Shown here: positions 1 through 64,000 of the stretch, one piece after another | How the letters are laid out: every line of letters begins with the position of its first letter | Numbering within the stretch: the stretch's first letter is position 1 | NCBI GenBank assembly: GCA_037445065.1 | Contig: JBBILD010000003.1 | Span: 128,001-192,000, forward strand | Direction of reading: 5' to 3' | From: Myxococcales bacterium | GTDB lineage: Bacteria; Desulfobacterota; Binatia; HRBIN30 | Length of the DNA: 64,000 nucleotides | Program-made: the position numbers and the translations under genes | Notes under the pieces: model-generated | What the model was told of the DNA's origin: nothing | What the model saw: only the letters and a program-made list of their open reading frames with translations | Databases searched by the model: none

Positions 1-460
1 CAAGTAGAGATAGAACCTCTGTTCCATCCTCGAACTGCACTGTAGGTTCGGCCTGGACCAGTTGGCGCAAAACCATTTCGAAGGTCATGCGCCGGATGCC
101 GATCGTGACCAGATCTTCGTCGCCCGGCTCCTGCCGAATCGGCCCCAAAGTTGGCGGAGGCCGATCCAGCGGGCGCATTTCACGAGCCCCAGCAGCAAGC
201 AAAGCGGCGAGCAGGTCGGGGTAACGCTCGCACAGCAAAGCACGCAGGCGGCCCAGAAAGACGTGGGAATGTCGGGCCTGAGGCACGCCCGGCCGGCGCC
301 ACGAGGAGAAGGCAGCGTCTGGCCCTTCCGGAGGCGGTGGATCTTTCTCGAGAACCCGTACTTCCGCTCCGCTCCGCGCTAAAGCTAGCGCTGCAGCCAG
401 GCCCGCGATCCCCCCGCCGATTACCACGGCACGGTAACCACTCAGCGTGCGGTGCAGCAT
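1..460 (-). CDS. FAD-dependent oxidoreductase, N-terminal part (runs off the window start)
   Basis: Not in the ORF track. Manual translation from ATG 460 gives MLHRTLSGYRAVVIGGGIAGLAAALALARSGAEVRVLEKD...RRPGVPQARHSH, with a Rossmann GxGxxG motif. An in-frame alternative ATG lies at 514. Confidence 0.8.
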   Translation of the reverse strand, partial: MLHRTLSGYRAVVIGGGIAGLAAALALARSGAEVRVLEKDPPPPEGPDAAFSSWRRPGVPQARHSHVFLGRLRALLCERYPDLLAALLAAGAREMRPLDRPPPTLGPIRQEPGDEDLVTIGIRRMTFEMVLRQLVQAEPTVQFEDGTEVLSLL

Positions 461-535
461 GGCTTGCGGGCACTCCAACGTCCGCCCGGCTAGCCCCGCC
501 TCGAGCCCGGCCATGAGGGAGTCAGCGCGGGTGCT

Positions 536-1612
536 TTAGCTGGCCAGTGGCAGCATGCTCCGTGCTTCGAACCGGTCTCCCCACAGGATACCGGCCTTGC
601 GATATTTTTCCTCGGTGCGTTCGGTGATCAGTCCGAGCCGAATCAGGTTGGGGATCACTGTGTGCATGTACACTTCGCTGTTGATCTGTGCCCACTGCGG
701 TAACGCATGCAGGGACTGCACGACGGCGTCAGGGTCCAGGCCGTATTTGGGTGCCGCCACCCGGAGGAAATCGAGCTGCTGATTGGCGTTGAGCGTTTCC
801 AGGATATTGAAGGCGAAGTCCTCCATTTCCTCTAGTTCCTCTGGGCTTGCTTCTTTGACGACGCGGCGCATCGTCAGCACCCCGAAGGCCGCGTGGCGTG
901 CCTCATCAATTTGCACCCGCCGCAAGATGTCCTTGATCAGTGGGTTCGAGGCCACACGGACGATCTGGTCGAAAATCGCTACTGCCATGCCCTCGAACAG
1001 GGTCTGCATGCCGAGCATTTTGAGCTTCCAGGTGGGGGCTTCCAGGAGTCGATCGAGGAGGACCTTGAGCGTCGGATCGATCGGGTAAACCGTGCCCAAC
1101 TTGCGTTGCAAGAACTTGGACAACACTTCCACGTGCCGAGCCTCGTCAATCACCTGCGAGGCTGCGTAGAACTTTTGGTCCATCGTTGGGCAGGTATTCG
1201 TGAGCTGGCCGCAAAGCTGGAGGGCCGCCTGCTCACCGTGCAGCAACTGAGAGAGTAAGTGAGCGAACTCCTCGAAAGCGGCTTGCCGGCAGGTTTCTTC
1301 GTCCACGCCCATGGACGTCAGCAGTGTGGGCAGGAGCAACGCGTTCTCGCGCGGGACGAACCATTCGTCGCGAGGAAACGGGATCGACCAATCGACGTCA
1401 GTTTCCGCATTCCACTGGCCCTTTTTCCCTCGTTCGTAAAGAGCCCGCAGTTCCTCGACCTCGCTGCCGTACTCCCAACTCCAGTGCAGCTCGAGGGGGA
1501 CGGGGACGTCGAGTTTTTTGCGCAGCGCAGCAATTTCCTGCTCATCCACGAACTCGACCACTTCGAAGTCGTCCCCTAGTTTGCGCCGGTGGTCCGCCAG
1601 AATCTTTTCCAT
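536..1612 (-). CDS. Ferritin-like diiron protein (AurF / aldehyde-decarbonylase-like superfamily)
   Basis: Diiron ligand pattern GEQAAL...DEARH...FEG...DEARH. Start MEKILADH follows an AGGGAGG SD. Confidence 0.8.
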   Translation of the reverse strand: MEKILADHRRKLGDDFEVVEFVDEQEIAALRKKLDVPVPLELHWSWEYGSEVEELRALYERGKKGQWNAETDVDWSIPFPRDEWFVPRENALLLPTLLTSMGVDEETCRQAAFEEFAHLLSQLLHGEQAALQLCGQLTNTCPTMDQKFYAASQVIDEARHVEVLSKFLQRKLGTVYPIDPTLKVLLDRLLEAPTWKLKMLGMQTLFEGMAVAIFDQIVRVASNPLIKDILRRVQIDEARHAAFGVLTMRRVVKEASPEELEEMEDFAFNILETLNANQQLDFLRVAAPKYGLDPDAVVQSLHALPQWAQINSEVYMHTVIPNLIRLGLITERTEEKYRKAGILWGDRFEARSMLPLAS

Positions 1613-1631
1613 CTCTTCCTCCCTTTTTCCT

Positions 1632-2291
1632 TTACGTGGCCTGGACTGCGGCCACTTGCGGCCGCACCAAGATGCCACCGTACAACAAGGCTTTCACGGC
1701 CTCGCGCCGCTTGCGCACGGCTGCGGGCGCAAACAGCGATTGGCGCAACAGCGTCTCTCCAAACTCCCCCGAAGCAAAGTGGTACACGAGTAAACCGACT
1801 AAGCTTTGCAAGGTGTGCGGAATGCTCGCCAGCCGGAAAACTCCTTGCTCCATGCCCTCGCGCAAAAGCCGCGCCACGTGACTGAACAAGCGCTCGATGG
1901 TCTGATCCACGGCTTTTTCTTCCTCGCTTTCTCCGGCCAAGTCATCATCCTCGAACAGCGAGCGAAGCAGAAGCCGGGCGCGCGTCGGTTGCTCGGCAAG
2001 AGTGTCAATCATGGCATCGAGCCACCGATCGAACCGCTCGAAGGCATCGCCCCCAGCACTGATTGCTTGCAGCGTGCGCTTCTCAAACTCGTGGAGAATG
2101 CGTCCGGCCACCGCCGCGTACAGCTCGGTTTTTCCTCGAAAGTGATGCAGCAGTCCCGACTTGCTGATCCCGGCTGCTTCTGCCAGCTCACGCAAGCCGA
2201 CGCCGGAGAAGCCTCGCCGCGCGAACAATTTTTCCGCGGCGTCGAGAATCTTTTCGCGTGAATCAAGTTCGAGGGCGTTTACCTCGGCCAT
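1632..2291 (-). CDS. TetR/AcrR family transcriptional regulator
   Basis: N-terminal HTH REKILDAAEKLFARRGFSGVGLRELAEAAGISKSGLLHHFRGKTELY. Confidence 0.93.
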   Translation of the reverse strand: MAEVNALELDSREKILDAAEKLFARRGFSGVGLRELAEAAGISKSGLLHHFRGKTELYAAVAGRILHEFEKRTLQAISAGGDAFERFDRWLDAMIDTLAEQPTRARLLLRSLFEDDDLAGESEEEKAVDQTIERLFSHVARLLREGMEQGVFRLASIPHTLQSLVGLLVYHFASGEFGETLLRQSLFAPAAVRKRREAVKALLYGGILVRPQVAAVQAT

Positions 2292-2304
2292 TGCCAACCT
2301 TCCG

Positions 2305-2347
2305 ACCGACCGGTCGGTTGTCTACGTGGGTGGCGCATGCGAGTCAA
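2305..2347 (-). promoter_or_regulatory. Predicted tetR promoter with an overlapping palindromic operator
   Basis: On the minus strand, TTGACT-N17-TAGACA (2347-2319) is immediately followed by the perfect 14-bp palindrome ACCGACCGGTCGGT (2305-2318). Confidence 0.7.
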
Positions 2348-2609
2348 GAGCAGAGGTGTACGCGGAGGGGTTCGTTGCGCGGATGAACGCCTGCGCGCTG
2401 CCGTTGGGCTTTGGGCGAACGGGCCATGCCGGGCGACTTCAGTTGCCTTCCCGCGGGTGCTTGCGGCAGCGGCGCCTCTCGGTCAAGCGCGCGGTACACA
2501 CGCGGGTCGGGATCAAGCGCGAGCGAGGTCCCAACTCCCGAGTGCCCGGGTTGCAGGCCGGTTTTGTGCGGTTCCCGTGGGCGCGTGTGCTTTCGGTGTC
2601 GACGGCCCG

Positions 2610-2846
2610 TTAGGCTTGATCCCGCGAGGAGGGTGGTGGGCGGTCAGTGGGATGCCGCAGCGAATACGCTACCCAAATTCCGAATGCGGCGATCCCGACG
2701 AGCCACTTGAACCACGCCGGTCCGCTGAGCAGCAGGATGAGCCCAATCAAGATCGCCGGGATGCCGATGAGGACTGCGAGCAAGAAGAGAATCACCTGGT
2801 CGAGCAAGCGAGCCGAATCGCGAAATAGCTGTTCCAAGTCGCGCAT
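2610..2846 (-). CDS. Small two-TM membrane protein, hypothetical
   Basis: MRDLEQLFRDSARLLDQVILFLLAVLIGIPAILIGLILLLSGPAWFKWLVGIAAFGIWVAYSLR contains two hydrophobic helices. Confidence 0.55.
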   Translation of the reverse strand: MRDLEQLFRDSARLLDQVILFLLAVLIGIPAILIGLILLLSGPAWFKWLVGIAAFGIWVAYSLRHPTDRPPPSSRDQA

Positions 2847-3378
2847 TTCCAAGAGCCAGCGGAAAGCCAACCAACACTGCCCAAACGCCAGGCCACTACT
2901 TCGTGTGAGTACGGGCCCAATCGCACGGCGCCCGGCCCGGTGTGGTGCACAGTGGGAAGAAGCAGGAAGTTGCATCAATCGTAGTGTGCCGCGACTTGGG
3001 GATAGGAGGCAAGTGGGAGAGGGCGGAAGTGCCAAGGGCGGAGGTGGCCTCCTCCGGCCGCTTTTCGCCGCGGGCCGCCGCGTGTTCCCGCTGCAAAGTG
3101 GGCCGTCCTGATCCAATTGGTTCGAGGGAGAGGGACTCGAATCCTTCCGGGTGTGTGTCTGAGCCATCTCGTGCAGGTGCGCCGCGGAGTCGAGTCCCGT
3201 GGTGGAGCGACCTCGATGGCGAGTGGCCATACCGGCGGCTGGTTAGTTCCGGGAGATGATTCCCGGTGAGCGAAGAGAGGTAGCGATGCGGGTAAACTCC
3301 AGGCACGCGACCTCGGTTGGAGCGGAAGTCGGGGATCACAGGGTGATGCCCGCTGGTGGCGACACCCGTGGCGTCAGC

Positions 3379-5040
3379 TCAGCTTGCGGGGTTGCTGGAG
3401 CAGTCCTGCGCGTTGGGCTTCGGATCTCGAAGGCCGCGGTTCCTTGCCGGAGCGGCGCAGCCCTTTCGCAGCAATTCAACTGCATGCTGCGCCTCCGGCG
3501 CAACCACGGCGATCAGTCGGGTGTTTGCCCGCAAGCGGCTCGTCGCAGTCGGCACCCATTCACGCTTCCCGTCCGAGCAACGGGCGAGAATGCAACCAGG
3601 TGGCAGGCCGAGAGAACGAACCTCTTGTCCGACAAACGGTGCCCCCGGTTCGATGAGAAACTCCACCACGAAGGGCTCGGTGGCCCCCAGAGCTACGCCC
3701 CGAGCGCGTAACTCGCGCTCGAGCAGAGCCTCGTAGATGGGTAGCTCGCGAAAGCCTTCTGCAACGACGTACGCAAAAAAGCAGCTCACGAGAAGCGGAA
3801 GGATTTGGTCGTAATTCCCGGTCATTTCCACAATCAACACGATGCCCGTCAACGGGGCGCGTACGACAGCCGCGAAATAGGCGGCCATTCCAACGACACC
3901 AAAGAGTGCCGGGATGGGTGCCGCGAAGGGAACCATCCTGTGAGCCACATGTCCCACGGTCAGGCCGAGCAGTGCTCCGAGTAGGAGCAAGGGGGCAAAA
4001 ATGCCCCCTGGGACTCCCGTGCCGTAACTGAGCATGGTCAGAACAAAGCGAAGGAAGAATAGCGCCACGATGCTGCTTCCGAGCAGCTCACCCCGCAAGC
4101 TGCGCTCGATTAGGGTCTGTCCGCTACCAGGCAACTCTGGCCAGAGCCATGCCAAGACGCCGATACTACCGCCAACCAGAGCTGCGGCAGCCACGCGCCG
4201 GCGACCAGGGAAACTGTCGAAGCAATCGAGGGTCGCCAGCAAGCAACGATTGAAGAACCAGCCGCCAAGCCCGGCGACAATGCCGAGCACAGCAAAAATC
4301 CCAAGAGCCGACAGTGGCGGCGCCGGGTAGGCTGGTACGGCAAACACGGGAAAGGGGCCGAATCCTACTCGCGCCACGACGTCGCCCACGATGGAAGCAA
4401 CAAATGCGGCGCCGAACACGATCGGCTGGAAGTCACGCCGCACCTCTTCCAACACGAAAATTAGACCGGCGAGTGGCGTATTGAACGCTGCAGCCAACCC
4501 AGCCCCGGCTCCTGCCGCGATGAGAGTGAGACGCTCTTGCTCGGAAACACTGAGCCACCGTGATACAGCATCACCGGCAGCACCGCCCATCTGTACAGTG
4601 GGCCCCTCGCGGCCCAACGCCAAGCCTGCGCCGATCGCTAGAGCGCCTCCAGCGAACTTGACGGGGATAAGCCGCCGCCAGTTGAGGTTGCGGAGGCGGT
4701 GAAATACTGCTTTCAAGTGAGGAATCCCGCTCCCCGCTGCTTCGGGTGCGTAGCGGGTGAGCACGGCCGCAGCGAACGCTCCGAGCGCTCCCCAAGCGCA
4801 GGGCCAGAGCCAACCCCACACGGGAGTGTGCTGGGCCCAGCGCACCAGCTCGTTGCGGAGGATCTCCGCTCCACCCACCGCTGCTCGGAAGAGCAAAGCG
4901 ATCGTCCCGGCCACCAGGCCCACCAGCGCGGCGCGGGGAAAAACCTGTCGGCGTTGTTGCTGTACCAGGAGAAAGTCTTCGAGCTCGGAACGCAGCCGTT
5001 CGTCTCCAGCCCCAGCCTCGCCTGTAGTGCGTTCGCTCAT
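3379..5040 (-). CDS. clcA: ClC-family H+/Cl- exchange transporter with C-terminal TrkA-C (RCK_C) domain
   Basis: Motifs GSGIP, GREGP (gating Glu), FVLEE, GIFAP and PIY. C-terminal GAPFVGQEVRSLGLPPG. Confidence 0.9.
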   Translation of the reverse strand: MSERTTGEAGAGDERLRSELEDFLLVQQQRRQVFPRAALVGLVAGTIALLFRAAVGGAEILRNELVRWAQHTPVWGWLWPCAWGALGAFAAAVLTRYAPEAAGSGIPHLKAVFHRLRNLNWRRLIPVKFAGGALAIGAGLALGREGPTVQMGGAAGDAVSRWLSVSEQERLTLIAAGAGAGLAAAFNTPLAGLIFVLEEVRRDFQPIVFGAAFVASIVGDVVARVGFGPFPVFAVPAYPAPPLSALGIFAVLGIVAGLGGWFFNRCLLATLDCFDSFPGRRRVAAAALVGGSIGVLAWLWPELPGSGQTLIERSLRGELLGSSIVALFFLRFVLTMLSYGTGVPGGIFAPLLLLGALLGLTVGHVAHRMVPFAAPIPALFGVVGMAAYFAAVVRAPLTGIVLIVEMTGNYDQILPLLVSCFFAYVVAEGFRELPIYEALLERELRARGVALGATEPFVVEFLIEPGAPFVGQEVRSLGLPPGCILARCSDGKREWVPTATSRLRANTRLIAVVAPEAQHAVELLRKGCAAPARNRGLRDPKPNAQDCSSNPAS

Positions 5041-5352
5041 GAGAAGCACGGCTCTTCTAAAGTGTGGGAGAGCCAACGTAAACCTGTTCCGCATCGCCTG
5101 GAGCGTGAAGAGGATTGAGGAGTTGAACCGTGGTACGGGCTGCGCTGCACACCGGGGGACGTGCCGAGAATGGTGCGGAGCGAGCCGGGTCCGAAAATGC
5201 CACGAGGGAAGTTGGGAAGTTCTCTTGGTCGGGGCTCGGCCTCTTTGGCGGGTGAGGGAGGCGATGACTCGATCGCACCGTCGGTCCTGTCCCGTGTCTT
5301 CCCAGAGTAGGCGGAAGCAGATAAGTCCTGTGCACCGAAAGCGGTGAGTGGG

Positions 5353-6693
5353 ATGATGAATGCCAAGAACGCTGACGCGCGCGAAATCTATGCGGCGAAG
5401 AAGAAATCCTTGGACGAGGCCATCCGTTTGGTCGGTGCTGCGGACACCTTGGCCTTGCCGATTGCAACCGGCCAGCCGACTGCCTTTTTGAATGCCCTCG
5501 GCAAGCGCGATGATTTTACCGATCTGGTCGTGTTCTCGGCCCTGTTTGTCCAGCCGTACGCACTACTGCAGAAATCAGGGGTACGAGTTGTCTCTGGCTT
5601 CTTTGGCCCGATCGAGCGGATGCTCAAGAGCTTGGGCGCCCGGGTGGACTACTTGCCCGCAGACTTTCTCGGATGGGAACGCTACGCGCGTCTGGCTGCC
5701 CCGCGCGTAATGGCAAGTGCTGTGGCGCCCATGGATGAGCACGGCTTTCTCAACTTTGGCCTGCACGCCGGCGCGACTTTCCATGCATTTCTCGCGGCTG
5801 CGCGCGACCCGAACCGAGTCGCCATTGCAGAAGTCAATACCAACATGCCTCACGTGTATGGCATTGCACGCTGCGGCGGGCATCGCATTCATATTTCCGA
5901 GGTGGACTGCGTGGTCGAGTCCGATGATCCCATTTTCGAATTGCCCTCGGAGCCGATTACCGAGGTGGACCGCGCCATTGCGGAGCATGTGGAGCGGTTG
6001 ATTGACAACGGCGCCACGTTGCAGATCGGCATCGGTGGGGTGCCCAATTTGGTGGCGCAAATGCTCGCCCACGGGAAGAAGGGCGACTTTGGTGTCCACA
6101 CGGAAATGCTGGTGGAGGGCATCATGCACCTGCACGAGGCAGGCAAGGTGAGCAACCACAAGGGTGTGTTCGATGGCTACTCGGTGGCGACCTTTTGCGC
6201 TGGATCCCGGCAACTCTACGATTGGGTCCACCGCAACCCCGAGGTCCGCATGCTCCCCGTGAGCTATGTAAACGACCCCGCCATCATTCGGCGCAATCGC
6301 TCGATGGTAAGCATCAACGGCGCCCTTGCAGTGGACTTGACCGGGCAGGTCATGGCCGACACGATCGGCCCGCGCCAATATTCGGGGGTTGGTGGCCATG
6401 AGCTGTTTGTGATCGGGGCGCATGACAGTCCAGGTGGCAAAAGCATCATTTGCATGCACTCCACGGCGAATTCTTCCGGCGAACGGGTGTCCACCATCGT
6501 TCCTGCGCTCCCGCCCGGCACTCCGGTGACCACACCTCGCCACCATGTGCAGTACGTCATTACCGAGTACGGTGTGGCCCACTTAGCTCTGCTTCCCGAT
6601 CGTGAGCGAGCGTTTGCCCTGGCTGACATCGCTCACCCGGATTACCGAGAGGAGTTGCGCGCGGCGGCCCGGGAGCGGTTCGGAGGGAACTGA
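5353..6693 (+). CDS. Acetyl-CoA hydrolase/transferase family (4-hydroxybutyrate CoA-transferase-like)
   Basis: GATLQIGIGGVP, GVHTEM, SINGALAVDLTGQV, YSGVGG, VITEYGVA, IAHPDYREEL. Confidence 0.92.
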   Translation: MMNAKNADAREIYAAKKKSLDEAIRLVGAADTLALPIATGQPTAFLNALGKRDDFTDLVVFSALFVQPYALLQKSGVRVVSGFFGPIERMLKSLGARVDYLPADFLGWERYARLAAPRVMASAVAPMDEHGFLNFGLHAGATFHAFLAAARDPNRVAIAEVNTNMPHVYGIARCGGHRIHISEVDCVVESDDPIFELPSEPITEVDRAIAEHVERLIDNGATLQIGIGGVPNLVAQMLAHGKKGDFGVHTEMLVEGIMHLHEAGKVSNHKGVFDGYSVATFCAGSRQLYDWVHRNPEVRMLPVSYVNDPAIIRRNRSMVSINGALAVDLTGQVMADTIGPRQYSGVGGHELFVIGAHDSPGGKSIICMHSTANSSGERVSTIVPALPPGTPVTTPRHHVQYVITEYGVAHLALLPDRERAFALADIAHPDYREELRAAARERFGGN

Positions 6694-6739
6694 GGGGCTG
6701 CACGAAGCAGGGCTGGCGATCCACCGGAGGGAGGCGGTC

Positions 6740-6895
6740 ATGTGGTATGCATGTCCTCGGTGTGGAGAAAAGCAACGTGTGAAACCTGCGGCAGGGACTT
6801 GCCCACGCTGTGGCGCTGCCCTGGTGTCGGAGAGCGAAAGCGAAGAACTCGAGCGGGACGCTGATTTGCCGCCGCCCAAGCGACGCCCGCTGTGA
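6740..6895 (+). CDS. 51-aa zinc-ribbon microprotein
   Basis: Strong SD GGAGGGAGG. MWYACPRCGEKQRVKPAAGTCPRCGAALV has two CPRC knuckles. Confidence 0.7.
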   Translation: MWYACPRCGEKQRVKPAAGTCPRCGAALVSESESEELERDADLPPPKRRPL

Positions 6896-6968
6896 AGTGC
6901 TAGCGGGTTCGCTTCGGCCTTGGGACCCGCACGAGCCGTGCACCGGCGTGGGAGAACCTCTTTGGGCA

Positions 6969-6999
6969 GAGAAAGCGCCGGAGGTCCCGGCGCTTTCTC
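6969..6999. terminator. Hairpin between convergent transcripts (probable terminator)
   Basis: Perfect 13-bp inverted repeat GAGAAAGCGCCGG-aggtc-CCGGCGCTTTCTC directly after the tRNA-Arg 3' end. Confidence 0.75.
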
Positions 7000-7002
7000 G
7001 CA

Positions 7003-7076
7003 CGCGCCCTGGCTGATTCGAACAGCCGACCCCAAGATTCGTAGTCTTGTGCTCTATCCAGCTGAGCTAAGGGCGC
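7003..7076 (-). tRNA. tRNA-Arg(ACG)
   Basis: GCGCCCTTAGCTCAGCTGGATAGAGCACAAGA-CTACGAA-TCTTGGGGTCGGCTGTTCGAATCAGCCAGGGCGCG. Full cloverleaf; CCA not encoded. Confidence 0.97.
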
Positions 7077-7191
7077 ACGTGACTGGCCGCTGAAAGCGGC
7101 AGCGCGCGTACCTAACACGCACTCAGAGGGCGCGCAACGGAACCTAACAAGCACCGATAGAGCGCGCGATTAGTTGAGGCCGGCTTGCCCA

Positions 7192-7827
7192 TCACTGGGA
7201 GGAACCCAGGGTAGGAGCACGGGGTACGCTCGTAGCGCTTCCCCCCGACACTGGCGAGCCGCCCGAGCCGTACCAGAGCAGTGGGAGGACCTCCCGAAAG
7301 TACTCGATCCCTGACCACAAGCTCACGCCGAGTGCGAGCCACAAGAAGTACATCCCGATCGCAAAAAAATCGATGCCGAGCAGCGAGTAATGCAGAATGA
7401 GTCCGTGGAGCGCGAACATTTGCAGAATCATTTTGTACTTGCCGAGAGTCTCGGCCTCGACCACCAGACCGTGTGCCAGGGCCACAGCGCGCAGGCCGGT
7501 CACGGCAATCTCGCGCGTGATGACGACCACTGCCATCCACGCGGGCACATGTGGTTCCCGCTCCATTGCGACCAGCATGATGAGCGCGCCCGCCACGACT
7601 AACTTGTCTGCGAGGGGATCGAGAATCTTCCCCAGGGTCGTGGTCTGCCCGTACAACCTCGCCAAATATCCATCTAGAAAGTCCGACAGGCTGGCCAGGA
7701 AAAACGTCACCGCAGCGGCGATACCTGCCTCGATCCCCGGTTTCGTGAGCAGAAGGATGAGGACCGGGATCAGCGCCAGGCGAAGCAGCGTGAAGAGATT
7801 CGGTAACTGAAAAAGCTCCTTCCACAA
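7192..7827 (-). CDS. pgsA: CDP-diacylglycerol--glycerol-3-phosphate 3-phosphatidyltransferase
   Basis: LPNLFTLLR and the CDP-alcohol phosphotransferase motif DFLDGYLAR...GKILDPLADK. Confidence 0.95.
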   Translation of the reverse strand: MWKELFQLPNLFTLLRLALIPVLILLLTKPGIEAGIAAAVTFFLASLSDFLDGYLARLYGQTTTLGKILDPLADKLVVAGALIMLVAMEREPHVPAWMAVVVITREIAVTGLRAVALAHGLVVEAETLGKYKMILQMFALHGLILHYSLLGIDFFAIGMYFLWLALGVSLWSGIEYFREVLPLLWYGSGGSPVSGGSATSVPRAPTLGSSQ

Positions 7828-7839
7828 AGCACGTTCCGC

Positions 7840-8466
7840 TTACTGCTGCGCGAGGCGCTCTTGCAAGTAGCGGTCGCGAAAACGCAGGACGCGCGCAACA
7901 TAATCCCAGGTCTCCGGAAAGGGAGGAATCCCCCCGGCGCGATCCACCGCTCCTTCACCCGCGTTGTAGGCCGCGAGTGCCAGGCGTAAGTTGCCATTGT
8001 AGCGATCCAACAGGTAGCGCAGGTGGCGCACCCCCCCATCGATGTTTTCCCTGGGATCGAACACCCGCGCTACCCCGCGCAAGCGGGCAGTGCCGGGCAT
8101 GAGCTGCATGAGGCCCAAGGCCCCCTTCGGTGAGACCGCGTCGGCTACGAAATCGGATTCGGCGCGGATGACGGCCTTGACCAGCGCCACGTCTACTTGA
8201 TGGCGTTCCGCCGCTTGCCGCACGATGTGGTCGTAGGCCTGATAGCGCTTGGGGTCGACCCAACGTCGGCCCCAACTGGTCCAGCGGGCTGCACGCCACA
8301 CGTCCTTTTCGGAGCGGTAAAAGCGAAAGTGCGGTTCCGCTGGGGCGTTCGAGAAATGCAAAACTCCGCGGCCGTCCCGGTACATGTAAATGTCGGCCTG
8401 CGCCCGCGTTCCGAATGCCAAGGCGCAAGCCGATGCGAGCCATAACCACCAACCTTTCCCTCGCAT
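7840..8466 (-). CDS. Lytic transglycosylase (SLT domain) with N-terminal DUF4124-like segment
   Basis: Signal peptide, ADIYMYRDGRGVLHFSN, then SLT motifs AVIRAES, AVSPKGALGLMQLMP, LAAYNAG and ETWDYV. Confidence 0.92.
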   Translation of the reverse strand: MRGKGWWLWLASACALAFGTRAQADIYMYRDGRGVLHFSNAPAEPHFRFYRSEKDVWRAARWTSWGRRWVDPKRYQAYDHIVRQAAERHQVDVALVKAVIRAESDFVADAVSPKGALGLMQLMPGTARLRGVARVFDPRENIDGGVRHLRYLLDRYNGNLRLALAAYNAGEGAVDRAGGIPPFPETWDYVARVLRFRDRYLQERLAQQ

Positions 8467-8648
8467 GGCTCGGTAACTACTAGGGTCGAAATCCACGGTC
8501 AACCAAAAACTCGCAACTTGGGAAACACGGGCGGAACGCCTGCGTTCGAGTTTGGTTGCGGTCCGACGTGCGACACCGAGGGTGGAGGAACACGTCGCGC
8601 CGGGTGCGGGCTTAGAACGAAAGCCCCGCGCGTACGCTCGGGGATGCG

Positions 8649-9347
8649 TCACGCCAGATCGAAGAGCAGAACCTCCGCGGGCCCAAAAGCGCCAATGGCA
8701 ATTTGTGGTTCCGAGCTAATGGCGGCCCCGTCTCCGGCTTCGAGGCGGTAGTTGCCGACTTCCACAGTTCCACTCGCGACTTGTAGCCACCCAAAGCGGT
8801 GCGGCGCGAAAGCGTGCCGGACTTCCTCACCGGCTTCGAGCCATGCGGCGAAGACATGCGCGTCCTGATGAATCGTAACAGCCGCCGACCCTCCTTCCGG
8901 TGCACCGATCAGGCGCAAGCGGCCGCGCATTGCGTCGCGATCGATCCGCCGCTGCTCGTACCCGGGGGCAAGGCCGGTGCGGTCGGGAACGATCCAAATC
9001 TGCAGGAGATGAACCGGCTCGGCATCGGAGGCATTGAACTCGCTGTGAGTGATGCCGGTACCGGCGGTCATGCGTTGGATTTCGCCTCGCCGGATGAGCG
9101 ATTCGTTCCCGAGACTGTCCCGATGCGCAAGGGTTCCAGAGAGCGGGTAAGTCAGGATTTCCATGTCACGGTGCTGGTGTGGCGCGAACCCACCACTGGG
9201 GGCGATCATGTCTTCGTTGCACACGCGCAGCGAGCGAAAGCCCATCCAGCGCGGGTCGTGATACGAGTCGAAGGAAAACGTATGGTGACTCACCAGCCAG
9301 GTACGCCGCGTGCAGCCACGCTCCTTGCCTTTTCGAATCGCAATCAT
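8649..9347 (-). CDS. Pirin family protein (YhhW-like)
   Basis: HTFSF, GFAPHQHRDMEI, HRDSLGN, QRMTAGTGITHSEFN, LLQIWI. Confidence 0.95.
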   Translation of the reverse strand: MIAIRKGKERGCTRRTWLVSHHTFSFDSYHDPRWMGFRSLRVCNEDMIAPSGGFAPHQHRDMEILTYPLSGTLAHRDSLGNESLIRRGEIQRMTAGTGITHSEFNASDAEPVHLLQIWIVPDRTGLAPGYEQRRIDRDAMRGRLRLIGAPEGGSAAVTIHQDAHVFAAWLEAGEEVRHAFAPHRFGWLQVASGTVEVGNYRLEAGDGAAISSEPQIAIGAFGPAEVLLFDLA

Positions 9348-9695
9348 GGATTCTGTTTGTGTCGAGCTGCTCCTCGGCGAAGCCGGGATGGGAATGATTT
9401 CCTAACCCAATCGCTTCCTGTTGCACAACTCGAAGCGTTCGTTGCGGCGGGCGGGCCGTCGCCCACGCAACGAACGCTGGCAGTTGCTTGCGCGCGCGGT
9501 CCGATGCCCACCGCGGCGGTACCGGACGATGTTGCCTGGAAGCGCTGGCGGGTAGGAATCAGGGTGCTTGCCGTCAGCGGCACGGATTTGGAGCTTGGGC
9601 AGAGTTTTTCCGGCGGAATCCCGGCGCTGTGTGCGCCCGCGCGGGGCCCGCGTTGACGCTGCTCGGCACCGTGCCGTACAGTACAAACCTCGCCA

Positions 9696-12104
9696 ATGGT
9701 AACGACTCGTGACTCCCGTGTGTTTGTTTGCGTGCACGGCCACTTCTACCAGCCCCCACGCGAGAACCCGTGGCTTGGTGCAATCGAGCGCCAGCCTTCC
9801 GCTGCCCCGTATCACGACTGGAACGAGCGGATTACCGCAGAGTGTTACCAGCCAAACGCGCGCGCGCGGGTGTTGAATCGGGAAGGACGCATCGCGCAGC
9901 TTCGCAATAACTACGCGTGGATCAGCTTCAACTTCGGTCCCACCTTGCTGCAATGGCTCCAACGGAAAGCGCCGGACGTGTATAGCGCCATCCGCGAAGC
10001 GGATCGCGAAAGCCAAGCGAGGCTCGGTCACGGCAACGCGATTGCGCAAGTGTACGGACACGCCATTCTGCCTCTCGCCGGAGCGAGGGACCAGCGGACG
10101 CAGGTGCGCTGGGGGATTGCTGACTTCGAGGCACGCTTCGGGCGCAAACCCAGAGGTATGTGGCTTCCCGAGACCGCCGTTGACCTCGCTTCTCTGCGCT
10201 GCTTGGCTGAGGAGGGTATCCGTTTCACGGTCCTTGCACCTGCCCAAGCGGCACGCGTCTCGTTGGCAGGAGGGCCATTTCAGCCGGTCCATCCGCAGAG
10301 CCTCGACACCACGCGCCCGTACCTTTGCCGGGTAGGAGAAGGACGAGAAATGGTGTTGTTCTTCTACGATCCCGAACTGGCAAGCGGGATTGCGTTCGGT
10401 GACCTGCTGCGGGACGGCCGCGCCTTGGCCGCGCGCATGCTCGCACGCGGCCTCGGCAAGGGCGATCACCCCCTGGTGCACGTGGCAGCAGATGGGGAGA
10501 CGTACGGGCACCACCATCGCTTCGGCGACATGGCGCTGGCCGCGGCGCTCGACGAACTCGAGCGGGACGCGCGCGTGGTGGTCACCAACTACGCCGCCTA
10601 TCTGGAGCAGGTTCCGGTGGTGGATCGGGTCGAGATTCACGAACGCACTGCTTGGAGCTGTGCGCACGGCTTGGCCCGTTGGAGTGCAGACTGCCCCTGC
10701 CACACCGGCCACAGCAATTGGCAGCACCAATGGCGCGGGCCCCTGCGCTCTGCGTTCGAGTGGTTAAAAGATGAGCTGGACCGCCGCTTCGAACGTTATG
10801 CCAGTCGTTGGTTGCGTGATCCTTGGCTCGCTCGTGATGGCTACGTGAACGTACTCCTCCAGCCTGACGGCGAGGTACGGGAGGATTTTTTGCGGCGGCA
10901 CGCGCGGCGTGCTCTTTCCGCACGAGAACGCGCCTCGGTGTGGAAACTCCTCGAGATGCAGCACGCGGGCCTGCTGATGTTTACGAGCTGCGGGTGGTTT
11001 TTCGACGACCCATCGGGACTCGAGACCACGCAAGTGTTGAGTTACGCTGCCCGTGCCACCGAACTGGCTGCAGAGTTCGGTACCTCGCTCGAACCGGAGT
11101 TGGTGGCACGTCTCGAGTCCGGCAAGAGCAACGTCGCGGAATTCGGCTCCATTGCCGGTGTCTACCGGCGTTTGGTGCACGCCCGGCGCTTCCCGGCAGA
11201 GCGGGTGGTGGCTCATTATGCAATGCTCGGAGCACTCGAACCGCCGCCGAAAATTCAGGAGACGTACACGTATCGGATCACGGCGGTGGAGCGGGCATTC
11301 GATACTGGGGCTACGACGAGCTTTGCGGCTGGTCGCGTGCTGGCGCGCCACCTGCCCACCGAGGAGGAACGAGACTACGACTACGTTGTGCTTCATTTCG
11401 GTGGCCACGAGTTTCGCTGTGCGGTCAGCTTGGCACGGCCAGAGTTCGTGCGAACGAAACCGGCGGAGCTGCTTGCCCGTTACCGCAGCCAACCCCTCGG
11501 ACAGTTTTTGCGAGAGATGGAAGTATGGTTTCCCGGCGCCCCCTTTCACTTGGGAGACTTGTTCGACGCGGCGCGCAGAGAGATTCTCAACCGAGTCACG
11601 CACGAGATTCGCGAGCGCATCGCCCGCCTGTATGAACGGGTCATTGACGAGCAGCGCCGTTTGATCGAGTTCTTGACCTCGGAAGACTTGCCGTTGCTAC
11701 CAGAGCTGCGCCTTGCGCTTTCCTTTGTGTTGCAGCGGCGTTGGGACGAGCGGGTGGCGCAGTTTTTGTGCGGCGAGGCGGAACTCGATGAGGCATTAGC
11801 CGTGGCGGACGATGCGCGGCGGTGGGGGATCGAGTTGGATAAGGAAGGAGCCGCGCGAGCGGTGGCTGAGGCGGTAGCCGTGGTGTTCTCAGCAAGCCCA
11901 TTTTCCACCGCCATCGCCGAGCGGGCGCACGCGTTACTCGACGCGGGCGCGGGGATGGGACTGTTGGTGGACTTGCACGCCGCGCAGGACGGCTTCTATC
12001 AGCTGTGGCTGCGGGAGCAGCACGCCTGGCCGGAGGATTTGAAGCAGCAGGCCGCCCGACTCGCGGAGCGGCTCGGCTTTGCGTTGGCTAGTGGCAATGC
12101 TTGA
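9696..12104 (+). CDS. Glycoside hydrolase family 57 / DUF3536 protein
   Basis: [52 protein letters not shown]. Upstream TTGACG-N18-TACAGT. Confidence 0.92.
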
Positions 12105-12169
12105 CCGCGGCGGCCGCTTGCGCCATCAGTTCGGGCCCGTTCCGTTCGAATCGAGGGAGAGCAAGAACG

Positions 12170-14116
12170 ATGAGCCAAGGGGACATTCAATCCGTACTGC
12201 GAGAGGAACGCCTGTTTCATCCGCCTGCTGAGTTCAGTGCAAAAGCAAATCTAACGAAGGCGGAATACGAGGCGCGCATTCGCCAGGCGGAACAAGACCC
12301 GGAGGGATTCTGGGCAGATGTAGCGGCAGAGATCGATTGGTTTTCGCCTTGGAAGAAGGTCCTCGAGTGGAAGCCGCCGTTCGCCAAGTGGTTTGTCGGA
12401 GCGACGACGAACGTGTCGCACAACTGTCTGGACCGGCACTTACGGTCCTGGCGGCGCAACAAAGCGGCGTTGATCTGGGAAGGGGAACCGGGCGACACCA
12501 GGGTGCTGACATATCATGATTTGCACCGGGAAGTGTGCCGTTTTGCCAACGTACTCAAGCGCTTGGGTGTGCAAAGTGGGGATCGCGTTGGCATTTACAT
12601 GCCGCTTGTGCCCGAGGCAGTGGTCGCGATGCTGGCCTGCGCGCGCATTGGCGCGACACAGAGCGTTGTATTTGGCGGCTTCAGTGCCGACGCGCTGCGC
12701 AGCCGACTCAACGACGCACACGCCAAGGTGCTGGTGACCGCTGACGGTGGCTATCGGAGGGGTGGAGTGGTTCCGCTCAAAGCAAACGCCGACGAAGCAC
12801 TGCGGGATGCCCCTTCGGTGGAGAGCGTGGTAGTCGTGCGGCGCACGGGTGATACCGTGGCCATGAAGGGCGGGCGCGATCGTTGGTGGCACGAGCTCAT
12901 GGAGCAGGTCAGCGGTGAGTGCCCGGCCGAGCCCTTGGATGCCGAGCACCCCCTGTTCATCCTGTACACCAGCGGTACGACCGGAAAGCCAAAAGGGGTG
13001 GTGCACACCACCGGCGGTTACTTGGTACACACCCACATTACCGCAAAGTGGATTTTCGATTTGAAAGAAGAGGACACCTACTGGTGCACGGCGGATATCG
13101 GTTGGGTCACCGGACACAGCTACGTCGTGTACGGAATCTTGTCGAACGGGGCGACCACGGTCCTGTACGAGGGGGCACCGAATTACCCGGAGCCGGACCG
13201 TTTTTGGCAGATCGTGGACCGTTACGGCGTAACCATTTTATACACCGCTCCGACAGCCATTCGCAGCTTCATGAAGTGGGGCCGGGACTGGCCGCGCAAG
13301 CACCGATTGACCTCGCTTCGCTTGTTGGGCAGCGTGGGAGAGCCCATCAACCCCGAAGCTTGGATTTGGTATCATGAAGAAATCGGAAAGAGCCGCTGTC
13401 CGATCGTGGACACTTGGTGGCAAACGGAGACGGGTGGCATCTTGATTGCGCCGATTCCTGGCGTGACCCCGACCAAGCCCGGTTCGGCGTCGCGGCCTCT
13501 TCCTGGAATTGCAGCAGAGGTGGTGACCCGGGACGGCAAGCCCGTCGGTGTAAATCAGGGCGGTTATCTAGTGATCCGGCGCCCCTGGCCCGGGATGCTT
13601 CGCACCGTCTACGGCGATCCGGACCGATACGTACAGCAGTATTGGAGCCAGATACCGGGTGCGTATTTCACTGGGGACGGGGCTCGCTGCGATCAAGATG
13701 GCTACTTCTGGATCATGGGCCGGGTGGACGATGTGGTGAACGTGGCCGGGCACCGCTTGGGAACGATGGAGGTGGAGAGTGCTCTGGTGAGCCATCCGGC
13801 AGTGGCCGAGGCCGCAGTGGTGGGAAGACCTGATCCCATCAAGGGTGAGGCAATCGTGGCTTTCGTGACCCTAGAAAGCGGGCATAAGCCGACGGAGGAA
13901 CTGCGCATCGAGTTGAGGGATCATGTTGCAAAGGAAATTGGAGCGTTTGCTCGACCGGAGGAAATCCGTTTCGCTGAGGCTCTGCCAAAAACTCGATCCG
14001 GTAAGATCATGCGCCGCTTGCTCCGTGACATTGCGGCCGGGCAGGAGACCGTTGGTGATACGAGCACGCTGGAGGACTTCAGCGTGCTCGCGCGCTTACG
14101 AGAAGAGGAAGAGTGA
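12170..14116 (+). CDS. acs: Acetyl-CoA synthetase (acetate--CoA ligase)
   Basis: [39 protein letters not shown]. Confidence 0.97.
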
Positions 14117-14164
14117 CCCGGTGTTGCGAGGGTGACCGCTAGTCAGGGAACGAGAACGACAGCC

Positions 14165-15583
14165 GTGAGCCTGCGCGTACACAACACCCTTTCTGGACGA
14201 CTCGAGGACTTTGTTCCCCTGCATCCTCCGCGCGTGGGAATGTACGTTTGCGGGGTCACAGTGTACGACCGCTCGCATATCGGACACGCACGCGCGCTGG
14301 TCACCTTCGATGTGGTGTTCCGGTACTTGCGCTCGCTCGGCTACCAGGTGACGTTTGTCCGCAATTTCACGGACGTTGATGATAAGATCATCTCCCGTGC
14401 CCGTGAGCTGGGAATTCCGCCAAGTGCGCTGGTTGCGGAGAATCTGGAGACATTTGCTCAGGACGTTCGCGCTCTCGGCTGTTTGCCTCCTACCATCGAA
14501 CCGCGGGCCACAGAGCACATCGGCGACATGATCGCGCTGATTCAGAAACTGTTGCAGCGCGACCTGGCGTACGTGGTGGACGGAGACGTGTACTTTTGCG
14601 TCGAACGATTTCCAGGGTACGGGAAGCTTTCGAAACGGCAGCTCAAGGACATGGTGGCGGGGGCGCGCGTGGAGGTGGACGAACGCAAGCGCCATCCGAT
14701 GGATTTCGCGTTGTGGAAAGCGAGCAAACCTGGCGAGCCGTGGTGGGAGAGCCCATGGGGGCCGGGGCGTCCCGGGTGGCATATCGAGTGTTCGGCAATG
14801 AGTACGAAATACCTCGGCCAGCCGTTCGATATCCATGGAGGTGGTGCGGATTTGATTTTTCCCCACCACGAAAACGAAATCGCACAGTCGGAGGGAGCCC
14901 ATGGGTGCGAGTTCGCGCGCTATTGGTTGCACAATGGGTTGGTGACAATTGGGGCCGAGAAAATGTCCAAGTCGCTCGGCAACTTCATGACAGTCGGGGA
15001 GGCAGTCGAACGGGCGGGAGGAGAGGCAACCCGCCTGTTTGTTTTGGGGACGCATTACCGCAGCCCGCTTGATTTCACCCCGGAAAGACTGGATGAGTGC
15101 AGTCGCGCGCTTGCGCGCTTATACGAGACGCTCGCTCGCATAGACGAGGCTTTGGAAGCCAGTGTGGCGGACGCGGATCCGCGTGTCTTGGCGGAGTACC
15201 GCGACGCCATGGACGACGATTTCAACACCGCGCGTGCGGTGGGACTGCTGTTCGAGTCGGTCCGCGAGATGAATCGGCTGCTCGATGCAGGGAAGGGTCA
15301 CAAAGCTGGGCCACAGCGCGCAGCCGTGCGCGCGATGGCAGAGGTGCTTGGAGTGGGGGGTAGTGATCCGGTCCGCGTGCTGCAGGAGGAGCGCCAGCGG
15401 TTTTTGTCCAAACACGGACTGAGTGAGGAGCTGATTTTGGCACGCATCCGCGAGCGGGCGGAGGCGCGCAAAGTGAAGGACTTCACACGTGCGGATCAGA
15501 TTCGCGCGGAGCTGCGGGCACTCGGAATCGCCCTCGAAGACACTCCGCAAGGAACCGTTTGGAAGGTAGAACGGGGGGCCTGA
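14165..15583 (+). CDS. cysS: Cysteine--tRNA ligase
   Basis: YVCGVTVYDRSHIGH, GRPGWHIECS, HHENEIAQ, KMSKS. Start is GTG 14165 or upstream GTG 14132. Confidence 0.97.
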   Translation: MSLRVHNTLSGRLEDFVPLHPPRVGMYVCGVTVYDRSHIGHARALVTFDVVFRYLRSLGYQVTFVRNFTDVDDKIISRARELGIPPSALVAENLETFAQDVRALGCLPPTIEPRATEHIGDMIALIQKLLQRDLAYVVDGDVYFCVERFPGYGKLSKRQLKDMVAGARVEVDERKRHPMDFALWKASKPGEPWWESPWGPGRPGWHIECSAMSTKYLGQPFDIHGGGADLIFPHHENEIAQSEGAHGCEFARYWLHNGLVTIGAEKMSKSLGNFMTVGEAVERAGGEATRLFVLGTHYRSPLDFTPERLDECSRALARLYETLARIDEALEASVADADPRVLAEYRDAMDDDFNTARAVGLLFESVREMNRLLDAGKGHKAGPQRAAVRAMAEVLGVGGSDPVRVLQEERQRFLSKHGLSEELILARIRERAEARKVKDFTRADQIRAELRALGIALEDTPQGTVWKVERGA

Positions 15584-15831
15584 CCCAAGGGCGCGGCGTG
15601 GCTCGTGGCGCGGACTAAGGGATCCTGTTGAAGTCGGTGCTTGTTTTGGAGCGCGGGCCGCTGTCGAGCGGTCGAGAACACAGCCAAAGCCAGCTCCGCC
15701 GGGGAGAGGCAAAAGAGGGGATTCGTCCGGATCCGCGCCAGACTTGCTGTACGTTTCGGACTGGGTAGTCGTTCCCAGCCGGGCAAGTGCGTGAACTGCC
15801 GCGCAGCTTCGCGCGAGACCCGCCGGCGTAG

Positions 15832-17187
<1,356 letters not shown>

Positions 17188-17264
17188 CGCCGCTTGCTGC
17201 CGCGCGCTTAGGGTGCATCCAGCGATGCCATCGATCGCGGCAGCGTCAGAACGAACACCCGTAG

Positions 17265-18014
17265 TCAGCCCTTTTGCGTGAGTTGGCTCGCTACCGCGGC
17301 TGTCGCCTGGGCCACGCGCTCCGGGTCACCCAGGTAATAGTGCCGCGCCGGTTTCAAGTTGCCGTCGAGTTCGTACACGAGAGGGATCCCGGTCGGTATG
17401 TTCAAGCCGACAATGTCCGTGTCGGAGATGCCGTCCAAGTATTTGACCAGTGCACGCAAGCTGTTTCCGTGTGCCGCAATGATCGTGCGCTCGCCTGCTG
17501 CCACGCGCGGGGCAATTTCCCCCTGCCAGTATGGAAGGAAACGCGCGACGGTGTCCTTGAGGGACTCGGTGCACGGTAGCTGATCGGGGGGCAAGGAACG
17601 GTAACGGGGGTCGTGGCGGGGATGCCGTGGGTCGTCGGGGTCGAGCGGGGGAGGAGGGACGTCGTAGCTGCGCCGCCATAGTTGGGTTTGTTCAAGCCCG
17701 TGCCGGGCAGCCGTTTCGGCTTTGTTGAGTCCCTGGAGCGCCCCGTAGTGGCGTTCGTTGAGCCGCCAGGAGTTGTGAATGGGGATCCACATTTGGTCCA
17801 GTTCTTCCAGGACGATCCACAACGTTTTGATGGCGCGCTTCAGAACGGAGGTGAACGCCACATCAAATTCGAAGCCCTGTTCGCGCAAGATCTGGCCGGC
17901 TTGGCGTGCTTCTTCGATGCCCCGTTCGCTGAGACCCACGTCGGTCCAACCCGTAAATCGGTTCTCCCGGTTCCAAACGCTCTCGCCGTGACGCAGGAGT
18001 ACCAATCTTCTCAT
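17265..18014 (-). CDS. gpmA: 2,3-bisphosphoglycerate-dependent phosphoglycerate mutase
   Basis: [35 protein letters not shown]. Confidence 0.97.
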
Positions 18015-18131
18015 CGCTACCAAGCCTCGGCTGCGTGCTAGCAAGAGCCGGACGGTATGGGAAGTTGGCAAGGCACGGACGACAGCGTAATGGAGATCCG
18101 TGGTAAAGACGAAGGAGCCTGGGAGGATGTT

Positions 18132-19805
18132 ATGGCGAATCGCGTGTTGTCCCGAGCGAAGCCCGGGGAGCCGGTGCCTGCGGGTGAGCTTGTGGACGTA
18201 AGCAAGTTGATCACCGCCTACTTCAAGCAGTGCCCGGATGCTGGAGAGCCGGCACAGCGCGTGCGCTTTGGTACCTCAGGGCATCGCGGCTCTTCGCTGT
18301 CTCTCTCCTTTAACGAGCGGCATATCCTGGCGATGACACAGGCGATTTGTGAATACCGGGCGGCAGCAGGAGTGAACGGCCCCTTGTTCTTGGGGCGCGA
18401 CACGCACGCCCTCTCAGAGCCCGCTTGGGTGACGGCGGTGGAAGTGTTGGTAGGCAATGGGGTTGACGTTTGCATTGATTCAGGAGACGCCTTTACTCCG
18501 ACCCCAGTGATTTCGCGGGCGATCCTAAAGCACAACCGGGGCAGAACCAGCGGGCTGGCAGACGGGATCGTGGTCACCCCCTCGCACAACCCCCCGGAGG
18601 ACGGTGGCTTCAAGTATAATGGACCGCACGGCGGTGCAGCAGACACGGGAGCTACGGCCTGGATCGAGAGACGAGCGAACCAAATCCTCACTGCCGACTG
18701 CAGGGATGTTCGGCGGGTTCCCCTTCAGCGTGCGCGAACCTCGGGCCGCTTGCGGCGCTTCGATTACCTCAGCGATTACGTGCCCGACCTAGCTTTTGCC
18801 GTCCAGTGCGATGTCATCCGCGCCGCCAAGCTTCGGCTCGCGGTGGACCCGCTCGGCGGAGCATCGCTTCACTACTGGGGCAGAATCGCGGAGGACTACG
18901 CATTGAACCTGGAAATCGTCAACCAAACAGTGGACCCCACCTTCCGCTTTATGCCTGCGGATTGGGACGGGCGAATTCGCATGGACTGTTCCTCGCCCTT
19001 TGCGATGCGCGGGTTGGTGAACCTACGGGAGCGTTTCGATCTCGCCTTTGGCAACGACACGGATGCGGATCGCCATGGGATCGTTACCCGAGCGGCTGGA
19101 CTGATGAATCCAAATCACTATCTCAGCGTGGCCCTTTCCTACTTGTTGCAAAATCGGCCTGCGTGGCCTCGGCCAGGACGCATTGGGAAGACGGTTGTCA
19201 CCACCCAGCTCCTTGACCGCATCGCCTCGGGCTTCGGTTGCGGCGTCTTCGATACACCTGTTGGATTCAAGTGGTTTGTCAGCGGACTCCATGCGGGGGA
19301 ACTGCTGTTTGCCGGAGAGGAAAGCGCCGGGGCTTCGTTTCTGTGTTTCGATGGTGAAGTGTGGACGACCGAAAAAGACGGTATCCTGCTGGCGTTGCTT
19401 GCGGCAGAAATTACCGCCCGGGAGGGCCGCGACCCGGCCGAGTTGTATCGCGACCTGACCCGTCGCTGGGGAACCCCCGCTTATGAGCGGATTGACGCTC
19501 CCGCCACGCCAGCGCAAAAAGCAGCCCTCGCGCGACTCGATGCGAGCAATGTACGGTTGGAAACCCTTGGGGGCGAGCGTGTGGAGCAGGTGCTGAGCCG
19601 TGCCCCGGGAAACGGAGAACCGATTGGTGGAGTAAAAGTGGTCACTCGCAATGGCTGGTTTGCGGCGCGACCCTCGGGCACCGAGGATGTCTACAAGCTT
19701 TACGCGGAAAGCTTTCTAGGGCAAGAACACCTGCGCGCGATTCAAAACGAGGCACGGAGATTTCTCGTGCAGGTTTTGGCAGACAGCGCACCCGAATCTT
19801 CGTAA
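18132..19805 (+). CDS. pgm: Phosphoglucomutase
   Basis: [36 protein letters not shown]. Confidence 0.96.
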
Positions 19806-19807
19806 GA

Positions 19808-20785
19808 ATGATCCTCGCGGTAGACGTCGGCGGAACTAACACGCGCGCGGCCTGGTTCGAAAATGGAGACCTGCGCCGGTCGCTTCGTACGCGCACGGAG
19901 GCAACGTACAAAGTGGCCTCGTTGGAAAGTTGGCTACGGGCTCTCCTGGGGGAGGAACCTCGTGTGGAGGCGGTTTGTGTCGGTGTGGCGGGGCCGGTCT
20001 TCGGCGGGCGGAGCTTTACGGTGAACCTGCCGTGGTCGGTGGATGCGCAGGAGTTGAGCCGCGGGCTTGGCTCGATACCGGTTTGGGTTGTTAACGACCT
20101 TGAGGCAGCGGCCTACGGGGTTGAAGAACTCCGTCCAGAGCAATGGGCGGAGCTTTGCCCTTGTCGAACGCAACTCCCAAGCGGGCCGGGCAATCGCGCG
20201 GTGATTGCCGCGGGCACGGGTCTCGGTGAAGCGGGATTGTGTTGGAATGGGACCGAGTTTCAACCGTTTGCGACAGAAGGCGGCCACGCTTCGTTCGCCC
20301 CGACTGACGACTTGGATGTCGAACTCTTGCGGTGGCTGTGGAAACGTTTTGATCACGTCAGTTGGGAACGGGTGCTTTCGGGGCCAGGCATTAAGAACAT
20401 TTACGACTTTTTGCTGGAGCGTAGCGCTCAGGAACCGCGGACGGTTTTCAACACCGCTGAGGAGATTGCCAGCGCGGCCGCGGCTGGGAAGTGTGCACTC
20501 AGCGTCGCTACGATGCAGCACTTTGCGCGTTTTTACGGAGCCGAGGCTGCGAACCTAGCCCTTAAGACGATGGCAACCGGCGGGGTCTACGTGGTGGGAA
20601 CGATGGCGGTCAAGAACCGAATGTTTCTCGACAGCGACCACTTTCGTGAAGCCTTTTGGGGAAAGGGACGGATGCGGCCGTTGCTGGAAGCAATTCCGGT
20701 GCGCCTGGTCTTGCTGGAAGACCTGGGCTTGCTCGGTGCCGCGGTGTGCGCTCGGCGCCGACTTCGCCAACTTCGTTCCGCTTAG
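19808..20785 (+). CDS. glk: Glucokinase
   Basis: AVDVGGTNTR, GVAGPV, NDLEA, GTGLGEA, TEGGH, KGRMR. Confidence 0.93.
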   Translation: MILAVDVGGTNTRAAWFENGDLRRSLRTRTEATYKVASLESWLRALLGEEPRVEAVCVGVAGPVFGGRSFTVNLPWSVDAQELSRGLGSIPVWVVNDLEAAAYGVEELRPEQWAELCPCRTQLPSGPGNRAVIAAGTGLGEAGLCWNGTEFQPFATEGGHASFAPTDDLDVELLRWLWKRFDHVSWERVLSGPGIKNIYDFLLERSAQEPRTVFNTAEEIASAAAAGKCALSVATMQHFARFYGAEAANLALKTMATGGVYVVGTMAVKNRMFLDSDHFREAFWGKGRMRPLLEAIPVRLVLLEDLGLLGAAVCARRRLRQLRSA

Positions 20786-22446
20786 GCAAGCACTCCAGCG
20801 CCTCGCAGGGCTTTGTAGGTAGCGAAGCCGCCCGAGAGGTTGGCGGCTTGGTACCCGAGCTGGGCCAAGAAACGGGTCGCGTAGTAGGCTCGTTGTCCGA
20901 CCCCACAGTACACCCACACGGGCCGCTGCCGCGGAATTTCATGGGCGCGGCGGCGCAATTCAGAAAGGGGGATGAGTACTGCACCAGGGATGTAGCCTGC
21001 TGCGTATTCGTCCGGCTCGCGTACATCGAGCAAGGTTCCAGAAAACCGCGGAAGTTCTTGCCAGTCGGCTATCGGCATATCCCCCGCCAGCACGTTTTGC
21101 GCAATCATTCCGGCCAAGTTCACCGGGTCTTTTGCCGCTCCGAACTGGGGTGCGTAGCACAGCTCTGCTTCGACTAGATCGGCAACCGTTCCGCGGAATT
21201 GGATGGCAGTGGCAATGACGTCAATGCGTTTCTCTACGCCTTCCCAGCCGACAGCCTGTGCGCCCAAGATGCGCCCATCTGGTACCGAGAAGAGTAGCTT
21301 GATGTGAATGGGCCGGGCGCCCGGATAGTAGCCAGCATGGTGGCCCGGGTGGAGGTAAATCGAACGAAAACGAGTCAGGCCAGCGCGGCGAAGCCCTTTC
21401 TCATGCGCTCCAGTGCAGGCCACTGTGAGGCCGAGGACGCCGACCACGGCCGTCGCCTGCACACCACGAAAGCGGGACTCGCGGCCCGCGATGGATTCGG
21501 CTGCAATGCGGCCCTGGCGGTTCGCTGGCCCGGCTAAGGGGAGAATCACTTCTTGGCCAGTGACCACATCGCTCACCTCCACAGCATCACCCACAGCCCA
21601 GATGTGCGGGTCGCTGGTCTGCATGTGTTCGTCCACTACGATTCCGCCGCGCGGGCCGAGCTTTAGCCCAGCCGTTTCTGCCAGGGCGGTCTCGGGTTTC
21701 ACCCCGATGGCCAGAATCACCAGGTCGCTTTCGATCCCCGTACCTCGTTCGGTGCGCACGAGCAGCGAGGAGTTCGCTTGTTCGATAGCTTGCAGCCCGT
21801 CTCCCAAATGGAGTCGAATACCTTGCGCGCGCAAGTGTTCTTGTACCGGCCAAGCCATTTCCGGGTCGAGGGGCGGCATGAGCTGGGGGAGCTTTTCCAC
21901 AATCGTGACTTCCAGCCCGCGGCGCTGTAAGTTTTCCGCCATCTCCAAGCCAATGAATCCGCCGCCAATGACGGTAGCCGACCCTGGCTGTCGTTCTTCG
22001 AGCCAAGCCCGAATTCTCCGAGAATCGGGGATGTTCCTGATGACGAATACGCCTGGCAACCGAACACCTGGGAGGGGTGGGACGACCGGAGCCGCCCCGG
22101 GAGCGAGAACAAGCACATCGTACGACTCCCAGCGTTCTTCTCCCGTCGGCAAGTAGCAGACAAGGATCCGACGCCTCTGCGCATCGACTGAGCGCACCTC
22201 GCTCTCAGTCTGCACATCAATGTTGAAGCGCGATTGAAACAGTTCGCGCGAAGCGACTAGGAGTTTTGTCTCGTCTGCAATGACGTTGCCGACGTAATAC
22301 GGCAAACCGCAGTTGGCGAAGGAGACATACGGGCCGCGATCGAAAATCACGATCTCGCACGACTCGTCCAGTCTGCGCAGTCGCGCGGCACACGAAGCTC
22401 CGCCGGCCACCCCGCCAACGATCAGGACGCGCCGGCTTGCTGCCAC
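20782..22446 (-). CDS. CoA-disulfide/persulfide reductase with C-terminal rhodanese domain
   Basis: GGVAGGAS, SFANCGLPY, GGGFIGLE, ELCYAPQF and rhodanese DVRE...YCGVGQR. Confidence 0.93.
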   Translation of the reverse strand: MAASRRVLIVGGVAGGASCAARLRRLDESCEIVIFDRGPYVSFANCGLPYYVGNVIADETKLLVASRELFQSRFNIDVQTESEVRSVDAQRRRILVCYLPTGEERWESYDVLVLAPGAAPVVPPLPGVRLPGVFVIRNIPDSRRIRAWLEERQPGSATVIGGGFIGLEMAENLQRRGLEVTIVEKLPQLMPPLDPEMAWPVQEHLRAQGIRLHLGDGLQAIEQANSSLLVRTERGTGIESDLVILAIGVKPETALAETAGLKLGPRGGIVVDEHMQTSDPHIWAVGDAVEVSDVVTGQEVILPLAGPANRQGRIAAESIAGRESRFRGVQATAVVGVLGLTVACTGAHEKGLRRAGLTRFRSIYLHPGHHAGYYPGARPIHIKLLFSVPDGRILGAQAVGWEGVEKRIDVIATAIQFRGTVADLVEAELCYAPQFGAAKDPVNLAGMIAQNVLAGDMPIADWQELPRFSGTLLDVREPDEYAAGYIPGAVLIPLSELRRRAHEIPRQRPVWVYCGVGQRAYYATRFLAQLGYQAANLSGGFATYKALRGAGVLA

Positions 22447-22447
22447 G

Positions 22448-22936
22448 TTACCTCCAGCCGATCGGCTCGTAGCCTCGTTCCCGTAAACACCGCTCCACGA
22501 AGCCGACGAACACCGGGTCCACCCTCCCGCCAGCGCCGGCGCGGAAAATACCGCTCAGGAATCCTCCCGTGGCCCCAGTGGCCGCACCAACCTTTGCACC
22601 GTGCCCGGCATCTCCACTCACCGCCCCAGCCACTGCTCCCACAGCGGCTCCGGCCGCGGCCCCGGCTGCGGTTTGGCGAGCCACATCCTCGGCAGGCCGG
22701 TGCCCGGCGCGTTGCGCTCCTCCTAAAAAGGCACGGGCGCGGCTCATGCAAAGCTCTACGTCCTGTTCCGCCTGCGCTGGTCCGACTCGTTCATACGTCG
22801 GGTTCGGGTACAGAACAGGCCGCGGACCAGCGCAGCCGCTGACGATCCATGCGGAACTAGCGAACAATGCCCATACCAAGGCCTGCCAGCGAAAACGAGT
22901 TGCGTTAAATGGGCACGCCCCGATGACAGAACGCAT
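22448..22936 (-). CDS. Glycine-zipper lipoprotein
   Basis: Lipobox VSGC, RPVLYPN, GAAAGAAVGAVAGA, VERCLRERGYEPIGWR. Confidence 0.8.
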   Translation of the reverse strand: MRSVIGACPFNATRFRWQALVWALFASSAWIVSGCAGPRPVLYPNPTYERVGPAQAEQDVELCMSRARAFLGGAQRAGHRPAEDVARQTAAGAAAGAAVGAVAGAVSGDAGHGAKVGAATGATGGFLSGIFRAGAGGRVDPVFVGFVERCLRERGYEPIGWR

Positions 22937-22967
22937 AGCGAATGGGTTGGTGCTCAAAAATGCACCC

Positions 22968-23372
22968 TCATCCTCGCGGTTTGGGAGGCACCGTGGAGTG
23001 TATAGGCGACCCGCTTTTGCCGCCGGTCTCGGCCAAGCCACGCAGAATCGACTCGACCTCCTCGCGTAAGTTCCCACGCCGCGATCCGAAGAAAGATCGA
23101 CTCTGAAGAGCCACTTCGCGGCCAACGATGTCCGCCATAACCAACTCGGCCAACACCTGGCAAATCAGTGACCTCATTGCGCGCGCTCGGGCGCGAAAGC
23201 GAGCTTGGCGTTCGCTTTTCTCTAGCTTGGCGTGCTGGACACTGACCACCCCATTGGGAAGCTGGGCCCGCAATACGCGGCGAAGTCGAAGTTCCCAAGC
23301 CGGAGGTAACTCCACGATGAATTCCCCCGGTTTGCGTCCGGGGCGGACAGAAACGTGGGAAGCACGGCTCAT
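22968..23372 (-). CDS. Hypothetical protein
   Basis: ORF fills the gap upstream of the lipoprotein on the same strand, with plausible composition. No motif recognised. Confidence 0.4.
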   Translation of the reverse strand: MSRASHVSVRPGRKPGEFIVELPPAWELRLRRVLRAQLPNGVVSVQHAKLEKSERQARFRARARAMRSLICQVLAELVMADIVGREVALQSRSFFGSRRGNLREEVESILRGLAETGGKSGSPIHSTVPPKPRG

Positions 23373-23685
23373 AAGGCGGTTCAGCAGTAGCAAGCCTCCG
23401 GCGCGTTGTCCAACAGAAATCTACAACGAGACTGTGAACGCATGACTTGGGAAGCTCACGCGGCAAAGCAGATGCGCAAACTCGCCGTTTCGAGAGGAAG
23501 AAACACGTCATCGGCTGGTGCAGGTGGCGGAGCGCTGGTGACAAACTTTGTCGCCAGCGTTGGAGATGCGACTTTCGAAGCAGCACAATTCGGCAGAAAA
23601 AGCCCCAGCTTCGGACTTTGGCACGAACACGAAAATTCTTGCACGAGAAAAAAAGACTCGGTACGAGGTTTGCTGTCGGCCGGCG

Positions 23686-24078
23686 ATGGAGCGGGTCGTG
23701 GGAAAGAGAAAAACAAACGGGTTCACCTTAATCGAGCTTCTCACCGTGATCGCGATTCTCGGTGTGCTGGCGGCGATCGCGATCCCCCAGTTCATGCTGT
23801 ATCGCCAGCATGCTTTCGATGGGCTTGCGCAAAGCGACTTGCGCAACGTAGTAACTGCCGAGGAGGCGTACTTTACCGCGAACGGGTCTTATGTGAGCTG
23901 CAGTTCGGCGGCGAACTGTCAAGCAATTTTGCACGGCTACACGAAATCGGACAATGGCGTACAACTCGCAGTGGAAGCAACGGCGACCACCTTCGTGGGC
24001 ACCTCCAAACACATCCAGGGAGGTGGGGGAATCTGGAAGTTCGACAGCGAACAAGGCCGCTATATTTATTTAGAATAG
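23686..24078 (+). CDS. Type IV pilin (PilA-like)
   Basis: Class III signal KRKTNG|FTLIELLTVIAILGVLAAIAIPQF. Upstream TTGCAC-N17-TACGAG (23639-23667). Confidence 0.93.
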   Translation: MERVVGKRKTNGFTLIELLTVIAILGVLAAIAIPQFMLYRQHAFDGLAQSDLRNVVTAEEAYFTANGSYVSCSSAANCQAILHGYTKSDNGVQLAVEATATTFVGTSKHIQGGGGIWKFDSEQGRYIYLE

Positions 24079-24139
24079 CTGCTGATCCGCTCGAGGGGCG
24101 GGCGGCGGCCTGAATGTTGGCGGAAGCATCGATTGGTGG

Positions 24140-24254
24140 GGTTTCCTGACGGGACCGGCCGAGACGTGGGATGCCCGAAAACCGCTGGGGCGCCCGAGCG
24201 GGCGATGGCGTTTGCGGCGCATCCCTCCGTTTCGCATGCCGGTCGTCAGGAACC
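24140..24254. other. Extended rod-like inverted-repeat structure (candidate structured RNA or miniature element)
   Basis: Nested helices TTCCTGACG/CGTCAGGAA, ACCGGC/GCCGGT, CGAGACG/CGTTTCG, GGGATGC/GCATCCC and CGCCC/GGGCG. Confidence 0.5.
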
Positions 24255-24439
24255 GAGAGGCTAGATACGCAGGGTTGCGAGGGGTTCCACGAGCGCGGCG
24301 TTTGCTGTGCCCCAAAGCCCCAATTTTTCTTCTCTGGCTGCTTGCCTCGCTCGGCCGCTACGCGGTAGGCGCAGCCCGAGCTGCTGAGCGGAAGGGGGGC
24401 GCGAAGCGAGCGCGCGGAACTCGCGGAAGGAGCGTCACA

Positions 24440-26812
24440 ATGGCTCGTCAGGGGCAAGTGGAGCGAAAGATCGGGCTGGGAGGGCTTTGCGTCATTGCTG
24501 CGATGTTCGTGGCGCAACTTGGCGTCCACTCGGCGGGGGCAATCCAATGTAGCGGCGGAGAGACCGACGGATTTTCTTGCGACGATGGCAATCCCTGCAC
24601 GGTGGGCGACGTGTGCTGGAACCAGCAGTGCCAACCGGGCTCTGTTGCCACAGGCAACGCGTGTGACGATGGAGACGTATGTACGATCGGTGAGAGCTGC
24701 CAGTCGGACGGTTCGTGCGGTGGGGGAAGCATCAACGGTGCGTGCGGTTGCTGCGAGTTCACCAGTAATACGGGGGGCGGTGAGTTCGGAACTTGCACCT
24801 CGCCGGTGACCGAGGAGGATTGCGAGCAGGAGCTAGGAGGGTTCTTTGAACAAGGGGGCATTTGCAATACGCAGTCAGGCGTTTGCCAGGCTGGCGGCGA
24901 GTGTGGGAACGGGCAGGTGGAGGGGTTCGAACAGTGCGACGACGGCAACCAAGAAAGTGGCGACTGCTGCGACGCGAGCTGCCAGTTCGAATCGCAAGGC
25001 GCAGCCTGCAAGGATGGCAACCCATGCACACTCAACGATTCTTGCGACGGGTCTGGCATTTGCACCGGGGGCAGTGCAAACCCGCAGTGTGGTTGCTGCG
25101 AGTTCGGTCTCCTTTCGAGCGTCTTCGATTCGTCAGCGCGGACGCTCGAGGGCGCCTGCGAGGCCCCGGTGGAGGAACAGTCTTGCCGCGATTCGCTGGG
25201 GGAGTTCTTCCAGGGGGCGAGTTGCAATCTGGAACTCGGCACGTGTGAATTAGCCGCGGTTTGCGGCAACGGGACGGTCGAGATCGGTGAACAGTGCGAC
25301 GACGGAAACCTGGAGAACGGAGATTGTTGCGACTCCTCCTGCCAGTTTGAGGAGCTGGAAAGCCCTTGCAGCGACGGAAATGCTTGCACCGACGAGGACT
25401 ATTGCAACGGCGAAGGGACCTGCGTCTCTGGCGTTCCCGTAAGCTGCAACGATTCCAACGAGTGCACGACGGACGTGTGCGATCCGCAGCAGGGGTGTAC
25501 CTTTACTCCGAATAACGATCCGTGCGACGACGGGAATGCGTGTACGTTCGATGATACCTGCTCCGACGGCCAGTGCATTGGCACGCTGGTCTCCTGCCAG
25601 CCGCCGGTCCCGCCGTGCGAGTCCGGCGAGTTTTGCAACCCGAGCAGCGGCTTGTGTGAAGCTCTACCTGACGCGCCCACCACGGTTCCATGCGAACTGG
25701 ACCAGAACGTCTGCACGGTAGACCGCTGTGATGGCAACGGTTCGTGTCAGTTCGTGGAAAACGCCGAGGCTGGCACGCCGTGCGACGACGGATTGTTCTG
25801 TAACGGCCTGGGCGACACATGCGACGGATCGGGTCAATGCCAGCATCCGGGGGACCCCTGCTCGGGTGGGAGCGAGTGCAGCCGGACTTGCAATGAGGCG
25901 GCGGACAACTGCTTTGACCCGGTTGGAACGCCGTGCAGCGAGGATGGGTTGGTGTGCACGGCGGATCAATGCGACGGGTCGGGGATCTGTGGCCACACGC
26001 AGGTGCCGGTGAGCCAATGCCCGAAGGGCTACGTGATCTTGGAGGCGCCTGCATCGGCAACAGTCAATGCGGAAGTTGCCTACACCTCACAGGTCAAGGG
26101 CGGTTCGGCATGCGCGGAAAACGTACGGCTCCGACAGGCGTCGCTGCTGGATGGAAACGCGATCGGGCCGAGTGGCGTGAGGGTCGGAAAGGATGCTGTG
26201 GCAAGCGGCATGTGTGTCACTGCCGGTGCGAGCGTGATTCTTGGCGTGAACGCGCAGTGTCTGGCGGGTACCGACACGAGTGGCACGCATACGTTGCTAA
26301 GCGATTGTTCAGGCGCATCGGACTTGGCGGAACAGCGGAGGCAGATGCTGCTCGCTCTGAGTGCGGATCAGAGTTTGGGGTCGGTCACCGTTGGAACGAG
26401 TGCCACGCATGACATCACTCCGTTCAGCACGGCACCTGGTGACGTGGTGGTGATTGACTACGATTCGCTTACGATCAAACCGAACCGTACCCTCACGATC
26501 AAAGGGAACGCGAACACGGCGGCGGTGGTCATTCGCATCTCAGGGAATCTGCGCGTACGCCTGAACGGGAAGATCGTTACGCAGGGCATCCCCGCAGGCC
26601 CGGGGGGATCTCCGGCTGAGCGCGTGCTGTTTTTGGTAGGGGGAACGGCGGAGCTTCGGCGGATTGCGGAGGTGCAGGGCACGATTTTCTCCCAAGGTAC
26701 GCTCACCGTCCGCCGGGACGCGCAGGTGACCGGTGCGCTGGTCAGCGCTGCTTCGCCCTTGCGGGTGCGACCATCGGTGGAAGTCGTCCACGCGCCGTGG
26801 GTACTGTGGTAG
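24440..26812 (+). CDS. Large secreted cysteine-rich repeat protein (myxococcal Cys-rich/DUF4215-like and CDDGNxCT repeats) with a C-terminal beta-rich domain
   Basis: SD GGAAGGAG, signal peptide, CGNGxVExxEQCDDGNxxxGDCC twice, many CDDGNxCT units and a Cys-poor C-terminus. Confidence 0.85.
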   Translation: MARQGQVERKIGLGGLCVIAAMFVAQLGVHSAGAIQCSGGETDGFSCDDGNPCTVGDVCWNQQCQPGSVATGNACDDGDVCTIGESCQSDGSCGGGSINGACGCCEFTSNTGGGEFGTCTSPVTEEDCEQELGGFFEQGGICNTQSGVCQAGGECGNGQVEGFEQCDDGNQESGDCCDASCQFESQGAACKDGNPCTLNDSCDGSGICTGGSANPQCGCCEFGLLSSVFDSSARTLEGACEAPVEEQSCRDSLGEFFQGASCNLELGTCELAAVCGNGTVEIGEQCDDGNLENGDCCDSSCQFEELESPCSDGNACTDEDYCNGEGTCVSGVPVSCNDSNECTTDVCDPQQGCTFTPNNDPCDDGNACTFDDTCSDGQCIGTLVSCQPPVPPCESGEFCNPSSGLCEALPDAPTTVPCELDQNVCTVDRCDGNGSCQFVENAEAGTPCDDGLFCNGLGDTCDGSGQCQHPGDPCSGGSECSRTCNEAADNCFDPVGTPCSEDGLVCTADQCDGSGICGHTQVPVSQCPKGYVILEAPASATVNAEVAYTSQVKGGSACAENVRLRQASLLDGNAIGPSGVRVGKDAVASGMCVTAGASVILGVNAQCLAGTDTSGTHTLLSDCSGASDLAEQRRQMLLALSADQSLGSVTVGTSATHDITPFSTAPGDVVVIDYDSLTIKPNRTLTIKGNANTAAVVIRISGNLRVRLNGKIVTQGIPAGPGGSPAERVLFLVGGTAELRRIAEVQGTIFSQGTLTVRRDAQVTGALVSAASPLRVRPSVEVVHAPWVLW

Positions 26813-26854
26813 CCGTCGCTCACCAGCGCCCGCGCGCAGGTGCATTCGGTAGCA

Positions 26855-26899
26855 GCGGCCTACCCCTCATGAGCTAGGGGTAGGCCGCCTTTGCTTTCC
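26855..26899 (+). terminator. Intrinsic terminator-like hairpin
   Basis: 13-bp stem GCGGCCTACCCCT/AGGGGTAGGCCGC followed by CTTTGCTTT. Confidence 0.7.
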
Positions 26900-27564
26900 G
26901 AAGTAAGCGGCCGAAGTGAATGGGACAGAAATTGGCTGTAGCTTCGGACCGAAGCTTCTCCTCCAATTAGGCCGCCAAAGCCTCATTTGGAGTGGTGGGC
27001 CTGCGCGATTGTCGCCCTTTGGAGATCTCATGGTCTCTAAGCCCGAGCGAGGGCGTACTTCAGCGAGAGACTGCGTAGACCACTGTGAGTTGCCGCGTGG
27101 CAGTGGCCCGAGCTGTCCTCACCGTTTTTAGGTGAGAGCCAACTCGGGGGACACCGGTTCTCACGGTGACGGTTGTTAAAGCGGGGTCGCGGCTGCCAGG
27201 ATCCACGAGAGGCAGGGTGCGCTTTTCGGCTGCCGCGAGTTCGGACGTTGTGGCTGGTTTGCTCGCTGCAATTCGTATCGAAGTTCGACCGTCGCGTTGG
27301 CGTTCCGCTTGTCGGGCCAGTAACAGCAGGCGCCAAAGACCGTGCATCGGCCCGGCAGAAATCCTGAAGAGCAGAGCGATACAACAACGAAGGAGAGCGC
27401 CGTCGGAAGCCCGATCTCTCCAAACGCGGGACGGTGCGAGCAAGGCGTCGAGGCCACTGCGATGGGGGCCACATTGTAAAGGGCTGTGCCGGAAAAGAGG
27501 GCCGTGGGTTAGGCGGAGCTGGCGGGGCTGAGGAGGGAGGGAAAAGAAGAAAGATCCCGATGTG

Positions 27565-27593
27565 GTGAAAATGATTATCAAAATCGTTACAGA
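27565..27593 (+). promoter_or_regulatory. Fur box overlapping the predicted promoter of the heme-uptake operon
   Basis: GAAAATGATTATCAAAATC (27567-27585) matches 15/19 to GATAATGATAATCATTATC (16/19 on the reverse strand). It lies inside GTGAAA-N17-TACAGA. Confidence 0.8.
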
Positions 27594-27762
27594 CCAGCTC
27601 CGATGGGCCACGAGAGGAGAAGAAAGAGAAGTTGGGGCTCGGTAATCGCATTTCGGGGAGGACAGCTACGTCGAAGCCGATTGCGGCGATTGCGCTCGGA
27701 GGCCGGTGCCCGGTGCGCGTGAGGTGGGCGGCTGTGTCGCCAACAGCGGTTGGGATTGAACG

Positions 27763-27975
27763 ATGAGCGAGGCATCGAGTGGGAAGCGTGATCCTGCTTT
27801 CGTTGGCGGGCCGGGGGATGTCCGTTGTTGCTGCGGCAGTTTGCTTGCTCGGCTGCTGAAGGATGGAGTCGAGCTCAAGTGCCGCCGATGCAAGCGCATT
27901 GTGTTTCTGGATTTCAGAGGAGAGCTCGTTGTGAAGGAGCGTTCACCGCCGGACAGAGGCGTTTCTTCGACTTGA
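27763..27975 (+). CDS. Mu Com-like zinc-ribbon protein (70 aa)
   Basis: DVRCCCGSLLARLLKDGVELKCRRCKR matches the Com-family pattern RCxxCxxLL...ExKCxRC. Confidence 0.72.
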   Translation: MSEASSGKRDPAFVGGPGDVRCCCGSLLARLLKDGVELKCRRCKRIVFLDFRGELVVKERSPPDRGVSST

Positions 27976-27992
27976 CTTTGTTTCCGCGGCCC

Positions 27993-28057
27993 GAGGTCAC
28001 GAACCCAGAGCCCACGTGATTTTCTGACTTTGACAACACATTTGGAGGGTTCGATGA
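27993..28057 (+). promoter_or_regulatory. Putative two-state translational RNA switch (tandem GARNNCA motifs, anti-SD helix)
   Basis: GAGGTCA-c-GAACCCA-GAGCCCA. TCACGAACCC (27997-28006) pairs with GGGTTCG-A-TGA (28047-28057). The alternative hairpin is GAGGTCACG/CGTGATTTT. Confidence 0.5.
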
Positions 28058-29205
28058 GAGTTCGGAAAAGACCGTTCGTACTAAGTTTGTGGGCTGTGAC
28101 TGTGATGCTTCTCGCGCCACAAGCGGAGACGCGCGCAGACACTCTGGTGATCGACGATCAAACCCCGGGCACGGTATATGATGCGATCTTGGATGGTTAC
28201 CCTGGGTTTTTCACCCAGGACGGAATGCCGGACGCTGGCAACAACAATTTGGCGGTTGCCTTGAAGGCTGGCGCTACTGAGTTGCGCAGCATCGCCGAGT
28301 TTCCTCTTTCTCCGCTAGCAGGCCGGACCTCAGCGGATGTCTTGTCGGCGAAGTTGCGTTTTAATGTGGACGACGTTTTGGGGTTTCTGGGTGCACCGCT
28401 CAGCGGCTGCGCGCCTGAGAATATCGCGGTGTGGGTACGGGCTGGTGACGGTGCGATTCCTCTTTCCGACTTCATCGTAACGGGCCCGCCTACCGCTGTA
28501 GTGAACACGGGCCTGAGTTGCTCAATCACCGATACGACCCTGGGCAGCACGGGTCCTGTGATCTTTGAGGTCACGGTGACCTCCGCCTTGAAGGACCTCC
28601 TGGAGGCAAATGCGCAGTTCGCCAATGTTGTCTGGGCAACGAACTCTGACAACACAGGTGCCTCGATGGACGACTTGGGGCTGGACAGTTCTGGGCCTCC
28701 TGGGGTTCGCGGTGCCCGCATGCCCTATCTGGTCATTGAGTTAGCGGAACTGCCTCCCCCCTCGCTGGATGCGAAGACCCGGCGGTGCCAGCGGACTGTG
28801 ACAACACACGCTCTAAGCTTAGAGAGTCTTGTGCAGCGGCAGCTCGCTGCGTGCAGCGATCGTGTGCTCAACGACTCCGCTGCCGGGAAACCGCTGACGA
28901 AGGCAACGGATTTCTGCGCTGCGCGCTTGTCGTGGATACCCGTTGACAATTCGCGAGTGTGGAAATGGCGCGGCGCGGCGGAGGCGGCGATCCGCAAGGC
29001 GTGTGCTCCGCCGGTCGTGCTGACCGATTTAGGCCCGCCTTGTGATCAAAATATCGTGGATGAAACTGCGCTGGCGACCTGCGTTTTGGACCAGGCACTG
29101 CAAAGTGCTCAGAGAACGTTCCGCCGCTCTAACGCGCTGATTTGTCGTACCTTGACGGCAGTGGGGCTGAACCTCCAGTACCCAAACGCTTGCTCGCTGA
29201 ACTGA
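28054..29205 (+). CDS. Secreted protein of unknown function: N-terminal beta-sandwich-like domain plus Cys-linked helical C-terminal domain
   Basis: SD GGAGG and signal peptide (ends TRA-D). N-domain is paralogous to the next gene. Confidence 0.85.
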   Translation: MRVRKRPFVLSLWAVTVMLLAPQAETRADTLVIDDQTPGTVYDAILDGYPGFFTQDGMPDAGNNNLAVALKAGATELRSIAEFPLSPLAGRTSADVLSAKLRFNVDDVLGFLGAPLSGCAPENIAVWVRAGDGAIPLSDFIVTGPPTAVVNTGLSCSITDTTLGSTGPVIFEVTVTSALKDLLEANAQFANVVWATNSDNTGASMDDLGLDSSGPPGVRGARMPYLVIELAELPPPSLDAKTRRCQRTVTTHALSLESLVQRQLAACSDRVLNDSAAGKPLTKATDFCAARLSWIPVDNSRVWKWRGAAEAAIRKACAPPVVLTDLGPPCDQNIVDETALATCVLDQALQSAQRTFRRSNALICRTLTAVGLNLQYPNACSLN

Positions 29206-29284
29206 GTGAGCGCGTGCCGTCAGCCCCGGGGCCGTGTCGTGAGTGCGGCGGCACAGCCCCGGCTCCCTGATCCGGAGGTCAGAG

Positions 29285-30271
29285 ATGAGAGGAAGTTTCG
29301 CCTTGGTTCTTGGGTTGTTGGTAACGGCAGTTTCGCACTCCGTCCATGGGGAAGCAGTGCGCATTGGCGAATCCGATGGTGCGTTGTATGATGGAATCTT
29401 TGACGGGTACCCTGGCATAGCGTTGTTCGACGGAACCCCTGATCTGACGAACAACCCCCCCTCCGTGGCGCTCAAATTTGGGGTGCTGGAAATGCGAACG
29501 GTAGCGGAGTTCCCGTTACCTGCAGTAGCCGGAAAACGCCTCAGCGGCGCCGACCGAGTCGTACTTCACTTCAACATCGACGATGTAATTCCCACGTTCG
29601 GGCCGGGCGCGGAATTCTCTGGACGAGCGGCAAGCACAATTCTTGTGCACCCGTATTGCGGCGACGGAGCCACTGCTCTCGATGACTCCCTACAGGTCGG
29701 CGCTGCTGCGTTCGAAGTGGATACTACACCCTTCGGAGTCATCACAGACGAGACCCTCGCTCGATCCGGTCCGCTGTTTTTTGAACTCGACGTCACCGAG
29801 GCGGTGGTTGATCTCTTGGCCGAAGGCTGCGCGTGGCTCGGATTTGTTTTTCGGACCACGACGAACAACACGGCGACTTCGATTGATGACCTCGGGGACG
29901 GAGGCAGCTACGGCGGCACAAAAGGAGCTGGGGGAGCCAGTCTACCCTCTTTGGAGTGGTTTTTCTCGGCGGAAGCGCCGCCAACTCTAACCACTACAGT
30001 GGAGCCTGTCGCCAGCCCGACACTCAGCCCTACGCCGACAGCGCGCAGCGAGGGACCGAGCGAAACACCGACAACAACGCCGGCGTGCGCCGGTGACTGC
30101 AACGGCGACTCGGCAGTGACGATCGACGAGGTGTTAGTTCTTGTTCGGATTGCCCTCGGCCTTGGGAGCCCAGACTCGTGCGTTGCTGGGGACCTCGATC
30201 GGAGCGCCGATATCACCGTCGACGAGATCATCGTGGCCGTGACTGCAGCGCTTTTGGGTTGCCAACCGTGA
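29285..30271 (+). CDS. Secreted paralog with Pro/Thr linker and dockerin-like C-terminal domain
   Basis: SD GGAGG, signal peptide, PT-rich linker, CAGDCNGDSAVTIDEV...GDLDRSADITVDEI...GC. Confidence 0.85.
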   Translation: MRGSFALVLGLLVTAVSHSVHGEAVRIGESDGALYDGIFDGYPGIALFDGTPDLTNNPPSVALKFGVLEMRTVAEFPLPAVAGKRLSGADRVVLHFNIDDVIPTFGPGAEFSGRAASTILVHPYCGDGATALDDSLQVGAAAFEVDTTPFGVITDETLARSGPLFFELDVTEAVVDLLAEGCAWLGFVFRTTTNNTATSIDDLGDGGSYGGTKGAGGASLPSLEWFFSAEAPPTLTTTVEPVASPTLSPTPTARSEGPSETPTTTPACAGDCNGDSAVTIDEVLVLVRIALGLGSPDSCVAGDLDRSADITVDEIIVAVTAALLGCQP

Positions 30272-32538
30272 CGGGGACGTTTCGTCGTGTTGGCTGGGAA
30301 TTCGCTCCGCGGGTGTTGCCGGTGTTGTTGCTGTGGTTTGTGCACAGCCGCGAGGCCATTGGTGACCCGCAGCTCCGGCGAGAGTCGTATGTGTTGGAGG
30401 AAATCGTCGTGCAAGACGAAGCGGCAGCAGTTGAGGTGTCCCGCTCCGTGCTTCCGGCGCAGGAAATCACCCGGGACACCCTGGAGACGACGTCGGTAGT
30501 GGATCCGGAAGACGCGCTCGAGTTCGTGCCAGACTTGTACATTCGCCGAAACGAACCCTTTCGCCTAGGCGCGAGTACGGTTCGCTTGCAGGGTGCCGAC
30601 CCGAACAAGACGGCCGTCCTCATCAATGGCAAGCGGATGCTTGGTGGGGTGGATGGCGTGGTAGACTTGAGAGACATCCCCGCCGTACTGCTCGACCGGG
30701 TTGAGCTGCACCGTGGTGTAGCGGGAGGGTTTGTGGATAGCGAGGCCATGGCGGGCAGCATCAACATCGTGACCCGCACCCCCAAGGAGCAGCCTGAGTG
30801 GACAGCCACCGCGGCAGGGGGCTCGTTCGACCGCATATTCGCCGGCGCTTCGCACTCGTACCGATGGCGCGGGCTCGCATACCTGGTGGCTTACGAACAC
30901 GATGAACTCGCGCTCGCTCGGCAGTTCGGAGCGATCAGCCGCCAGTTCGAAGGTTCCGGATCGGATGCCAAACAGACGCGAGACAACGTCTTCTTGCATG
31001 CGGCTTTCGATGCGACTGACCGACACCAAATTTCGAGCACGATCCATTTTCTGCCAGTGCGGGAAGGACCGCTCAGTCGCCGCCTCAATGTGACTACGGA
31101 TGTGGGCTGGAGAGGGCGCTTCCCCGGACCCACGGAGGTGCACTTGTCGGCTGGCCGCTTTGGGTTTGATCGGAGGAACGATCTGGCTGGATTCGAAGAA
31201 GACGTTGCCTTCGAGCAGTGGTTCGGGGAGGCCCGCGCGGCGCTGGCGCCGTGGATCGTTTTGGATTCGCATCACAGCATCGAGGCGGCCTACCGCTTCC
31301 GGCTCCCCAGTTTGCGACTCGCTGCCGGGGGACTTCGCGAGGCGGCGACTTCGCTCGCTTCGCCTCCCGGAGTGGCGGAGAGTACCAGCCTTCAGAGTTG
31401 TGCACTGCGTTATGATTGGTCGGACTTGGGGCAGTGGTCGGCGAGTGCAGGAACCAACTTCGATTTGCATTCCTTGTTCGGACTCGAGGTCAATCCAAGG
31501 GCCGTGGTCACCTTTCGCCCGACCGATCGGTTCCGGCTCAGTGTGGGAGTTGGGCGGGGATTTCGCGCTCCGGATTTACTGCAGTTATTCGACGCGGATT
31601 TGAACAACGCAGTGCCTGTAGGGAATCGTCCTATCGGTTACGCGATTCTCGGCGACCGCACCCTGCGGCCAGAAATCGATTTAGCAACCAATGTGGACTT
31701 GACTTGGTGGCCGGCCTCTTGGTTACGGGTACAATCGAACCTATTCCGCCACGATTTTCGCGACTTAATCGATGTCGTTTTGCGGTGTACAGGTCCCCAA
31801 CAGTGCGCCGCCGGCTTCACGCATCCGTTCCCCACGCTGGTCGGACAAGTGTTCCAGTACGCCAACGTGTCCGAGGCAGAGAGCGCTGGTGCTGACCTCT
31901 CTTTGGAAATCTCTTGGAGCGCCTTTGGACGAAACGGTCGGCCGCCGCTGACGGGCAGTTTCGGCCTCAATTACGGGTACCTGTATTCACGGAATGACTC
32001 CGAGCGGCCCGGGGAGAAGGGGAAGGAGCTGCCGTTTCGACCTCCGCACCGTTTCATTCCAAGCTTGTTCGTTCGCGATGAAGGAAGCGGTGCGAGCGGG
32101 CGCTTTTGGGCGGAGTACGACGACCGAGTGTTCACGGACCTTGTTAACAGTGCAACTGGCATTGCTCGCGCTCATTGGATCCTGAACGCTCGGTTCGAAT
32201 GGTCGCCCAGTCCTTGGTTCGAGGTTGGCCACGCCAACGGATTGAAGTCGCTGCTGGCTAACTCGAGCGTATTTTTGGAGGGGAGCAATTTGCTGGACAC
32301 CGAGTTCGGAGCCCCGGTCCGCTCACGCGAATGGCGGGTAGACGTAGCCTCTTGTTCGGGATCCGCACACAACGATGACGTTTCGACTCGGTCGCCCATT
32401 GCCGTTTGTGCCCGTGTCCGTCCTGACCCACGCGTTGGCCTTGCTATGGCTGAGCAGAGTTGGGTTCGTAACTTTGCAGGCCTACGAGGACCCCATTCGC
32501 GTCATCATCGTCGCGGGAGGTACGCATCGAGAGCCTGA
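30268..32538 (+). CDS. TonB-dependent receptor (probable heme/iron receptor) with an apparent frameshift near the 3' end; natural stop probably at 32378
   Basis: TonB box EEIVV, plug VLING...RVELHRG...GSINIVT, GFRAP. GTGA overlap with the upstream stop. Confidence 0.88.
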   Translation: MTGTFRRVGWEFAPRVLPVLLLWFVHSREAIGDPQLRRESYVLEEIVVQDEAAAVEVSRSVLPAQEITRDTLETTSVVDPEDALEFVPDLYIRRNEPFRLGASTVRLQGADPNKTAVLINGKRMLGGVDGVVDLRDIPAVLLDRVELHRGVAGGFVDSEAMAGSINIVTRTPKEQPEWTATAAGGSFDRIFAGASHSYRWRGLAYLVAYEHDELALARQFGAISRQFEGSGSDAKQTRDNVFLHAAFDATDRHQISSTIHFLPVREGPLSRRLNVTTDVGWRGRFPGPTEVHLSAGRFGFDRRNDLAGFEEDVAFEQWFGEARAALAPWIVLDSHHSIEAAYRFRLPSLRLAAGGLREAATSLASPPGVAESTSLQSCALRYDWSDLGQWSASAGTNFDLHSLFGLEVNPRAVVTFRPTDRFRLSVGVGRGFRAPDLLQLFDADLNNAVPVGNRPIGYAILGDRTLRPEIDLATNVDLTWWPASWLRVQSNLFRHDFRDLIDVVLRCTGPQQCAAGFTHPFPTLVGQVFQYANVSEAESAGADLSLEISWSAFGRNGRPPLTGSFGLNYGYLYSRNDSERPGEKGKELPFRPPHRFIPSLFVRDEGSGASGRFWAEYDDRVFTDLVNSATGIARAHWILNARFEWSPSPWFEVGHANGLKSLLANSSVFLEGSNLLDTEFGAPVRSREWRVDVASCSGSAHNDDVSTRSPIAVCARVRPDPRVGLAMAEQSWVRNFAGLRGPHSRHHRRGRYASRA

Positions 32539-33142
32539 GCCGGCTTCCGAGACATTGCCGTCTGGGGATCCTCGGCTGCCCTCGTCAGACGGCGCGAGCG
32601 GAAACCTCAAGGCCAGTGAGGTGGTAAAGCCGGTGGCAAAGCCGAGAACGAAGAGCAACGCTCGAGATGCTCGAGTTGTCTCGCGCCGCAAGCGTGAAAA
32701 GGAAAGAACTTGGCAGGCGCCGGTTCCGGAAAAGACGGAAGGGGCATTGGGCAATGGAGTTGCGGACGCCATTGGGAGCACCGGTGGGGAAAAGACCGGG
32801 GGCGGTTACGGCCAAGCCGATTCGGGTCGGTCCGGAGAACCCACAGACGCGGTAGGTCGGTACCTGCGTGCGGTACGGGCTTTGATCGACGCGCGCAAGC
32901 GCTATCCAGAGGAGACGCGGCGTACTGGTATCGAGGGCGTGGCCGTCCTTGCCTTTGTGATCGAACAGGACGGTCGACTCGCGGATCTCAAGGTTCTGTC
33001 GGCTGATGACCGGCTGTTTGCCATGGCGGCACTTGCAGCAGTGAAGGATGCCGCGCGCTGGATCGGACCTCCCCCAGCGGGCCAGCCGATGCCCGTCCAA
33101 GTGTCTCTTCGGTTCGAGTTAACGGAGAGGAGGAGACGTTGA
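32375..33142 (+). CDS. tonB: Energy transducer TonB
   Basis: N-terminal TM with SVLTHAL. C-terminal KRYPEETRRTGIEGVAVLAFVIEQDG...FEL. Confidence 0.85.
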   Translation: MTFRLGRPLPFVPVSVLTHALALLWLSRVGFVTLQAYEDPIRVIIVAGGTHREPEPASETLPSGDPRLPSSDGASGNLKASEVVKPVAKPRTKSNARDARVVSRRKREKERTWQAPVPEKTEGALGNGVADAIGSTGGEKTGGGYGQADSGRSGEPTDAVGRYLRAVRALIDARKRYPEETRRTGIEGVAVLAFVIEQDGRLADLKVLSADDRLFAMAALAAVKDAARWIGPPPAGQPMPVQVSLRFELTERRRR

Positions 33143-34053
33143 TGTTTCTGGTAGTGCGCGGAAGAGGAGCGGTTGGGGTCGTTCTCTCGAGTCTTTCCTT
33201 GGTGGTTGCGCCGAGCCCCGCCCGTGGGGGTCAGCTCGACTACGTTCCGAGTCGGATCGTCGCGATTGGGCCGTGGGTCACGAAGATTCTCTTTGAACTA
33301 GGTGCCGGTGACCGAGTGGTTGGAGTGGACTCGGCAAGCACCAGTCCCCGGGCTGTGCGCGCGAGGCCGAAGGTCGGGTACTTTCGCAGTCTGACGGTGG
33401 AGGGCCTCCTGGCGCTCGAACCTCAATTGATCTTGGCAATCAACGAGGCCGGTCCTCCCGAGGTCTTCGAGCAGGTCCGCGCGGCAGGAGTTAAGCTTAT
33501 GCAACTCCCTCCGCTAAAAAATGTTTCGGTTGCCAGCGAGGCTATTCGAAAGGTGGGGGTGGCAATCGGGCGAGAGGAGGAGGCCGTTCAGCTCGCCAAG
33601 CGGTTGGTCAGTAGGCTGGAGTCGCTACGAAAGCACGCTGACCGTGTGGCCGAGCGGCCGCGAGTGCTCCTGTTGTTCGCTCCCACTGCGCATACGTTGC
33701 TCATTGCCGGACGCGACACCGTGTCCGACCTTCTGATTCGTTTTGCAGGGGCGCAGAACGCAGCAGAATCGATTGTCGGCCTGAAAGCGTTAGGTGCCGA
33801 GGGGATCCTAGCCAGCAAGCCTGAGTGGATTTTAGTAACGGAGCACACCTTGCGTACTCTCGGAGGCGAAAAGGGGCTGTGGTCCCTGCCAGCGATTGCT
33901 CGCACCCCAGCGGCGGAGCAACAGCGCTTGTTCGTCGGCAGTGACGGGGGGCTGCTCGCTCCAGGACCGAGCTTTGTGCGGTGCGCGGAAGCACTATCCC
34001 ACCGTTTGCACGGCGAAGCTAGCGGCAGCGATTCATGTACTGGGGGAGATTGA
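33139..34053 (+). CDS. hmuT: Hemin ABC transporter substrate-binding protein
   Basis: RIVAIG, VVGVDSAS and VGYFRSLTVEGLLAL (heme-ligand Tyr as in HmuT/PhuT), plus operon context. Confidence 0.85.
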   Translation: MMFLVVRGRGAVGVVLSSLSLVVAPSPARGGQLDYVPSRIVAIGPWVTKILFELGAGDRVVGVDSASTSPRAVRARPKVGYFRSLTVEGLLALEPQLILAINEAGPPEVFEQVRAAGVKLMQLPPLKNVSVASEAIRKVGVAIGREEEAVQLAKRLVSRLESLRKHADRVAERPRVLLLFAPTAHTLLIAGRDTVSDLLIRFAGAQNAAESIVGLKALGAEGILASKPEWILVTEHTLRTLGGEKGLWSLPAIARTPAAEQQRLFVGSDGGLLAPGPSFVRCAEALSHRLHGEASGSDSCTGGD

Positions 34054-34054
34054 G

Positions 34055-35110
34055 ATGCAATCTTTACGGATCCAGCGTTCGGTAAGGGCTGGAGCAATTT
34101 TGCTCATTGTGACCTTGAGTTCGCTGGCGGCGTCTTCGTTGCTGGTCGGTCCAAAGAGCATTCGTTGGCACGAAGCGATGAGCGCAGTGTTTCCAGGAGC
34201 ATCCGGGAGGACAGGCAGTGATCTCGAATTGACCCGTTACGTTCTCCTGCACCTGTGCTTGCCGCGCACGCTTCTAGCGCTGGGCGTGGGCGTGGCGCTG
34301 GCCCTGGCAGGGACGGTGTTGCAGGCCCTATGGCGCAACGCTCTGGCGGATGCGGGGGTCCTGGGCATCAGCACCGCAGCAGCCCTCGGCGCGGCTACAA
34401 CTTTGGTCGGTTTACCGCACTTAGAGAGCGTTCCGTTCGTGCCTGGTTACCTCCACGTAGCCCTCGGGGCTTTTCTGTTCGCGGCTGGTACCATCGCGCT
34501 TCTGTACCGATTGTCGCAGCGGGCCTGCGGCACGAGCCTCGCAACGCTTTTGCTTTTGGGAATCGCCTTCAATGCAGCGGGATCAGGCCTCCTCGGTTTG
34601 CTGCTGTTTGTTGCTTCGGACGCCCAACTGCGGGCTCTCACCTTTTGGACTCTGGGAAGTGTGGCCGGAGCCACCTGGACAGTGACTGCGAGCCTATGGG
34701 CAGCCCTCGGCTGTCTCGCTCCGCTGAGTTGGCGTCTTCGCTGGGCGCTCGATGCGCTCCTGCTCGGAGAGAGCAATGCGTTTTACCTTGGGTGGGAGCC
34801 GCGGCCGATCAAGCGGGCTGCGATATGGAGCGCGGCGACACTGGTTGCGGTTGCGGTGGCTGCGGTCGGGCCAATTGCGTTTGTGGGACTGATTGTGCCC
34901 CATTTCCTCCGGTTGGTGGTGGGGCCCAGCCATGCAGTGCTCCTGCCCGCATCCGCGATCGGTGGGGCGGCGTTCGTTCTCGGCTGTGATGTGCTTGCTC
35001 GGTGTATCGTGAGCCCGGCCGAACTGCCCCTCAGCGTGATTACCGCCGGTCTTGGCGGGCCAATGCTGCTGGTCCTTTTGCTGAACCGCTCCGCGGCGGA
35101 GGGCTTGTGA
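34055..35110 (+). CDS. hmuU: Hemin ABC transporter permease (FecCD family)
   Basis: LPRTLLA, QALWRNALAD, WTLGS, LGESNAFYLG, GPIAFVGLIVPH, AELPLSVIT. Confidence 0.9.
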   Translation: MQSLRIQRSVRAGAILLIVTLSSLAASSLLVGPKSIRWHEAMSAVFPGASGRTGSDLELTRYVLLHLCLPRTLLALGVGVALALAGTVLQALWRNALADAGVLGISTAAALGAATTLVGLPHLESVPFVPGYLHVALGAFLFAAGTIALLYRLSQRACGTSLATLLLLGIAFNAAGSGLLGLLLFVASDAQLRALTFWTLGSVAGATWTVTASLWAALGCLAPLSWRLRWALDALLLGESNAFYLGWEPRPIKRAAIWSAATLVAVAVAAVGPIAFVGLIVPHFLRLVVGPSHAVLLPASAIGGAAFVLGCDVLARCIVSPAELPLSVITAGLGGPMLLVLLLNRSAAEGL

Positions 35111-35976
35111 TGCTGGAGGCGCGACAGGTGCGATTTGGTTTTGCTGCGAGACCCCTCCTATTCGGTGTGAGTCTCGAGCTGGGGCCTGGGGATTTGCTGG
35201 GGCTCGTGGGCCGGAATGGCTCTGGCAAGTCGACGCTTCTGAGGATTTGCGCTGGGGAACTTCGGCCATCTGACGGGGAGGTTGTGTTGGAAGGGCGCCC
35301 TCTCTCGCTATGGGAGCCGGAAGCGCGGGCGCGCCGGGTCGGTGTACTTTCGCAAGAACAGCCCCTCTCCTTCCCTTTCCGCGTACGCGAAGTTGTTCAG
35401 CTTGCGTGGGCTGCAAGAAGGATTCGTTCTGGCCCCGAGGCTGCCACCACCGTGGACATGCTGCTTGATCGTTTTGATTTAGGGGGGCTGGCCGACCGGC
35501 CGTACACACACCTTTCCGGGGGGGAGCGGCAACGCACGCACATCGCGCGCGTCCTGGCCCAAGTTTGTGTGGAGCGCCCATGGGAACGTCGCTACCTGTT
35601 GCTCGACGAGCCGACGAATCACCTCGACCTTCGGTTTCAGTTGGTTTTGCTGGAGACTCTGCGCGAACTAGCCCGAGAAGGCGTGGGCATTCTAGTCGTG
35701 ACCCACGATGTGGTGTTTCTTTCGCAGTGCGTCGAGCAGGTCTTCCTGATGGAGTGCGGGCGCATTTTGGCCGCTGGGCCGCCGAGCGGGGTCCTGCAAA
35801 GCCCGATTAGCCAGCTCGTCTTTGGTGTTCGCTTTCTATGTGTCGAGCCGGCCCGATCGGATGGTAAGCGCGGGGAACTCGTTGTGCCGGATATGACCCG
35901 GGGCAAGCAGCCCTGGCAAAAAGGAGAAACGAATGCAGAGAGCGGAAACGTCTTGGGACTTGCGACAAGGATGTGA
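35110..35976 (+). CDS. hmuV: Hemin ABC transporter ATP-binding protein
   Basis: GRNGSGKST, LSGGERQR, ARVLAQ, LLLDEPTNHLD. Confidence 0.9.
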   Translation: MLEARQVRFGFAARPLLFGVSLELGPGDLLGLVGRNGSGKSTLLRICAGELRPSDGEVVLEGRPLSLWEPEARARRVGVLSQEQPLSFPFRVREVVQLAWAARRIRSGPEAATTVDMLLDRFDLGGLADRPYTHLSGGERQRTHIARVLAQVCVERPWERRYLLLDEPTNHLDLRFQLVLLETLRELAREGVGILVVTHDVVFLSQCVEQVFLMECGRILAAGPPSGVLQSPISQLVFGVRFLCVEPARSDGKRGELVVPDMTRGKQPWQKGETNAESGNVLGLATRM

Positions 35977-37007
35977 GGACGTTGTAAGGCGCGAGCGGTT
36001 GCGCACGATAGATGCGGCACAGCGCCTCGGCGTCTCTGAACTGGAGCTGCTCGATGCTTACCCGGAATGCGTCCACCGGCTGACTGGGGAGTTCAATCGA
36101 ATCTTTTCCACTCTCGGAGAAATCGGGCCCTTGCTGGCAATCACACGCAACGCGCATGCCGTACTGGAATGCAGCGGCCTTTATACGCCATTTGCGTATT
36201 CGGAGGAGAACTCCCTCGTGCTCGGCGAGGCGGTAGACTTGCGCTTGTCCATTCGCCGCTTCGCTCATGCCCGCCTGGTTGACTGGCTGAACCCGTTTCG
36301 GATTCCTGCAGGTGTTCTTTTCTTCGATGAACCGGGCCGAGCCATCCACAAGGCCTTCTTTACGGCAGACACTTCGGCGGATGCGGCCGACGTCGTTCTT
36401 GAACGATTCGCCCTCGATCCGAGGGTCGCGGCGGCGCCCGGAGCGCCGGGTGGAGCGACAGCCAACACCTGAAGTGCCATCCCGCCCTTTGTCCGCTGTA
36501 GCGGTAGATGCAGAGGAAGTTCGAAAAGCTTGGTCCGAGATGCGGGACACGCACGACATTGCGCCGCTGTTGCAACGGTTGCGTTTGTCCAGGATCGAGG
36601 CCTTGCGGCTTCTTGCCCATGATTGGGCCTGGCCGGCCCATCCACATTCCATGTGGTTCCTCATACAGGAGCTGGCTGGGACAGGTTTGCCGATCATGGT
36701 CTTTGTCGGAAATCATGCAGTCACGCAGATTTACAAGGGGCCAATCGAGCGACCGGTGATGGCGGGGACTTGGTGGAACGTATTGGACCGTCGCTTTAAT
36801 CTGCACGTGGAAGCTTCCGGGCTGGGCGAGAGTTGGGTTGTCCGGAAGCCAGTGCCAGAGGGAGCTGTGACGAGTTTGGAAGTATTCGATCGGTCCGGCG
36901 AACTGGTGTTGCTTGTCTTTGCGCGGCGTGGGGTCGGACAGCCTGAGCCCGAAGAGTGGCGGGAACGGTTACGGGCGATCGTAAGGGCAGTGGGCGACGG
37001 CGTTTAA
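35933..37007 (+). pseudogene. hmuS: HemS/HmuS/ChuS heme-degradation/trafficking gene, split across two frames
   Basis: Frame 1 (35933-36472) has RTIDAAQRLGVSELELL, ITRN, DLRL, FFDEPGRAIHK. The +1 frame (to 37007) has WSEMRDTHD, PIMVFVGN, WWNVLDRRFNLH, WVVRKP, VTSLEVFD, EEWR. Confidence 0.8.
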
Positions 37008-37797
37008 ACCGTCTCCCTGGACGCTCTAGCGCGCGCCGGTTGCCTTCTCTGGCGGAGGCGGTTCTGAGCCTTGAACTCCCAAGTGTACCAGAGCGCGCGG
37101 GATTGAACGTTTCCTCATTGCTCCGACACACGCTTGCACGGCGAGCGGTACTAGGTACTTCCTTTCCGGTTCAGCCGAGCGGTCCCTTGATTGCACAGCT
37201 GCGCGCGAGCGGGCATCAGGAAATGCTGGCTTTGTTTCAACCCTTGAGCCTCCGGAGCACTGCGAGGTCAAAGCGTAGGGCACTGAATACGTCCAAAGTG
37301 GAGCGAGCAGACTGCAGGCAGTGCTACCTTCGCGAGAATGCAGTACTAAGTGCATCATCTTCGGCACTCGCGCGCGGCAGGCATACCGCCCGCTTGGTGC
37401 CCGATGACAGCGAGACCAACAATGCTGCATGCGAAGAAAAACCGTCGAAGGCGACGCGGTGCGTCTTAAGCTCGCCTGCGCGCCGGGCCGTTCCTCCTCT
37501 TCGAGTGTGACGCAAGAACGGTGGGCTTTGTCGGGCAACTGCCGGGAGGATGCTCTCACCTGCTCTCTCTGCGACCGCCAGGGTGCGTCCTGATTCGGTT
37601 AGACCCGAGAGTTACGTCCGAGTGGGGAGGCGGACAACTGGCAAGCAATAGACCGGGCGACCTGTAGCGGCGGTACAAGGGGTTTGCGCCTCGTTTTGTT
37701 CTTTGGTCGTTGCCCCGGAGACGTAAATTCTAGCGCGGCTCCGTAGGGAAGTTTTGAGGGGTGCAGCCCGGGTGTGCTTTGTAGAGTCTGCAAGCGA

Positions 37798-38071
37798 ATG
37801 AAGGGAGAGGCCTACGTCGGGCGAACTGCACGCACGATCGCGATCAGCTCCGATGCGGGATGGTTGTATGTCGTAATGTATGGAGATTCGGAGCTCGCGG
37901 TGGTTCCCACCTAAGACATGCAAGAGGTTGCCGATGTGAAGGTAGACTCCTATCCCGTCGGTATCTCTGTGTGTCTCCTGACGGGCGCGAAGTATGGCTG
38001 ACTTCTCAGGGGGAAAGGGGCAGGGAGGGCAGCCGGTTTCCGTCTTCGCGGTCATACTCGCGAATCCGTGA
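37798..38071 (+). pseudogene. Remnant of a YVTN/YncE beta-propeller gene (3' part)
   Basis: VGRTARTIAISSDAGWLYVVMYGDSELAVVPT*DMQEVADVKVDSYPVGISV / SPDGREVWLTSQG / KGQGGQPVSVFAV*. One in-frame TAA (37912) and two frameshifts. Confidence 0.7.
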
Positions 38072-39074
38072 ATGCCGGTGCAGGCCGCAAATTTCGGTTC
38101 GAAGCCGAGTGCCGATGGGCGGTTTGAGGCGGCCCGTAGCCCCCGATCGCGCTTGGGTTTATTGCTCGGTCAGAGCTTCGGAAGGCCCGCTGGACGATTG
38201 AGGTGTAGGCTTGGTCCACAAGCAGGAGGGCGCGGTGGCAGCCACGGCGGAGAGCGAGCTGGCTTTCGGCGGTAGGACTGGCAATGAGCGTTGATCTTCG
38301 GCCGGCAGACCAGCATGACTCCGTTTTGCACGCTGGCGACGTAGGATCAGTCCGCGTTGCGGACGGTTTTCGAAGTCAGCGCAAAACTCGCTGTAGCGAT
38401 GGGACAGCGGAGCGCACGAACCGAGAGCGAGAGAACTTGCGGACTGCGAGCCGTGCTTCGCGGTTGGTGAACGTCGCAGAGTTGGTTGCGGAAGGTTCGG
38501 AGCAGGAACGGTGGAAGTAGTTAGGGATGCCCACGTGCGGAGCTTGTGCGAGCGCACAGGTTGGCTTCGGGGCAAGCGCCGGTGGATTGAGGCACTCAAG
38601 GCAGATAAACGTGCACATACTGCGCGCGAGGAAGCGGTGATCCTGCTTGCATTGCGAGTATTCCTTCGCCGGGTGGGGAGACGGGGATGCCGGCGCCTCC
38701 GGATATGTGCGCTAAGCTGGTAGAACCACCAGTTTGGGCAAGATCTGTGAAGGCGGCAATGTGCTCACGTTGCGTTCAGACGGTAAGTATGGCGAGAGCG
38801 GATCGGGTGAAGCGGTTCTAGGAGAGGGCTGCGCCTCGGTCGCACACGTCGACGAGCAGCGCGTTAGGCAGTCAGAATCGGCGGATAGGAGAATGGCGGT
38901 TCCACCACGGTCCGCAGCCAGTGGCGGCCTGCGGTCCGCTCCTCGGTGTGCCCTGCGAGTCAGTGGCCCATTACAAGTCGCCGGCTGGACTAGTTGCCCG
39001 CTTTGGTGGGAGCGGTATTCGTGGCACAGGATTTCAGAGGCGAGTACGGTGGTTCGTCCGAGCTTAGGTTGCGC

Positions 39075-39503
39075 TCACTCGCGCTCGCCGAAAACGGCAC
39101 GGTCGAGGGAATAGCGGCCAGGACCGGCAAGGATCAGCAAGATCGCGACGCAGAGATAAATCGAGGCAAGCTCGTAGGAAGACCCGCCCACGCTGACAAA
39201 CGGGTCTCCCCGCAGGGCAGCGTGGTAGTACACAGCCACGGTCATGGTGCAAGCGATACCGAACGAGGCCAACGGTGTCAGGAATCCCACAATCCAGGCA
39301 AACCCACCGCCAAATTCGGAAAGAGCGGCCAACGCCTGCAAGATGCCCGGTGTCGGGGCATCGGGGCCCATCCAGCCGAACGGATTCTGAATCTTACCCG
39401 AGCCATGTATGATGAAAGCGAGGCCTGCGACAAGGCGGATGGGTAAGAGGCCGATCGAGGTTGTAACGCTTTGCTGTGTTATTTGGAAAACACGCCGAAT
39501 CAT
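39075..39503 (-). CDS. DoxX family membrane protein
   Basis: LLPIRLVAGLAFIIHGSGKI, EFGGG, GFLTPLA, YELA, GPGRYSLD. Confidence 0.9.
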   Translation of the reverse strand: MIRRVFQITQQSVTTSIGLLPIRLVAGLAFIIHGSGKIQNPFGWMGPDAPTPGILQALAALSEFGGGFAWIVGFLTPLASFGIACTMTVAVYYHAALRGDPFVSVGGSSYELASIYLCVAILLILAGPGRYSLDRAVFGERE

Positions 39504-39974
39504 GAGAAGACGCGTTTGCTGGTTGCCACGGTACGAGTCAAGTGCCGGGTGGAGAAAAAGCGTGGCCGTCTTCCAGCTCATGGCTCGGTGTGACTGGTGG
39601 AATTGTCCCGAATTGTCCTGGTCCACCCGAGAAATTTGGTTCGTTTGCATGCGCGCCCGTGGCTGATGGGTCGCTCCGTTGCGCAGCCGAGCGTACCGAG
39701 CGCGCGCCGATGCGGTCGGTATCTCTGGAGCCAGCGGGGAGAAAGGCCTTCTTCCTCTGAGTGCGCCAGGAAGCTGGCTTGAAGCGGTGCGCATTGGATC
39801 GGCCAAGCCGTGGTTCTGGCCGGAGGAGTAGGTTGAAAAGTCGATTGGGTTGGCCGGTGTAAGGGCGAAAGCTCACCGGCAAGTACGTGTCCCGAGGGTT
39901 GATTGCTTCGTTTCTGTCTTAAGGCGCAGGGATCCAAAAGACGCCCAGAGCCAGCGCGGGAGGATGCGCAAAAG

Positions 39975-40046
39975 TGGTCCCAAGGGGATTCGAACCCCTG
40001 TTACCGACGTGAGAGGCCGGCGTCCTAACCGCTAGACGATGGGACC
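39975..40046 (-). tRNA. tRNA-Glu(CUC)
   Basis: GGTCCCATCGTCTAGCGGTTAGGACGCCGGC-CTCTCAC-GTCGGTAACAGGGGTTCGAATCCCCTTGGGACCA (final A is the discriminator). Confidence 0.96.
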
Positions 40047-40107
40047 GTGATTCTTGACACAGGAAGAGCCGAGCGACCGGCAACTGCCCGCCGCTCGGCT
40101 AGCTGAA

Positions 40108-40180
40108 CTGAGGAGGTAGGACTCGAACCTACAATCGCCTGATCCAGAGTCAGGTGGCTTGCCAATTAGCCGACTCCTCA
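40108..40180 (-). tRNA. tRNA-Gln(CUG)
   Basis: TGAGGAGTCGGCTAATTGGCAAGCCACCTGA-CTCTGGA-TCAGGCGATTGTAGGTTCGAGTCCTACCTCCTCAG, with a U1-A72 pair. Confidence 0.96.
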
Positions 40181-40223
40181 ATGCTTGCAGTGCATTGTCC
40201 ATTAAATCGAGCCAACCGGCGAG

Positions 40224-41663
40224 TCAAGTTTGCACAGGACCAGCGCTACTTTCTGAGGCAAGTCGGGCCACAGCTTGCAAGGCTCCGTCCAGACGCCGCA
40301 GGGTCCGTTCCTTGCCGAGCAACGACACCACTTCGAAGATACCGGGACTCACTGTACCGCCGGTGAGGGCGACACGAACTGGCTGAGCCAGTTGGCCGAG
40401 CGAGAGCCCGAACGTGGTCTGGACCTCCGCGAACGTAGTGCGCACACACTCAACCGTCCATCCTTCGAGTTTGGCGAACTGCTCCCGCAATGCCTGGAGG
40501 GCAGGCAACACCGAGGGGCTGAAGAACTTGCGCAGAAGTGCGGCAGGAGGCTCGACCTCACTCACGAAGAAAAAGCGGCCTTGTTCCACCATATCCACCA
40601 GTGTCTTTGCACGCTCCTGAAGCGTGGCAACAACAGCGGCCAGCCACTCGTCGTTGCCCGGGATAGGTAGCCCCTGAGCGTTAAGGTAGGGTTTGATCCG
40701 TTGGGCAAGTTCATGCGTAGGGGTCGCCTTGATGTACTGGAAATTGAGCCACTCCAGCTTCTCTGCGTTGTAGATTCCTGCAGACTTGCCGACGTTTTCC
40801 AGGCTGAACTTTTCGATCAATTCGTCCCGCGAAAAGATTTCCTGGTCCCCGTGCGACCAGCCGAGCCGCGCCAGAAAGTTCACGAGCGCATCTGGTAGGT
40901 ATCCCATGTCCCGGTAAGCGAGCACGGAAGTCGCCCCATGCCGCTTGCTCAAGCGGGTCCGGTCCGGCCCGAGAATCTGCGGTACATGTGCAAACTCAGG
41001 TACTGGATACCCTAGCGCTCGGTAAATTTGGATCTGTTTCGGCGTGTTCGTGAGGTGATCATCGCCCCGGATCACGTGCGAGATACGCATGGTTGCATCG
41101 TCAACCACCACGCACAGGTTGTAGGTGGGGCTCCCATCCGAGCGCACGATGATGAGGTCATCCAGTTCTTCGTGTTCAAAGGCCACGGGACCTTTCACGA
41201 GGTCGTGCACCACCGTTACGCCGTCCGTGGGCATTTTGAAGCGGATTGCAAACGGGGCGCCGGTTACTCCCTCGGGTCGCGCCCGACAACTTCGGTCGTA
41301 AACAGGCTTGCGGCCTTCACGCAACGCCAGTTCTCTCTTCGCTTCCAGCTCCTGCGGAGAGCAGTAACAACGATACGCGTGGCCAGATGCGAGGAGACGT
41401 TCAGCGTGCTCGCGATAAAGATCGAGCCGCTCGCTCTGAAAGTACGGTCCCTCGTCCCAGTCCAACTTGAGCCAGCGCAACGCTTCGAGAATCGCTTCGA
41501 TAGCCTCGTTGGTGGAACGTTCGCGATCCGTGTCTTCGATACGGAGAACGAACTTTCCCTTATGGTGGCGTGCAAACAGATAACTGAAGAGCGCAGTGCG
41601 GGCACCGCCCAGGTGCAAATAACCAGTTGGGCTGGGAGCGAATCGAGTGCGAACCTCGGCCAT
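40224..41663 (-). CDS. gltX: Glutamate--tRNA ligase
   Basis: RFAPSPTGYLHLGG, RIEDTD, IRGDDH, RLSKRHG. Confidence 0.97.
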   Translation of the reverse strand: MAEVRTRFAPSPTGYLHLGGARTALFSYLFARHHKGKFVLRIEDTDRERSTNEAIEAILEALRWLKLDWDEGPYFQSERLDLYREHAERLLASGHAYRCYCSPQELEAKRELALREGRKPVYDRSCRARPEGVTGAPFAIRFKMPTDGVTVVHDLVKGPVAFEHEELDDLIIVRSDGSPTYNLCVVVDDATMRISHVIRGDDHLTNTPKQIQIYRALGYPVPEFAHVPQILGPDRTRLSKRHGATSVLAYRDMGYLPDALVNFLARLGWSHGDQEIFSRDELIEKFSLENVGKSAGIYNAEKLEWLNFQYIKATPTHELAQRIKPYLNAQGLPIPGNDEWLAAVVATLQERAKTLVDMVEQGRFFFVSEVEPPAALLRKFFSPSVLPALQALREQFAKLEGWTVECVRTTFAEVQTTFGLSLGQLAQPVRVALTGGTVSPGIFEVVSLLGKERTLRRLDGALQAVARLASESSAGPVQT

Positions 41664-41720
41664 CGCGACGTGTTCGCCCGCCTAACAACGGCCCAGGGGG
41701 CTGTCAACGCGAAGGCGGCT

Positions 41721-42536
41721 TCATGGTTCGAACCGAGGTGCTGCAGCAATTCCCAAGGCAGCGAGCTGCTGGAGGAGTTCTTTGCGGTAATCCGCAAAGG
41801 ATCGCTCTTGCGCAAGCCAAGACTCATCGTCACAGACCTCTGCGACGCCAACCGCCCAAGGTGCTTGCAGGCGCAAACAGAAGATGCGTAACCGGCTTGG
41901 GTCACGTTCATCGCCAAGCACTGCTGCTCGAAGTGAAGACACGGGAGCCTCTAGCCAGATGGGAGTGGCGAGCGCATCCGGATCGCTAGCAGCTTCGATC
42001 GACGGGAAATCAGCTTCCCACGGCTCGGGTCCCCGATCGGGCTCGACTCCTTCCGAAACCACGCGAGCGATTAGGGCTGCTGCTTCTTGCGGCGATAACA
42101 AAGGATTCAGACCGCGCCGCCGTTCACGATGCACTTCGATGGGAACGTAAGCGACGGCGTTCGGCATCGCCGGCGTCGCGTGCGCGAAAATCTGAGGCAA
42201 AAGGAGTTGCAGGCGCTCCCAATCCTCTGCTTGGATGGCTGCCAGGGCAGCAAGGTAGGCGGGAGTTTTCCGTTGTTGCTCCAGGCGTTCTCGCCAAGCC
42301 TCGAGCAGCGCTCGAACTCGCTCGGCGTAGAGCGGCAGGGCGTCCGCTTCGGGTTTTCGGGCTTCTTTGCCAGCGCGGGCGATGGTGCGTAGCTCGGCTC
42401 CAAGTCGTTGCAGTTCCGGGAGCAGGGTATGCTCCACCTCAGGAGCCAAGGGAGCGAACTGGCGTGCTGAGGCGTAGATCGAACCCAGGTCTTGCATTGC
42501 TTGTTCGAGTGCCCACAGGTCTTCGACGTTCACCAC
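41721..42536 (-). CDS. Hypothetical protein (helical N-terminal half)
   Basis: 271-aa ORF filling the gltX-hisC gap with protein-like composition. No motif recognised. Confidence 0.65.
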   Translation of the reverse strand: MVNVEDLWALEQAMQDLGSIYASARQFAPLAPEVEHTLLPELQRLGAELRTIARAGKEARKPEADALPLYAERVRALLEAWRERLEQQRKTPAYLAALAAIQAEDWERLQLLLPQIFAHATPAMPNAVAYVPIEVHRERRRGLNPLLSPQEAAALIARVVSEGVEPDRGPEPWEADFPSIEAASDPDALATPIWLEAPVSSLRAAVLGDERDPSRLRIFCLRLQAPWAVGVAEVCDDESWLAQERSFADYRKELLQQLAALGIAAAPRFEP

Positions 42537-42615
42537 AGCGCGTTTTTAATAGCTTTGCTCAGGAGCCACATGCAGCTCGTTTGAGCCGACCAACCGCCTG
42601 CGTTAGAGGAGCTGC

Positions 42616-43671
42616 ATGTCCATGCCTTGGGTAAGAACCGCGGTGGCGGCGATGACAGGCTACGTTCCGGGCGAGCAACCTCGCGGCGGGCAAGTGATCA
42701 AGCTCAACACCAATGAGAACCCGTATCCCCCGTCTCCGAAGGTAGCGGAGGCGGTGAGACGTGCGCTGGATACGGACCTTCGCCTTTACCCCGATCCTGA
42801 GGCGAATCCGTTGCGTGAGGCTGCGGCCCGGCAGTACGGATTCAGTCCTGAGCAAGTGTTGGTTGGTAACGGGTCGGATGAGCTTCTTTCGTTGATTCTC
42901 CGGGCCTGTGTGGATCCTGGGGACGTGGTTGGTTACCCGTGGCCCACGTACTCCTTGTACGACGTGTTGGTGGCCATCGAAGGAGGCCGGCCAGAGCATC
43001 ACGAGTTCGGGGCCCTGGATCGGTTGCCACAGGGACTCTGGGGGAGCAAGGCGAAGGTTGTGTTCGTGTGCCATCCGAACTCTCCCACGTCCGTAGGCAT
43101 TGAAATTGAGGACATCGAAAATCTCGTGCGGCATCGACCAGACGTCTTGGTGGTGGTTGACGAGGCGTATGCGGACTTTGCTGATTGGACAGCGCTCGGC
43201 TTGGTCAGAGAGTACGAGAACGTTCTGGTGCTGCGGTCGTTCTCTAAGTCTTTCTCACTCGCTGGTCTCCGGCTGGGACTCGCCTTTGCCGCCCCCGCGA
43301 TGATCGCGGAACTCATGAAAGTGAAAGACTCGTACAACGTGGACCGATTGGCGATTGCTGCCGGGGTGGCTGCACTCGAGGATTACGGCTGGATGCAGGA
43401 GAATGTACGTAGAATCCGCGCGACCCGTGACTTGCTGACGACAGAGTTGCGTGCGCTCGGTTTTGAGGTGCCCAACAGCCAGGCCAATTTCGTTTTCGCG
43501 CGAATCCCTGGAAAGGACTTACGGGGCTTGTTCGAAGCCCTCCGCTCCCAGGGAATTCTCGTCCGCCATTTCGCGACTGAGGGGCTACGGGACGCAGTGC
43601 GCATCACCGTCGGCACCGACGAAGAAGTGCGAACTCTCTTGGCGGCGCTGCATGCAATCGCGCTGCGTTGA
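42616..43671 (+). CDS. hisC: Histidinol-phosphate aminotransferase
   Basis: YVPGEQP, KLNTNENPYPPSP, GNGSDE, DEAYADF, RSFSKSFSLAGLRLG. Confidence 0.95.
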   Translation: MSMPWVRTAVAAMTGYVPGEQPRGGQVIKLNTNENPYPPSPKVAEAVRRALDTDLRLYPDPEANPLREAAARQYGFSPEQVLVGNGSDELLSLILRACVDPGDVVGYPWPTYSLYDVLVAIEGGRPEHHEFGALDRLPQGLWGSKAKVVFVCHPNSPTSVGIEIEDIENLVRHRPDVLVVVDEAYADFADWTALGLVREYENVLVLRSFSKSFSLAGLRLGLAFAAPAMIAELMKVKDSYNVDRLAIAAGVAALEDYGWMQENVRRIRATRDLLTTELRALGFEVPNSQANFVFARIPGKDLRGLFEALRSQGILVRHFATEGLRDAVRITVGTDEEVRTLLAALHAIALR

Positions 43672-43681
43672 AAGGCCCTTT

Positions 43682-45109
43682 TCAGTCGATGGGTTCGTCC
43701 TCGAACGGCTCCTCGTCTTCCTCGGCCGCAGTCGGTGTCGGGCCTCCGGGAGTGGGGGTCGGCTTCTCGAGGAAGTCTTGAGGCTGCTTCTGCAGGCGGG
43801 TGACCACGTAGTCGCGGATCTTGTAAACAGTGGGGGACGCGGAACCTTGGGCGTAGTAGTCCTTCGTTCCTTGCTCGTTGGTTACCGCACCGATGCGGAT
43901 GTCACCGAGCGGTTTTTGCTCCTGGCCGAACACGGAAATCCGCAACAGAGGTTCATGTAAGCCGTAGCGGTCGAGGTGTTCGGGGTTGTCGGTGGCGACT
44001 TCGTAGCCGCGTAGATCGTGCACGTCGTCAATCCACATCTGGAGCGTATTGCTCGCCGGATTTCCTTCCACACCTTCGATGCCCCATTGGTCCTTGTCTT
44101 TTCTTACCAAGCGGAAGGAAGTTCCGTCCCAGCGCGCGACGTGGATTTCGTATGCTTGCTCCTTTTCGAAACTCAGCACGGTTTTGTCCCGCAGGTCTGA
44201 CAATGTCTTATTCACGTCGCGCCACACCCAGTCGCTAACCGCGTAGACGGTGGGGAAGGCGCTCGTTTGCAGGTAGATCTCTGTTTTTCTGTCAGGGTTC
44301 TCCGAGCCAAACCAAACCTGTTTCTCTGCTTGATCTTTTCCTAGGAAGAGAACAATCTTCAGCCTTGGCTTATCCAGCCCAAAACGCGAGAGATCGCTTG
44401 GCTGATCAGCTGGGAAGTCTACGGCGCGCATCGTGCGAAGCGTGGAGAGCAGCGAGCGCACGACGGTCGCGTCTGCCGGGTACTGAGCAGGCTGCTCGAT
44501 CAGCCATTTGCCATCCTTACGAGTGACCGTCACCGTATCTTCAGGCCGCACAAGGGCGAAGCGTTGAACTTCGTCGTCTGCAAAGCTGAGGATGGTCTTG
44601 TCGCGGAGGTCCTTGACTTGCTTGTCCAGGCCCGAGCGGAAGGATGAGCTAACAAGTAGAACCTTTCCCGTATCGGCGCGACGAGCGTATGCGGAAAAGC
44701 CAACCGGCGCGTTTTTTCCCACGGCGATCGCGGGTAGCTCGCGGTCTTTGAGCTTCACAGTGACCGAGACGAAGGGCTGGTCTAAGCCGAACGGAGCAAG
44801 GTCGGATGGGTTTTCCTCGACCTCGCGCTTCACTTCGCATTCGGCGATCGCCTGGATCAAGTTTTTGACCGCAAGCTCGTCTGCAGCCGCATCGACTGGT
44901 TGCACGAGGCGCCAGTGGTCGCCCACCTTACGAAGAATGACTTCCCGATCCTGGTACTTCAGAAGGACTTCGGTAACGTCTTCCGAGTTGAAATCATACA
45001 GCCTTTTGGCCTTCTGCTCCGCGCGCTCGCTGGGGATCTCCCAATAATACAAGTAGGCGACCAATCCTCCGAGAATCAGCAGGAGAAATAATGTGGTCCG
45101 AAGCCGCAT
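43682..45109 (-). CDS. DUF4340 domain protein (three repeats)
   Basis: N-terminal membrane anchor and repeated (F/Y)GLxxP and DLRDKT units. Last gene of the Gld-like ABC operon. Confidence 0.85.
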   Translation of the reverse strand: MRLRTTLFLLLILGGLVAYLYYWEIPSERAEQKAKRLYDFNSEDVTEVLLKYQDREVILRKVGDHWRLVQPVDAAADELAVKNLIQAIAECEVKREVEENPSDLAPFGLDQPFVSVTVKLKDRELPAIAVGKNAPVGFSAYARRADTGKVLLVSSSFRSGLDKQVKDLRDKTILSFADDEVQRFALVRPEDTVTVTRKDGKWLIEQPAQYPADATVVRSLLSTLRTMRAVDFPADQPSDLSRFGLDKPRLKIVLFLGKDQAEKQVWFGSENPDRKTEIYLQTSAFPTVYAVSDWVWRDVNKTLSDLRDKTVLSFEKEQAYEIHVARWDGTSFRLVRKDKDQWGIEGVEGNPASNTLQMWIDDVHDLRGYEVATDNPEHLDRYGLHEPLLRISVFGQEQKPLGDIRIGAVTNEQGTKDYYAQGSASPTVYKIRDYVVTRLQKQPQDFLEKPTPTPGGPTPTAAEEDEEPFEDEPID

Positions 45110-45151
45110 GGTTGTCGCAACCTTACGGAACTGCGCTTACCAATGCTCGGA

Positions 45152-46705
45152 TCAATCCCTGCGCCACCAAACAGCGATCCCGGTGAGCATGATGAGTTGC
45201 GGGATGAGCAGGACCGTGAGGTAGAACACCGTCAGGCTTTGTTGCGCGGTGAACTGGACTCGGGATGCCCGGATGCCGCGAGGCCGAATCGACACCAGAT
45301 CGCTTTCCCCGACGAGCCATCCGACCGCGTTGAGCAAGAGGTCGCGGTTGAAGTACGTACCGTCCAGCTCCCGATTCGACGCGAACTCAATACTGCCGAA
45401 CGCAACCACTCGAACCGTTCCTTCCTTGTCCTTGCCTAAGTCTTTGAGGCTGGCTTCGGCTGCTGCGGCCACAGAGACCGGTCCCTTGGTGTCTGCGCTG
45501 GGATCGAGGCTTGCTTCGCCGCGCTGGAAGACTCCGTCCAGGTCGGTCTCTGCCCAGCTGGACGGGCTAGTCTTGACGAGGTCCACCGCCGTAATTCCGG
45601 TTTTCCCGGCCGCGTCCGCCTTGACCGTGCGCGTCATCGGGAACACAGTGCGTTGGCGAAAATCGCGAGTGATCTCGTGCACGCCGTAGGTATTTGCCAG
45701 CGGCGTCAAGCCCAGAGCCGGTCCCTGGAAAAGTCGCACGACCTGGTCGACGACAACGTCGTTGCCCAGCTTGATTCCCCACTTGGCTAGCAGAGGTTCG
45801 AACTGATTCCCGGTCCGTGGCGGCACCAGAAATAGAGCCCGACCACTGTTCTCGAGGTAGGACTCGAGCGCTTGCATTTCATGGTCTAGAAAAGGCTTTT
45901 GTGGCCCGGCAACGACAACCAGAGAACAGTCAGATGGAATCGTTGCCTCTGCGGCGAGTAACACCTTTTTGACTTCGTAGTTTTCGTTCGTGAGTGCGTT
46001 GCGGAAGCTTGCCAGTCCCTTTGCGCTCTGTACGTCGTCGAGGTCCGGCTCGCCGTGACCTTCGATGACGCAAACGACTTTTTTTGTCGTTCGGGTGACT
46101 TTGATGATCGCGTTCGTGAGGTTCTCTTCGGTTGGCTGGGTGACCATGGTGCTCTCGTTGCCGTATTCCACTCGTACCGTGTTGTAGGTGCGCACCTGGT
46201 ACTTCTCAGCCAGTTCGGGCCGTTTATCGGGATCAATGAGTTCGAAGGAAACTTTGTCCGAGTAGCGGGCGTAATTTGCCAGCAAGTCCCGCAGTTCCGG
46301 ATTGATTCCACCCTCCACGAAGGCAAGGAGCTTCAGGTTGTCCTTAAGGTTTTTGACGACATTCACGGACTGCTCGGACAAGCTGTAGACCTTCTGTTCG
46401 GTGAGGTCGAATCGCTTGCTATGCCGCACTCCTAAGTAATTCAGGACACCTAAGATCGCGAGAAAGACCACGGAGCCGATCACGACGTTCGTCCCGTATC
46501 GTGTCGAGCGTTCCGTGACCATAGTGCGGAACTGCTCCAGCCCCGCGCTCACGTAGGCAATGAGGCAGAAGAGACCACCGACTGCATTGGCGACGACATA
46601 AGCGAGGTCAATCGTTGTCTGTAGGCCGGTGAACGCGGCGGCCAGTGCGGCGAAGGTCAGCAATACCAAGCCAATCAGACCAAAGAGGGCGTTATTACGA
46701 CGCAC
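45152..46705 (-). CDS. GldG-like ABC transporter auxiliary protein
   Basis: RFDLTEQKVYSLS, IDPDKRP, EENLTNAIIKV, GHGE, VVAGP and a C-terminal TM followed by WWRR. Confidence 0.88.
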   Translation of the reverse strand: MRRNNALFGLIGLVLLTFAALAAAFTGLQTTIDLAYVVANAVGGLFCLIAYVSAGLEQFRTMVTERSTRYGTNVVIGSVVFLAILGVLNYLGVRHSKRFDLTEQKVYSLSEQSVNVVKNLKDNLKLLAFVEGGINPELRDLLANYARYSDKVSFELIDPDKRPELAEKYQVRTYNTVRVEYGNESTMVTQPTEENLTNAIIKVTRTTKKVVCVIEGHGEPDLDDVQSAKGLASFRNALTNENYEVKKVLLAAEATIPSDCSLVVVAGPQKPFLDHEMQALESYLENSGRALFLVPPRTGNQFEPLLAKWGIKLGNDVVVDQVVRLFQGPALGLTPLANTYGVHEITRDFRQRTVFPMTRTVKADAAGKTGITAVDLVKTSPSSWAETDLDGVFQRGEASLDPSADTKGPVSVAAAAEASLKDLGKDKEGTVRVVAFGSIEFASNRELDGTYFNRDLLLNAVGWLVGESDLVSIRPRGIRASRVQFTAQQSLTVFYLTVLLIPQLIMLTGIAVWWRRD

Positions 46706-46708
46706 CGC

Positions 46709-47482
46709 TTACCTCCAGCGTACCGATTCCACGGAGCGATGGGTCAGGTACAGCGTTCCGACAATGAGGCTCGCGAAATACACCAGGTCCTTGGTTTCGA
46801 TGACGCCGCGGACCATTTCCGAGAAGTGCTCTGTCACGGACAGGTACTTCAGCACTGCTGCCAACGTCGCTCCCGCTGTCTCGGCCGGCCAAGAGATCAC
46901 GTACAGGAGTAGCAGGACAATGAGGCAGCTCACGGCGGCGACGATCTGGTTGTCAGTAAACGAGGACGTCAAAAGCCCGACGCTGGCGAAGGAGACGGCC
47001 AAGAGAAAGAGCCCGAGGTAACCAGAGAGGATCATGCCCACCTCCGGGTTACCCCAGAGCAGGAGGATGGCTGGGTAAACCGCGGTGAGCGACAGCATGA
47101 TGACCAAGAAGGTTACCACCCCGAGAAACTTCCCGAGAACAATCTCGGCAATGGATAGCGGCGACGTCAACAACAATTCGTACGTGCCCGCTCGTTTTTC
47201 CTCCGCAAAGGAACGCATGGTGATGACCGGAATGAGGATGATGAGCACTACAGAGAGGTTCCCTAACAAGGGAGCCACGACCATTTCATTCAGGTTGAGG
47301 CGCATCTGCACTTCAGCACTGCGGAAACCCATGTAAATCTGGACCAAGAAGTTGAAGCGGTTCAGCAAGTTAAAGAAGAACCAACCGCCGAGCAGCATGA
47401 AGCCGGTCAACACGACGTAGGCGATTGGCGAAACGAATGCTGAGCGCAGTTCCTTGCCGGCAATCGTGAAGGCGTTCTTCAT
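46709..47482 (-). CDS. GldF-like ABC-2 permease
   Basis: KELRSAFVSPIAY, TMRSFAEEKRAGTYELLLTSP, NQIVAA. Confidence 0.9.
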   Translation of the reverse strand: MKNAFTIAGKELRSAFVSPIAYVVLTGFMLLGGWFFFNLLNRFNFLVQIYMGFRSAEVQMRLNLNEMVVAPLLGNLSVVLIILIPVITMRSFAEEKRAGTYELLLTSPLSIAEIVLGKFLGVVTFLVIMLSLTAVYPAILLLWGNPEVGMILSGYLGLFLLAVSFASVGLLTSSFTDNQIVAAVSCLIVLLLLYVISWPAETAGATLAAVLKYLSVTEHFSEMVRGVIETKDLVYFASLIVGTLYLTHRSVESVRWR

Positions 47483-48225
47483 GATCCCGCCTCCTGTGCC
47501 GGGCCCTGTACCACCGCGTTGTCTTGCGTGATGTAATGCAAAAAAACCTGCTCGAGCGATGTTCCCCGCGTGAGCGTCTCCAGCATTTCCTCCACGACGA
47601 TTCGTCCTTGGTTGATGATCACCACCTTGTCACATAACTGCGTGACCTCGGGCAGAATGTGGGTCGAGAGAATCACCGTGCGGTTGCTCGCCAGTTCTTT
47701 GATCAAGGATCGAATGTCGATAATTTGTCTCGGGTCGAGTCCGATGGTCGGCTCGTCTAAGACGAGCACGTCCGGATTGTGAATCATCGCTTGTGCGAGT
47801 CCGACGCGCTGGCGGTATCCCTTCGACAAGTGCCCGATGACCCGCTGCGGGACGTCGGTCAGGCCGCATGCGCGCAAGACCCGATCCACCGCGTCGTTGA
47901 GCTCCGCTTTTGCTACGCCCCTGATCCGCCCCACAAACCGCAGGTAACTCAGTACCGTCATGTCGTTATAAAGCGGCGGGTTCTCGGGTAGGTAGCCAAT
48001 TCGCTTGCGGCACTCGTACGAGTGCTCGAAGATGTCGAAACCGGCGATTTTTACAGTGCCGCTGGTAGCTGGCATGAACCCCGTGATCACGCGCATCGTG
48101 GTGGTCTTGCCCGCACCGTTGGGACCGAGGAACCCGAGGATCTGGCCCTTGGCAGCAGTAAAACTGATGTTCGAGACCGCCACCAAGTCACCGTAGCGCT
48201 TAGTAAGATTCTTGACCTCGATCAT
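47479..48225 (-). CDS. GldA-like ABC transporter ATP-binding protein
   Basis: GPNGAGKTT, LSKGYRQRVGLAQA, LDEPTIGLDP, STHILPEV. Confidence 0.93.
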   Translation of the reverse strand: MIEVKNLTKRYGDLVAVSNISFTAAKGQILGFLGPNGAGKTTTMRVITGFMPATSGTVKIAGFDIFEHSYECRKRIGYLPENPPLYNDMTVLSYLRFVGRIRGVAKAELNDAVDRVLRACGLTDVPQRVIGHLSKGYRQRVGLAQAMIHNPDVLVLDEPTIGLDPRQIIDIRSLIKELASNRTVILSTHILPEVTQLCDKVVIINQGRIVVEEMLETLTRGTSLEQVFLHYITQDNAVVQGPAQEAGS

Positions 48226-48368
48226 GGGTGTTGCCCTATGACGACTTTTTCCGGAAAAGATTCAAGGGCAAAAGAAAAAATGCGGCGCGCTAAATAGTCA
48301 CCACTTGGCGCGCTGTCAACGCTAGGGCGCGCTCTAGGCCGTTCCTGGGCGTCGCCGTTTAGATGCGT

Positions 48369-49757
48369 TTAGATGCGCAATCGCTCCCACCGGTTTCCGG
48401 CAAAGCGCCAGGATTTGAGCGCGGCCCGTGCCACGTAGTCACCGATGAGGGCGAACCAGAGCCAGAAGAGGTTCCATTCGAGTACGTGGGTGACCAGGTA
48501 TCCACAGCCGAGACGTAAGCCGTAGAACCCGAGAAACACGGCGAGCAAGGGGAAACGGGTATCTCCAGCTCCCCGCAGCGCGCCGCCCAGCGTAAAATCA
48601 ATGGCCATAAAGGGTTGCGACAGGCCCAGTGCCCAGATGAACCACACGGTGTCGCGAATCACCTCGGCTTCAGCAACGAACAGCGATGCGATGTGTGTCG
48701 CAAAAGCAATAATGATCAAGCCCAACGCAGACATAAGGTACACCGACAGCCAGTTCGAGGTCCAGCCAGCGCGCCGTGCCAGCGCGGGTTGGTGGGCTCC
48801 GAGATTTTGCCCGACCAAGGCGGCAGCCGCCGCTGCGAAGCCATATCCGGGTAAGAAGGACATGGCGAGAATGCGAACCCCGATGAAGTAAGCGGCAATG
48901 GCACTGGTCCCGTAACGAGCTGCGAAGACGAGATAGATGAAGAACCCGATCTGCATCAGGATTTGCTCGATCGCGGTGGGGTAGCCAATGCGTAGTACGC
49001 GCCGGATCAAGGTGAAGTCTGGGCGCAAGTGGTAAGGCTCTAAGCGTAACGCAAGTTCCCCTCGCGCCAGCAATGCGAGCGACAGAATCAGCCCTACGCT
49101 GAACGAGATTGTTGTTGCCAGAGCCGACCCGCGCACGCCGAGGGCAGGGAAACCGAAGTGGCCGAAGATCAGCACGTAGTTTCCCGCGACGTTGAGGAGG
49201 TTGACGATCGCGCCGATCCACAGCGGGGTGCGTGTGTCTCCAGCTGCGCGCAGGGCGGATCCGATCACAAACAACATCGCGGATTGGGGGATCGAAAGCA
49301 TGACGATGCGCGTAAACGACGCAGCAAGTTCTCGCACTTCGGGCTGGATGCCGAACCAAGCCACGATGTGCGTGGCAAAGGCGATGACAGGTAAGATGCA
49401 AACAAGGGACAGCGCGGCACTGGCGAGAATGGATTGCCCCAGCACGCGCGCGGCGGCCTGGCGATCGCCCGCGCCCACGAAGCGTGCGACCAGTGCTAGC
49501 GTGCCGGTACCGACCGCCGTCATCGCAACGCTAACGCTGTTGAGCACCTGGGTCCCCACGCCGACAGCCGCGACTGCGTTCGCACCAAGCCGGCCGACCA
49601 TGAGCGTGTCCACAAGGCCGACCAACGAGTCCATTAAGAAGGTCACGATTACTGGCCAAGCAAGGGTCCAGATGGTGAGAACAAGTTCCTGTTGGCTCAA
49701 CTCCCGAGTGCGCTGCTGCGGGAGAGCCACAGAACTAGGGGGGAAATCGCCGTCCAT
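48369..49757 (-). CDS. MATE family efflux transporter
   Basis: LAWP, VDTLMVGRLG, GDTRTP, GVRGSALAT, LRGAGDT and about 12 TM segments. Confidence 0.92.
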   Translation of the reverse strand: MDGDFPPSSVALPQQRTRELSQQELVLTIWTLAWPVIVTFLMDSLVGLVDTLMVGRLGANAVAAVGVGTQVLNSVSVAMTAVGTGTLALVARFVGAGDRQAAARVLGQSILASAALSLVCILPVIAFATHIVAWFGIQPEVRELAASFTRIVMLSIPQSAMLFVIGSALRAAGDTRTPLWIGAIVNLLNVAGNYVLIFGHFGFPALGVRGSALATTISFSVGLILSLALLARGELALRLEPYHLRPDFTLIRRVLRIGYPTAIEQILMQIGFFIYLVFAARYGTSAIAAYFIGVRILAMSFLPGYGFAAAAAALVGQNLGAHQPALARRAGWTSNWLSVYLMSALGLIIIAFATHIASLFVAEAEVIRDTVWFIWALGLSQPFMAIDFTLGGALRGAGDTRFPLLAVFLGFYGLRLGCGYLVTHVLEWNLFWLWFALIGDYVARAALKSWRFAGNRWERLRI

Positions 49758-49803
49758 TCCTGAATTGGTGGAGCAGAAGTTGAGGACTCGAGAGGGTTGG
49801 AAT

Positions 49804-50163
49804 CTAACGCGGAGAAGCCAATGGCTCCCGCTGTGGCGGCCTCTTGCCGACGCTTCCAACGTAAGTCCAAGCGCGGAACGCACGCTGACGTCGGCCACCC
49901 AGGACTCTTACTTGCACGCGGTGGTAAAACTCACCTTCCTCTTCATAGGCGTCGAGCCGTTGCAGCGACTCGGGATCCACACCCAGGAGAAGCAGCCCGG
50001 CCACGAACTTCCCATCGGCGGGAAGGATGTAAGGGTAGCGGCCGGGCTCTTCGTACCGGCGGAAGCCAGGCAAGGTTGCTCGTACACTCCGGAAGGTGTG
50101 GCCCGTCACAGCTTGCACCACGGATTGGTTCGTCAGGGAGCCATAAACGAACACGTGAGCCAT
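49804..50163 (-). CDS. Gamma-glutamylcyclotransferase (AIG2-like) family protein
   Basis: HVFVYGSL, ATLPGFRR, YP, LDAYE, Y-R. Confidence 0.85.
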   Translation of the reverse strand: MAHVFVYGSLTNQSVVQAVTGHTFRSVRATLPGFRRYEEPGRYPYILPADGKFVAGLLLLGVDPESLQRLDAYEEEGEFYHRVQVRVLGGRRQRAFRAWTYVGSVGKRPPQREPLASPR

Positions 50164-50167
50164 GGTG

Positions 50168-50857
50168 CTAGTAGCCCATGAAACGCAAAAAGTCCTGCAA
50201 GCGGCCAAATCGTAAAAAAGGGTTGCGTCGTTTCTGTTCGCCGATGGTCGAAGTTGGAGCGGAGGCGTAGTTATGACCAGGGTACAGAATCGTGTCATCT
50301 GGCAAGCGTGCGAGTTTGTTGACGAGGCTTTCGTACATTTGCGTGGGATCACTGCCAGGTAAGTCCACCCGGCCACAACTGCCGATGAACAGAGTGTCTC
50401 CGGAGATGAGGGAACCGTCTACGAGAAAGCACTGAGAGCCAGGCGTGTGTCCGGGCGTGTGCAGGAACTGCACTTGCAATGTACCGAGAGCCAATGTCTC
50501 GCCTCCTTCGGTCGGGTGGATGTCACTCCTGGACAGGCCCGCGATCCGATTCGCAAACTCGGCCTCTGACTTGTGGAGATACACCTTGACGGGGAAGTTG
50601 CGCTCTAACAGCTCCGCAGCTCCCTGAATGTGCTGTCCAAACAATTTGCCCCCGAGGTGATCCGGGTGAAAGTGTGTTACCAGAATGGCCTTCAGTTGTA
50701 AGTCGTGCTTGGCCAAAGCGTCGGTGATGAGGTCAATGTTCCAAGCAGGGTCGACCACAACCGCCTGACGTGTCTCTGCGTCCGCGACGATGTATACAAA
50801 GTTCTGCATGGGGCCAATTTCGAGCTGGCGGATGCGCAGATTCATGGACGGACTCAC
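50168..50857 (-). CDS. MBL-fold metallo-hydrolase (glyoxalase II-like)
   Basis: THFHPDH, HTPGHTPG, GDTLF, GRVDLPG, YPGH. Confidence 0.92.
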   Translation of the reverse strand: MSPSMNLRIRQLEIGPMQNFVYIVADAETRQAVVVDPAWNIDLITDALAKHDLQLKAILVTHFHPDHLGGKLFGQHIQGAAELLERNFPVKVYLHKSEAEFANRIAGLSRSDIHPTEGGETLALGTLQVQFLHTPGHTPGSQCFLVDGSLISGDTLFIGSCGRVDLPGSDPTQMYESLVNKLARLPDDTILYPGHNYASAPTSTIGEQKRRNPFLRFGRLQDFLRFMGY

Positions 50858-51486
50858 TTCTGTGCCTCCTTGCTGCCTCGCTTCTTATGTCGCTCGTGAG
50901 ATTTTAACCCTCGCTGCCACAGGAACTCCGGCTCGCCGGCCTGTTTCCCGCTCCAGCGGGCAAGCACGAACAGCAGGTCACTGAGCCGATTCAAGTAACG
51001 CAGGGGCCAGTCGCCGACGTTTTCCTCGCGGCTCAATCGCAGAACGAGCCGTTCCGCGCGCCTGCATACCGTGCGCGCTTGGTGGAGGAAGGCGCTCACC
51101 TTTCCCCCACCGGGAAGCACAAAGGAGTTGAGCGGTTCGAGGTCCTTTTGCAGTTCATCCATGAGTTGTTCCAGAGCCCTGACCTCGCTTGGCCCGACAC
51201 GGAACATCCCCTCGTAAGCAGCCTCATTGGGGGTGGCAAGTTCGCTACCCAAATCGAAGAGTTCGTTTTGAAGGCGCCGCAAAATTTCCTCGAGGCGATC
51301 ACGCCCTTCTTCGCGCTTGCGATCCAAGTTAAACGCCCGCGCGATGCCGATGACAGAGTTGAGTTCGTCCAATGTGCCATAAGCCTCGATTCGAGGTGTG
51401 TCCTTCGCCACGCGCTTGCCGCCCACCAGCGCAGTTTCCCCGCGGTCACCGGTACGGGTGTAAACTCGTGTGATGCGGATTGCCAT
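50854..51486 (-). CDS. ATP:cob(I)alamin adenosyltransferase (PduO type)
   Basis: YTRTGDRGET, YGTLDELNS, QNELFDLG, FVLPGG, RTVCRRAER, YLNRLSDLLF. Confidence 0.95.
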   Translation of the reverse strand: MAIRITRVYTRTGDRGETALVGGKRVAKDTPRIEAYGTLDELNSVIGIARAFNLDRKREEGRDRLEEILRRLQNELFDLGSELATPNEAAYEGMFRVGPSEVRALEQLMDELQKDLEPLNSFVLPGGGKVSAFLHQARTVCRRAERLVLRLSREENVGDWPLRYLNRLSDLLFVLARWSGKQAGEPEFLWQRGLKSHERHKKRGSKEAQK

Positions 51487-51536
51487 GAACCAAGCCCTCG
51501 TCGAGACGGTCGTCTAGCGAAAGCAGCAGCCTTCGC

Positions 51537-52055
51537 TCAATGTGGTAGTTGCAGCTCTACTCGATCATCCGGCCTCGCCGGTGGTACCGAAATGACCAGT
51601 GCGAGGGAGCCCTGGTGGTCCGTGTTGCGGAACGCGTGTGCCACGCCTCTCTCGATGAACACCACATCGCCAGCGCGCATGGGAAAAGATTGTGCTCCGA
51701 GCCGGATGACCCCTTTCCCCCTTGCCAAGAAGACAATGAGGTCGTGATCCACGTGTTTATGCAGCGTCTCAGCTCCGTACACGAAAATTCGTTGCAAAAG
51801 AGCTGTTTGGCTGCGCTGCAAGGGCAGCGCCACAATGTCTCTCCGCTCGGCGGGGCGGATCGGGGCTGCGCTCAGCTCGTGCACGGTAACCTCATTTGAG
51901 TAGGCGACGATGGCGCGTGGCTTGGCGCCCACGCAGCCGGTTACCGTACCCAACAGTAGTACCATTCCACACACGTACAGTACCTGGCGGACCCAAGGTG
52001 CCCTCGCAAAGATGGAGACCGTCGCGGTCCTGCGCGAAGTGCGTCGTCGGGCCAT
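51537..52055 (-). CDS. Cupin-domain protein, probable lipoprotein
   Basis: Hydrophobic stretch ending VTGC. Cupin motifs HKHVDHD...GKG and GDVVFIERGVAHAF. Confidence 0.75.
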   Translation of the reverse strand: MARRRTSRRTATVSIFARAPWVRQVLYVCGMVLLLGTVTGCVGAKPRAIVAYSNEVTVHELSAAPIRPAERRDIVALPLQRSQTALLQRIFVYGAETLHKHVDHDLIVFLARGKGVIRLGAQSFPMRAGDVVFIERGVAHAFRNTDHQGSLALVISVPPARPDDRVELQLPH

Positions 52056-52063
52056 TGCTCGAA

Positions 52064-52978
52064 TCAGCGGTACGACGGGTGGTTGTCTCGTGTGAGCTTT
52101 GTGTGCGGGGGAACTGATTCGACGATCCAGAGATTGCCACCGATCACCGAGCCCTCTCCGATCACGGTGTCGCCGCCCAAAATCGTGGCACCGGAATAGA
52201 TTGTCACATTGTCTTCGATCGTTGGATGGCGTTTGCGGTTGCGCAACAAGACTCCGTCTGCGTCCCGCGGAATACTGAGGGCTCCTAGTGTCACGCCCTG
52301 GTAAAGCTTGACGTTATTGCCAATGACACTGGTTTCGCCGATGACCACGCCGGTGCCGTGGTCGATAAAGAAGCTCCGGCCAATGCGGGCCCCAGGGTGG
52401 ATATCGATCCCGGTCTCGCTGTGCGCGTATTCGGAGAGGATACGGGGGATGATGGGCACTTGCTCCAAGTACAGCTCGTGCGCAATCCGGTGCGTCGTGA
52501 TTGCCTGGATGCCAGGGTAGCTAAAAATGATTTCTTCAACGCTTTTGGCGGCTGGGTCGCCTGCAAACGCGGCCAGAACGTCCAGGTTCAGCAACTCGCG
52601 CAGGTGGGGAAGCTTGTTGAGTAAGCGCAGCACAACGTCCTCTGCCCAACTTGGCTCGCGGGGTACGCTTTCTCGCGCACACAGTTGTTCCCAGCGCTGC
52701 GCTCGGGCAATCTGTTCGACCAGGATCTCATAGGCTGGGTACAAGTGCTCACTGAGCGCGTACCGCAAGTTTCCTTTGGTTAGCGGCCGCGTACTGTAAA
52801 AGCCCATGTAGATCGCGTGCTTGAGATGCTGGAGAGCCTCGATCACGGCACGGCGGTTGGGGAGTGCGGCGCTCTCTAAGCTGTCGATCTCGTGGGTGCC
52901 GTCGTAACTGGCGACCACCGCATCCACGATGCGCTCAAGTTCGTCGTAACGCTTGGGCGGCACGGCCCCGCGAGTCAT
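52064..52978 (-). CDS. cysE: Serine O-acetyltransferase (long form)
   Basis: GDPAA, YPG, TGIDIHPGARIG, FIDHGTG, YQGVTLG, KRHPTI. Confidence 0.93.
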   Translation of the reverse strand: MTRGAVPPKRYDELERIVDAVVASYDGTHEIDSLESAALPNRRAVIEALQHLKHAIYMGFYSTRPLTKGNLRYALSEHLYPAYEILVEQIARAQRWEQLCARESVPREPSWAEDVVLRLLNKLPHLRELLNLDVLAAFAGDPAAKSVEEIIFSYPGIQAITTHRIAHELYLEQVPIIPRILSEYAHSETGIDIHPGARIGRSFFIDHGTGVVIGETSVIGNNVKLYQGVTLGALSIPRDADGVLLRNRKRHPTIEDNVTIYSGATILGGDTVIGEGSVIGGNLWIVESVPPHTKLTRDNHPSYR

Positions 52979-53048
52979 GCTCCGCACCTAAGGCAGCGGA
53001 ATGCACAGTGCAAGTGGGTTGAGTTCACGGTCGTGGAGGTGGGTGCGG

Positions 53049-53822
53049 TCAGAAAGCGTCTTTCAGAGCCCGCACCTTGGCAAAGACCGCGACGATGTCG
53101 TCGCCCACGGTCGGATCTAAGCGCCGCACCGTGGCCCTGAGCTCTTCGCTCCAGCACCGCAAAAACGGGTTTGTCGCCTTTTCTTCCGCGATCGTCGTGG
53201 GCACCGTGGGCAGGCCGTGCCGCCTGAGTTCGAGAACACGCGCGTATTTCTCTTGAAGAGTACGATTGTGCGGCTCGAGGGTCAAGGCAAATTCCAAATT
53301 TTTTTGGGTGTATTCGTGGCCGCAGTAGACTTGGGTCTCAGGCGGCAGAGCACTCAAGCGTTCGAGAGAGCGCAGCATCGTAGCCGCATCCCCTTCGAAG
53401 AGGCGGCCACAACCGCCGGCGAAGAGCGTGTCGCCTGTGAACAGCACTCCGGGCCGTTCGAAATAATACGCGACATGCCCACTGGTGTGCGCGGGAATGA
53501 ACAGCACACGTGCGGTCAAGTTGCCGATGGCCACGCATCCTCCGTCATCCACCTCCTCATTCGCCCCAGGGATGCGGCGCGACTCACCGCGAAGCGCGAT
53601 CACTCGAAGCGGCTTGAAGCGAAGCAAATCGTTATTCCCCCCGACGTGATCGAAGTGGTGGTGCGTGGGCAAGATGGCAACGAGGTCCGCCTTTTGCCGC
53701 TCGACCTCGTCCAGGACCGGCCCGGCCTCGGCACAGTCGATCACGGCTGCTTGATTCGTTTCTCGGTCAATGACCAGGTAGGCGTAGTTATCGCGTAATT
53801 GGGGAATCGGGATCACTTTCAT
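53049..53822 (-). CDS. gloB: Hydroxyacylglutathione hydrolase (glyoxalase II)
   Basis: DNYAY, THHHFDHVGGN, FTGDTLFAGGCGRLFEG, CGHEYT, EKATNPFLR. Confidence 0.95.
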   Translation of the reverse strand: MKVIPIPQLRDNYAYLVIDRETNQAAVIDCAEAGPVLDEVERQKADLVAILPTHHHFDHVGGNNDLLRFKPLRVIALRGESRRIPGANEEVDDGGCVAIGNLTARVLFIPAHTSGHVAYYFERPGVLFTGDTLFAGGCGRLFEGDAATMLRSLERLSALPPETQVYCGHEYTQKNLEFALTLEPHNRTLQEKYARVLELRRHGLPTVPTTIAEEKATNPFLRCWSEELRATVRRLDPTVGDDIVAVFAKVRALKDAF

Positions 53823-54874
53823 TCTGGGTTCTCGGACTCCTTTGATTCATCACTGGCCGCCGTGCGCCGAAGGCCCAGGATTTCCTCGACGTGCCGTACG
53901 CGTTGGAGGAGTTCGGGTAGGCGGTGGAGAGCAGCCTCTTGGCGGCGCCAACGGCGAATATCCACCGCCGGTGAGCCGCCCACCGTGCTGCCAGGTGGCA
54001 CATTGCTGTGAAGGCCCGACTGTGCGGCGACCTGGGCTCCGTCCCCAACCTCCAAGTGGCCAGCACTGCCGACTTGACCGCCGAGGCGCACAAACCGGCC
54101 GACTCGGGTGCTGCCGGAAAGGCCGGTTTGTGCGGCAATCACGGATCCCTCACCGATTTGGCAGCCGTGTGCGATCATGACCAGGTTGTCGATCTTCACG
54201 GACCGTCCGATCCTTGTAGCCCCAACTGCTGCGCGATCCACAGTTGTGTTGGCACCGATCTCGACATCGTCCTCGATGATCACTGTTCCGGCTTGAGTGA
54301 TCCGCCGGACGGACCCGTCAGCCCGCAACACGAAACCGAACCCATCACCGCCAATGACGCAGCCGCTCTGCAGGGTTACACGATTACCAATCACGACCCG
54401 TTCGCGCACGGTGACGTGCGCATGCGCTACGAAGTCGTCGCCAATCTGCACCTCGGGGTACAGAACGACGTGAGCGTCCAGGTAGGCACGCGCGCCGATC
54501 CGAACGCCGGGACCAATGACGGAATACGGTCCGATCGAAGCCTCCGGTCCGATGCTTGCCGTCGGATCAATCACGGCGGTTGGGTGAATACCGGAGAAGC
54601 GTGGCGGAGGAACATAAAACAGGTCGAGCGCGCGTGCGAAGGTTTCGTAAGGATCCAAGGCTCGCAGCGTTGGGAGGGAAACCTCACCTTCGTTTCGTCC
54701 GACGATCACGGCGGAGGCACGGGTCTGGGCCAGGTATGGTCGGTAACGCGGGTTGGCGAGGAAAGTGAGATCGCCTCGTTCAGCCTCTTGGATGGGCATG
54801 ACCCGGTGAATTTCGACCTCCCCGTCACCTTGAAGTTCGCATCCAAGAATCTCAGCGAGATCGGCTAGCTTCAT
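53819..54874 (-). CDS. lpxD: UDP-3-O-(3-hydroxyacyl)glucosamine N-acyltransferase
   Basis: LTFLANPRY, hexapeptide repeats, [28 protein letters not shown]. Confidence 0.96.
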
Positions 54875-55001
54875 GCTCGTTCCTTCTAAGCAGAGAAGCC
54901 GTTGCGCCGGTAGCTACGCTCGCGGGCTCAGGCAAAACTTGTGTCCTGTCCCCGGTTCGATTGCTCCTCCGAGGGGGCTGTGTTACAAGCCGCCGCCGCT
55001 T

Positions 55002-55367
55002 ATGCAACAGGAACCAGACTTTGACAAGCGCGGTGGCCTAGTGGTGGCGGTGGCGCAGGACGCGGACAGTGGCGAAGTCCTGATGGTTGCCTACATGAAC
55101 CGTGAGGCATGGCAGCGCACGCTAGCCACGGGCCGAGCTTGCTACTGGAGCACATCGCGGCAGAAGCTTTGGGTGAAGGGTGAGACATCCGGCCACTTTC
55201 AAGAAGTCGCGGAAGTGCGGGTGGACTGTGATTCGGATGCGGTTCTGTTGAAAGTGCGCCAGCTTGGGGGAGCGGCTTGCCACGAAGGCTACAAGAGCTG
55301 TTTTTTTCGCCGGGTTGATCCGCAAGGGTGGACGGTGGTCGAGTCACGGGTAGTCGCGCCTGAGTAA
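55002..55367 (+). CDS. hisI: Phosphoribosyl-AMP cyclohydrolase
   Basis: [39 protein letters not shown]. Confidence 0.95.
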
Positions 55368-55390
55368 ACCCGTTTCCGGGGTGTTGAACG

Positions 55391-56302
55391 ATGGAGGCAC
55401 CTTCCGCGCAGCAGCGGCTCAAGCTGGGAATTCCAAAAGGGAGTTTGCAAGAAGCCACGGTTGAACTCTTTCGCCGCGCAGGGTGGAAAATTGCGATTTC
55501 GGATCGCAGTTACTTCCCGACGATCGACGACCCTACGATCCGGTGTTCACTGGTGCGCGCCCAGGAGATGGCTCGGTACGTGGAGGACGGCACCTTGGAC
55601 GCTGGGATTACGGGCATCGATTGGATTCGTGAGAACAACGCCAACGTACAGGTGGTGTGTGATTTGGTGTATTCGAAGTCGAGTTTTCGCCCGACTCGCT
55701 GGGTCCTTGTGGTTCCTGAGGATTCACCGGTTCAAAAACCCGAGGACTTGCGCGGGAAAAGAATCGCCACCGAGCTCGTGAACTTTACCCGCAAGTACTT
55801 TGCGGAGAGAAACATCCCCGTCGAAGTGGAATTTTCGTGGGGAGCGACCGAGGCGAAAGCGGCTGATGGTCTGGTAGATGCGATTGTCGAGGTCACCGAA
55901 ACGGGAAGTACGATCCGCGCAAATCGATTGCGTATCGTTTGTGAACTCTTTCAATCGAACCCGCAGCTCATCGCGAACGCACGCGCGTGGGAGGAAGCCT
56001 GGAAGCGTGCAAAGATCGAGCAGATTGCTTTGCTGCTCCAAGGAGCACTGGAAGCGGAGGGCAAAGTGGGAATTAAAATGAACGTTCCGAAAAGTCGGCT
56101 CGAGCAAGTGGTGGCGCTCATACCGAGTCTGACCGCACCCACCGTTTCGCCCTTGTTTCCGACGGGGGCTCTAGCCGGGCAAGAATGGTACGCGGTGGAA
56201 AGCGTGATTCCTGAGGCACAGGTGCGGGAATTAATCCCCCGCTTGATTCGTGAAGGGGCGACCGGGATTATCGAGTATCCGCTGAACAAAATCGTGGGCT
56301 AA
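55391..56302 (+). CDS. hisG: ATP phosphoribosyltransferase (long form)
   Basis: [34 protein letters not shown] and a C-terminal PTVSPL regulatory domain. Confidence 0.95.
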
Positions 56303-56323
56303 CTGTTCGCGTGCGGGTGAGAC

Positions 56324-56716
56324 ATGGCGCGAGTAATTCATGGCAAATGGTGGGCCCACTGTCTCGTTGCTGGACTCCTGTTTTTGGGAGGCTGCGAGAC
56401 AGATACAGAGGCTCGGGCCCGCAAGGCCGCCGAGAAGATCAAGGAGTCCATACCGGACGTGCAAGCGCGAGCGTTGGCTCAACCGGTCACCGAAGAGGAT
56501 GTTCGCCTGGCACAAACCGCGCTGCGCGCTGTGCACGAATACTTGGGCGAAATCAACGGTAAGTTGGATTCTGTAACGGTGAATGCGATCCAAGCGTTCC
56601 AGCGGTCGCGCGGACTGCGGGACGACGGGATTCTGGACGAGCGGACCAAACAGGAGTTGCGCGCGGTGTTAGAGAGTGGAAGCGAGGCGGCGCGCAAGGC
56701 TTCTGGCAGTCGCTGA
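56324..56716 (+). CDS. Peptidoglycan-binding domain lipoprotein
   Basis: Lipobox LGGC. VRLAQTAL...Y-GEINGKLD...AIQAFQRSRGL..DG. Confidence 0.85.
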   Translation: MARVIHGKWWAHCLVAGLLFLGGCETDTEARARKAAEKIKESIPDVQARALAQPVTEEDVRLAQTALRAVHEYLGEINGKLDSVTVNAIQAFQRSRGLRDDGILDERTKQELRAVLESGSEAARKASGSR

Positions 56717-56801
56717 AACAGCGTTCGCCCGAAGTGACCCAAAACTCTCGAACTAGCGACGTTAGCCAAGCCGGTGCTTCAGCGTCCGATAGGGGCAGGA
56801 C

Positions 56802-58052
56802 GTGAATACGCGCAATCAGGTGGTCGCGTTTGGTCTGAGCGCCATGGCGGTCGCGTACTTGGACCGCGTTTGCATCGCGGCTGCCGCACCGAAGATCCGC
56901 GCCGACTTGGCGCTCAGCGATGCGCAACTCGGCTACGTATTCAGTGCTTTTACCTTAGCCTATGCGCTGTTCGAAATGCCCAGCGGGTACTTGGCAGATC
57001 GTTTCGGGGCGCGTTTGATGATGGCGCGGATCGTTGTATGGTGGTCTGGCCTGACCACGCTCACCGGCGCCGCAACCGGTTTCTTTTCTCTGCTCGTCAC
57101 CCGCTTTTTGTTCGGTGTTGGAGAGGCGGGTGTGATGCCGACCCTGGCGCGAGCGTTCGGGCGTTGGTTACCGTGGCATGAGAGTGGGCGCGCTTTTGGT
57201 GCCACCATTATGGCGGGCGCAGTGGCGGGAGCCGTGACCCAGCCGCTTGCCATGGCCTTGTTCGAAGAGATTGGTTGGCGAGCTGGATTCGTTTGCTTCG
57301 GTTGTGTCGGCCTTGTTTGGGTCTGGTTCTGGTTGCGCTGGTTCTATGATGAGCCCCAGCTGCACCCGCGTATTCGTCCGGAGGAACTCCAGTTGATCTT
57401 GGCGCAGCGGGTAGGGGAAGGGTCAGGAATCCATTGGACGAAGACTCTGTTGCGCAATGAGTACCTAGGGCTCTGCGGGAGCTACTTTCTGGTGATTTAC
57501 GGCTGGTACTTCTACATCACTTGGTTGCCGTCGTACTTGATTCGCGCGCGCGGATTCGGAGCTTTGGAGGCGGGAGGGTTCGCTGCCTTACCGTTGGTTG
57601 CCATTGCGGTCGGCGTCGCCCTAGGCGGCTGGCTTAGTGACGCACTTTCTAAGCGCTTTGGAGGGGTGCTCGGGAGGGGGTTGCCGGGATCGCTAGGACT
57701 CTTCGCGGCGGCGAGTTGCTTGGGTGGCAGCGTTCACGTGGAGCACGCGGTTTGGGCGGCGGCGTTGCTCTCCGTGGCTGCGGGTTTCGCCGCTCTGAGC
57801 GTGGCTCCTGCTTGGGCCGCGTGCAACGAGCTGGGTGGCAAGGACGCGGGTGTTCTCACCGGGGGGATGAACATGTGCGGGAACTTTGGGGGAGCGCTGA
57901 ACGGTGTGGTGATCGGCTGGATGCAAGAAGCCTGGGGTTCTTGGGATTCGGGTCTGTGGACGATCGTTGTGGGGTACTTTCTTGGGGCTTTGCTCTGGTT
58001 ATGGATGAGCTGTCCGAAGTACGTGCGCTCTCTCCCACGCGCAGGGAGGTAG
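56802..58052 (+). CDS. MFS transporter (ACS/D-galactonate-like family)
   Basis: YLDR, GYLADRFGAR, RFLFGVGEA, WLPSYL, GWLSD. Confidence 0.92.
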   Translation: MNTRNQVVAFGLSAMAVAYLDRVCIAAAAPKIRADLALSDAQLGYVFSAFTLAYALFEMPSGYLADRFGARLMMARIVVWWSGLTTLTGAATGFFSLLVTRFLFGVGEAGVMPTLARAFGRWLPWHESGRAFGATIMAGAVAGAVTQPLAMALFEEIGWRAGFVCFGCVGLVWVWFWLRWFYDEPQLHPRIRPEELQLILAQRVGEGSGIHWTKTLLRNEYLGLCGSYFLVIYGWYFYITWLPSYLIRARGFGALEAGGFAALPLVAIAVGVALGGWLSDALSKRFGGVLGRGLPGSLGLFAAASCLGGSVHVEHAVWAAALLSVAAGFAALSVAPAWAACNELGGKDAGVLTGGMNMCGNFGGALNGVVIGWMQEAWGSWDSGLWTIVVGYFLGALLWLWMSCPKYVRSLPRAGR

Positions 58053-58061
58053 TGGTTGAAA

Positions 58062-59444
58062 TCAGTGCTTTGTCAGAAGCTCGTACCCGGATTGTCTGCC
58101 ACGCTGGATGAGTAGAAGTACGGAGTCGCCTGCGCGGGCAAGCGCTGTCTCGCACGAGCGAACCGAGCTCACCGGCTGTTGGTCTACTTGCCGAATCACG
58201 TCTCCAGGCTGCAGCCCGGCTTGGTCAGCCGGGCTTGCAGGAAGGACTTGCCGGATCACGACGCCGCGCGTGCCTCGGGGGATACCGAGCCGACTGGCAA
58301 GATGGGGGGTCAAATCCGTGAGCACCAAGCCCCATTCCGCGGCGGCCTGTTGCCCCGTTCGACCACGATCTTCGAACCCAGGCTGATCGGCAATCGTGAC
58401 TCTCGTCTGGAATTGTTTGCCATTCCGGATGTACGCTAGGGGCGCCTTCGTGCCCACCGGCAGTTCAGCGATCTTCGCGGTGAGCTGGCGGCTTTCTTCG
58501 ATAGCCACGCCATTGAACTCCACCACTATATCGCCCCGTTCTAGACCAGCCTTTTCCGCTGGACTTGCGGGTTCGACCTCGACAACGAGTGCCCCCCGCG
58601 GCCGGTCCAACCCGAAGGCGTCAGCCATGTCCTGCGTGACATCCTGGATAGAAATGCCCAGCCAGCCGCGAATCACTCGGCCGTGCTCTTTGAGTTCGCT
58701 GATCACCTTGCGGGCGAGGTTGATCGGGATGGCGAACCCGATACCAATATTACCGCCACTACGGCTCAAAATGGCCGAGTTGATTCCTACGACCTCGCCC
58801 TTGAGATTGAGAAGGGGACCGCCTGAGTTTCCCGGGTTAATGGAGGCGTCGGTCTGGATGAAGTCATCGTAGGGCCCAGCTCCAATCGCACGATCTTTGG
58901 CGCTCACGATGCCGGCAGTAACCGTTGAGGCTAAGCCGAAGGGGTTACCGACAGCGACTACCCAGTCGCCCACTTCGAGCGAGTCAGAATCACCTAGTGT
59001 GGCGGCGGGCAGGGGGTTGCGGGGGCGGATCTTGAGCAGGGCAATGTCTGTTTTCTGATCCATTCCCACTAACCGGGCGTCGTACTCCTCACGCGTCGCG
59101 AGCCGGACACGGATTTGCTGCGCCATAGCCACGACGTGTGCATTCGTCACGACGTAGCCATCGCCGCTGACGATAAATCCTGAGCCGAGGCTCTGTTGCT
59201 TTTGGGCGAAATAGGGTAGCCCAGGACCGAAGAATTGGCGGAAAAAGTCCTCGACAGGATCTCCCGTACTGCCGGGCACGCGCACGACGCGCGTCGAAAA
59301 GATATGCACCACGATCGAGCGAGCTGCCCGGGCGACGGGTGCAAACGACTCTGGAACTGAATTCAGGGCCAGTGCGTGCTGTGTTCCCCACCACAGCGTG
59401 ACTGCGGCCCCGAGGGAGGGGATGAGGGCGAGTTTGCTGCGCAT
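58062..59444 (-). CDS. Do/DegP/DegQ family serine endopeptidase with two PDZ domains
   Basis: GSGFI, TNAHV, DIALLK, QTDASINPGNSGGPL, GIGFAIP. Confidence 0.95.
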   Translation of the reverse strand: MRSKLALIPSLGAAVTLWWGTQHALALNSVPESFAPVARAARSIVVHIFSTRVVRVPGSTGDPVEDFFRQFFGPGLPYFAQKQQSLGSGFIVSGDGYVVTNAHVVAMAQQIRVRLATREEYDARLVGMDQKTDIALLKIRPRNPLPAATLGDSDSLEVGDWVVAVGNPFGLASTVTAGIVSAKDRAIGAGPYDDFIQTDASINPGNSGGPLLNLKGEVVGINSAILSRSGGNIGIGFAIPINLARKVISELKEHGRVIRGWLGISIQDVTQDMADAFGLDRPRGALVVEVEPASPAEKAGLERGDIVVEFNGVAIEESRQLTAKIAELPVGTKAPLAYIRNGKQFQTRVTIADQPGFEDRGRTGQQAAAEWGLVLTDLTPHLASRLGIPRGTRGVVIRQVLPASPADQAGLQPGDVIRQVDQQPVSSVRSCETALARAGDSVLLLIQRGRQSGYELLTKH

Positions 59445-59531
59445 GGATTTGTGAGCGCGGTTCGCTAGCAGCACAGCGGTGAAGAATCTAGCTTCGTAGC
59501 TGTGTGGCGGTTGCCGAGCGGGGAGCGGGAG

Positions 59532-62500
59532 ATGAGCGAAAGACGCAGGCTTCGCCGGTTCGTGATTGCTGCGGCAACTGCGGCTCTCCTCGCTCTGGCA
59601 GTGCTCGTCTTGTTTTCGTCCCTGCGCGGGTACTTGGAGCGGCGGGTAGCAGATTGGGTGCGAGAGGTGCTGCCCCGTAGTTGCGCGGTTCGCATCCTGC
59701 GCCTGAGCATGATTCCTCCGCAGGTTGGAGCTGGCGGCGTAAAGTGTGGCGGTCCGTTCTTGGAGGCCGAGGAACTTCAAGTGTGGTTGGATGTTGCCTC
59801 ATCGTTGAGGAACCGAGAACTGCGGTTCTTTGTGCGCGCCCACGGTGTTCTGCTCGACTGGCGCCTCGAGGGAGCGGAGGATCAGTCAGCGGGGGAAGTC
59901 GAGATAGCTGGTGAGGCGTGGGGGTTTCCGATTGTGGCCTCATTCGAGGTGGAAGGGTTAGCGATGCGGTTACCTTATCCCGGACTGCTCGATGTCGACC
60001 TCTCCGCGCAACGGGCCGAAGGATGGATTCGAGTACGTCCCCGATGGGATCGGGGCGAGATGCAGTTGGCGGCGCGTTTTGTTCGCTGGCAGCGCGGGAA
60101 CGCGGGGATAAACGCCCGAGAGCTGGATGCAAAGGTTCAATGGAACATGGTTGCCGTGCAGCTGGAGCAGTTGCGTGTGCAGGGCGACGCGTTCTCGATT
60201 GCTGCTCAGTGGGACGGCGTAGAAAAGACCCTCTTCCGGTTGCATGTCCCAGTTTTGTTTGTCGGGGCGTTCTTAAACCTTCCTGAGGATTTCGGGGGCG
60301 AATTGGAGGCAGAGGGAAGTCTCGAGGGAAGCTTGTTGGATCCCCGTGTCGAGGCCGTCGTGATGCTTCGCAATGGTGTTTACCGAAATCGAGCGCTGGA
60401 TCAATTTTCGACCGTTCTTCTGCGGGCAGGGGGCTTGGTCTCGCTCGAGCGCGCTCGCGGCCGCTTTGGTGAAGGCGACTTGAGTGGGGAAGTGCTGTTT
60501 TCCTTGACGGAACCACCGTGGATGCAGGTGGCCCTCAGTTTTCGTTGTGGGCACACAACGGAGTGTGAAGGGATCCAGTTGCTCGGTAGGACGGGGCCAG
60601 TGGTTCGACCCGTGGCAGGGGAACTTCTTGCGGTGGGCACCCTCGACCCTCTCGGCGTCGAGTGGAGTGCCGGTGGGGAGGTTTCTCTGGGTGATAGAGG
60701 GGAAGGCCAGTCGTACAACCTGACATGGGGAGCCGACGGTCACCTGGACTCGGACGGTGTCGCGGCAGGCGGAACGTTGAGGGGCGAATCCCTTGGAACA
60801 CTGGGATTTCAGGCTCACTGGCGCGATAACGAGGTAGCTTTGTTTGGAGAAATCGAAACCGAACAAGTGAGAAATCTGATCGCCGTGTTCGGGGCTCGTC
60901 CGGCGCTTCCGGCAATCGAGGGGCGATGGAAAGTGGTTGGGCAGGCTGAGGGGCCAATGTCTGCCTTGGCTTGGCGGGCGCACCTGCTCGCATCCTCTGT
61001 ACGTGTCGGGCAGCAGGTAATGGAGAGTTTGCGCTGCAAAGCCTCTGGGCTCGGGAGATCCTGGAAAGTCGAGGAGTGCGACTTTCTGCAGGACAGTGAC
61101 AAACGACTCCAGCTGAGCCTGGTAGCGGCGGACAACTGGACCGAACGCATCCGGATGCGTGCGAGAGCAAACGCCTTTTCCTTGGATTTCGTTTGGCCGT
61201 TAGTTGGTTCCGTCGTGCCTTTGGGAAACCTGGTTTCAGGCGGCGTTGTCACGGGTGCGTGGGAGTGGCCGCCAGCGCGAGAGAATCGGATCACGATCGG
61301 GTCTTTGCGTCTCTTAGGAGAGCCGATCCGCGAAGCCCAAATCGTGTTAGGCCCGCTCGGAACATTGGGGCAGCAGGTGCATGCCGAAATCGAACTCTTG
61401 GAAGCTGGCAAGATTGTGCTCAGCGGCCAGATACTCGCGGATAGAGATGGGAGGTTGGAAATCAAAAGCGACGCGTTGGACGTGTCGCGCTTGCGACTTG
61501 CGCGTGATTGGCAAGTGGCAGGACGCGCGGAAGTGACTGGCGAAATGGACATGCAGTGGCCTCCGGAGCACGGTGCGTTCCGCTTCTTGATCCAAGGGGC
61601 CGGTTGGCGCGGTTGGGAGCTGGGAGAGGTAGATGCCGGGGTCACAATCGGGGAGAGAGAATGGAGGCTGGAAGCGAAGGCACTCGAGGGGCAGGTCGTC
61701 CTGAGCAGTACTGTGCAGCCCGGTGGGCCGCTGCCCTTCGATTTAGGTGTCAGGCTGAACGTGAGTCGGATTGTAGCCTTGGAGCGTCGAGGCTTGAGTG
61801 TGGCGTTACGAGGCGGGGCCTCGCTTCGGGGACAACTCGCACCGTGGGAGGTGCAACGCGGTGAATTAGAGTTCACGAACTGTGAGTTACGGAGGGGGTT
61901 TTTTACGATCCGGCTCAGTCAGCCGTTCGTAGCGCGGTTCGACGAAAAAGAAATCGCGGTTCCGACAGTGAATTTCGAATTGCCGAGCGGCCGGGCGAGC
62001 TTTTCTGCGTTTCGCTCAGGTAGAAACCGCTGGGAGGCGAAGCTCCGTGCAGATGCGGACATTTCGTGGATTTCCGGCGTATTTGCGGAGGGCCTGGCAG
62101 TTGGGGGACACGTCACGATCGCAGTGGATCTTGAGCGTGACGAAGGAGGTGACTGGCGGAGCAGCGGGGAAGCTCGACTCGTACAAGGCAGCTTCGAGCG
62201 AGATGGAATGCCCGCCATTAATGATGCGGCAGTGTTTGTAAGGCTAGAAGAAACGCAGGTTCCGCAACTACGCGCATCCGGGAACCTAGGCCGGGGTAGA
62301 TTCGATATTCATGGCCGGGCCGATTTGAACGACGGTCCTGCGCTCGTTTGGGAGATCCACGACGTGGAACTAGAAGATCTAGCTGGATGGGAGGCCGTGC
62401 TTGAGGGTCGCGGAACGCTGAACGGTGGTTGGGACAGTCTGGTTTGGAGTGGTGACCTGGTGATCGAGCGAGCCGAGTACAGAGCAGATGTGGGCTTGCT

Positions 62501-63350
62501 GGACTTACTCGCGTGGCTTCGTGAGCGGTGGTTTGTGAGGCAACAACCCCCCATTCGGGCGGCTGAGTCAGTACCGCTGGCAATCGATCTTAAGGTGTAT
62601 TCCAGTGGCGGGGTGGCGATCCGGAATAACATTGCAGACGTTGAGCTTTGGGTGGACACGTGGTTGCGTGGGCCGGTTGCGGCTCCTCAACTGGGCGGTC
62701 GAATCGGAGTGCTTGGCGGCCAAGTGAGCTTTCAAGGTCGCTCGCTGGAGATCACGCAGGGAGTAATCGAGTTCTTGGACCCAAATAAGCCGGACCCTTG
62801 GATTCACATCGTGGCCGAAACCGAGGTGAGGTCCGGGACGAACGACTACTGGGTCACAGTGACTGTCGAGGGTCCGTCCAGTGCCGTAGCCGTACGGCTG
62901 GCGGCCGACGATCCCTCCTTGGCTGAAGACGACATCCTATCTTTGCTGCTTTTCGGGCGCCCGCGCGCTGAGTTACAGGCTGGCGCAGCAGGGGTGAGCC
63001 CGTTGGGCATGGCGATTCGGCTGGTGCCCGCGAGCTTGATCGAGCGCCCGATAACGGAGTTTCTCGGAGTCGATCGCTTCGAAGTGTCTGCAGCCCCCGG
63101 ACGGGACACTTCGGCGCTCGAGCCGCGCTTGACCGTCGGCAAGGCAATTACGGAGGAGTTGCTGGCTTCCGTGGTTTCAACGGTGGGCTTTCAGAGCCGG
63201 CAGTCAGTTCAGCTCGAATACCGGCTCGCCCGCCGTGTGTCGCTTCTGGGATCTTGGGAAAGCGGGACGACTGAAGCCGCGGGGGCTTTCGGAGTCGAGT
63301 TGAAGTTTCGCCTCGAGTCTTATCGAGTGCCGTTCTCGGTGTGCCAGTGA
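59532..63350 (+). CDS. tamB: Translocation/assembly module TamB-like protein
   Basis: N-terminal TM anchor, long beta-rich body and C-terminal DUF490-like DP...L.EDDILSLLLFG...LTVGK. Lies upstream of a POTRA gene. Confidence 0.8.
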   Translation: MSERRRLRRFVIAAATAALLALAVLVLFSSLRGYLERRVADWVREVLPRSCAVRILRLSMIPPQVGAGGVKCGGPFLEAEELQVWLDVASSLRNRELRFFVRAHGVLLDWRLEGAEDQSAGEVEIAGEAWGFPIVASFEVEGLAMRLPYPGLLDVDLSAQRAEGWIRVRPRWDRGEMQLAARFVRWQRGNAGINARELDAKVQWNMVAVQLEQLRVQGDAFSIAAQWDGVEKTLFRLHVPVLFVGAFLNLPEDFGGELEAEGSLEGSLLDPRVEAVVMLRNGVYRNRALDQFSTVLLRAGGLVSLERARGRFGEGDLSGEVLFSLTEPPWMQVALSFRCGHTTECEGIQLLGRTGPVVRPVAGELLAVGTLDPLGVEWSAGGEVSLGDRGEGQSYNLTWGADGHLDSDGVAAGGTLRGESLGTLGFQAHWRDNEVALFGEIETEQVRNLIAVFGARPALPAIEGRWKVVGQAEGPMSALAWRAHLLASSVRVGQQVMESLRCKASGLGRSWKVEECDFLQDSDKRLQLSLVAADNWTERIRMRARANAFSLDFVWPLVGSVVPLGNLVSGGVVTGAWEWPPARENRITIGSLRLLGEPIREAQIVLGPLGTLGQQVHAEIELLEAGKIVLSGQILADRDGRLEIKSDALDVSRLRLARDWQVAGRAEVTGEMDMQWPPEHGAFRFLIQGAGWRGWELGEVDAGVTIGEREWRLEAKALEGQVVLSSTVQPGGPLPFDLGVRLNVSRIVALERRGLSVALRGGASLRGQLAPWEVQRGELEFTNCELRRGFFTIRLSQPFVARFDEKEIAVPTVNFELPSGRASFSAFRSGRNRWEAKLRADADISWISGVFAEGLAVGGHVTIAVDLERDEGGDWRSSGEARLVQGSFERDGMPAINDAAVFVRLEETQVPQLRASGNLGRGRFDIHGRADLNDGPALVWEIHDVELEDLAGWEAVLEGRGTLNGGWDSLVWSGDLVIERAEYRADVGLLDLLAWLRERWFVRQQPPIRAAESVPLAIDLKVYSSGGVAIRNNIADVELWVDTWLRGPVAAPQLGGRIGVLGGQVSFQGRSLEITQGVIEFLDPNKPDPWIHIVAETEVRSGTNDYWVTVTVEGPSSAVAVRLAADDPSLAEDDILSLLLFGRPRAELQAGAAGVSPLGMAIRLVPASLIERPITEFLGVDRFEVSAAPGRDTSALEPRLTVGKAITEELLASVVSTVGFQSRQSVQLEYRLARRVSLLGSWESGTTEAAGAFGVELKFRLESYRVPFSVCQ

Positions 63351-64000
63351 GAGTCTTGGTGAGGCGGCCTCAGTCACTGCGCAACGACGCAGCGTCGCAG
63401 GCATGCTTTCTAGGGCTGATCCTGCTGGTGATCGCCCCCCATGTTGTGCGAGCAGCAGAGCCGATCGAGTCCGTGAGAGTCGAGGGAGTGCAGAGCTGGG
63501 AGCGACGTGATGTTGTGGATCGTTTGGGGACCTTACGGCGCCAAGGATGGGAAACTGGAATGGAGCAAGCCTGGCGCGATGCCCTGCTGGCGAGCGGCGT
63601 TTATCAGGACGTAGAAGTTCAAGCCCGCGAGGGAGTGAGAGGCATTGAGGTTGTGGTGTCCGTGCGCAAGCGGCAGCGAATCTCCGCCGTCGAGTTTGAG
63701 GGAAACCGCGCTTTAAGGACGAGTCGTTTGCAGCGCTCTGTTCGATTGCTGGAGGGGCAGGCGCCGGACCAAAAGATCTTGGAGGCAGGGCGAGCCCGCA
63801 TCTTGAAACTATACGCGGATGAAGGTTTTCCTGCCACCGCGGTGCAATTCCGCTTCGAACCGGTTGATGCCAATTTACTAAAAGTTCGTGTGAAAGTTGA
63901 CGAGGGACCTCAAGAACGAATCGCCTCGATCCACTGGATCGGGGACTGGCCGGGTACTCACACACAGTTGCAAGCATGGAGCGGACTCGAGCGAGGGCAG
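63347..64000 (+). CDS. Omp85 family (BamA/TamA-like) protein, N-terminal POTRA domains (runs off the window end)
   Basis: Not in the ORF track. Manual translation gives ...LLASGVYQDVEV...RISAVEFEGNRAL...ILKLYADEGF...VKVDEGPQERIASI. GTGA overlap with the tamB stop. Confidence 0.8.
   Translation, partial: MRVLVRRPQSLRNDAASQACFLGLILLVIAPHVVRAAEPIESVRVEGVQSWERRDVVDRLGTLRRQGWETGMEQAWRDALLASGVYQDVEVQAREGVRGIEVVVSVRKRQRISAVEFEGNRALRTSRLQRSVRLLEGQAPDQKILEAGRARILKLYADEGFPATAVQFRFEPVDANLLKVRVKVDEGPQERIASIHWIGDWPGTHTQLQAWSGLERGQ

Follow-up and report, generated by a model that had tools for sequence, protein, structure and literature searches.

A Com-like zinc-ribbon gene and a conserved RNA hairpin that probably form a second, RNA-level switch on iron uptake beneath Fur

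Main finding

A small gene for a distantly Com-like zinc-ribbon protein and a covarying RNA hairpin recur together in bacterial iron operons, and this pair is probably a second switch on iron uptake, one that works at the level of RNA. We analysed a 64,000-nt stretch of a contig from a member of the Binatia, hereafter the window, together with homologous loci and genomes from several phyla. The parts, their conservation, the covariation of the hairpin, the co-occurrence of gene and hairpin, and the structures that compete with the hairpin are direct observations, and on them we build the mechanism proposed below.

A Fur-controlled operon of the heme-uptake type

All parts named in an initial annotation of this DNA were found on the + strand in the order it claimed, namely Fur box, 70-codon Cys4 gene, two secreted-protein genes and TBDR-tonB-hmuTUVS. 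The features are as follows.

27567..27585, no strand assigned: Fur box (palindromic operator), GATTTTGATAATCATTTTC, 16/19 to the E. coli consensus
27763..27975, + strand: 70-aa Cys4 zinc-ribbon protein, distantly Com-like (922 homologs, profile alignment, AF2 model)
27984..28016, + strand: conserved RNA hairpin R1, 33 nt; core 27988-28012, GGC-CCGA-GGU-loop-ACC-CAGA-GCC
28000..28053, + strand: predicted alternative helix, CGAACCC (28000-28006) pairing with GGGUUCG (28047-28053)
28054..29205, + strand: secreted protein A (secA-like); signal peptide, CBM96-like beta-sandwich, Cys-rich helical bundle
29285..30271, + strand: secreted protein B (secB-like); paralogous beta-sandwich, Pro/Thr linker, Cys/Asp-rich C-terminal repeat
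30287..32378, + strand: TonB-dependent receptor; Pfam Plug and TonB_dep_Rec_b-barrel; 1-nt gaps after 30298 and 32311
32375..33142, + strand: TonB; Pfam TonB_C, E 1.6e-14
33139..34053, + strand: HmuT-like periplasmic binding protein; Peripla_BP_2, E 3e-30
34055..35110, + strand: HmuU-like permease; FecCD, E 1e-68; start codon from our own reading of the ORF
35110..35976, + strand: HmuV-like ATPase; ABC_tran; NF010068 heme ABC ATPase, 232.8 bits (cut-off 261)
35933..37007, + strand: HmuS/ChuS-like two-domain heme protein; two HemS/ChuX domains in two frames; 2-nt gap near 36437

The box conforms to the 19-bp inverted-repeat Fur consensus of E. coli, lies in the promoter region, and is the sole match in the window at three or fewer mismatches, while 0/100 shuffles yield one. 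It also tops a scan of the 3.79-Mb genome, where the runner-up sites score 14, and the genome encodes two Fur-family genes. Among the strain variants X2-X4 the flanks of the box vary, with no listed difference within it. These results bear out the earlier reading of a Fur operator heading a heme-uptake operon.

The overlaps between start and stop codons were likewise recovered: tonB and hmuT share 4 nt according to the ORF list, and we derived by hand the ATGA that joins the natural stop of the receptor to the tonB ATG and the 1-nt overlap of hmuU and hmuV. A complete Hmu/Chu-type gene set (receptor, TonB, class-III binding protein, FecCD permease, ABC ATPase, HemS/ChuS) is thus contained in one Fur-controlled operon, and two relatives (G020 and G008) have the same gene order with intact genes. 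In the window strain, the heme-type system carries three frame-breaking gaps, which split the receptor and hmuS genes across reading frames. In the receptor gene of the closely related strain X2, a single additional base follows each of positions 30298 and 32311, X2, X3 and X4 have two extra bases (TG) after 36437 in hmuS, and hmuS is a single frame in G020, G008 and L044. The longest ORF of the receptor region in the window sequence is 30178-32538, and its frame at the C-terminal strand of the receptor differs from that in G020 and G008. An independent assembly, X1, likely from the source sample, is identical to the window. Heme as the substrate is suggested by HemS and by the best ATPase model, whose score lies below its cut-off; every receptor-specific NCBIfam model scored far under its own. 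No phage genes lie nearby, as had been stated: none was seen among the 16 ORFs scanned, and the flanking genes within ~13 kb have housekeeping functions (CysRS, GAPDH, PGM, glucokinase, GluRS, aminotransferase).

The two secreted proteins are paralogous, as annotated (41% identity over 207 aa, E 2e-39), and protein B is conserved in G020 and G008. In the AF2 model of protein A (pLDDT 82), residues 26-231 match the CBM96 structures 8wab (Z 15.0, 165 aligned) and 7vbo (Z 13.3, 161 aligned), the next unrelated rows reaching 9.7 at most, and Foldseek gave E 4e-7. Neither secreted protein has a Pfam match at E<=10, PF24517 (CBM96) included, and the Atlas gives CBM96 as a lead only (score 0.86-0.87). 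No family match to the known hemophores HasA, HmuY and NEAT was found, nor were conserved axial ligands (His/Tyr/Met); across 14 aligned sequences the invariant columns contain no His, Tyr, Met or Cys. A hemophore role is unsupported, given the CBM96-like fold of the two proteins and this lack of invariant residues, and nothing in either points to heme binding.

A small protein family tied to iron genes

The initial annotation had linked the small gene to iron uptake, and a survey of homolog neighbourhoods ties the family strongly to Fur boxes and iron genes, contrary to the lack of association that would have counted against that link. A Fur box of at least 14/19 occurs within 450 nt upstream of 35 of the 88 family loci, versus 6/705 background windows. 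The neighbour clusters include FUR (20), ferritin (17), DtxR-FeoA (12), FeoB (10) and DHOR (8), and the partners across Myxococcota, Binatia, Nitrospirota, Acidobacteriota and Methylomirabilota comprise fur, ferritin, feo, Fe3+-ABC and heme genes. A role specific to heme uptake did not hold up, as the family also heads non-heme iron operons; the module is a genome-wide iron-regulon device, usually single-copy and not heme-specific.

The family comprises 922 homologs at E<=0.01, which share a strongly basic, invariant core (R-C-x-C-G-x-L-L-A ... K-C-R-R-C-K-R) with the cysteines C22, C24, C40 and C43, flanked by variable N- and C-terminal parts. AF2 models the core as a beta ribbon (pLDDT 72-87). 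The four invariant cysteines could hold iron as well as zinc. The layout is that of Com, with an N-terminal four-Cys finger, ~16 residues between the knuckles and a variable tail, though the first knuckle is CxC and not CxxC. Aligned to Mu Com with hhalign, the family profile gave 91.9% and E 7e-7 over 33 columns, and the real score of 36.5 compares with 12.6 +/- 3.1 (maximum 26.4) in Cys-fixed shuffles, 0/200 of which reach 36.5, so the likeness extends beyond the Cys pattern.

However, the Pfam search that had been suggested as a check (Mu-like_Com) returned no match for the 70-aa protein at E<=10; no other Pfam family matched at that threshold, and none in NCBIfam. PF10122 Zn_ribbon_Com (cut-off 22.9 bits) matched 0/40 family members even at E<=10, and its six-frame search of the genome gave three weak matches elsewhere and none at the locus. 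The best hit of tblastn against 50,697 phage records had E 0.2 and the flanks are housekeeping genes; the gene does not precede mom in a Mu-like phage. The proposal of a non-phage Com homolog therefore survives as a distant, profile-level likeness in a housekeeping setting, but not as membership of the Pfam Zn_ribbon_Com family. The same searches (Pfam, E<=10; NCBIfam) found no hemP-type family for this protein, in agreement with the remark that HemP/HmuP is not recognisable here. By sequence profile, this cellular protein is distantly related to the zinc finger of phage Mu Com.

The genomic neighbours of the family raise the alternative of a protein or DNA target, with the small protein serving as a Fur partner or antagonist or as a helper of iron release from ferritin (as Bfd for Bfr), the RNA motif being a lineage-specific leader feature. 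The small gene lies directly 3' of fur on the same strand in 20/87 loci, with overlapping stop and start codons in L022 and L086, it adjoins ferritin in 17 loci, and its CxC...CxxC pattern is reminiscent of Bfd. However, the model is a beta zinc ribbon with knuckles 15 residues apart and not a helical Bfd-like fold, Pfam Fer2_BFD does not match, the ferritin genes are convergent and not co-transcribed with the small gene, and the strand-specific, covarying RNA motif described below would stay unexplained. We regard this alternative as very unlikely.

A covarying hairpin downstream of the small gene

New in this analysis is R1, a 33-nt hairpin with a covarying stem and no Rfam match. Its consensus reads GGC / C-A/C-G-A/C / 3-bp variable stem / CAGA / GCC, and the invariant 3' half, CC-CA-GAG, conforms to CC(N)2GAG, the recognition element of phage Com. 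The sequence CCAGAGCC was found in 28/86 regions downstream of the small gene, where 0.6 would be expected, and the window locus is the sole R1 match in its genome (E 3.4e-5). All three inner pairs are present in 34 of 35 distinct instances chosen without a pairing rule, while the opposite strand gave one instance with 0/3. Double-changed cells number 14, against 4.5 +/- 1.6 in shuffles (0/500 reach 14), and 21 against 5.6 +/- 4.1 among non-seed matches (0/500); RNAalifold recovers the same helices. The seed alignment A6 and the alignment A7 are biased towards structure because the former was picked with a pairing rule and the latter was fitted to the model. Among 4227 Rfam models, none matched the window region at E<=1 and none reached the gathering score in eight loci, with L013 giving only chance-level matches (E 3.6 and 4.6). 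A search of the Mu com-mom region with R1 returned nothing (best 6.1 bits, E 1.4, other strand). The description of a structured leader is right in that the leader holds a conserved RNA motif, but the leader is not unusually stable (z = +1.40; 190/200 shuffles fold at least as well), and the mean z of the 110 nt 3' of the gene is only -0.67 across 87 loci.

Competing structures at the hairpin

Considered as a Com-type RNA target, the conserved CC-CA-GAG hairpin competes with either a helix that covers the Shine-Dalgarno sequence or a terminator. In the window, the alternative helix belongs to the minimum-free-energy fold and hides part of the GGAGGG ribosome-binding site just 5' of the secA-like ATG. 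The leaders of G020, G008 and G039 have the same pairing, with C-G / A-U / G.U changes at the helix base, and when the four secA-type leaders are folded without constraint, the motif 3' half pairs with the SD/AUG region; the penalty for imposing the hairpin is 3.9 to 16.7 kcal/mol. In 19/40 strict instances, the AGCC of the motif 3' half opens the 7-bp 5' arm of a terminator that is followed by a U-run, and the arms covary (CCGGGCU, UUGGGCU, ACGGGCU). The next ORF, detected in 10 of these 19 cases, starts a median of 31 nt past the U-run. The window and three relatives have no terminator at the motif. The earlier idea of a translational control layer is consistent with the window, where, much as in Mu com-mom, the motif competes with a helix that covers the ribosome-binding site, but does not describe the 19/40 instances that carry an intrinsic terminator instead.

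Hairpin and terminator together could also form the 3' end of a dual-function small RNA under Fur control whose exposed CCAGAGCC pairs with other mRNAs in iron sparing of the RyhB/FsrA type, with the small basic protein as its chaperone; FbpABC of Bacillus subtilis, reportedly Fur-regulated basic proteins, would offer a parallel. In those 19/40 instances Fur box, short ORF, conserved structured RNA and intrinsic terminator do form one short unit, 9/19 terminator cases lack a downstream ORF of at least 100 codons by a crude rule, and a convergent ferritin gene follows the small gene in 17 loci. This small-RNA reading is nonetheless unlikely in our judgement: 9/10 of the detected downstream ORFs start 15-58 nt past the U-run and therefore have no room for a promoter of their own, in the window and the three relatives without a terminator the following gene's ribosome-binding site is the pairing partner of the motif, and in ferritin-type loci the motif comes after ferritin and heads the following co-directional operon.

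Co-occurrence of gene and motif

Whole-genome searches among relatives found R1 in 11/16 genomes with the gene versus 0/25 without it, and a phylum-wide sample of whole genomes gave 3/8 versus 0/143. Where gene and motif share a contig, the motif is always downstream on the strand of the gene; G023 has two small genes and two motifs. Across the 87 loci, 63/64 R1 matches lie on the gene's strand. The other 5/16 gene-bearing relatives have no R1 at E<=0.01, three of these five showing weaker matches with long insertions, and in 32/87 loci the DNA covered contains no same-strand match at E<=0.1.

A conserved, aptamer-like element that overlaps a terminator or ribosome-binding site could also be a small riboswitch sensing a metal ion or other small ligand alone, with the zinc-ribbon protein an unrelated member of the Fur regulon, such as a small metal-binding or redox protein whose cysteines might bind iron. 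Yet the element has only 6 to 8 base pairs in ~33 nt and is absent from all gene-less genomes in both samples, the protein has a strongly basic, Com-like core, and the hairpin matches the element recognised by Com fingers (PMC6483171). We consider a riboswitch the least probable of the explanations discussed here.

Proposed mechanism

We consider it fairly likely that the hairpin is a protein-stabilised anti-terminator or anti-sequestering hairpin acting beneath Fur. Under low iron, Fur would quit its operator and the transcript would begin with the ORF of the small basic Cys4 zinc ribbon. The RNA directly 3' of this gene, or heading the next iron operon, would have two alternative folds: a weak 33-nt hairpin bearing the Com-type CC(N)2GAG element, or a fold in which the 3' half of the hairpin pairs downstream to give an intrinsic terminator or a helix over the ribosome-binding site. 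By binding and stabilising the hairpin, the protein would let transcription read through, or let the iron-uptake genes further downstream be translated, which would create a second, RNA-level gate beneath Fur. In the window, its cargo would be the two secreted CBM96-like proteins and the heme-type uptake system. RNA binding by the protein, the direction of its effect and any metal dependence are what we infer in this scheme. More speculatively, and with little confidence, iron supply might determine whether the Cys4 site binds iron or loses its metal, and RNA binding itself would thereby sense iron; on this view the pair would be a post-transcriptional iron sensor of a kind not yet described, acting in series with Fur in five or more phyla, and Mu Com a captured offshoot of a cellular family.

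Relation to known systems

The closest parallel is Mu Com-mom. In the published description, the Com target is 5'-CC(N)2-3GAG-3' in a hairpin adjoining a structure that inhibits translation, and the motif obtained by SELEX was bipartite, flanking a 3-4-nt variable stem on either side (PMC6483171). In both systems the gene immediately 5' of the target, here a putative one, codes for a small protein whose N-terminal Cys4 finger is followed by a variable tail, and this target is a short CC(N)2-3GAG hairpin beside a structure that hides start signals (PMC6483171), in the window according to the predicted fold. Unlike Com, the present family is cellular, has a CxC first knuckle and lacks a Pfam match; its RNA motif is different, covarying and not found in Mu, its cargo is iron-uptake genes under Fur and not a DNA-modification gene, and terminators provide the putative control in 19/40 instances.

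The genes for HemP/HmuP/ChuP proteins likewise come first in Fur-repressed heme-uptake operons, and ChuP, described as heme-binding, is proposed to act positively on receptor genes at the post-transcriptional level (PMC9131926), an effect similar to that put forward here. The 70-aa protein differs in having no sequence relation to them (no Pfam family at E<=10), in being a Cys4 ribbon and in belonging to a family that also heads non-heme iron operons. The CBM96 modules 8wab and 7vbo share the fold of the N-terminal domain common to both secreted proteins, whereas identity is 10-12%, Pfam CBM96 does not match and the genes here accompany a TonB-dependent receptor under Fur. In the Bacillus hut operon, the first gene encodes the RNA-binding protein HutP, whose site just downstream overlaps a terminator, and binding leads to read-through. 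An operon's first gene and a downstream site overlapping a terminator recur here, with protein-RNA binding as the presumed counterpart, but protein fold and RNA site are unrelated to those of HutP.

Significance

Textbook control of bacterial iron uptake consists of Fur plus, in some lineages, small RNAs, and to our knowledge the Com-type protein-RNA pair has so far been a single phage curiosity. Here, such a pair emerges as a conserved, probable second gate for the iron operons of large lineages, most of them uncultured. Neither partner has been annotated, as no Pfam or NCBIfam family covers the protein and no Rfam model matches the RNA, and their description would improve the annotation of hundreds of genomes. 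The 30-residue core and the 33-nt hairpin offer a small, testable model of zinc-finger/RNA recognition, and the paired CBM96-like secreted proteins with their receptor represent a further unexplored uptake module. For the biology of these bacteria, the finding raises the question of which signal the second gate would read.

Operon architecture

The operon proposed in the initial annotation, namely a Fur box, a small open reading frame (ORF), a pair of secreted proteins and a TonB-dependent receptor–tonB–hmuTUVS series, is borne out in parts and order by the ORFs and by Pfam matches. Fur-box scores are matches out of 19 to the E. coli consensus.

Features of the operon (window positions)
27567-27585, Fur box, 16 of 19 consensus positions
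27763-27975, + strand, small gene of 70 codons (ORF)
28054-29205, + strand, secreted protein A (ORF, signal peptide)
29285-30271, + strand, secreted protein B (ORF, signal peptide)
after protein B, natural GTG start 30287, + strand, TonB-dependent receptor (Pfam Plug and barrel)
32375-33142, + strand, TonB (Pfam)
33139-34053, + strand, periplasmic binding protein (Pfam Peripla_BP_2)
after the binding protein, + strand, permease (Pfam FecCD)
after the permease, + strand, ABC ATPase (Pfam)
35933-37007, + strand, two HemS/ChuX domains (Pfam)

The Fur box is the sole such site in the window, where 0 of 100 shuffles yielded one, and the top-scoring site of the 3.79-Mb genome, which carries two Fur-family genes. 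The flanks are housekeeping in character, and nothing phage-like was found among the 16 flanking ORFs scanned. The top NCBIfam model for the ATPase was the heme ABC ATPase NF010068 (232.8 bits, below its cut-off of 261) and every NCBIfam model fell far under its cut-off for the receptor, so that the 'heme' label of the operon derives mainly from the HemS-type gene.

A zinc ribbon with a probable remote relation to Com

The 70-aa Cys4 zinc ribbon encoded by the small gene matched nothing in Pfam or NCBIfam even at E<=10 and gave no usable match among PDB sequences. Of 945 candidates in a word-index search, 922 passed E<=0.01 as homologs, all of them without a precomputed Pfam domain and some named 'phage FluMu protein Com' by JGI. 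Across 40 aligned sequences the ends are variable around an invariant core, R-C-x-C-G-x-L-L-A ... K-C-R-R-C-K-R, which AlphaFold models as a beta ribbon (pLDDT 72-87; 65.7 for the whole protein). Longer fused forms amounted to 10 singletons with no recurrent fusion. Complex prediction for the finger core and a Fur dimer gave no support (score 0.02), which is uninformative either way.

The initial annotation had called this protein a Com homolog, which holds only as a distant likeness. The family profile aligned with Mu Com (from NC_000929) over 33 columns across both knuckles (probability 91.9%, E 7e-7), and its score of 36.5 lay above all 200 shuffles with Cys fixed (12.6 +/- 3.1, maximum 26.4). 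However, Pfam Zn_ribbon_Com matched 0 of 40 family members, the Pfam Com model did not find the small-gene locus in a six-frame genome search, and tblastn against 50,697 phage records gave nothing better than an E of 0.2. On these profile comparisons, we read the small protein as a probable remote relative of the Com finger, outside the curated Com family. The CxC...CxxC pattern, together with nearby ferritin genes, raised the possibility of a Bfd-like [2Fe-2S] protein; this was set aside because the model is a beta ribbon, the spacing is 15 residues and the ferritin genes are convergent. A subgroup of Nitrospirota/Manganitrophaceae loci (L020, L023, L043, L065, L066) encodes small proteins with a conserved extension at the C-terminus (ENHPD.F...ITFDH), which the other members lack; in these loci fur lies directly upstream of the small gene and itself follows an Fe3+-type ABC transporter.

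A covarying RNA hairpin downstream of the small gene

Within 170 nt past the small-gene stop, word counts found CCAGAGCC in 28 of 86 loci against 0.6 expected; between -10 and +200 the gene's strand carried 30 copies and the opposite strand 0. From 5' to 3', the element consists of GGC, C-(A/C)-G-(A/C), a 3-nt stem arm, a loop of 4-8 nt, a 3-nt arm, CAGA and GCC. In instances picked without a pairing rule, the inner pairs were complete (3/3) in 34 of 35 distinct cases and two in the remaining one, while the same pick on the opposite strand gave a single instance with no inner pairs. The inner arms include GGU/ACC (17), GAC/GUC (4), GAU/AUC (2), GGC/GCC and G.U variants. In the seed alignment (36 sequences, selected with the pairing rule) double-changed cells numbered 14 against 4.5 +/- 1.6 in shuffles (0/500), and only 6-63% of cells paired with slid partners. 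RNAalifold recovered these helices and added two invariant pairs within the loop. A set of 34 model-fitted matches whose sources were not in the seed, 30 of them distinct, had 99.4% of cells paired and 21 double changes against 5.6 +/- 4.1 (0/500), including one A-U in the outer helix. The element was revealed by k-mer enrichment and not by folding energy; thermodynamic stability of the leader (z = +1.40) and of the 5' UTR (z = +0.58) did not show it, and none of three Rfam searches matched it.

The covariance model of this 33-nt hairpin (R1) ties the motif to the gene. Copy number of the small gene is low: among 41 related genomes, 16 carry it, one of them in two copies. The motif was found in 11 of these 16 and in 0 of the 25 others; among 151 genomes drawn evenly from the phylum, it was found in 3 of 8 with the gene and 0 of 143 without. 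The window genome has exactly one match, at 27984-28016, 12 nt past the small-gene stop. In each genome the match lies downstream of the gene on the same strand, at tens to about 250 nt (1.2 kb in G149), with gene and motif at the ends of different contigs in G013; G023 has two small genes and two motifs. In 87 loci (1.28 Mb, both strands) there were 64 matches at E<=0.1, 63 of them on the gene's strand, in 55 loci. Two cultured Anaeromyxobacter strains, L026 and L048, carry the small gene but yielded no R1 match at this threshold (E<=0.1). Where a convergent ferritin gene intervenes, the motif stands some 0.8-1.3 kb farther, ahead of the next co-directional genes. Several loci (L053, L060, L062, L079) hold two or three copies; measured from the small-gene stop these stand at +34, +1957 and +2402 in L053, +42 and +749 in L060 and +63 and +512 in L062, each in these three loci with its own terminator and some with short ORFs between them. 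Such serial copies may be tandem attenuators.

Structures competing with the hairpin

Two kinds of competing structure were recognized downstream. A terminator-like structure occurs in 19 of 40 distinct strict instances: the motif's 3'-terminal AGCC opens a 7-nt arm, the complement of which is found 14-75 nt farther on with at least 5 U in 8 after it. Leaders of this type include those of L013, L049 and L062. The terminator arms covary outside the invariant part (AGCCCGG/CCGGGCU, AGCCCAA/UUGGGCU, AGCCCGU/ACGGGCU). By a crude rule (co-directional, at least 100 codons, with a Shine-Dalgarno (SD) sequence), an ORF starts a median of 31 nt past the U-run (range 15-269) in 10 of the 19 cases, and no downstream ORF was found by this rule in the other 9. 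The second kind, here called SD type, comprises the window, the relatives G020 and G008, and G039, all of which lack a terminator and have a secA-type gene downstream. Their minimum-energy folds pair the 3' half of the motif with the SD/AUG region, through GAACCC/GGGUUC in three leaders (with C-G, A-U and G.U at the base) and through CCAGAGC with GCUCUGG in G039.

Because the 3' half of the motif pairs into either the terminator or the SD helix, the hairpin and the 'off' structure are mutually exclusive. Forcing the hairpin in the SD-type leaders costs 3.9 to 16.7 kcal/mol. The hairpin is too weak to prevail unaided, in keeping with a requirement for a bound protein. Protein binding would then hold the hairpin against the terminator or SD helix, and in the 19 of 40 terminator-type instances the module would be predicted to act through terminators.

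Genomic neighbourhoods of the family

A one-genome-per-species scan gave 301 pattern matches, 278 of them confirmed by tblastn, and the best 80 of the 278, taken with 10-kb flanks, were combined with 7 loci from relatives (1.5-kb flanks only) into the set of 87. Locus labels include Myxococcota, Candidatus Binatia, Nitrospirota (Manganitrophaceae), Acidobacteriota and Methylomirabilota. Window-type cargo (secA/secB type, receptor, hmu) adjoins the small gene in only 7 of the 87 loci. Neighbours were defined by all-against-all clustering of stop-to-stop ORFs with a Pfam scan of cluster representatives; the clustering is single-linkage, and the 'ApbE/FMN_bind' and 'ABC_TOBE' clusters are loose.

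Genes neighbouring the small gene
FUR, 20 loci, directly upstream on the same strand
Ferritin-like, 17 loci, convergent and just downstream
DtxR-FeoA, 12 loci
FeoB, 10 loci
Di-haem oxidoreductase (DHOR), 8 loci
Fe3+-type ABC parts, 7 to 14 loci
Loose ApbE/FMN-binding cluster, 36 loci

A broad scripted count put an iron-type neighbour in 66 of 88 loci, a figure that is generous because the single-linkage clusters are loose; the stricter hand count of the same listing gave a Fur, ferritin, Feo, DtxR or DHOR neighbour in 49 of 87. Within 450 nt upstream, 44 of 88 loci had a Fur box of at least 13/19, compared with 24 of 705 background windows; at 14/19 or better the counts were 35 of 88 and 6 of 705. 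An association of small-gene homologs with iron-uptake loci, on which the original proposal had staked itself, thus holds for Fur boxes and iron neighbours, although it concerns iron homeostasis at large and is not heme-specific. In two loci (L022, L086) fur and the small gene overlap.

In 19 + 3 loci, the first downstream gene encodes a 450-560-aa protein with a signal peptide and a coiled coil and no Pfam or NCBIfam match, which by eye looks like an outer-membrane beta-barrel porin. In L004, L005, L007, L018, L023 and others, this porin-like gene comes first after the motif and is followed by ApbE/FMN-binding genes; together they may form an undescribed iron-uptake module.

Secreted proteins A and B

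Proteins A and B are 41% identical across 207 aa, each with a signal peptide and, by eye, no lipobox. Close homologs of A carry the label Candidatus Binatia. Of 1.84 billion representatives searched exhaustively by profile, only 227 reached E<=0.001, and many of those match just the C-terminal Cys-rich helical domain of A. A- and B-type proteins accompany this receptor type in G020, G008 and three loci (L014 with three copies, L033, L061), and we conclude that they are real partners of the receptor. A hemophore role for the pair is unsupported: His, Tyr, Met and Cys do not occur among the invariant columns, where Asp, Gly, Glu, Thr and Pro predominate, and the fold is CBM96-like. In the model of A (pLDDT 82), residues 26-231 match CBM96 structures (8wab, Z 15.0; 7vbo, Z 13.3; next rows <=9.7). 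Foldseek gave E 4e-7, and the protein Atlas pointed to CBM96 as a lead.

The Cys-rich helical bundle (residues 240-383 of A, window 28771-29205) recurs C-terminally in many different proteins of 300-1000 aa. At the C-terminus of B (window 30070-30271), Cys residues bound two repeats rich in Asp that resemble dockerins or EF-hands on inspection by eye and have no Pfam match. An 866-aa Cys-rich secreted repeat protein with DUF4215 and Dicty_CTDC repeats and an ice-binding-like adhesin domain is encoded at 24212-26812 (+), ending about 750 nt ahead of the Fur box.

State of the operon in this strain

In the window, the last beta-strand and stop of the receptor lie in a different frame from those of G020 and G008, and the HemS domains are split over two frames, as opposed to a single frame in G020, G008 and L044. 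Public contigs (X1-X4) were aligned to the operon region; the figures for X3 and X4 are identical and may represent a single data set. X1, assembled independently from the likely source sample, agrees with the window at all 9,601 bases. X2, a close strain, has one additional base after 30298, four codons into the receptor from its natural start, and another after 32311, and X2, X3 and X4 all have two additional bases after 36437. The three gaps (1, 1 and 2 nt) are therefore real in the source population. They break the receptor gene and hmuS in this strain, while the genes of G020 and G008 are intact. In this population the operon may be undergoing decay. The Fur box has no listed difference in any run, whereas flanking intergenic positions vary.

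A single X2 contig (depth 5.2) joins 33279 to 35418, which would delete hmuT, hmuU and the start of hmuV in that strain; one contig is weak evidence. X2 is also without cover across 33599-35203. Contig depth rises to 83-125 in X2-X4 at 35525-35845; the rise is not a feature of this genome, since the conserved ABC-ATPase core there draws short contigs of other organisms.

Comparison with known systems and significance

According to one study (PMC6483171), the 62 residues of Com comprise a Cys4 finger at the N-terminus and a disordered tail, and its target is a short hairpin beside the translation-inhibition structure of mom. SELEX with a Com finger yielded GAG(N)2CC / CC(N)2-3GAG, mostly bipartite around a 3-4-nt variable stem, and an accessible GA was crucial (PMC6483171). 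The invariant 3' half of our hairpin, CC-CA-GAG-CC in its commonest form, resembles this motif, as does the second (A/C)G(A/C)G element across a 3-bp variable stem. The resemblance is only a lead; R1 found no match in the Mu com-mom region. Among heme operons, the closest functional parallel is ChuP/HemP, which PMC9131926 describes as a small post-transcriptional regulator heading a Fur-repressed operon, and which has no sequence relation to the small protein.

In the open literature covered, no description of the small-protein family or of the RNA was found. The initial annotation had envisaged a Com-like, metal-responsive translational layer beneath Fur. A Com-like protein and an RNA element are indeed present, but the relation to Com is only remote, the layer is not heme-specific, and 19 of 40 instances have terminators. 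The small protein probably binds RNA, and it may respond to metal. More broadly, the module serves the iron regulon at large in several phyla.

Follow-up and report, generated by a model that had tools for sequence, protein, structure and literature searches.

In this work we have analysed a small open reading frame (ORF) that precedes heme-uptake genes in a 64-kb stretch of DNA, referred to below as the window. Our best reading, to which we would give an even chance as a whole, is that the ORF encodes a zinc ribbon, small, basic and with a Cys4 site, which is a distant homologue of phage Mu Com and has been recruited into a host iron regulon. The gene lies behind a Fur-type operator and ahead of genes for iron or heme uptake, and its stop codon is followed on the same strand by a conserved hairpin. 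What we observed is homology to Com, an association with Fur-like sites, an RNA motif with a bias in strand and position, and limited covariation within that motif.

The small ORF and its neighbourhood

The ORF and the main elements on its two sides are the following.

27567-27585, no strand assigned: Fur-box-like site GAAAATGATTATCAAAATC, differing at 3 positions from the 19-bp E. coli Fur consensus
27763-27975, plus strand: Com-like zinc-ribbon ORF, 70 amino acids from ATG to TGA, pI 9.3
28054-29205 and 29243-30271, plus strand: a pair of secreted paralogs with no Pfam family, the first genes 3′ of the hairpin
30178-32538, plus strand: TonB-dependent receptor (TBDR; Pfam/NCBIfam)
32375-33142, plus strand: TonB (Pfam/NCBIfam)
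33139-34053, plus strand: periplasmic binding protein, Peripla_BP_2 (Pfam/NCBIfam)
33896-35110, plus strand: FecCD permease (Pfam/NCBIfam)
35002-35976, plus strand: heme-type ABC ATPase (Pfam/NCBIfam)
36312-37007, plus strand: HemS/ChuX-domain protein (Pfam/NCBIfam)

The ORF is present as the preliminary description gave it, and residues 19-45 of its translation are the peptide quoted there. Its ATG is the sole possible start, because an in-frame TGA occupies 27757-27759, three codons 5′ of it. The Fur-box-like site lies 178 nt 5′ of this ATG and is the only site with five or fewer mismatches in the window, as judged by a scan with the 19-bp E. coli consensus. With this site on the 5′ side and the same-strand genes from the TBDR through the HmuTUV-like transport genes to the HemS/ChuX-domain protein on the 3′ side, the earlier proposal that the ORF is the first cistron of an iron-regulated operon is borne out. 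It was also rightly placed outside any prophage: the flanking genes are of the housekeeping kind, such as those for GAPDH, phosphoglucomutase, glucokinase, GluRS and a pilin, with no phage gene among them, and neither a mom gene nor a com-mom phage context is present around the ORF. The comparison with HemP/HmuP holds for the position in the operon but for nothing else, since the ORF has no match to the hemP Pfam domain at E ≤ 10. No fur gene was found in the window (best tblastn E 0.027), and a scan of 27300-28200 found no sigma-70 promoter. The relatives of the GluRS encoded here, the best named of which are 73-74% identical, point to a Binatia-like bacterium as the source of the window.

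The 950 nt between the upstream gene and the ORF (26813-27762) contain no convincing gene; the four ORFs in this interval are without a Pfam match, and it holds the Fur-like site as well as a purine-rich, AT-richer patch around 27540-27600. At 24212-26812 there is a gene for a large Cys-rich repeat protein (DUF4215 and Dicty_CTDC repeats, C-terminal ice-binding-like adhesin domain), which is adjoined by a type IV pilin-like gene at 23548-24078. On the other side, the two secreted paralogs have signal peptides, no NCBIfam match and a common place in cluster 34 of our blastp clustering, and the order Com-like gene, cluster 34, cluster 34, TBDR recurs in locus L006. The ESM Atlas gave weak leads (below 0.9) for the first of them, CBM96-like or TGFb-propeptide-like. 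These paralogs may be surface proteins for the capture of heme or iron.

A putative zinc ribbon and its relation to Mu Com

The relatives of the ORF were compared by means of A1, an alignment and profile of 40 of them.

27823-27897, plus strand: conserved core RCxCGSLLAR...GVELKCRRCKR, residues 21-45, with the invariant columns of A1

Within the core there are four conserved Cys ligands (C22, C24, C40 and C43) and eight Lys or Arg residues against three Asp or Glu; the spacing from the first to the second Cys knuckle is 15 residues in the family, and the N- and C-terminal parts are variable. An AlphaFold2 model of the ORF made with A1 is all beta, with strands at residues 27-31, 35-40 and 46-50, and has a mean pLDDT of 65, reaching 71-86 across approximately residues 21-50. 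The model fits a zinc ribbon and to this extent agrees with the fold that had been suggested, but Foldseek found no match in the PDB at E ≤ 0.001 for either the single-domain model or the model of a tandem-domain relative. The best hit of a PDB sequence search with the family profile had an E value of 0.14. The two Cys knuckles of the preliminary description were recovered, the first being CxC in all 81 sequences, but the "CCC" run in it was not: the middle residue is Cys in just 13 of the 81 and the run is therefore incidental rather than a feature of the family.

Could such a site be a metal sensor, in which Fe(II) and Zn(II) are alternative occupants and the metal status is read out by folding and by RNA binding? 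The invariance of the four Cys, the unusual CxC of the first knuckle and the placement in iron regulons would accord with this addition to the model. We nevertheless think it improbable, as the third Cys of the run is not conserved and the protein of Mu is presented as a zinc protein (PMC6483171). At E ≤ 1 there was no match to the rubredoxin or the Fer2_BFD model of Pfam among the 40 members. The reference motif of rubredoxin is CxxCG...CPxCG. Bfd, the bacterioferritin-associated ferredoxin, is a small Fur-regulated [2Fe-2S] protein with CxC...CxxC ligands separated by about 31 residues. With its CxC and its spacing of 15 residues the ORF has neither ligand pattern, and its predicted all-beta fold also differs from Bfd.

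The likeness to Com on which the preliminary description was built stands at the level of profiles. The PHROG family "gpCom control of modification" (phrog_13819) was matched by 36 of the 40 members (best 1e-4) and the PHROG family "translational regulator" (phrog_6417) by 25 of them; the ORF itself reached 8.7e-4 to the latter and 0.038 to the former. By hhalign, A1 aligned to Mu Com (AF083977) with a probability of 91.3% and an E value of 9.4e-7 over 33 columns, which cover the zinc-finger part of Com (residues 3-37) and require a one-residue gap at the first knuckle. The JGI label "phage FluMu protein Com" is carried by 16 of the 120 relatives listed from a total of 922. The likeness does not extend to Pfam, whose Com model matched none of the 40 members at E ≤ 1, and the ORF itself has no Pfam match at E ≤ 10 and nothing usable in NCBIfam. 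A pairwise BLASTP of the ORF with Mu Com aligned 16 residues, at the second knuckle only, and tblastn against 50,697 phage records gave a single match (E 0.2) in a record without annotation, which we set aside. Curated membership of the Com family, for which two CxxC knuckles are expected, appears to fail on knuckle spacing, on Pfam and on the non-phage context. Judged by its sequence, the ORF is probably a distant and divergent relative of Com, outside the curated family.

A large family associated with iron genes

One relative of the ORF is a 70-amino-acid protein which is 97% identical, and 922 relatives were found at E ≤ 0.01 in a search among proteins of 38-123 amino acids. With the A1 profile and clusters at 50% identity, 1303 cluster representatives were detected at E ≤ 1e-3, of which 721 remained at E ≤ 1e-10. 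In contigs from one genome per species, 275 of 297 pattern matches encode a relative of the ORF; 80 loci (numbered L below) were retained from these matches, covering about 16 kb per genome. Their hosts are MAGs assigned to Myxococcota or "delta proteobacterium", and members of Binatia, Methylomirabilota/Rokubacteria, Acidobacteriota, Nitrospirota (Manganitrophaceae) and Thermodesulfobacteriota, and the cultured carriers among them are two Anaeromyxobacter species. The preliminary description had left the conservation of the ORF to be checked, and we found the core, in the form RCxCG(S/N)L(L/M/V/I/F)A(R/K)...ELKCRRCKR, in 80 of 80 loci. Two to six synonymous codons are used for the invariant residues, so that selection appears to act on the protein itself. 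On this sequence evidence the relatives form a large family which has no name.

Among the best 150 representatives there are twelve proteins of 71-199 amino acids in which two domains are fused in tandem and all eight Cys are kept (P0121, P0122, P0123, P0125, P0126, P0129, P0130, P0162, P0165, P0172, P0176 and P0201). A model of such a fusion had a pLDDT of 79-86 per domain and a pTM of 0.58. The fusions suggest that two zinc ribbons work jointly on the two boxes of the RNA motif described below, and it is from them that a dimer is proposed.

The surroundings of the relatives make the link of the family to iron a strong one. A Fur-like site with five or fewer mismatches lies within 400 nt 5′ of the Cys motif in 33 of 80 loci, compared with 24 of 2199 background blocks. 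Among the 79 proteins encoded directly upstream, as determined by crude gene calls, there are 17 FUR proteins (16 on the same strand), 2 DtxR-type repressors, 8 FTR1 proteins (mostly fusions with cytochrome c) and 3 FeoB. Among the 150 proteins encoded by the first two genes downstream are ExbB/ExbD, FeoA/FeoB, FTR1, Plug/PepSY_TM, imelysin, cupredoxin, heme-binding and siderophore-synthesis proteins. A Pfam-verified iron gene is present no more than five genes upstream or seven genes downstream in 56 of 81 loci, and ferritin genes are near the ORF in 7. The commonest direct downstream partner in the blastp clustering is a porin-like protein of about 460 amino acids, linked by Atlas to Porin_O_P, which is the first plus-strand gene in 17 loci and is nearby in 21. 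Some downstream genes are unrelated to iron: in Anaeromyxobacter the gene is that of chorismate mutase, and elsewhere there are convergent genes for MetRS or TPR proteins.

Two further observations concern gene order. In A. soli and A. terrae (L018 and L040) a Fur-like site with five mismatches is present and the RNA motif is absent; the ORF is followed by chorismate mutase and DAHP synthase and by no transport genes. Elsewhere the ORF recurs within a set consisting of fur, an FTR1-cytochrome c fusion, the Porin_O_P-like protein of about 460 amino acids, ApbE, FMN_bind, a cupredoxin and ABC genes (L010, L015, L020, L035, L041, L048, L050, L052, L058, L059, L065 and others). It looks to us like a system for the reductive or the oxidative uptake of iron, so far undescribed.

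A conserved hairpin after the stop codon

The preliminary description had named the RNA at 27976-28060 as a candidate target of the protein, and this stretch does hold a conserved motif.

27988-28012, plus strand: bipartite RNA hairpin of 25 nt, within a match to covariance model R1 at 27983-28017 (40.5 bits, E 3e-5)
27988-27996, plus strand: box 1 (GGCCCGAGG)
27997 and 28003, plus strand: apical pair U27997-A28003
28004-28012, plus strand: box 2 (CCCAGAGCC)

The motif is apparent in 8-mers such as CCAGAGCC, which occur in 23 of 80 of the 150-nt stretches after the stop codon compared with 8 or fewer in shuffles. In the aligned consensus, GGCCMGMGG(U/C)-loop-(A/G)CCCMGMGCC, the boxes can pair as a hairpin which is imperfect and has a symmetric internal loop. 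The commonest form of box 1 is GGCCAGCGG. The apical pair covaries in the 36 distinct rows of alignment A2 (UA 23, CG 8, UG 5, unpaired 0), and its U-G wobbles argue for an element of RNA rather than DNA. Alignment A3, which was fitted to R1, has two covarying pairs (GC 55, AU 7 and GU 7; UA 38, CG 22 and UG 8); the covariation thus amounts to one or two pairs, in A2 from rows picked by a regular expression which fixes many positions and in A3 from rows fitted to the model. The loop is mostly 4-6 nt long, and in L022, L023 and L060 (about 8260-8324) an insertion of 26-40 nt replaces it, exactly as the hairpin model would predict.

In 1.11 Mb of sequence R1 gave 77 matches at E ≤ 1, and 73 of these are on the strand of the Com-like gene; the window contains exactly one. 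A match lies no more than 200 nt after the stop codon in 41 of 81 loci, with 3 more overlapping the called 3′ end, and 0.2-1.5 kb downstream in 12; 6 loci have a match only elsewhere and 17 have none. Rfam 15 gave no match at E ≤ 10 in 27300-28300, and none at the gathering score in 8 loci (104 kb). The 25-nt hairpin is the new result of this analysis.

Since box 1 begins 12 nt 3′ of the stop codon in the window and the ORF is short and Cys-rich, is it the act of translation, not the product, which matters, with a ribosome at the stop codon remodelling the RNA downstream? We consider such leader-peptide attenuation very improbable. The amino acids are conserved across phyla while synonymous change is free, a zinc-ribbon fold is predicted and tandem-domain fusions exist; moreover, the match starts 17-100 nt past the stop codon in most loci, which is too far for ribosome occlusion.

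Several loci carry more than one copy of the motif (L045 at 8216, 10139 and 10584; L019 at 385 and 7791; L052 at 1073 and 1780; L054 at 8227 and 8676; two copies in L071), and L019 and L045 have two Com-like ORFs each. These multiple copies hint that the protein acts in trans or that modules are repeated. R1 also gave weaker matches (24-27 bits) at about 2090-2450 in six Binatia-type loci (L026, L046, L061, L064, L068 and L080), some 5.9 kb 5′ of the ORF and ahead of another conserved gene block, with clusters 18 and 9.

Is the hairpin then an independent element? It might be a cis-regulator read by a different factor or responsive to a metabolite or metal ion, or else a 3′-UTR or sRNA element, while the protein works elsewhere in iron homeostasis, for example in binding a metal or an Fe-S cluster or as a partner of Fur. 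The copies away from a Com-like ORF (L045 10139, L052 1780, L054 8676 and the six Binatia-type loci) would be explained in this way, as would the 17 loci whose ORF is not accompanied by the motif; in 17 of 79 loci fur lies directly next to the ORF, and CxC...CxxC is also the ligand pattern of Bfd-type [2Fe-2S] proteins. However, 25 nt is small for a metabolite aptamer and the linkage to the ORF is tight, both in distance (41 of 81 within 200 nt) and in strand (73 of 77). The sole detectable protein relatives are the RNA-binding Com proteins, there is no Pfam match to Fer2_BFD, rubredoxin or any metal-protein family, and the Cys spacing is 15 residues and not the 31 or so of Bfd. An independent hairpin seems to us possible but unlikely.

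A further alternative, which overlaps with our best explanation, is that the protein acts in trans as a global post-transcriptional regulator in iron starvation, with the hairpin as one of many targets or as an autoregulatory site, in the manner of FbpA/B/C and FsrA of Bacillus subtilis or of HemP/ChuP. The core stays invariant in several phyla and in operons of very different types, several copies of the motif are present in some loci (three in L045, two each in L052, L054 and L071), and ChuP is reported to act positively and post-transcriptionally on two receptor genes (10.1101/2022.02.10.479982). Against this, the window has a single copy of the motif, and the view of the relatives extends to about 16 kb per genome. 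We regard this broader role as rather unlikely.

Leader folding and a proposed mechanism

When the motif is folded in isolation it adopts the proposed hairpin, which is weak (-2.3 to -10.4 kcal/mol across instances; -6.2 kcal/mol for the minimum free energy (MFE) fold of the window copy). Competing helices between box 2 and downstream sequence have -20 to -47 kcal/mol and prevail in the MFE fold of whole leaders. The pairing of box 2 with downstream sequence was itself dropped as evidence and the statistic discarded, because box 2 also pairs downstream in 74.5% of shuffled controls. Among 53 instances with E < 0.01, 13 have a terminator-like hairpin with a U run and 15, including the window, have an SD-like sequence and a start codon at the 3′ arm; of the remainder, 15 have another hairpin and 10 have none. 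A simple terminator scan with a loop limit of 3-8 nt did not list the motif-linked hairpins of L045 and L005.

28000-28053, plus strand: predicted alternative (OFF) helix, in which CGAACCC (28000-28006) pairs with GGGUUCG (28047-28053)

In the window this helix would mask the region from the 3′ end of the SD sequence GGAGGG (28044-28049) up to the ATG at 28054. The MFE of 27970-28075 is -24.7 kcal/mol, with a z-score of 0.46 which is not significant. If the motif hairpin is forced to form, at a cost of 5.4 kcal/mol, the mean probability that the stretch from the SD sequence to the AUG is unpaired increases from 0.23 to 0.58.

We hypothesize that the protein is a Fur-controlled, Com-type RNA-binding activator or antiterminator of its own operon; we infer the binding, the switch and its direction, and could be right or wrong about them in equal measure. 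Under iron limitation Fur would leave the operator, the transcript would start and the small protein would be made first. By default, the leader would fold so that box 2 enters the stronger downstream helix, which would be an intrinsic-terminator-like hairpin in some lineages and a helix covering the SD sequence and start codon in others, the window included. The protein, probably as paired zinc ribbons, would bind and stabilise the weak hairpin of box 1 and box 2 and so keep box 2 from the inhibitory helix. Transcription or translation would then continue into the genes for outer-membrane receptors, porins and transport. Mu Com follows such a logic on the mRNA of mom, as do the RAT-type antiterminators in their leaders; here it would be transferred to iron uptake, and the target would be the protein's own leader and possibly further copies of the motif as well. 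Perhaps the Com-type zinc ribbon and its own "Com-box" hairpin form an undescribed module in which the occupancy of the CxC/CxxC site (by Zn or Fe(II), or through thiol oxidation) decides binding; we put this forward tentatively and doubt it more than we believe it, its probability being low.

Comparison with known regulators

By analogy, and with moderate confidence as part of the best reading as a whole, we suggest that the protein works like Mu Com, and that in position and sign it resembles HemP/ChuP and the RAT antiterminators. Like Mu Com it is small and basic, with a Cys4 zinc finger near the N terminus and a tail which varies; it also shares the signature ...LL...(I/V)E(I/L)(R/K)CxRCKR with homology at the profile level, and the place of a first cistron directly ahead of the gene controlled, control being in our case a proposal. 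According to PMC6483171, the zinc fingers of Mu Com bind a bipartite hairpin motif, CC(N)2-3GAG / GAG(N)2CC, in which the GA dinucleotide is reported to be crucial, and this hairpin adjoins the translation-inhibition structure of mom, which Com opens. A CC..GAG hairpin beside an inhibitory structure resembles box 1 and box 2 beside a terminator or an SD-sequestering helix. Box 2 fits CC(N)2-3GAG in 39 of 77 instances; box 1 in its commonest form is without GAG. R1 found nothing at the com-mom site of Mu, its best match elsewhere in that region having 5.3 bits and an E value of 2.2. The family thus differs from Mu Com in its CxC in place of CxxC, in the unmatched Pfam model and in an RNA motif which is not that of Mu; it also differs in being chromosomal, with a Fur-type operator and with no mom or prophage, and in that some lineages have a predicted terminator instead of a translation block.

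HemP-type proteins are not known to be Cys4 zinc ribbons, and no sequence relation connects HemP, HmuP or ChuP with the ORF. The likeness is that of a small first cistron in a Fur-repressed heme operon with a TBDR and an ABC transporter, here behind a Fur-like site. ChuP is reported to be such a first-cistron protein of a Fur-repressed heme operon and a positive post-transcriptional regulator of receptor genes (10.1101/2022.02.10.479982). The RAT-binding antiterminators (BglG/SacY/LicT) and other protein-dependent attenuators share the logic of a weak imperfect hairpin overlapping the 5′ arm of a terminator; in contrast, the predicted fold of the ORF is unrelated, CAT and PRD domains are lacking and it is the leader transcript itself that encodes the regulator. 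In the RAT mechanism the bound protein stabilises the weak hairpin, which leads to read-through. FbpA/B/C of B. subtilis are also small, basic and Fur-repressed and are thought to act on RNA in iron starvation. They are, however, not known to be zinc ribbons, they work with an sRNA in iron sparing and not on the leaders of uptake operons, and we detected no homology between them and the ORF.

Implications

To our knowledge Com has until now been regarded as a curiosity of phages, with a single known target, and we know of no post-transcriptional control of iron in Myxococcota, Binatia, Methylomirabilota, Nitrospirota or Acidobacteriota. A literature search that covered few subscription journals found no report linking Com-like proteins to iron or describing the family or the RNA motif. 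With a protein of 70 amino acids and an RNA of 25 nt, the hypothesis is directly testable in vitro. If it is true, the motif would be a compact RNA element outside Rfam 15 with two kinds of expression platform, as in riboswitches. If the protein and its hairpin do form such a module, with metal occupancy deciding the binding, iron would be read twice, by Fur on DNA and by the small protein on RNA, and a protein-dependent checkpoint of antitermination or translation would lie on top of Fur control in several mostly uncultured phyla. Already on our best reading, if it holds, the Com fold would be an RNA regulator of cells, widespread and linked to Fur regulons, with no fewer than 1303 representative clusters and with 275 hits among the genomes of species.

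Follow-up and report, generated by a model that had tools for sequence, protein, structure and literature searches.

How is the first gene of an outer-membrane uptake operon controlled when its ribosome-binding site lies just behind the gene for a small zinc-ribbon protein resembling the Com regulator of phage Mu? We examine this question in a 64,000-nt stretch of a Binatia genome (hereafter, the window). A preliminary description of the locus had reported three near-tandem heptamers and two mutually exclusive RNA helices over the Shine-Dalgarno sequence (SD) and start codon of the next gene, and had proposed the leader as the target of the Com-like protein. We find that the heptamers belong to a longer, four-unit element, and comparison across genomes supports its being a conserved sequence tied to Com-like genes. 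The element pairs with the ribosome site in the predicted fold of the window's leader and runs into an intrinsic terminator in many relatives. From co-location and homology we infer that the Com-like protein binds the element and that binding activates the genes behind it, which makes the leader a candidate target of the protein.

Background

The report on Mu Com (PMC6483171) prints a SELEX core of GAG(N)2CC in a bipartite arrangement, which confirms the motif given in the preliminary description, and describes a Mu site with several GAG(N)2CC motifs, in partial overlap with the structure that inhibits translation. A second report (PMC3299994) places Com homologs of Mu-like prophages ahead of DNA methyltransferase genes. 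Full-text searches of the literature outside subscription journals returned no description of the Com-like family or of the element treated here.

Organization of the locus

The Com-like gene (27763..27975, + strand; 70 aa, stop TGA at 27973-27975) and the first putatively regulated gene (28054..29205, + strand; a 383-aa secreted protein without a Pfam family) lie on the same strand, separated by a 78-nt leader between stop and ATG. A terminator and promoter scan between the two genes found no match to either in this leader. The SD of the second gene, GGAGG, occupies 28044-28048 and its ATG 28054-28056 (28044..28056 together, + strand); this stretch belongs to GGAGGGTTYNATG, which is kept in two orthologous leaders. 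Behind the 383-aa gene follow its paralog (29243-30271), a TonB-dependent receptor (30178-32538) and then TonB, a periplasmic binding protein, a FecCD permease and an ABC ATPase, to about 35976.

On the upstream side, a strong terminator-like hairpin (26855..26888, + strand; 13-bp stem with 10 G-C pairs, then a T-rich tail) closes the preceding gene and is the 5' limit of the Com-like transcription unit. The roughly 870 nt from this hairpin to the Com-like ATG (26889-27762) have no convincing ORF, only long, spurious-looking ones on both strands, and do not resemble the two orthologous loci at the nucleotide level. Further upstream, 24212-26812 encodes an 866-aa cysteine-rich secreted protein with DUF4215 and Dictyostelium-type repeats and an ice-binding-like C-terminal domain.

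A probable chromosomal relative of Mu Com

The upstream protein contains the four-cysteine stretch ...RCCCGSLLARLLKDGVELKCRRCKR..., and its Cys22, Cys24, Cys40 and Cys43 are invariant in a family whose 25-residue core, RC.CGSLLAR...GVELKCRRCKR, is nearly invariant across phyla. Homologs number 875 proteins at E ≤ 1e-3, some labeled “phage FluMu protein Com” by JGI, and family members are recorded from Myxococcota, Binatia, Methylomirabilota, Acidobacteriota, Nitrospirota and Thermodesulfobacteriota. The AlphaFold (AF2) model is a confident beta-ribbon over residues 20-52, with pLDDT of 80-90 over residues 20-50, low values at both ends and disordered tails; together with the cysteine pattern, it reproduces the N-terminal CCCC zinc finger and disordered C-terminal tail typical of Com.

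Profile comparison agrees with the preliminary description in calling this ORF Com-like. In hhalign, a 23-member profile matches Mu Com (NC_000929) with 91.8% probability and E 7e-7, a value for a single comparison, over 32 columns. The PHROG family gpCom (“control of modification”) gives weak matches in 23/23 members, with a best E of 1e-4 and 0.038 for the window's protein, and 19/23 also match a PHROG “translational regulator.” In BLASTP, the stretch aligned to Mu Com spans only 16 residues, and the first zinc knuckle is CxC in the family versus CxxC in Mu Com. The Pfam family PF10122 (Zn_ribbon_Com) matches 0/23 members at E ≤ 10, while Mu Com itself scores 2.7e-9; across Pfam and NCBIfam, neither the window's protein nor 22 relatives have any match, a Com family included. 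PDB sequence searches with the Com-like protein and with Mu Com returned no relevant structure, and a Foldseek search with the AF2 model gave 0 matches at E ≤ 0.001.

We regard the family as chromosomal rather than phage-borne: 2.9 million viral contigs contain 0 relatives, and a tblastn search of 50,697 phage records returned no match below E 0.2 and none to Mu-like phages. Going by these sequence comparisons, we read the protein as a distant, chromosomal relative of Mu Com.

A conserved four-unit element follows Com-like genes

The heptamers GAGGTCA (27993-27999), GAACCCA (28001-28007) and GAGCCCA (28008-28014), like the SD and ATG, lie where the preliminary description placed them. It had overlooked a preceding unit, GCGGCCC at 27986; since the element begins there, the three heptamers are its units 2-4, with a single C between units 2 and 3. 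The complete element (27986..28014, + strand), a candidate mRNA site for the Com-like protein, starts 11 nt past the Com-like stop. Across 59 distinct instances from several phyla, metagenome copies included, the consensus is G M G G C C M G M G G Y C (N2-3) G M R C C C M G M G C C C, a form partly set by the collecting regexes, which fix parts of units 1, 2 and 4 and leave unit 3 and the first letter free. Units read GAG or GCG, NN, C, with a second C in some only, and unit 1 stands 21-22 nt from unit 4 in 46/59 instances. Unit 3 is GAACC in about half of the instances and GAGCC or GCGTC in the other half. The tandem repeats exceed chance, though not in the form “GARNNCA” under which they had been described; conservation favors the consensus above over that form.

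The 3.79-Mb genome has a single copy of the element: a tight regex has 1 match, and nhmmer finds one element match in the window's genome (E = 0.007) ahead of the next at E = 3.1. It is unchanged across the contigs of three related strains. Compared with two orthologous loci, G020 and G008 (same family, same gene order), the element and the core of the Com-like gene are the only blocks conserved at the nucleotide level, and the leaders of these two share just GGCCCGMGGTCMMGAACCCAGMGCCC and GGAGGGTTYNATG with the window. No further close ortholog emerged when 401 genomes of the class were searched with the downstream protein, only G008 and G020 exceeding 60% identity.

As for structure, units 1-2 are able to form a 4-bp hairpin, GGCC(CGA)GGUC (27988-27998), which RNAalifold predicts in all three orthologs and which is possible in about 50/59 instances, without covariation. 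Beyond it, RNAalifold predicts no conserved structure within the element itself. In instances whose units 2 and 3 stand apart, the insert is a self-contained hairpin. A search of Rfam 15 with the window's 26500-29500 and 7 related loci found no match over the element at E ≤ 1.

To place the element in other genomes, we scanned one genome per species (274 genomes with a Com-like relative) and fetched 80 loci; after dropping duplicates and the loci of one unpublished genome, 90 distinct Com-like ORFs remained. The element lies within 260 nt after the stop in 49/90 of these, 3 of the 49 being doubtful regex matches in coding sequence, and at least 5 further ORFs have it about 1 kb downstream, past one or two small ORFs. 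All 58 nhmmer element matches in the loci are on the Com strand. Com-like genes elsewhere occupy different neighborhoods, yet the same kind of sequence follows them. In published genomes of the order, the Com-like ORF is directly upstream in 11/11 orthologous operons, and the element is present in 10/11 and degenerate in the eleventh (L093); the raw ortholog tallies, like that of the 401-genome search, also count one unpublished genome, which was left out of the analysis. Co-transcription with the putative target gene is probable, the two lying on one strand in conserved order, with no terminator or promoter match between them.

Starting from the motif instead, a metagenome scan with a 16-base pattern returned 80 loci, comprising about 16 true instances and about 64 chance matches. 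Among the true instances, a Com-like ORF immediately precedes the element in at least 11 and is missing from 3, while contig ends truncate the other 2; these 80 loci included no additional leader of the window's type. A loose IUPAC version of the pattern, applied to 41 relatives, gave counts close to the reversed control and was swamped by background.

Predicted pairing with the ribosome-binding site

The first of the two helices in the preliminary description, termed OFF, does exist in the predicted fold. Its core consists of 7 Watson-Crick pairs between CGAACCC inside unit 3 (28000..28006, + strand) and GGGUUCG (28047..28053, + strand), which covers the last two G's of the SD and the spacer between SD and AUG; a bulged A28054 and 3 more pairs (27997-27999/28055-28057) follow. 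The helix belongs to the minimum free energy (MFE) fold of 27976-28075, with core pair probabilities of 0.98-0.99 and -11.2 kcal/mol for the helix alone, and the same fold pairs SD residues G28044 and G28045 with C28013 and C28012 of unit 4.

Locally, the helix is conserved. In an alignment of the window, G008 and G020 it is paired in 28/30 cells (93%, compared with 23-63% when the partners are slid by 1-3 columns), and RNAalifold independently predicts the seven core pairs. One pair, C28000:G28053, changes to A:U, and another goes from G-C to G-U. The repeats and the OFF pairing are kept in two orthologs; the compensation itself is weak, with 3 sequences and 1 compensatory pair, equaled by 158/500 shuffles.

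Judged alone, the anti-SD pairing is not beyond chance in a G+C-rich genome, because many control regions do as well. Against 2113 translation-initiation regions of the same genome, crudely called, the 29-nt element forms a contiguous helix of at least 7 bp with 17% and reaches an equal or better duplex energy with 55%. The whole leader folds no better than shuffles (z = +0.26; 118/200 shuffles fold at least as well). Over 38 leaders, the longest helix between element and initiation region is no longer than in controls (median control fraction 0.72), and duplexfold of the element with the downstream 130 nt against shuffles is too noisy to use (mean z -0.77; 7/49 with p ≤ 0.05). An automatic “SD-pairing” class, 24/42 non-terminator instances with at least 6 bp, is not evidence either, given that the control-region test shows no general enrichment. 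With respect to a Com-type target, the window has a predicted helix spanning SD to AUG that is unexceptional against controls, and units that match GAG(N)2CC in part.

Within the ortholog group, 8/10 leaders tested have a helix of at least 7 bp joining the element and the SD region, each of a length that 10-24% of control regions attain as well. Lineages differ in whether unit 2, 3 or 4 pairs with the SD, which may reflect re-invention or chance. When the element is blocked in silico, the probability that SD to AUG is unpaired goes from 0.32 to 0.66 in the window, and it increases in 8/9 orthologous leaders too; this calculation illustrates the model and does not count as evidence.

The second helix, termed ON, fares differently. 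The complementarity between 27993-28001 and 28015-28023 (+ strand; 3' arm CGUGAUUUU) amounts to 9 pairs, 3 of them G-U, at -7.3 kcal/mol, and since both helices use 27997-28001 they are mutually exclusive, as had been proposed. Of the two competing folds expected for 27976-28075, OFF dominates the ensemble and ON has a probability of 0.00; enforcing it costs 8.2 kcal/mol (-16.5 versus -24.7). In the three orthologs 15/27 cells are paired, a figure that slid controls (26-41%) reach once the 9 pairs of the window itself are added, and 6/9 pairs are broken in at least one ortholog, the helix being broken in both orthologs of the window. The contigs of three related strains carry G28016C, which breaks C28000:G28016 with nothing compensating, next to an unchanged element and OFF 3' arm; it is the one leader variant among the related-strain DNA contigs. 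As a functional second RNA state, the ON helix is unsupported, and an “ON” state is more simply the protein-bound state.

Overlap with intrinsic terminators in relatives

In 22 distinct sequences, the last unit of the element runs into a canonical intrinsic terminator as the 5' base of its stem. The stem base AGCCCGG/CCGGGCU is invariant in all 22, the upper stem varies and includes G-U pairs, and a U-run follows; a stricter automatic rule recovers 17 terminators among the 59 instances. This arrangement, which resembles antitermination systems in that a candidate site overlaps the 5' arm of a terminator, is absent from the window's leader.

The next start codon lies 18-60 nt past the stem in 13/16 instances with a predicted start. 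Such a gap leaves little room for a promoter, and downstream expression must therefore depend on read-through. The invariant stem base, the G-U pairs of the upper stem and the self-contained inserts between units 2 and 3 argue for action on RNA of the same strand. They further suggest competition for the element between its binding factor and the base of the terminator stem. We take the overlap to point to one shared mechanism, in which protein binding would free the ribosome site here and prevent termination elsewhere.

A probable Fur-controlled uptake operon

A Fur-box-like site (27567..27585, assigned to neither strand) lies 178 nt upstream of the Com-like ATG and has 16/19 matches to the E. 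coli Fur-box consensus, the one used for scoring. It is the sole site within 3 mismatches in 64 kb, and 0/100 shuffles contain one; it sits in an AT-rich island in a region of otherwise 60% G+C. Boxes with at most 5 mismatches occur upstream of 42/87 Com-like genes versus 9/87 downstream control regions of equal length, and such sites precede many Com-like genes in other phyla. The site is a probable iron-responsive operator of the operon. Because of this box, the terminator upstream and the uptake genes downstream, the unit looks like a Fur-controlled operon headed by a small regulator.

A phage, prophage or DNA-modification context is absent, the neighbors being TonB, FecCD and ABC uptake genes. 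At other loci, the gene behind the element encodes a porin-like protein, a TonB-dependent receptor, ExbB, a multicopper oxidase, a PLP-dependent decarboxylase or a secreted protein assigned to no family.

Proposed mechanism and alternatives

We give a probability of roughly 0.5 to the reading in which the Com-like protein binds the tandem units on its own mRNA, freeing the ribosome site here and preventing termination elsewhere. In the free transcript, CGAACCC of unit 3 would pair with GGGUUCG between SD and AUG, and the CC of unit 4 with the first two G's of the SD, so that the ribosome-binding site of the first uptake-operon gene would be closed. The Com-like protein, made from the same transcript, would bind the tandem GMGNYC units as a single strand or small hairpin, compete with the OFF helix and open the ribosome site, like Mu Com on mom. 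In other lineages, where the element ends in AGAGCCCGG, the 5' base of an intrinsic terminator, binding would block termination. Fur probably governs transcription of the entire unit, which would make the Com-like protein a second, post-transcriptional tier of an iron-starvation response.

The protein might instead bind the element for another purpose, namely mRNA stabilization or processing, autoregulation through the 3' UTR, or repression, with the anti-SD helix incidental. The statistically unexceptional OFF helix agrees with this; an element 11 nt after the stop is equally part of the 3' UTR of the Com-like gene, and the hairpins of the terminator class could simply end the Com-like transcript. 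The last point is at odds with the start codons 18-60 nt past 13/16 terminators, which make read-through necessary, the first with the retention of the OFF helix through a compensatory change, and repression with the activating role of Mu Com (PMC6483171). On balance we hold this explanation to be rather unlikely.

Quite unlikely is a reading in which an sRNA, a small ligand or a different protein recognizes the element and the Com-like gene is only a co-regulated neighbor. About 33/80 Com-like loci have no element within 200 nt, which would fit such a neighbor, as would three metagenome copies (L113, L134 and L187; element at about 441-480) that have no Com-like ORF in the 450 nt upstream. 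These three are true copies with a terminator or SD pairing, and copies away from the gene also fit targets acted on in trans, which they may be. Further, the element has no Rfam family at E ≤ 1 and no conserved fold beyond the 4-bp hairpin; it is conserved in sequence, like a protein site, and very strongly co-located with Com-like genes of its own strand.

TonB-dependent systems are often under ECF sigma factors, and the GAAC of unit 3, read as an ECF-sigma -35 in the half of instances with GAACC, would make the element an operator or promoter working as DNA. The other half, with GAGCC or GCGTC at this position, does not fit, nor does the lack, in the leaders read, of a conserved -10 at constant spacing; scanning for sigma-70 promoters gave no match, strand-specificity is strict, and G-U pairs in the stems are meaningful for RNA of this strand alone. 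We consider a DNA site very unlikely. An E. coli sigma-E-like GAACCC-N16-TCTGA in the window was rejected, since neither of the two orthologs conserves it.

A self-contained RNA switch between ON (27993-28001/28015-28023) and OFF (27997-28006/28047-28057) is hardly credible: the shared 27997-28001 does make the two helices exclusive, but ON has a probability of 0.00 at +8.2 kcal/mol, 15/27 paired ortholog cells and the uncompensated G28016C.

Returning to binding by the Com-like protein, we regard as unlikely the further idea that its four cysteines make it a metal sensor, in which the bound metal (Zn, Fe or none) decides on GMGNYC binding. If true, a Fur promoter plus a metal-dependent RNA-binder would amount to a two-tier iron-starvation switch, a bacterial counterpart of IRP/IRE, in which the terminator or the ribosome site of genes for outer-membrane uptake is gated, in at least 5 phyla.

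Relation to known regulatory systems

The putative arrangement resembles Com/mom of Mu in three respects: a small CCCC zinc-finger gene lies just upstream of its (putative) target on what is probably one transcript, the protein cores align over 32 columns, and tandem GAG-NN-C(C) motifs stand beside or overlap a helix, here a predicted one, hiding the start region (PMC6483171). It differs in others. The family here is chromosomal, with a CxC first knuckle and no PF10122 match; there are four units at a fixed spacing of 7-8 nt, whereas Mu has two motifs in hairpin loops; the Com-like gene is separated from its target by a leader, without overlap; TonB-dependent uptake proteins or porins lie downstream in place of the DNA-modification enzyme of Mu; and in many relatives the controlled structure would be a terminator. 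The Com homologs of prophages (PMC3299994) are likewise Com-type regulators coupled to genes other than mom; unlike the family here, they sit in prophages, and the gene under their control is again one for DNA modification.

The placement at terminators also recalls a second group of regulators. Protein-mediated antitermination or attenuation at terminator arms is exerted by BglG, SacY and LicT at RAT sites, by HutP and by TRAP, which binds GAG/UAG repeats. As in these systems, the candidate site overlaps the terminator 5' arm (in the 22 relatives), and as with TRAP and HutP it is built of short tandem repeats. The zinc ribbon is an unrelated fold, however, the window's leader has no terminator, and what we propose is sequestration of the 5' arm rather than stabilization of an antiterminator hairpin. 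RyhB-type sRNAs, in turn, are second-tier regulators under Fur. They share with the Com-like gene the layout of a small regulator gene behind a Fur-box-like site that would act post-transcriptionally in the iron response; the regulator here is a protein instead of an sRNA and would work in cis, within its own operon, presumably as an activator of uptake genes.

Within the Com/mom kind of control, the system stands out as chromosomal, as tied to uptake operons that look iron-regulated, and as putatively re-used for antitermination. Com has so far been treated as a peculiarity of Mu-like phages, and our data indicate a large chromosomal family (875 proteins, 274 species genomes) many of whose members pair with a short, highly conserved RNA element wired to a ribosome site or a terminator. 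If the binding is true, it would define a new class of cis-acting protein/RNA switch for iron and outer-membrane uptake regulons of little-studied environmental bacteria, and one recognition module would be re-used naturally for translational control and antitermination. It would also offer a compact regulatory part, with a protein of about 35 residues and a site of about 30 nt.

Additional features of Com-like loci

Several loci have further genes around the Com-like gene. Directly 5' of it, L003, L004 and L005 encode a conserved membrane protein without a Pfam family, which has about 4 TM segments in about 190 aa, terminates in ...EMWFR and precedes the Com-like gene in several loci. At L035, L052, L054, L063 and L074 (about 3200-4300; Binatia and Methylomirabilota), the order is Com-like gene, one or two small ORFs without a Pfam family, element and terminator; the small ORFs may encode companion proteins. 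L053 (3001-5700) has two Com-like genes with an element after each, plus a third element copy, and L079 (3160-3270) has two tandem element copies ahead of a PLP-dependent decarboxylase gene.

The two secreted proteins of the window (28054-29205 and 29243-30271), both without a Pfam family, are tandem paralogs with a common N-terminal motif, ...IDDQTPGT.YDAILDGYPGF.... Similar genes occur in 24/401 genomes of the class, a count that takes in the window's own and one unpublished genome, and where seen they are mostly in tandem and mostly behind a Com-like gene.
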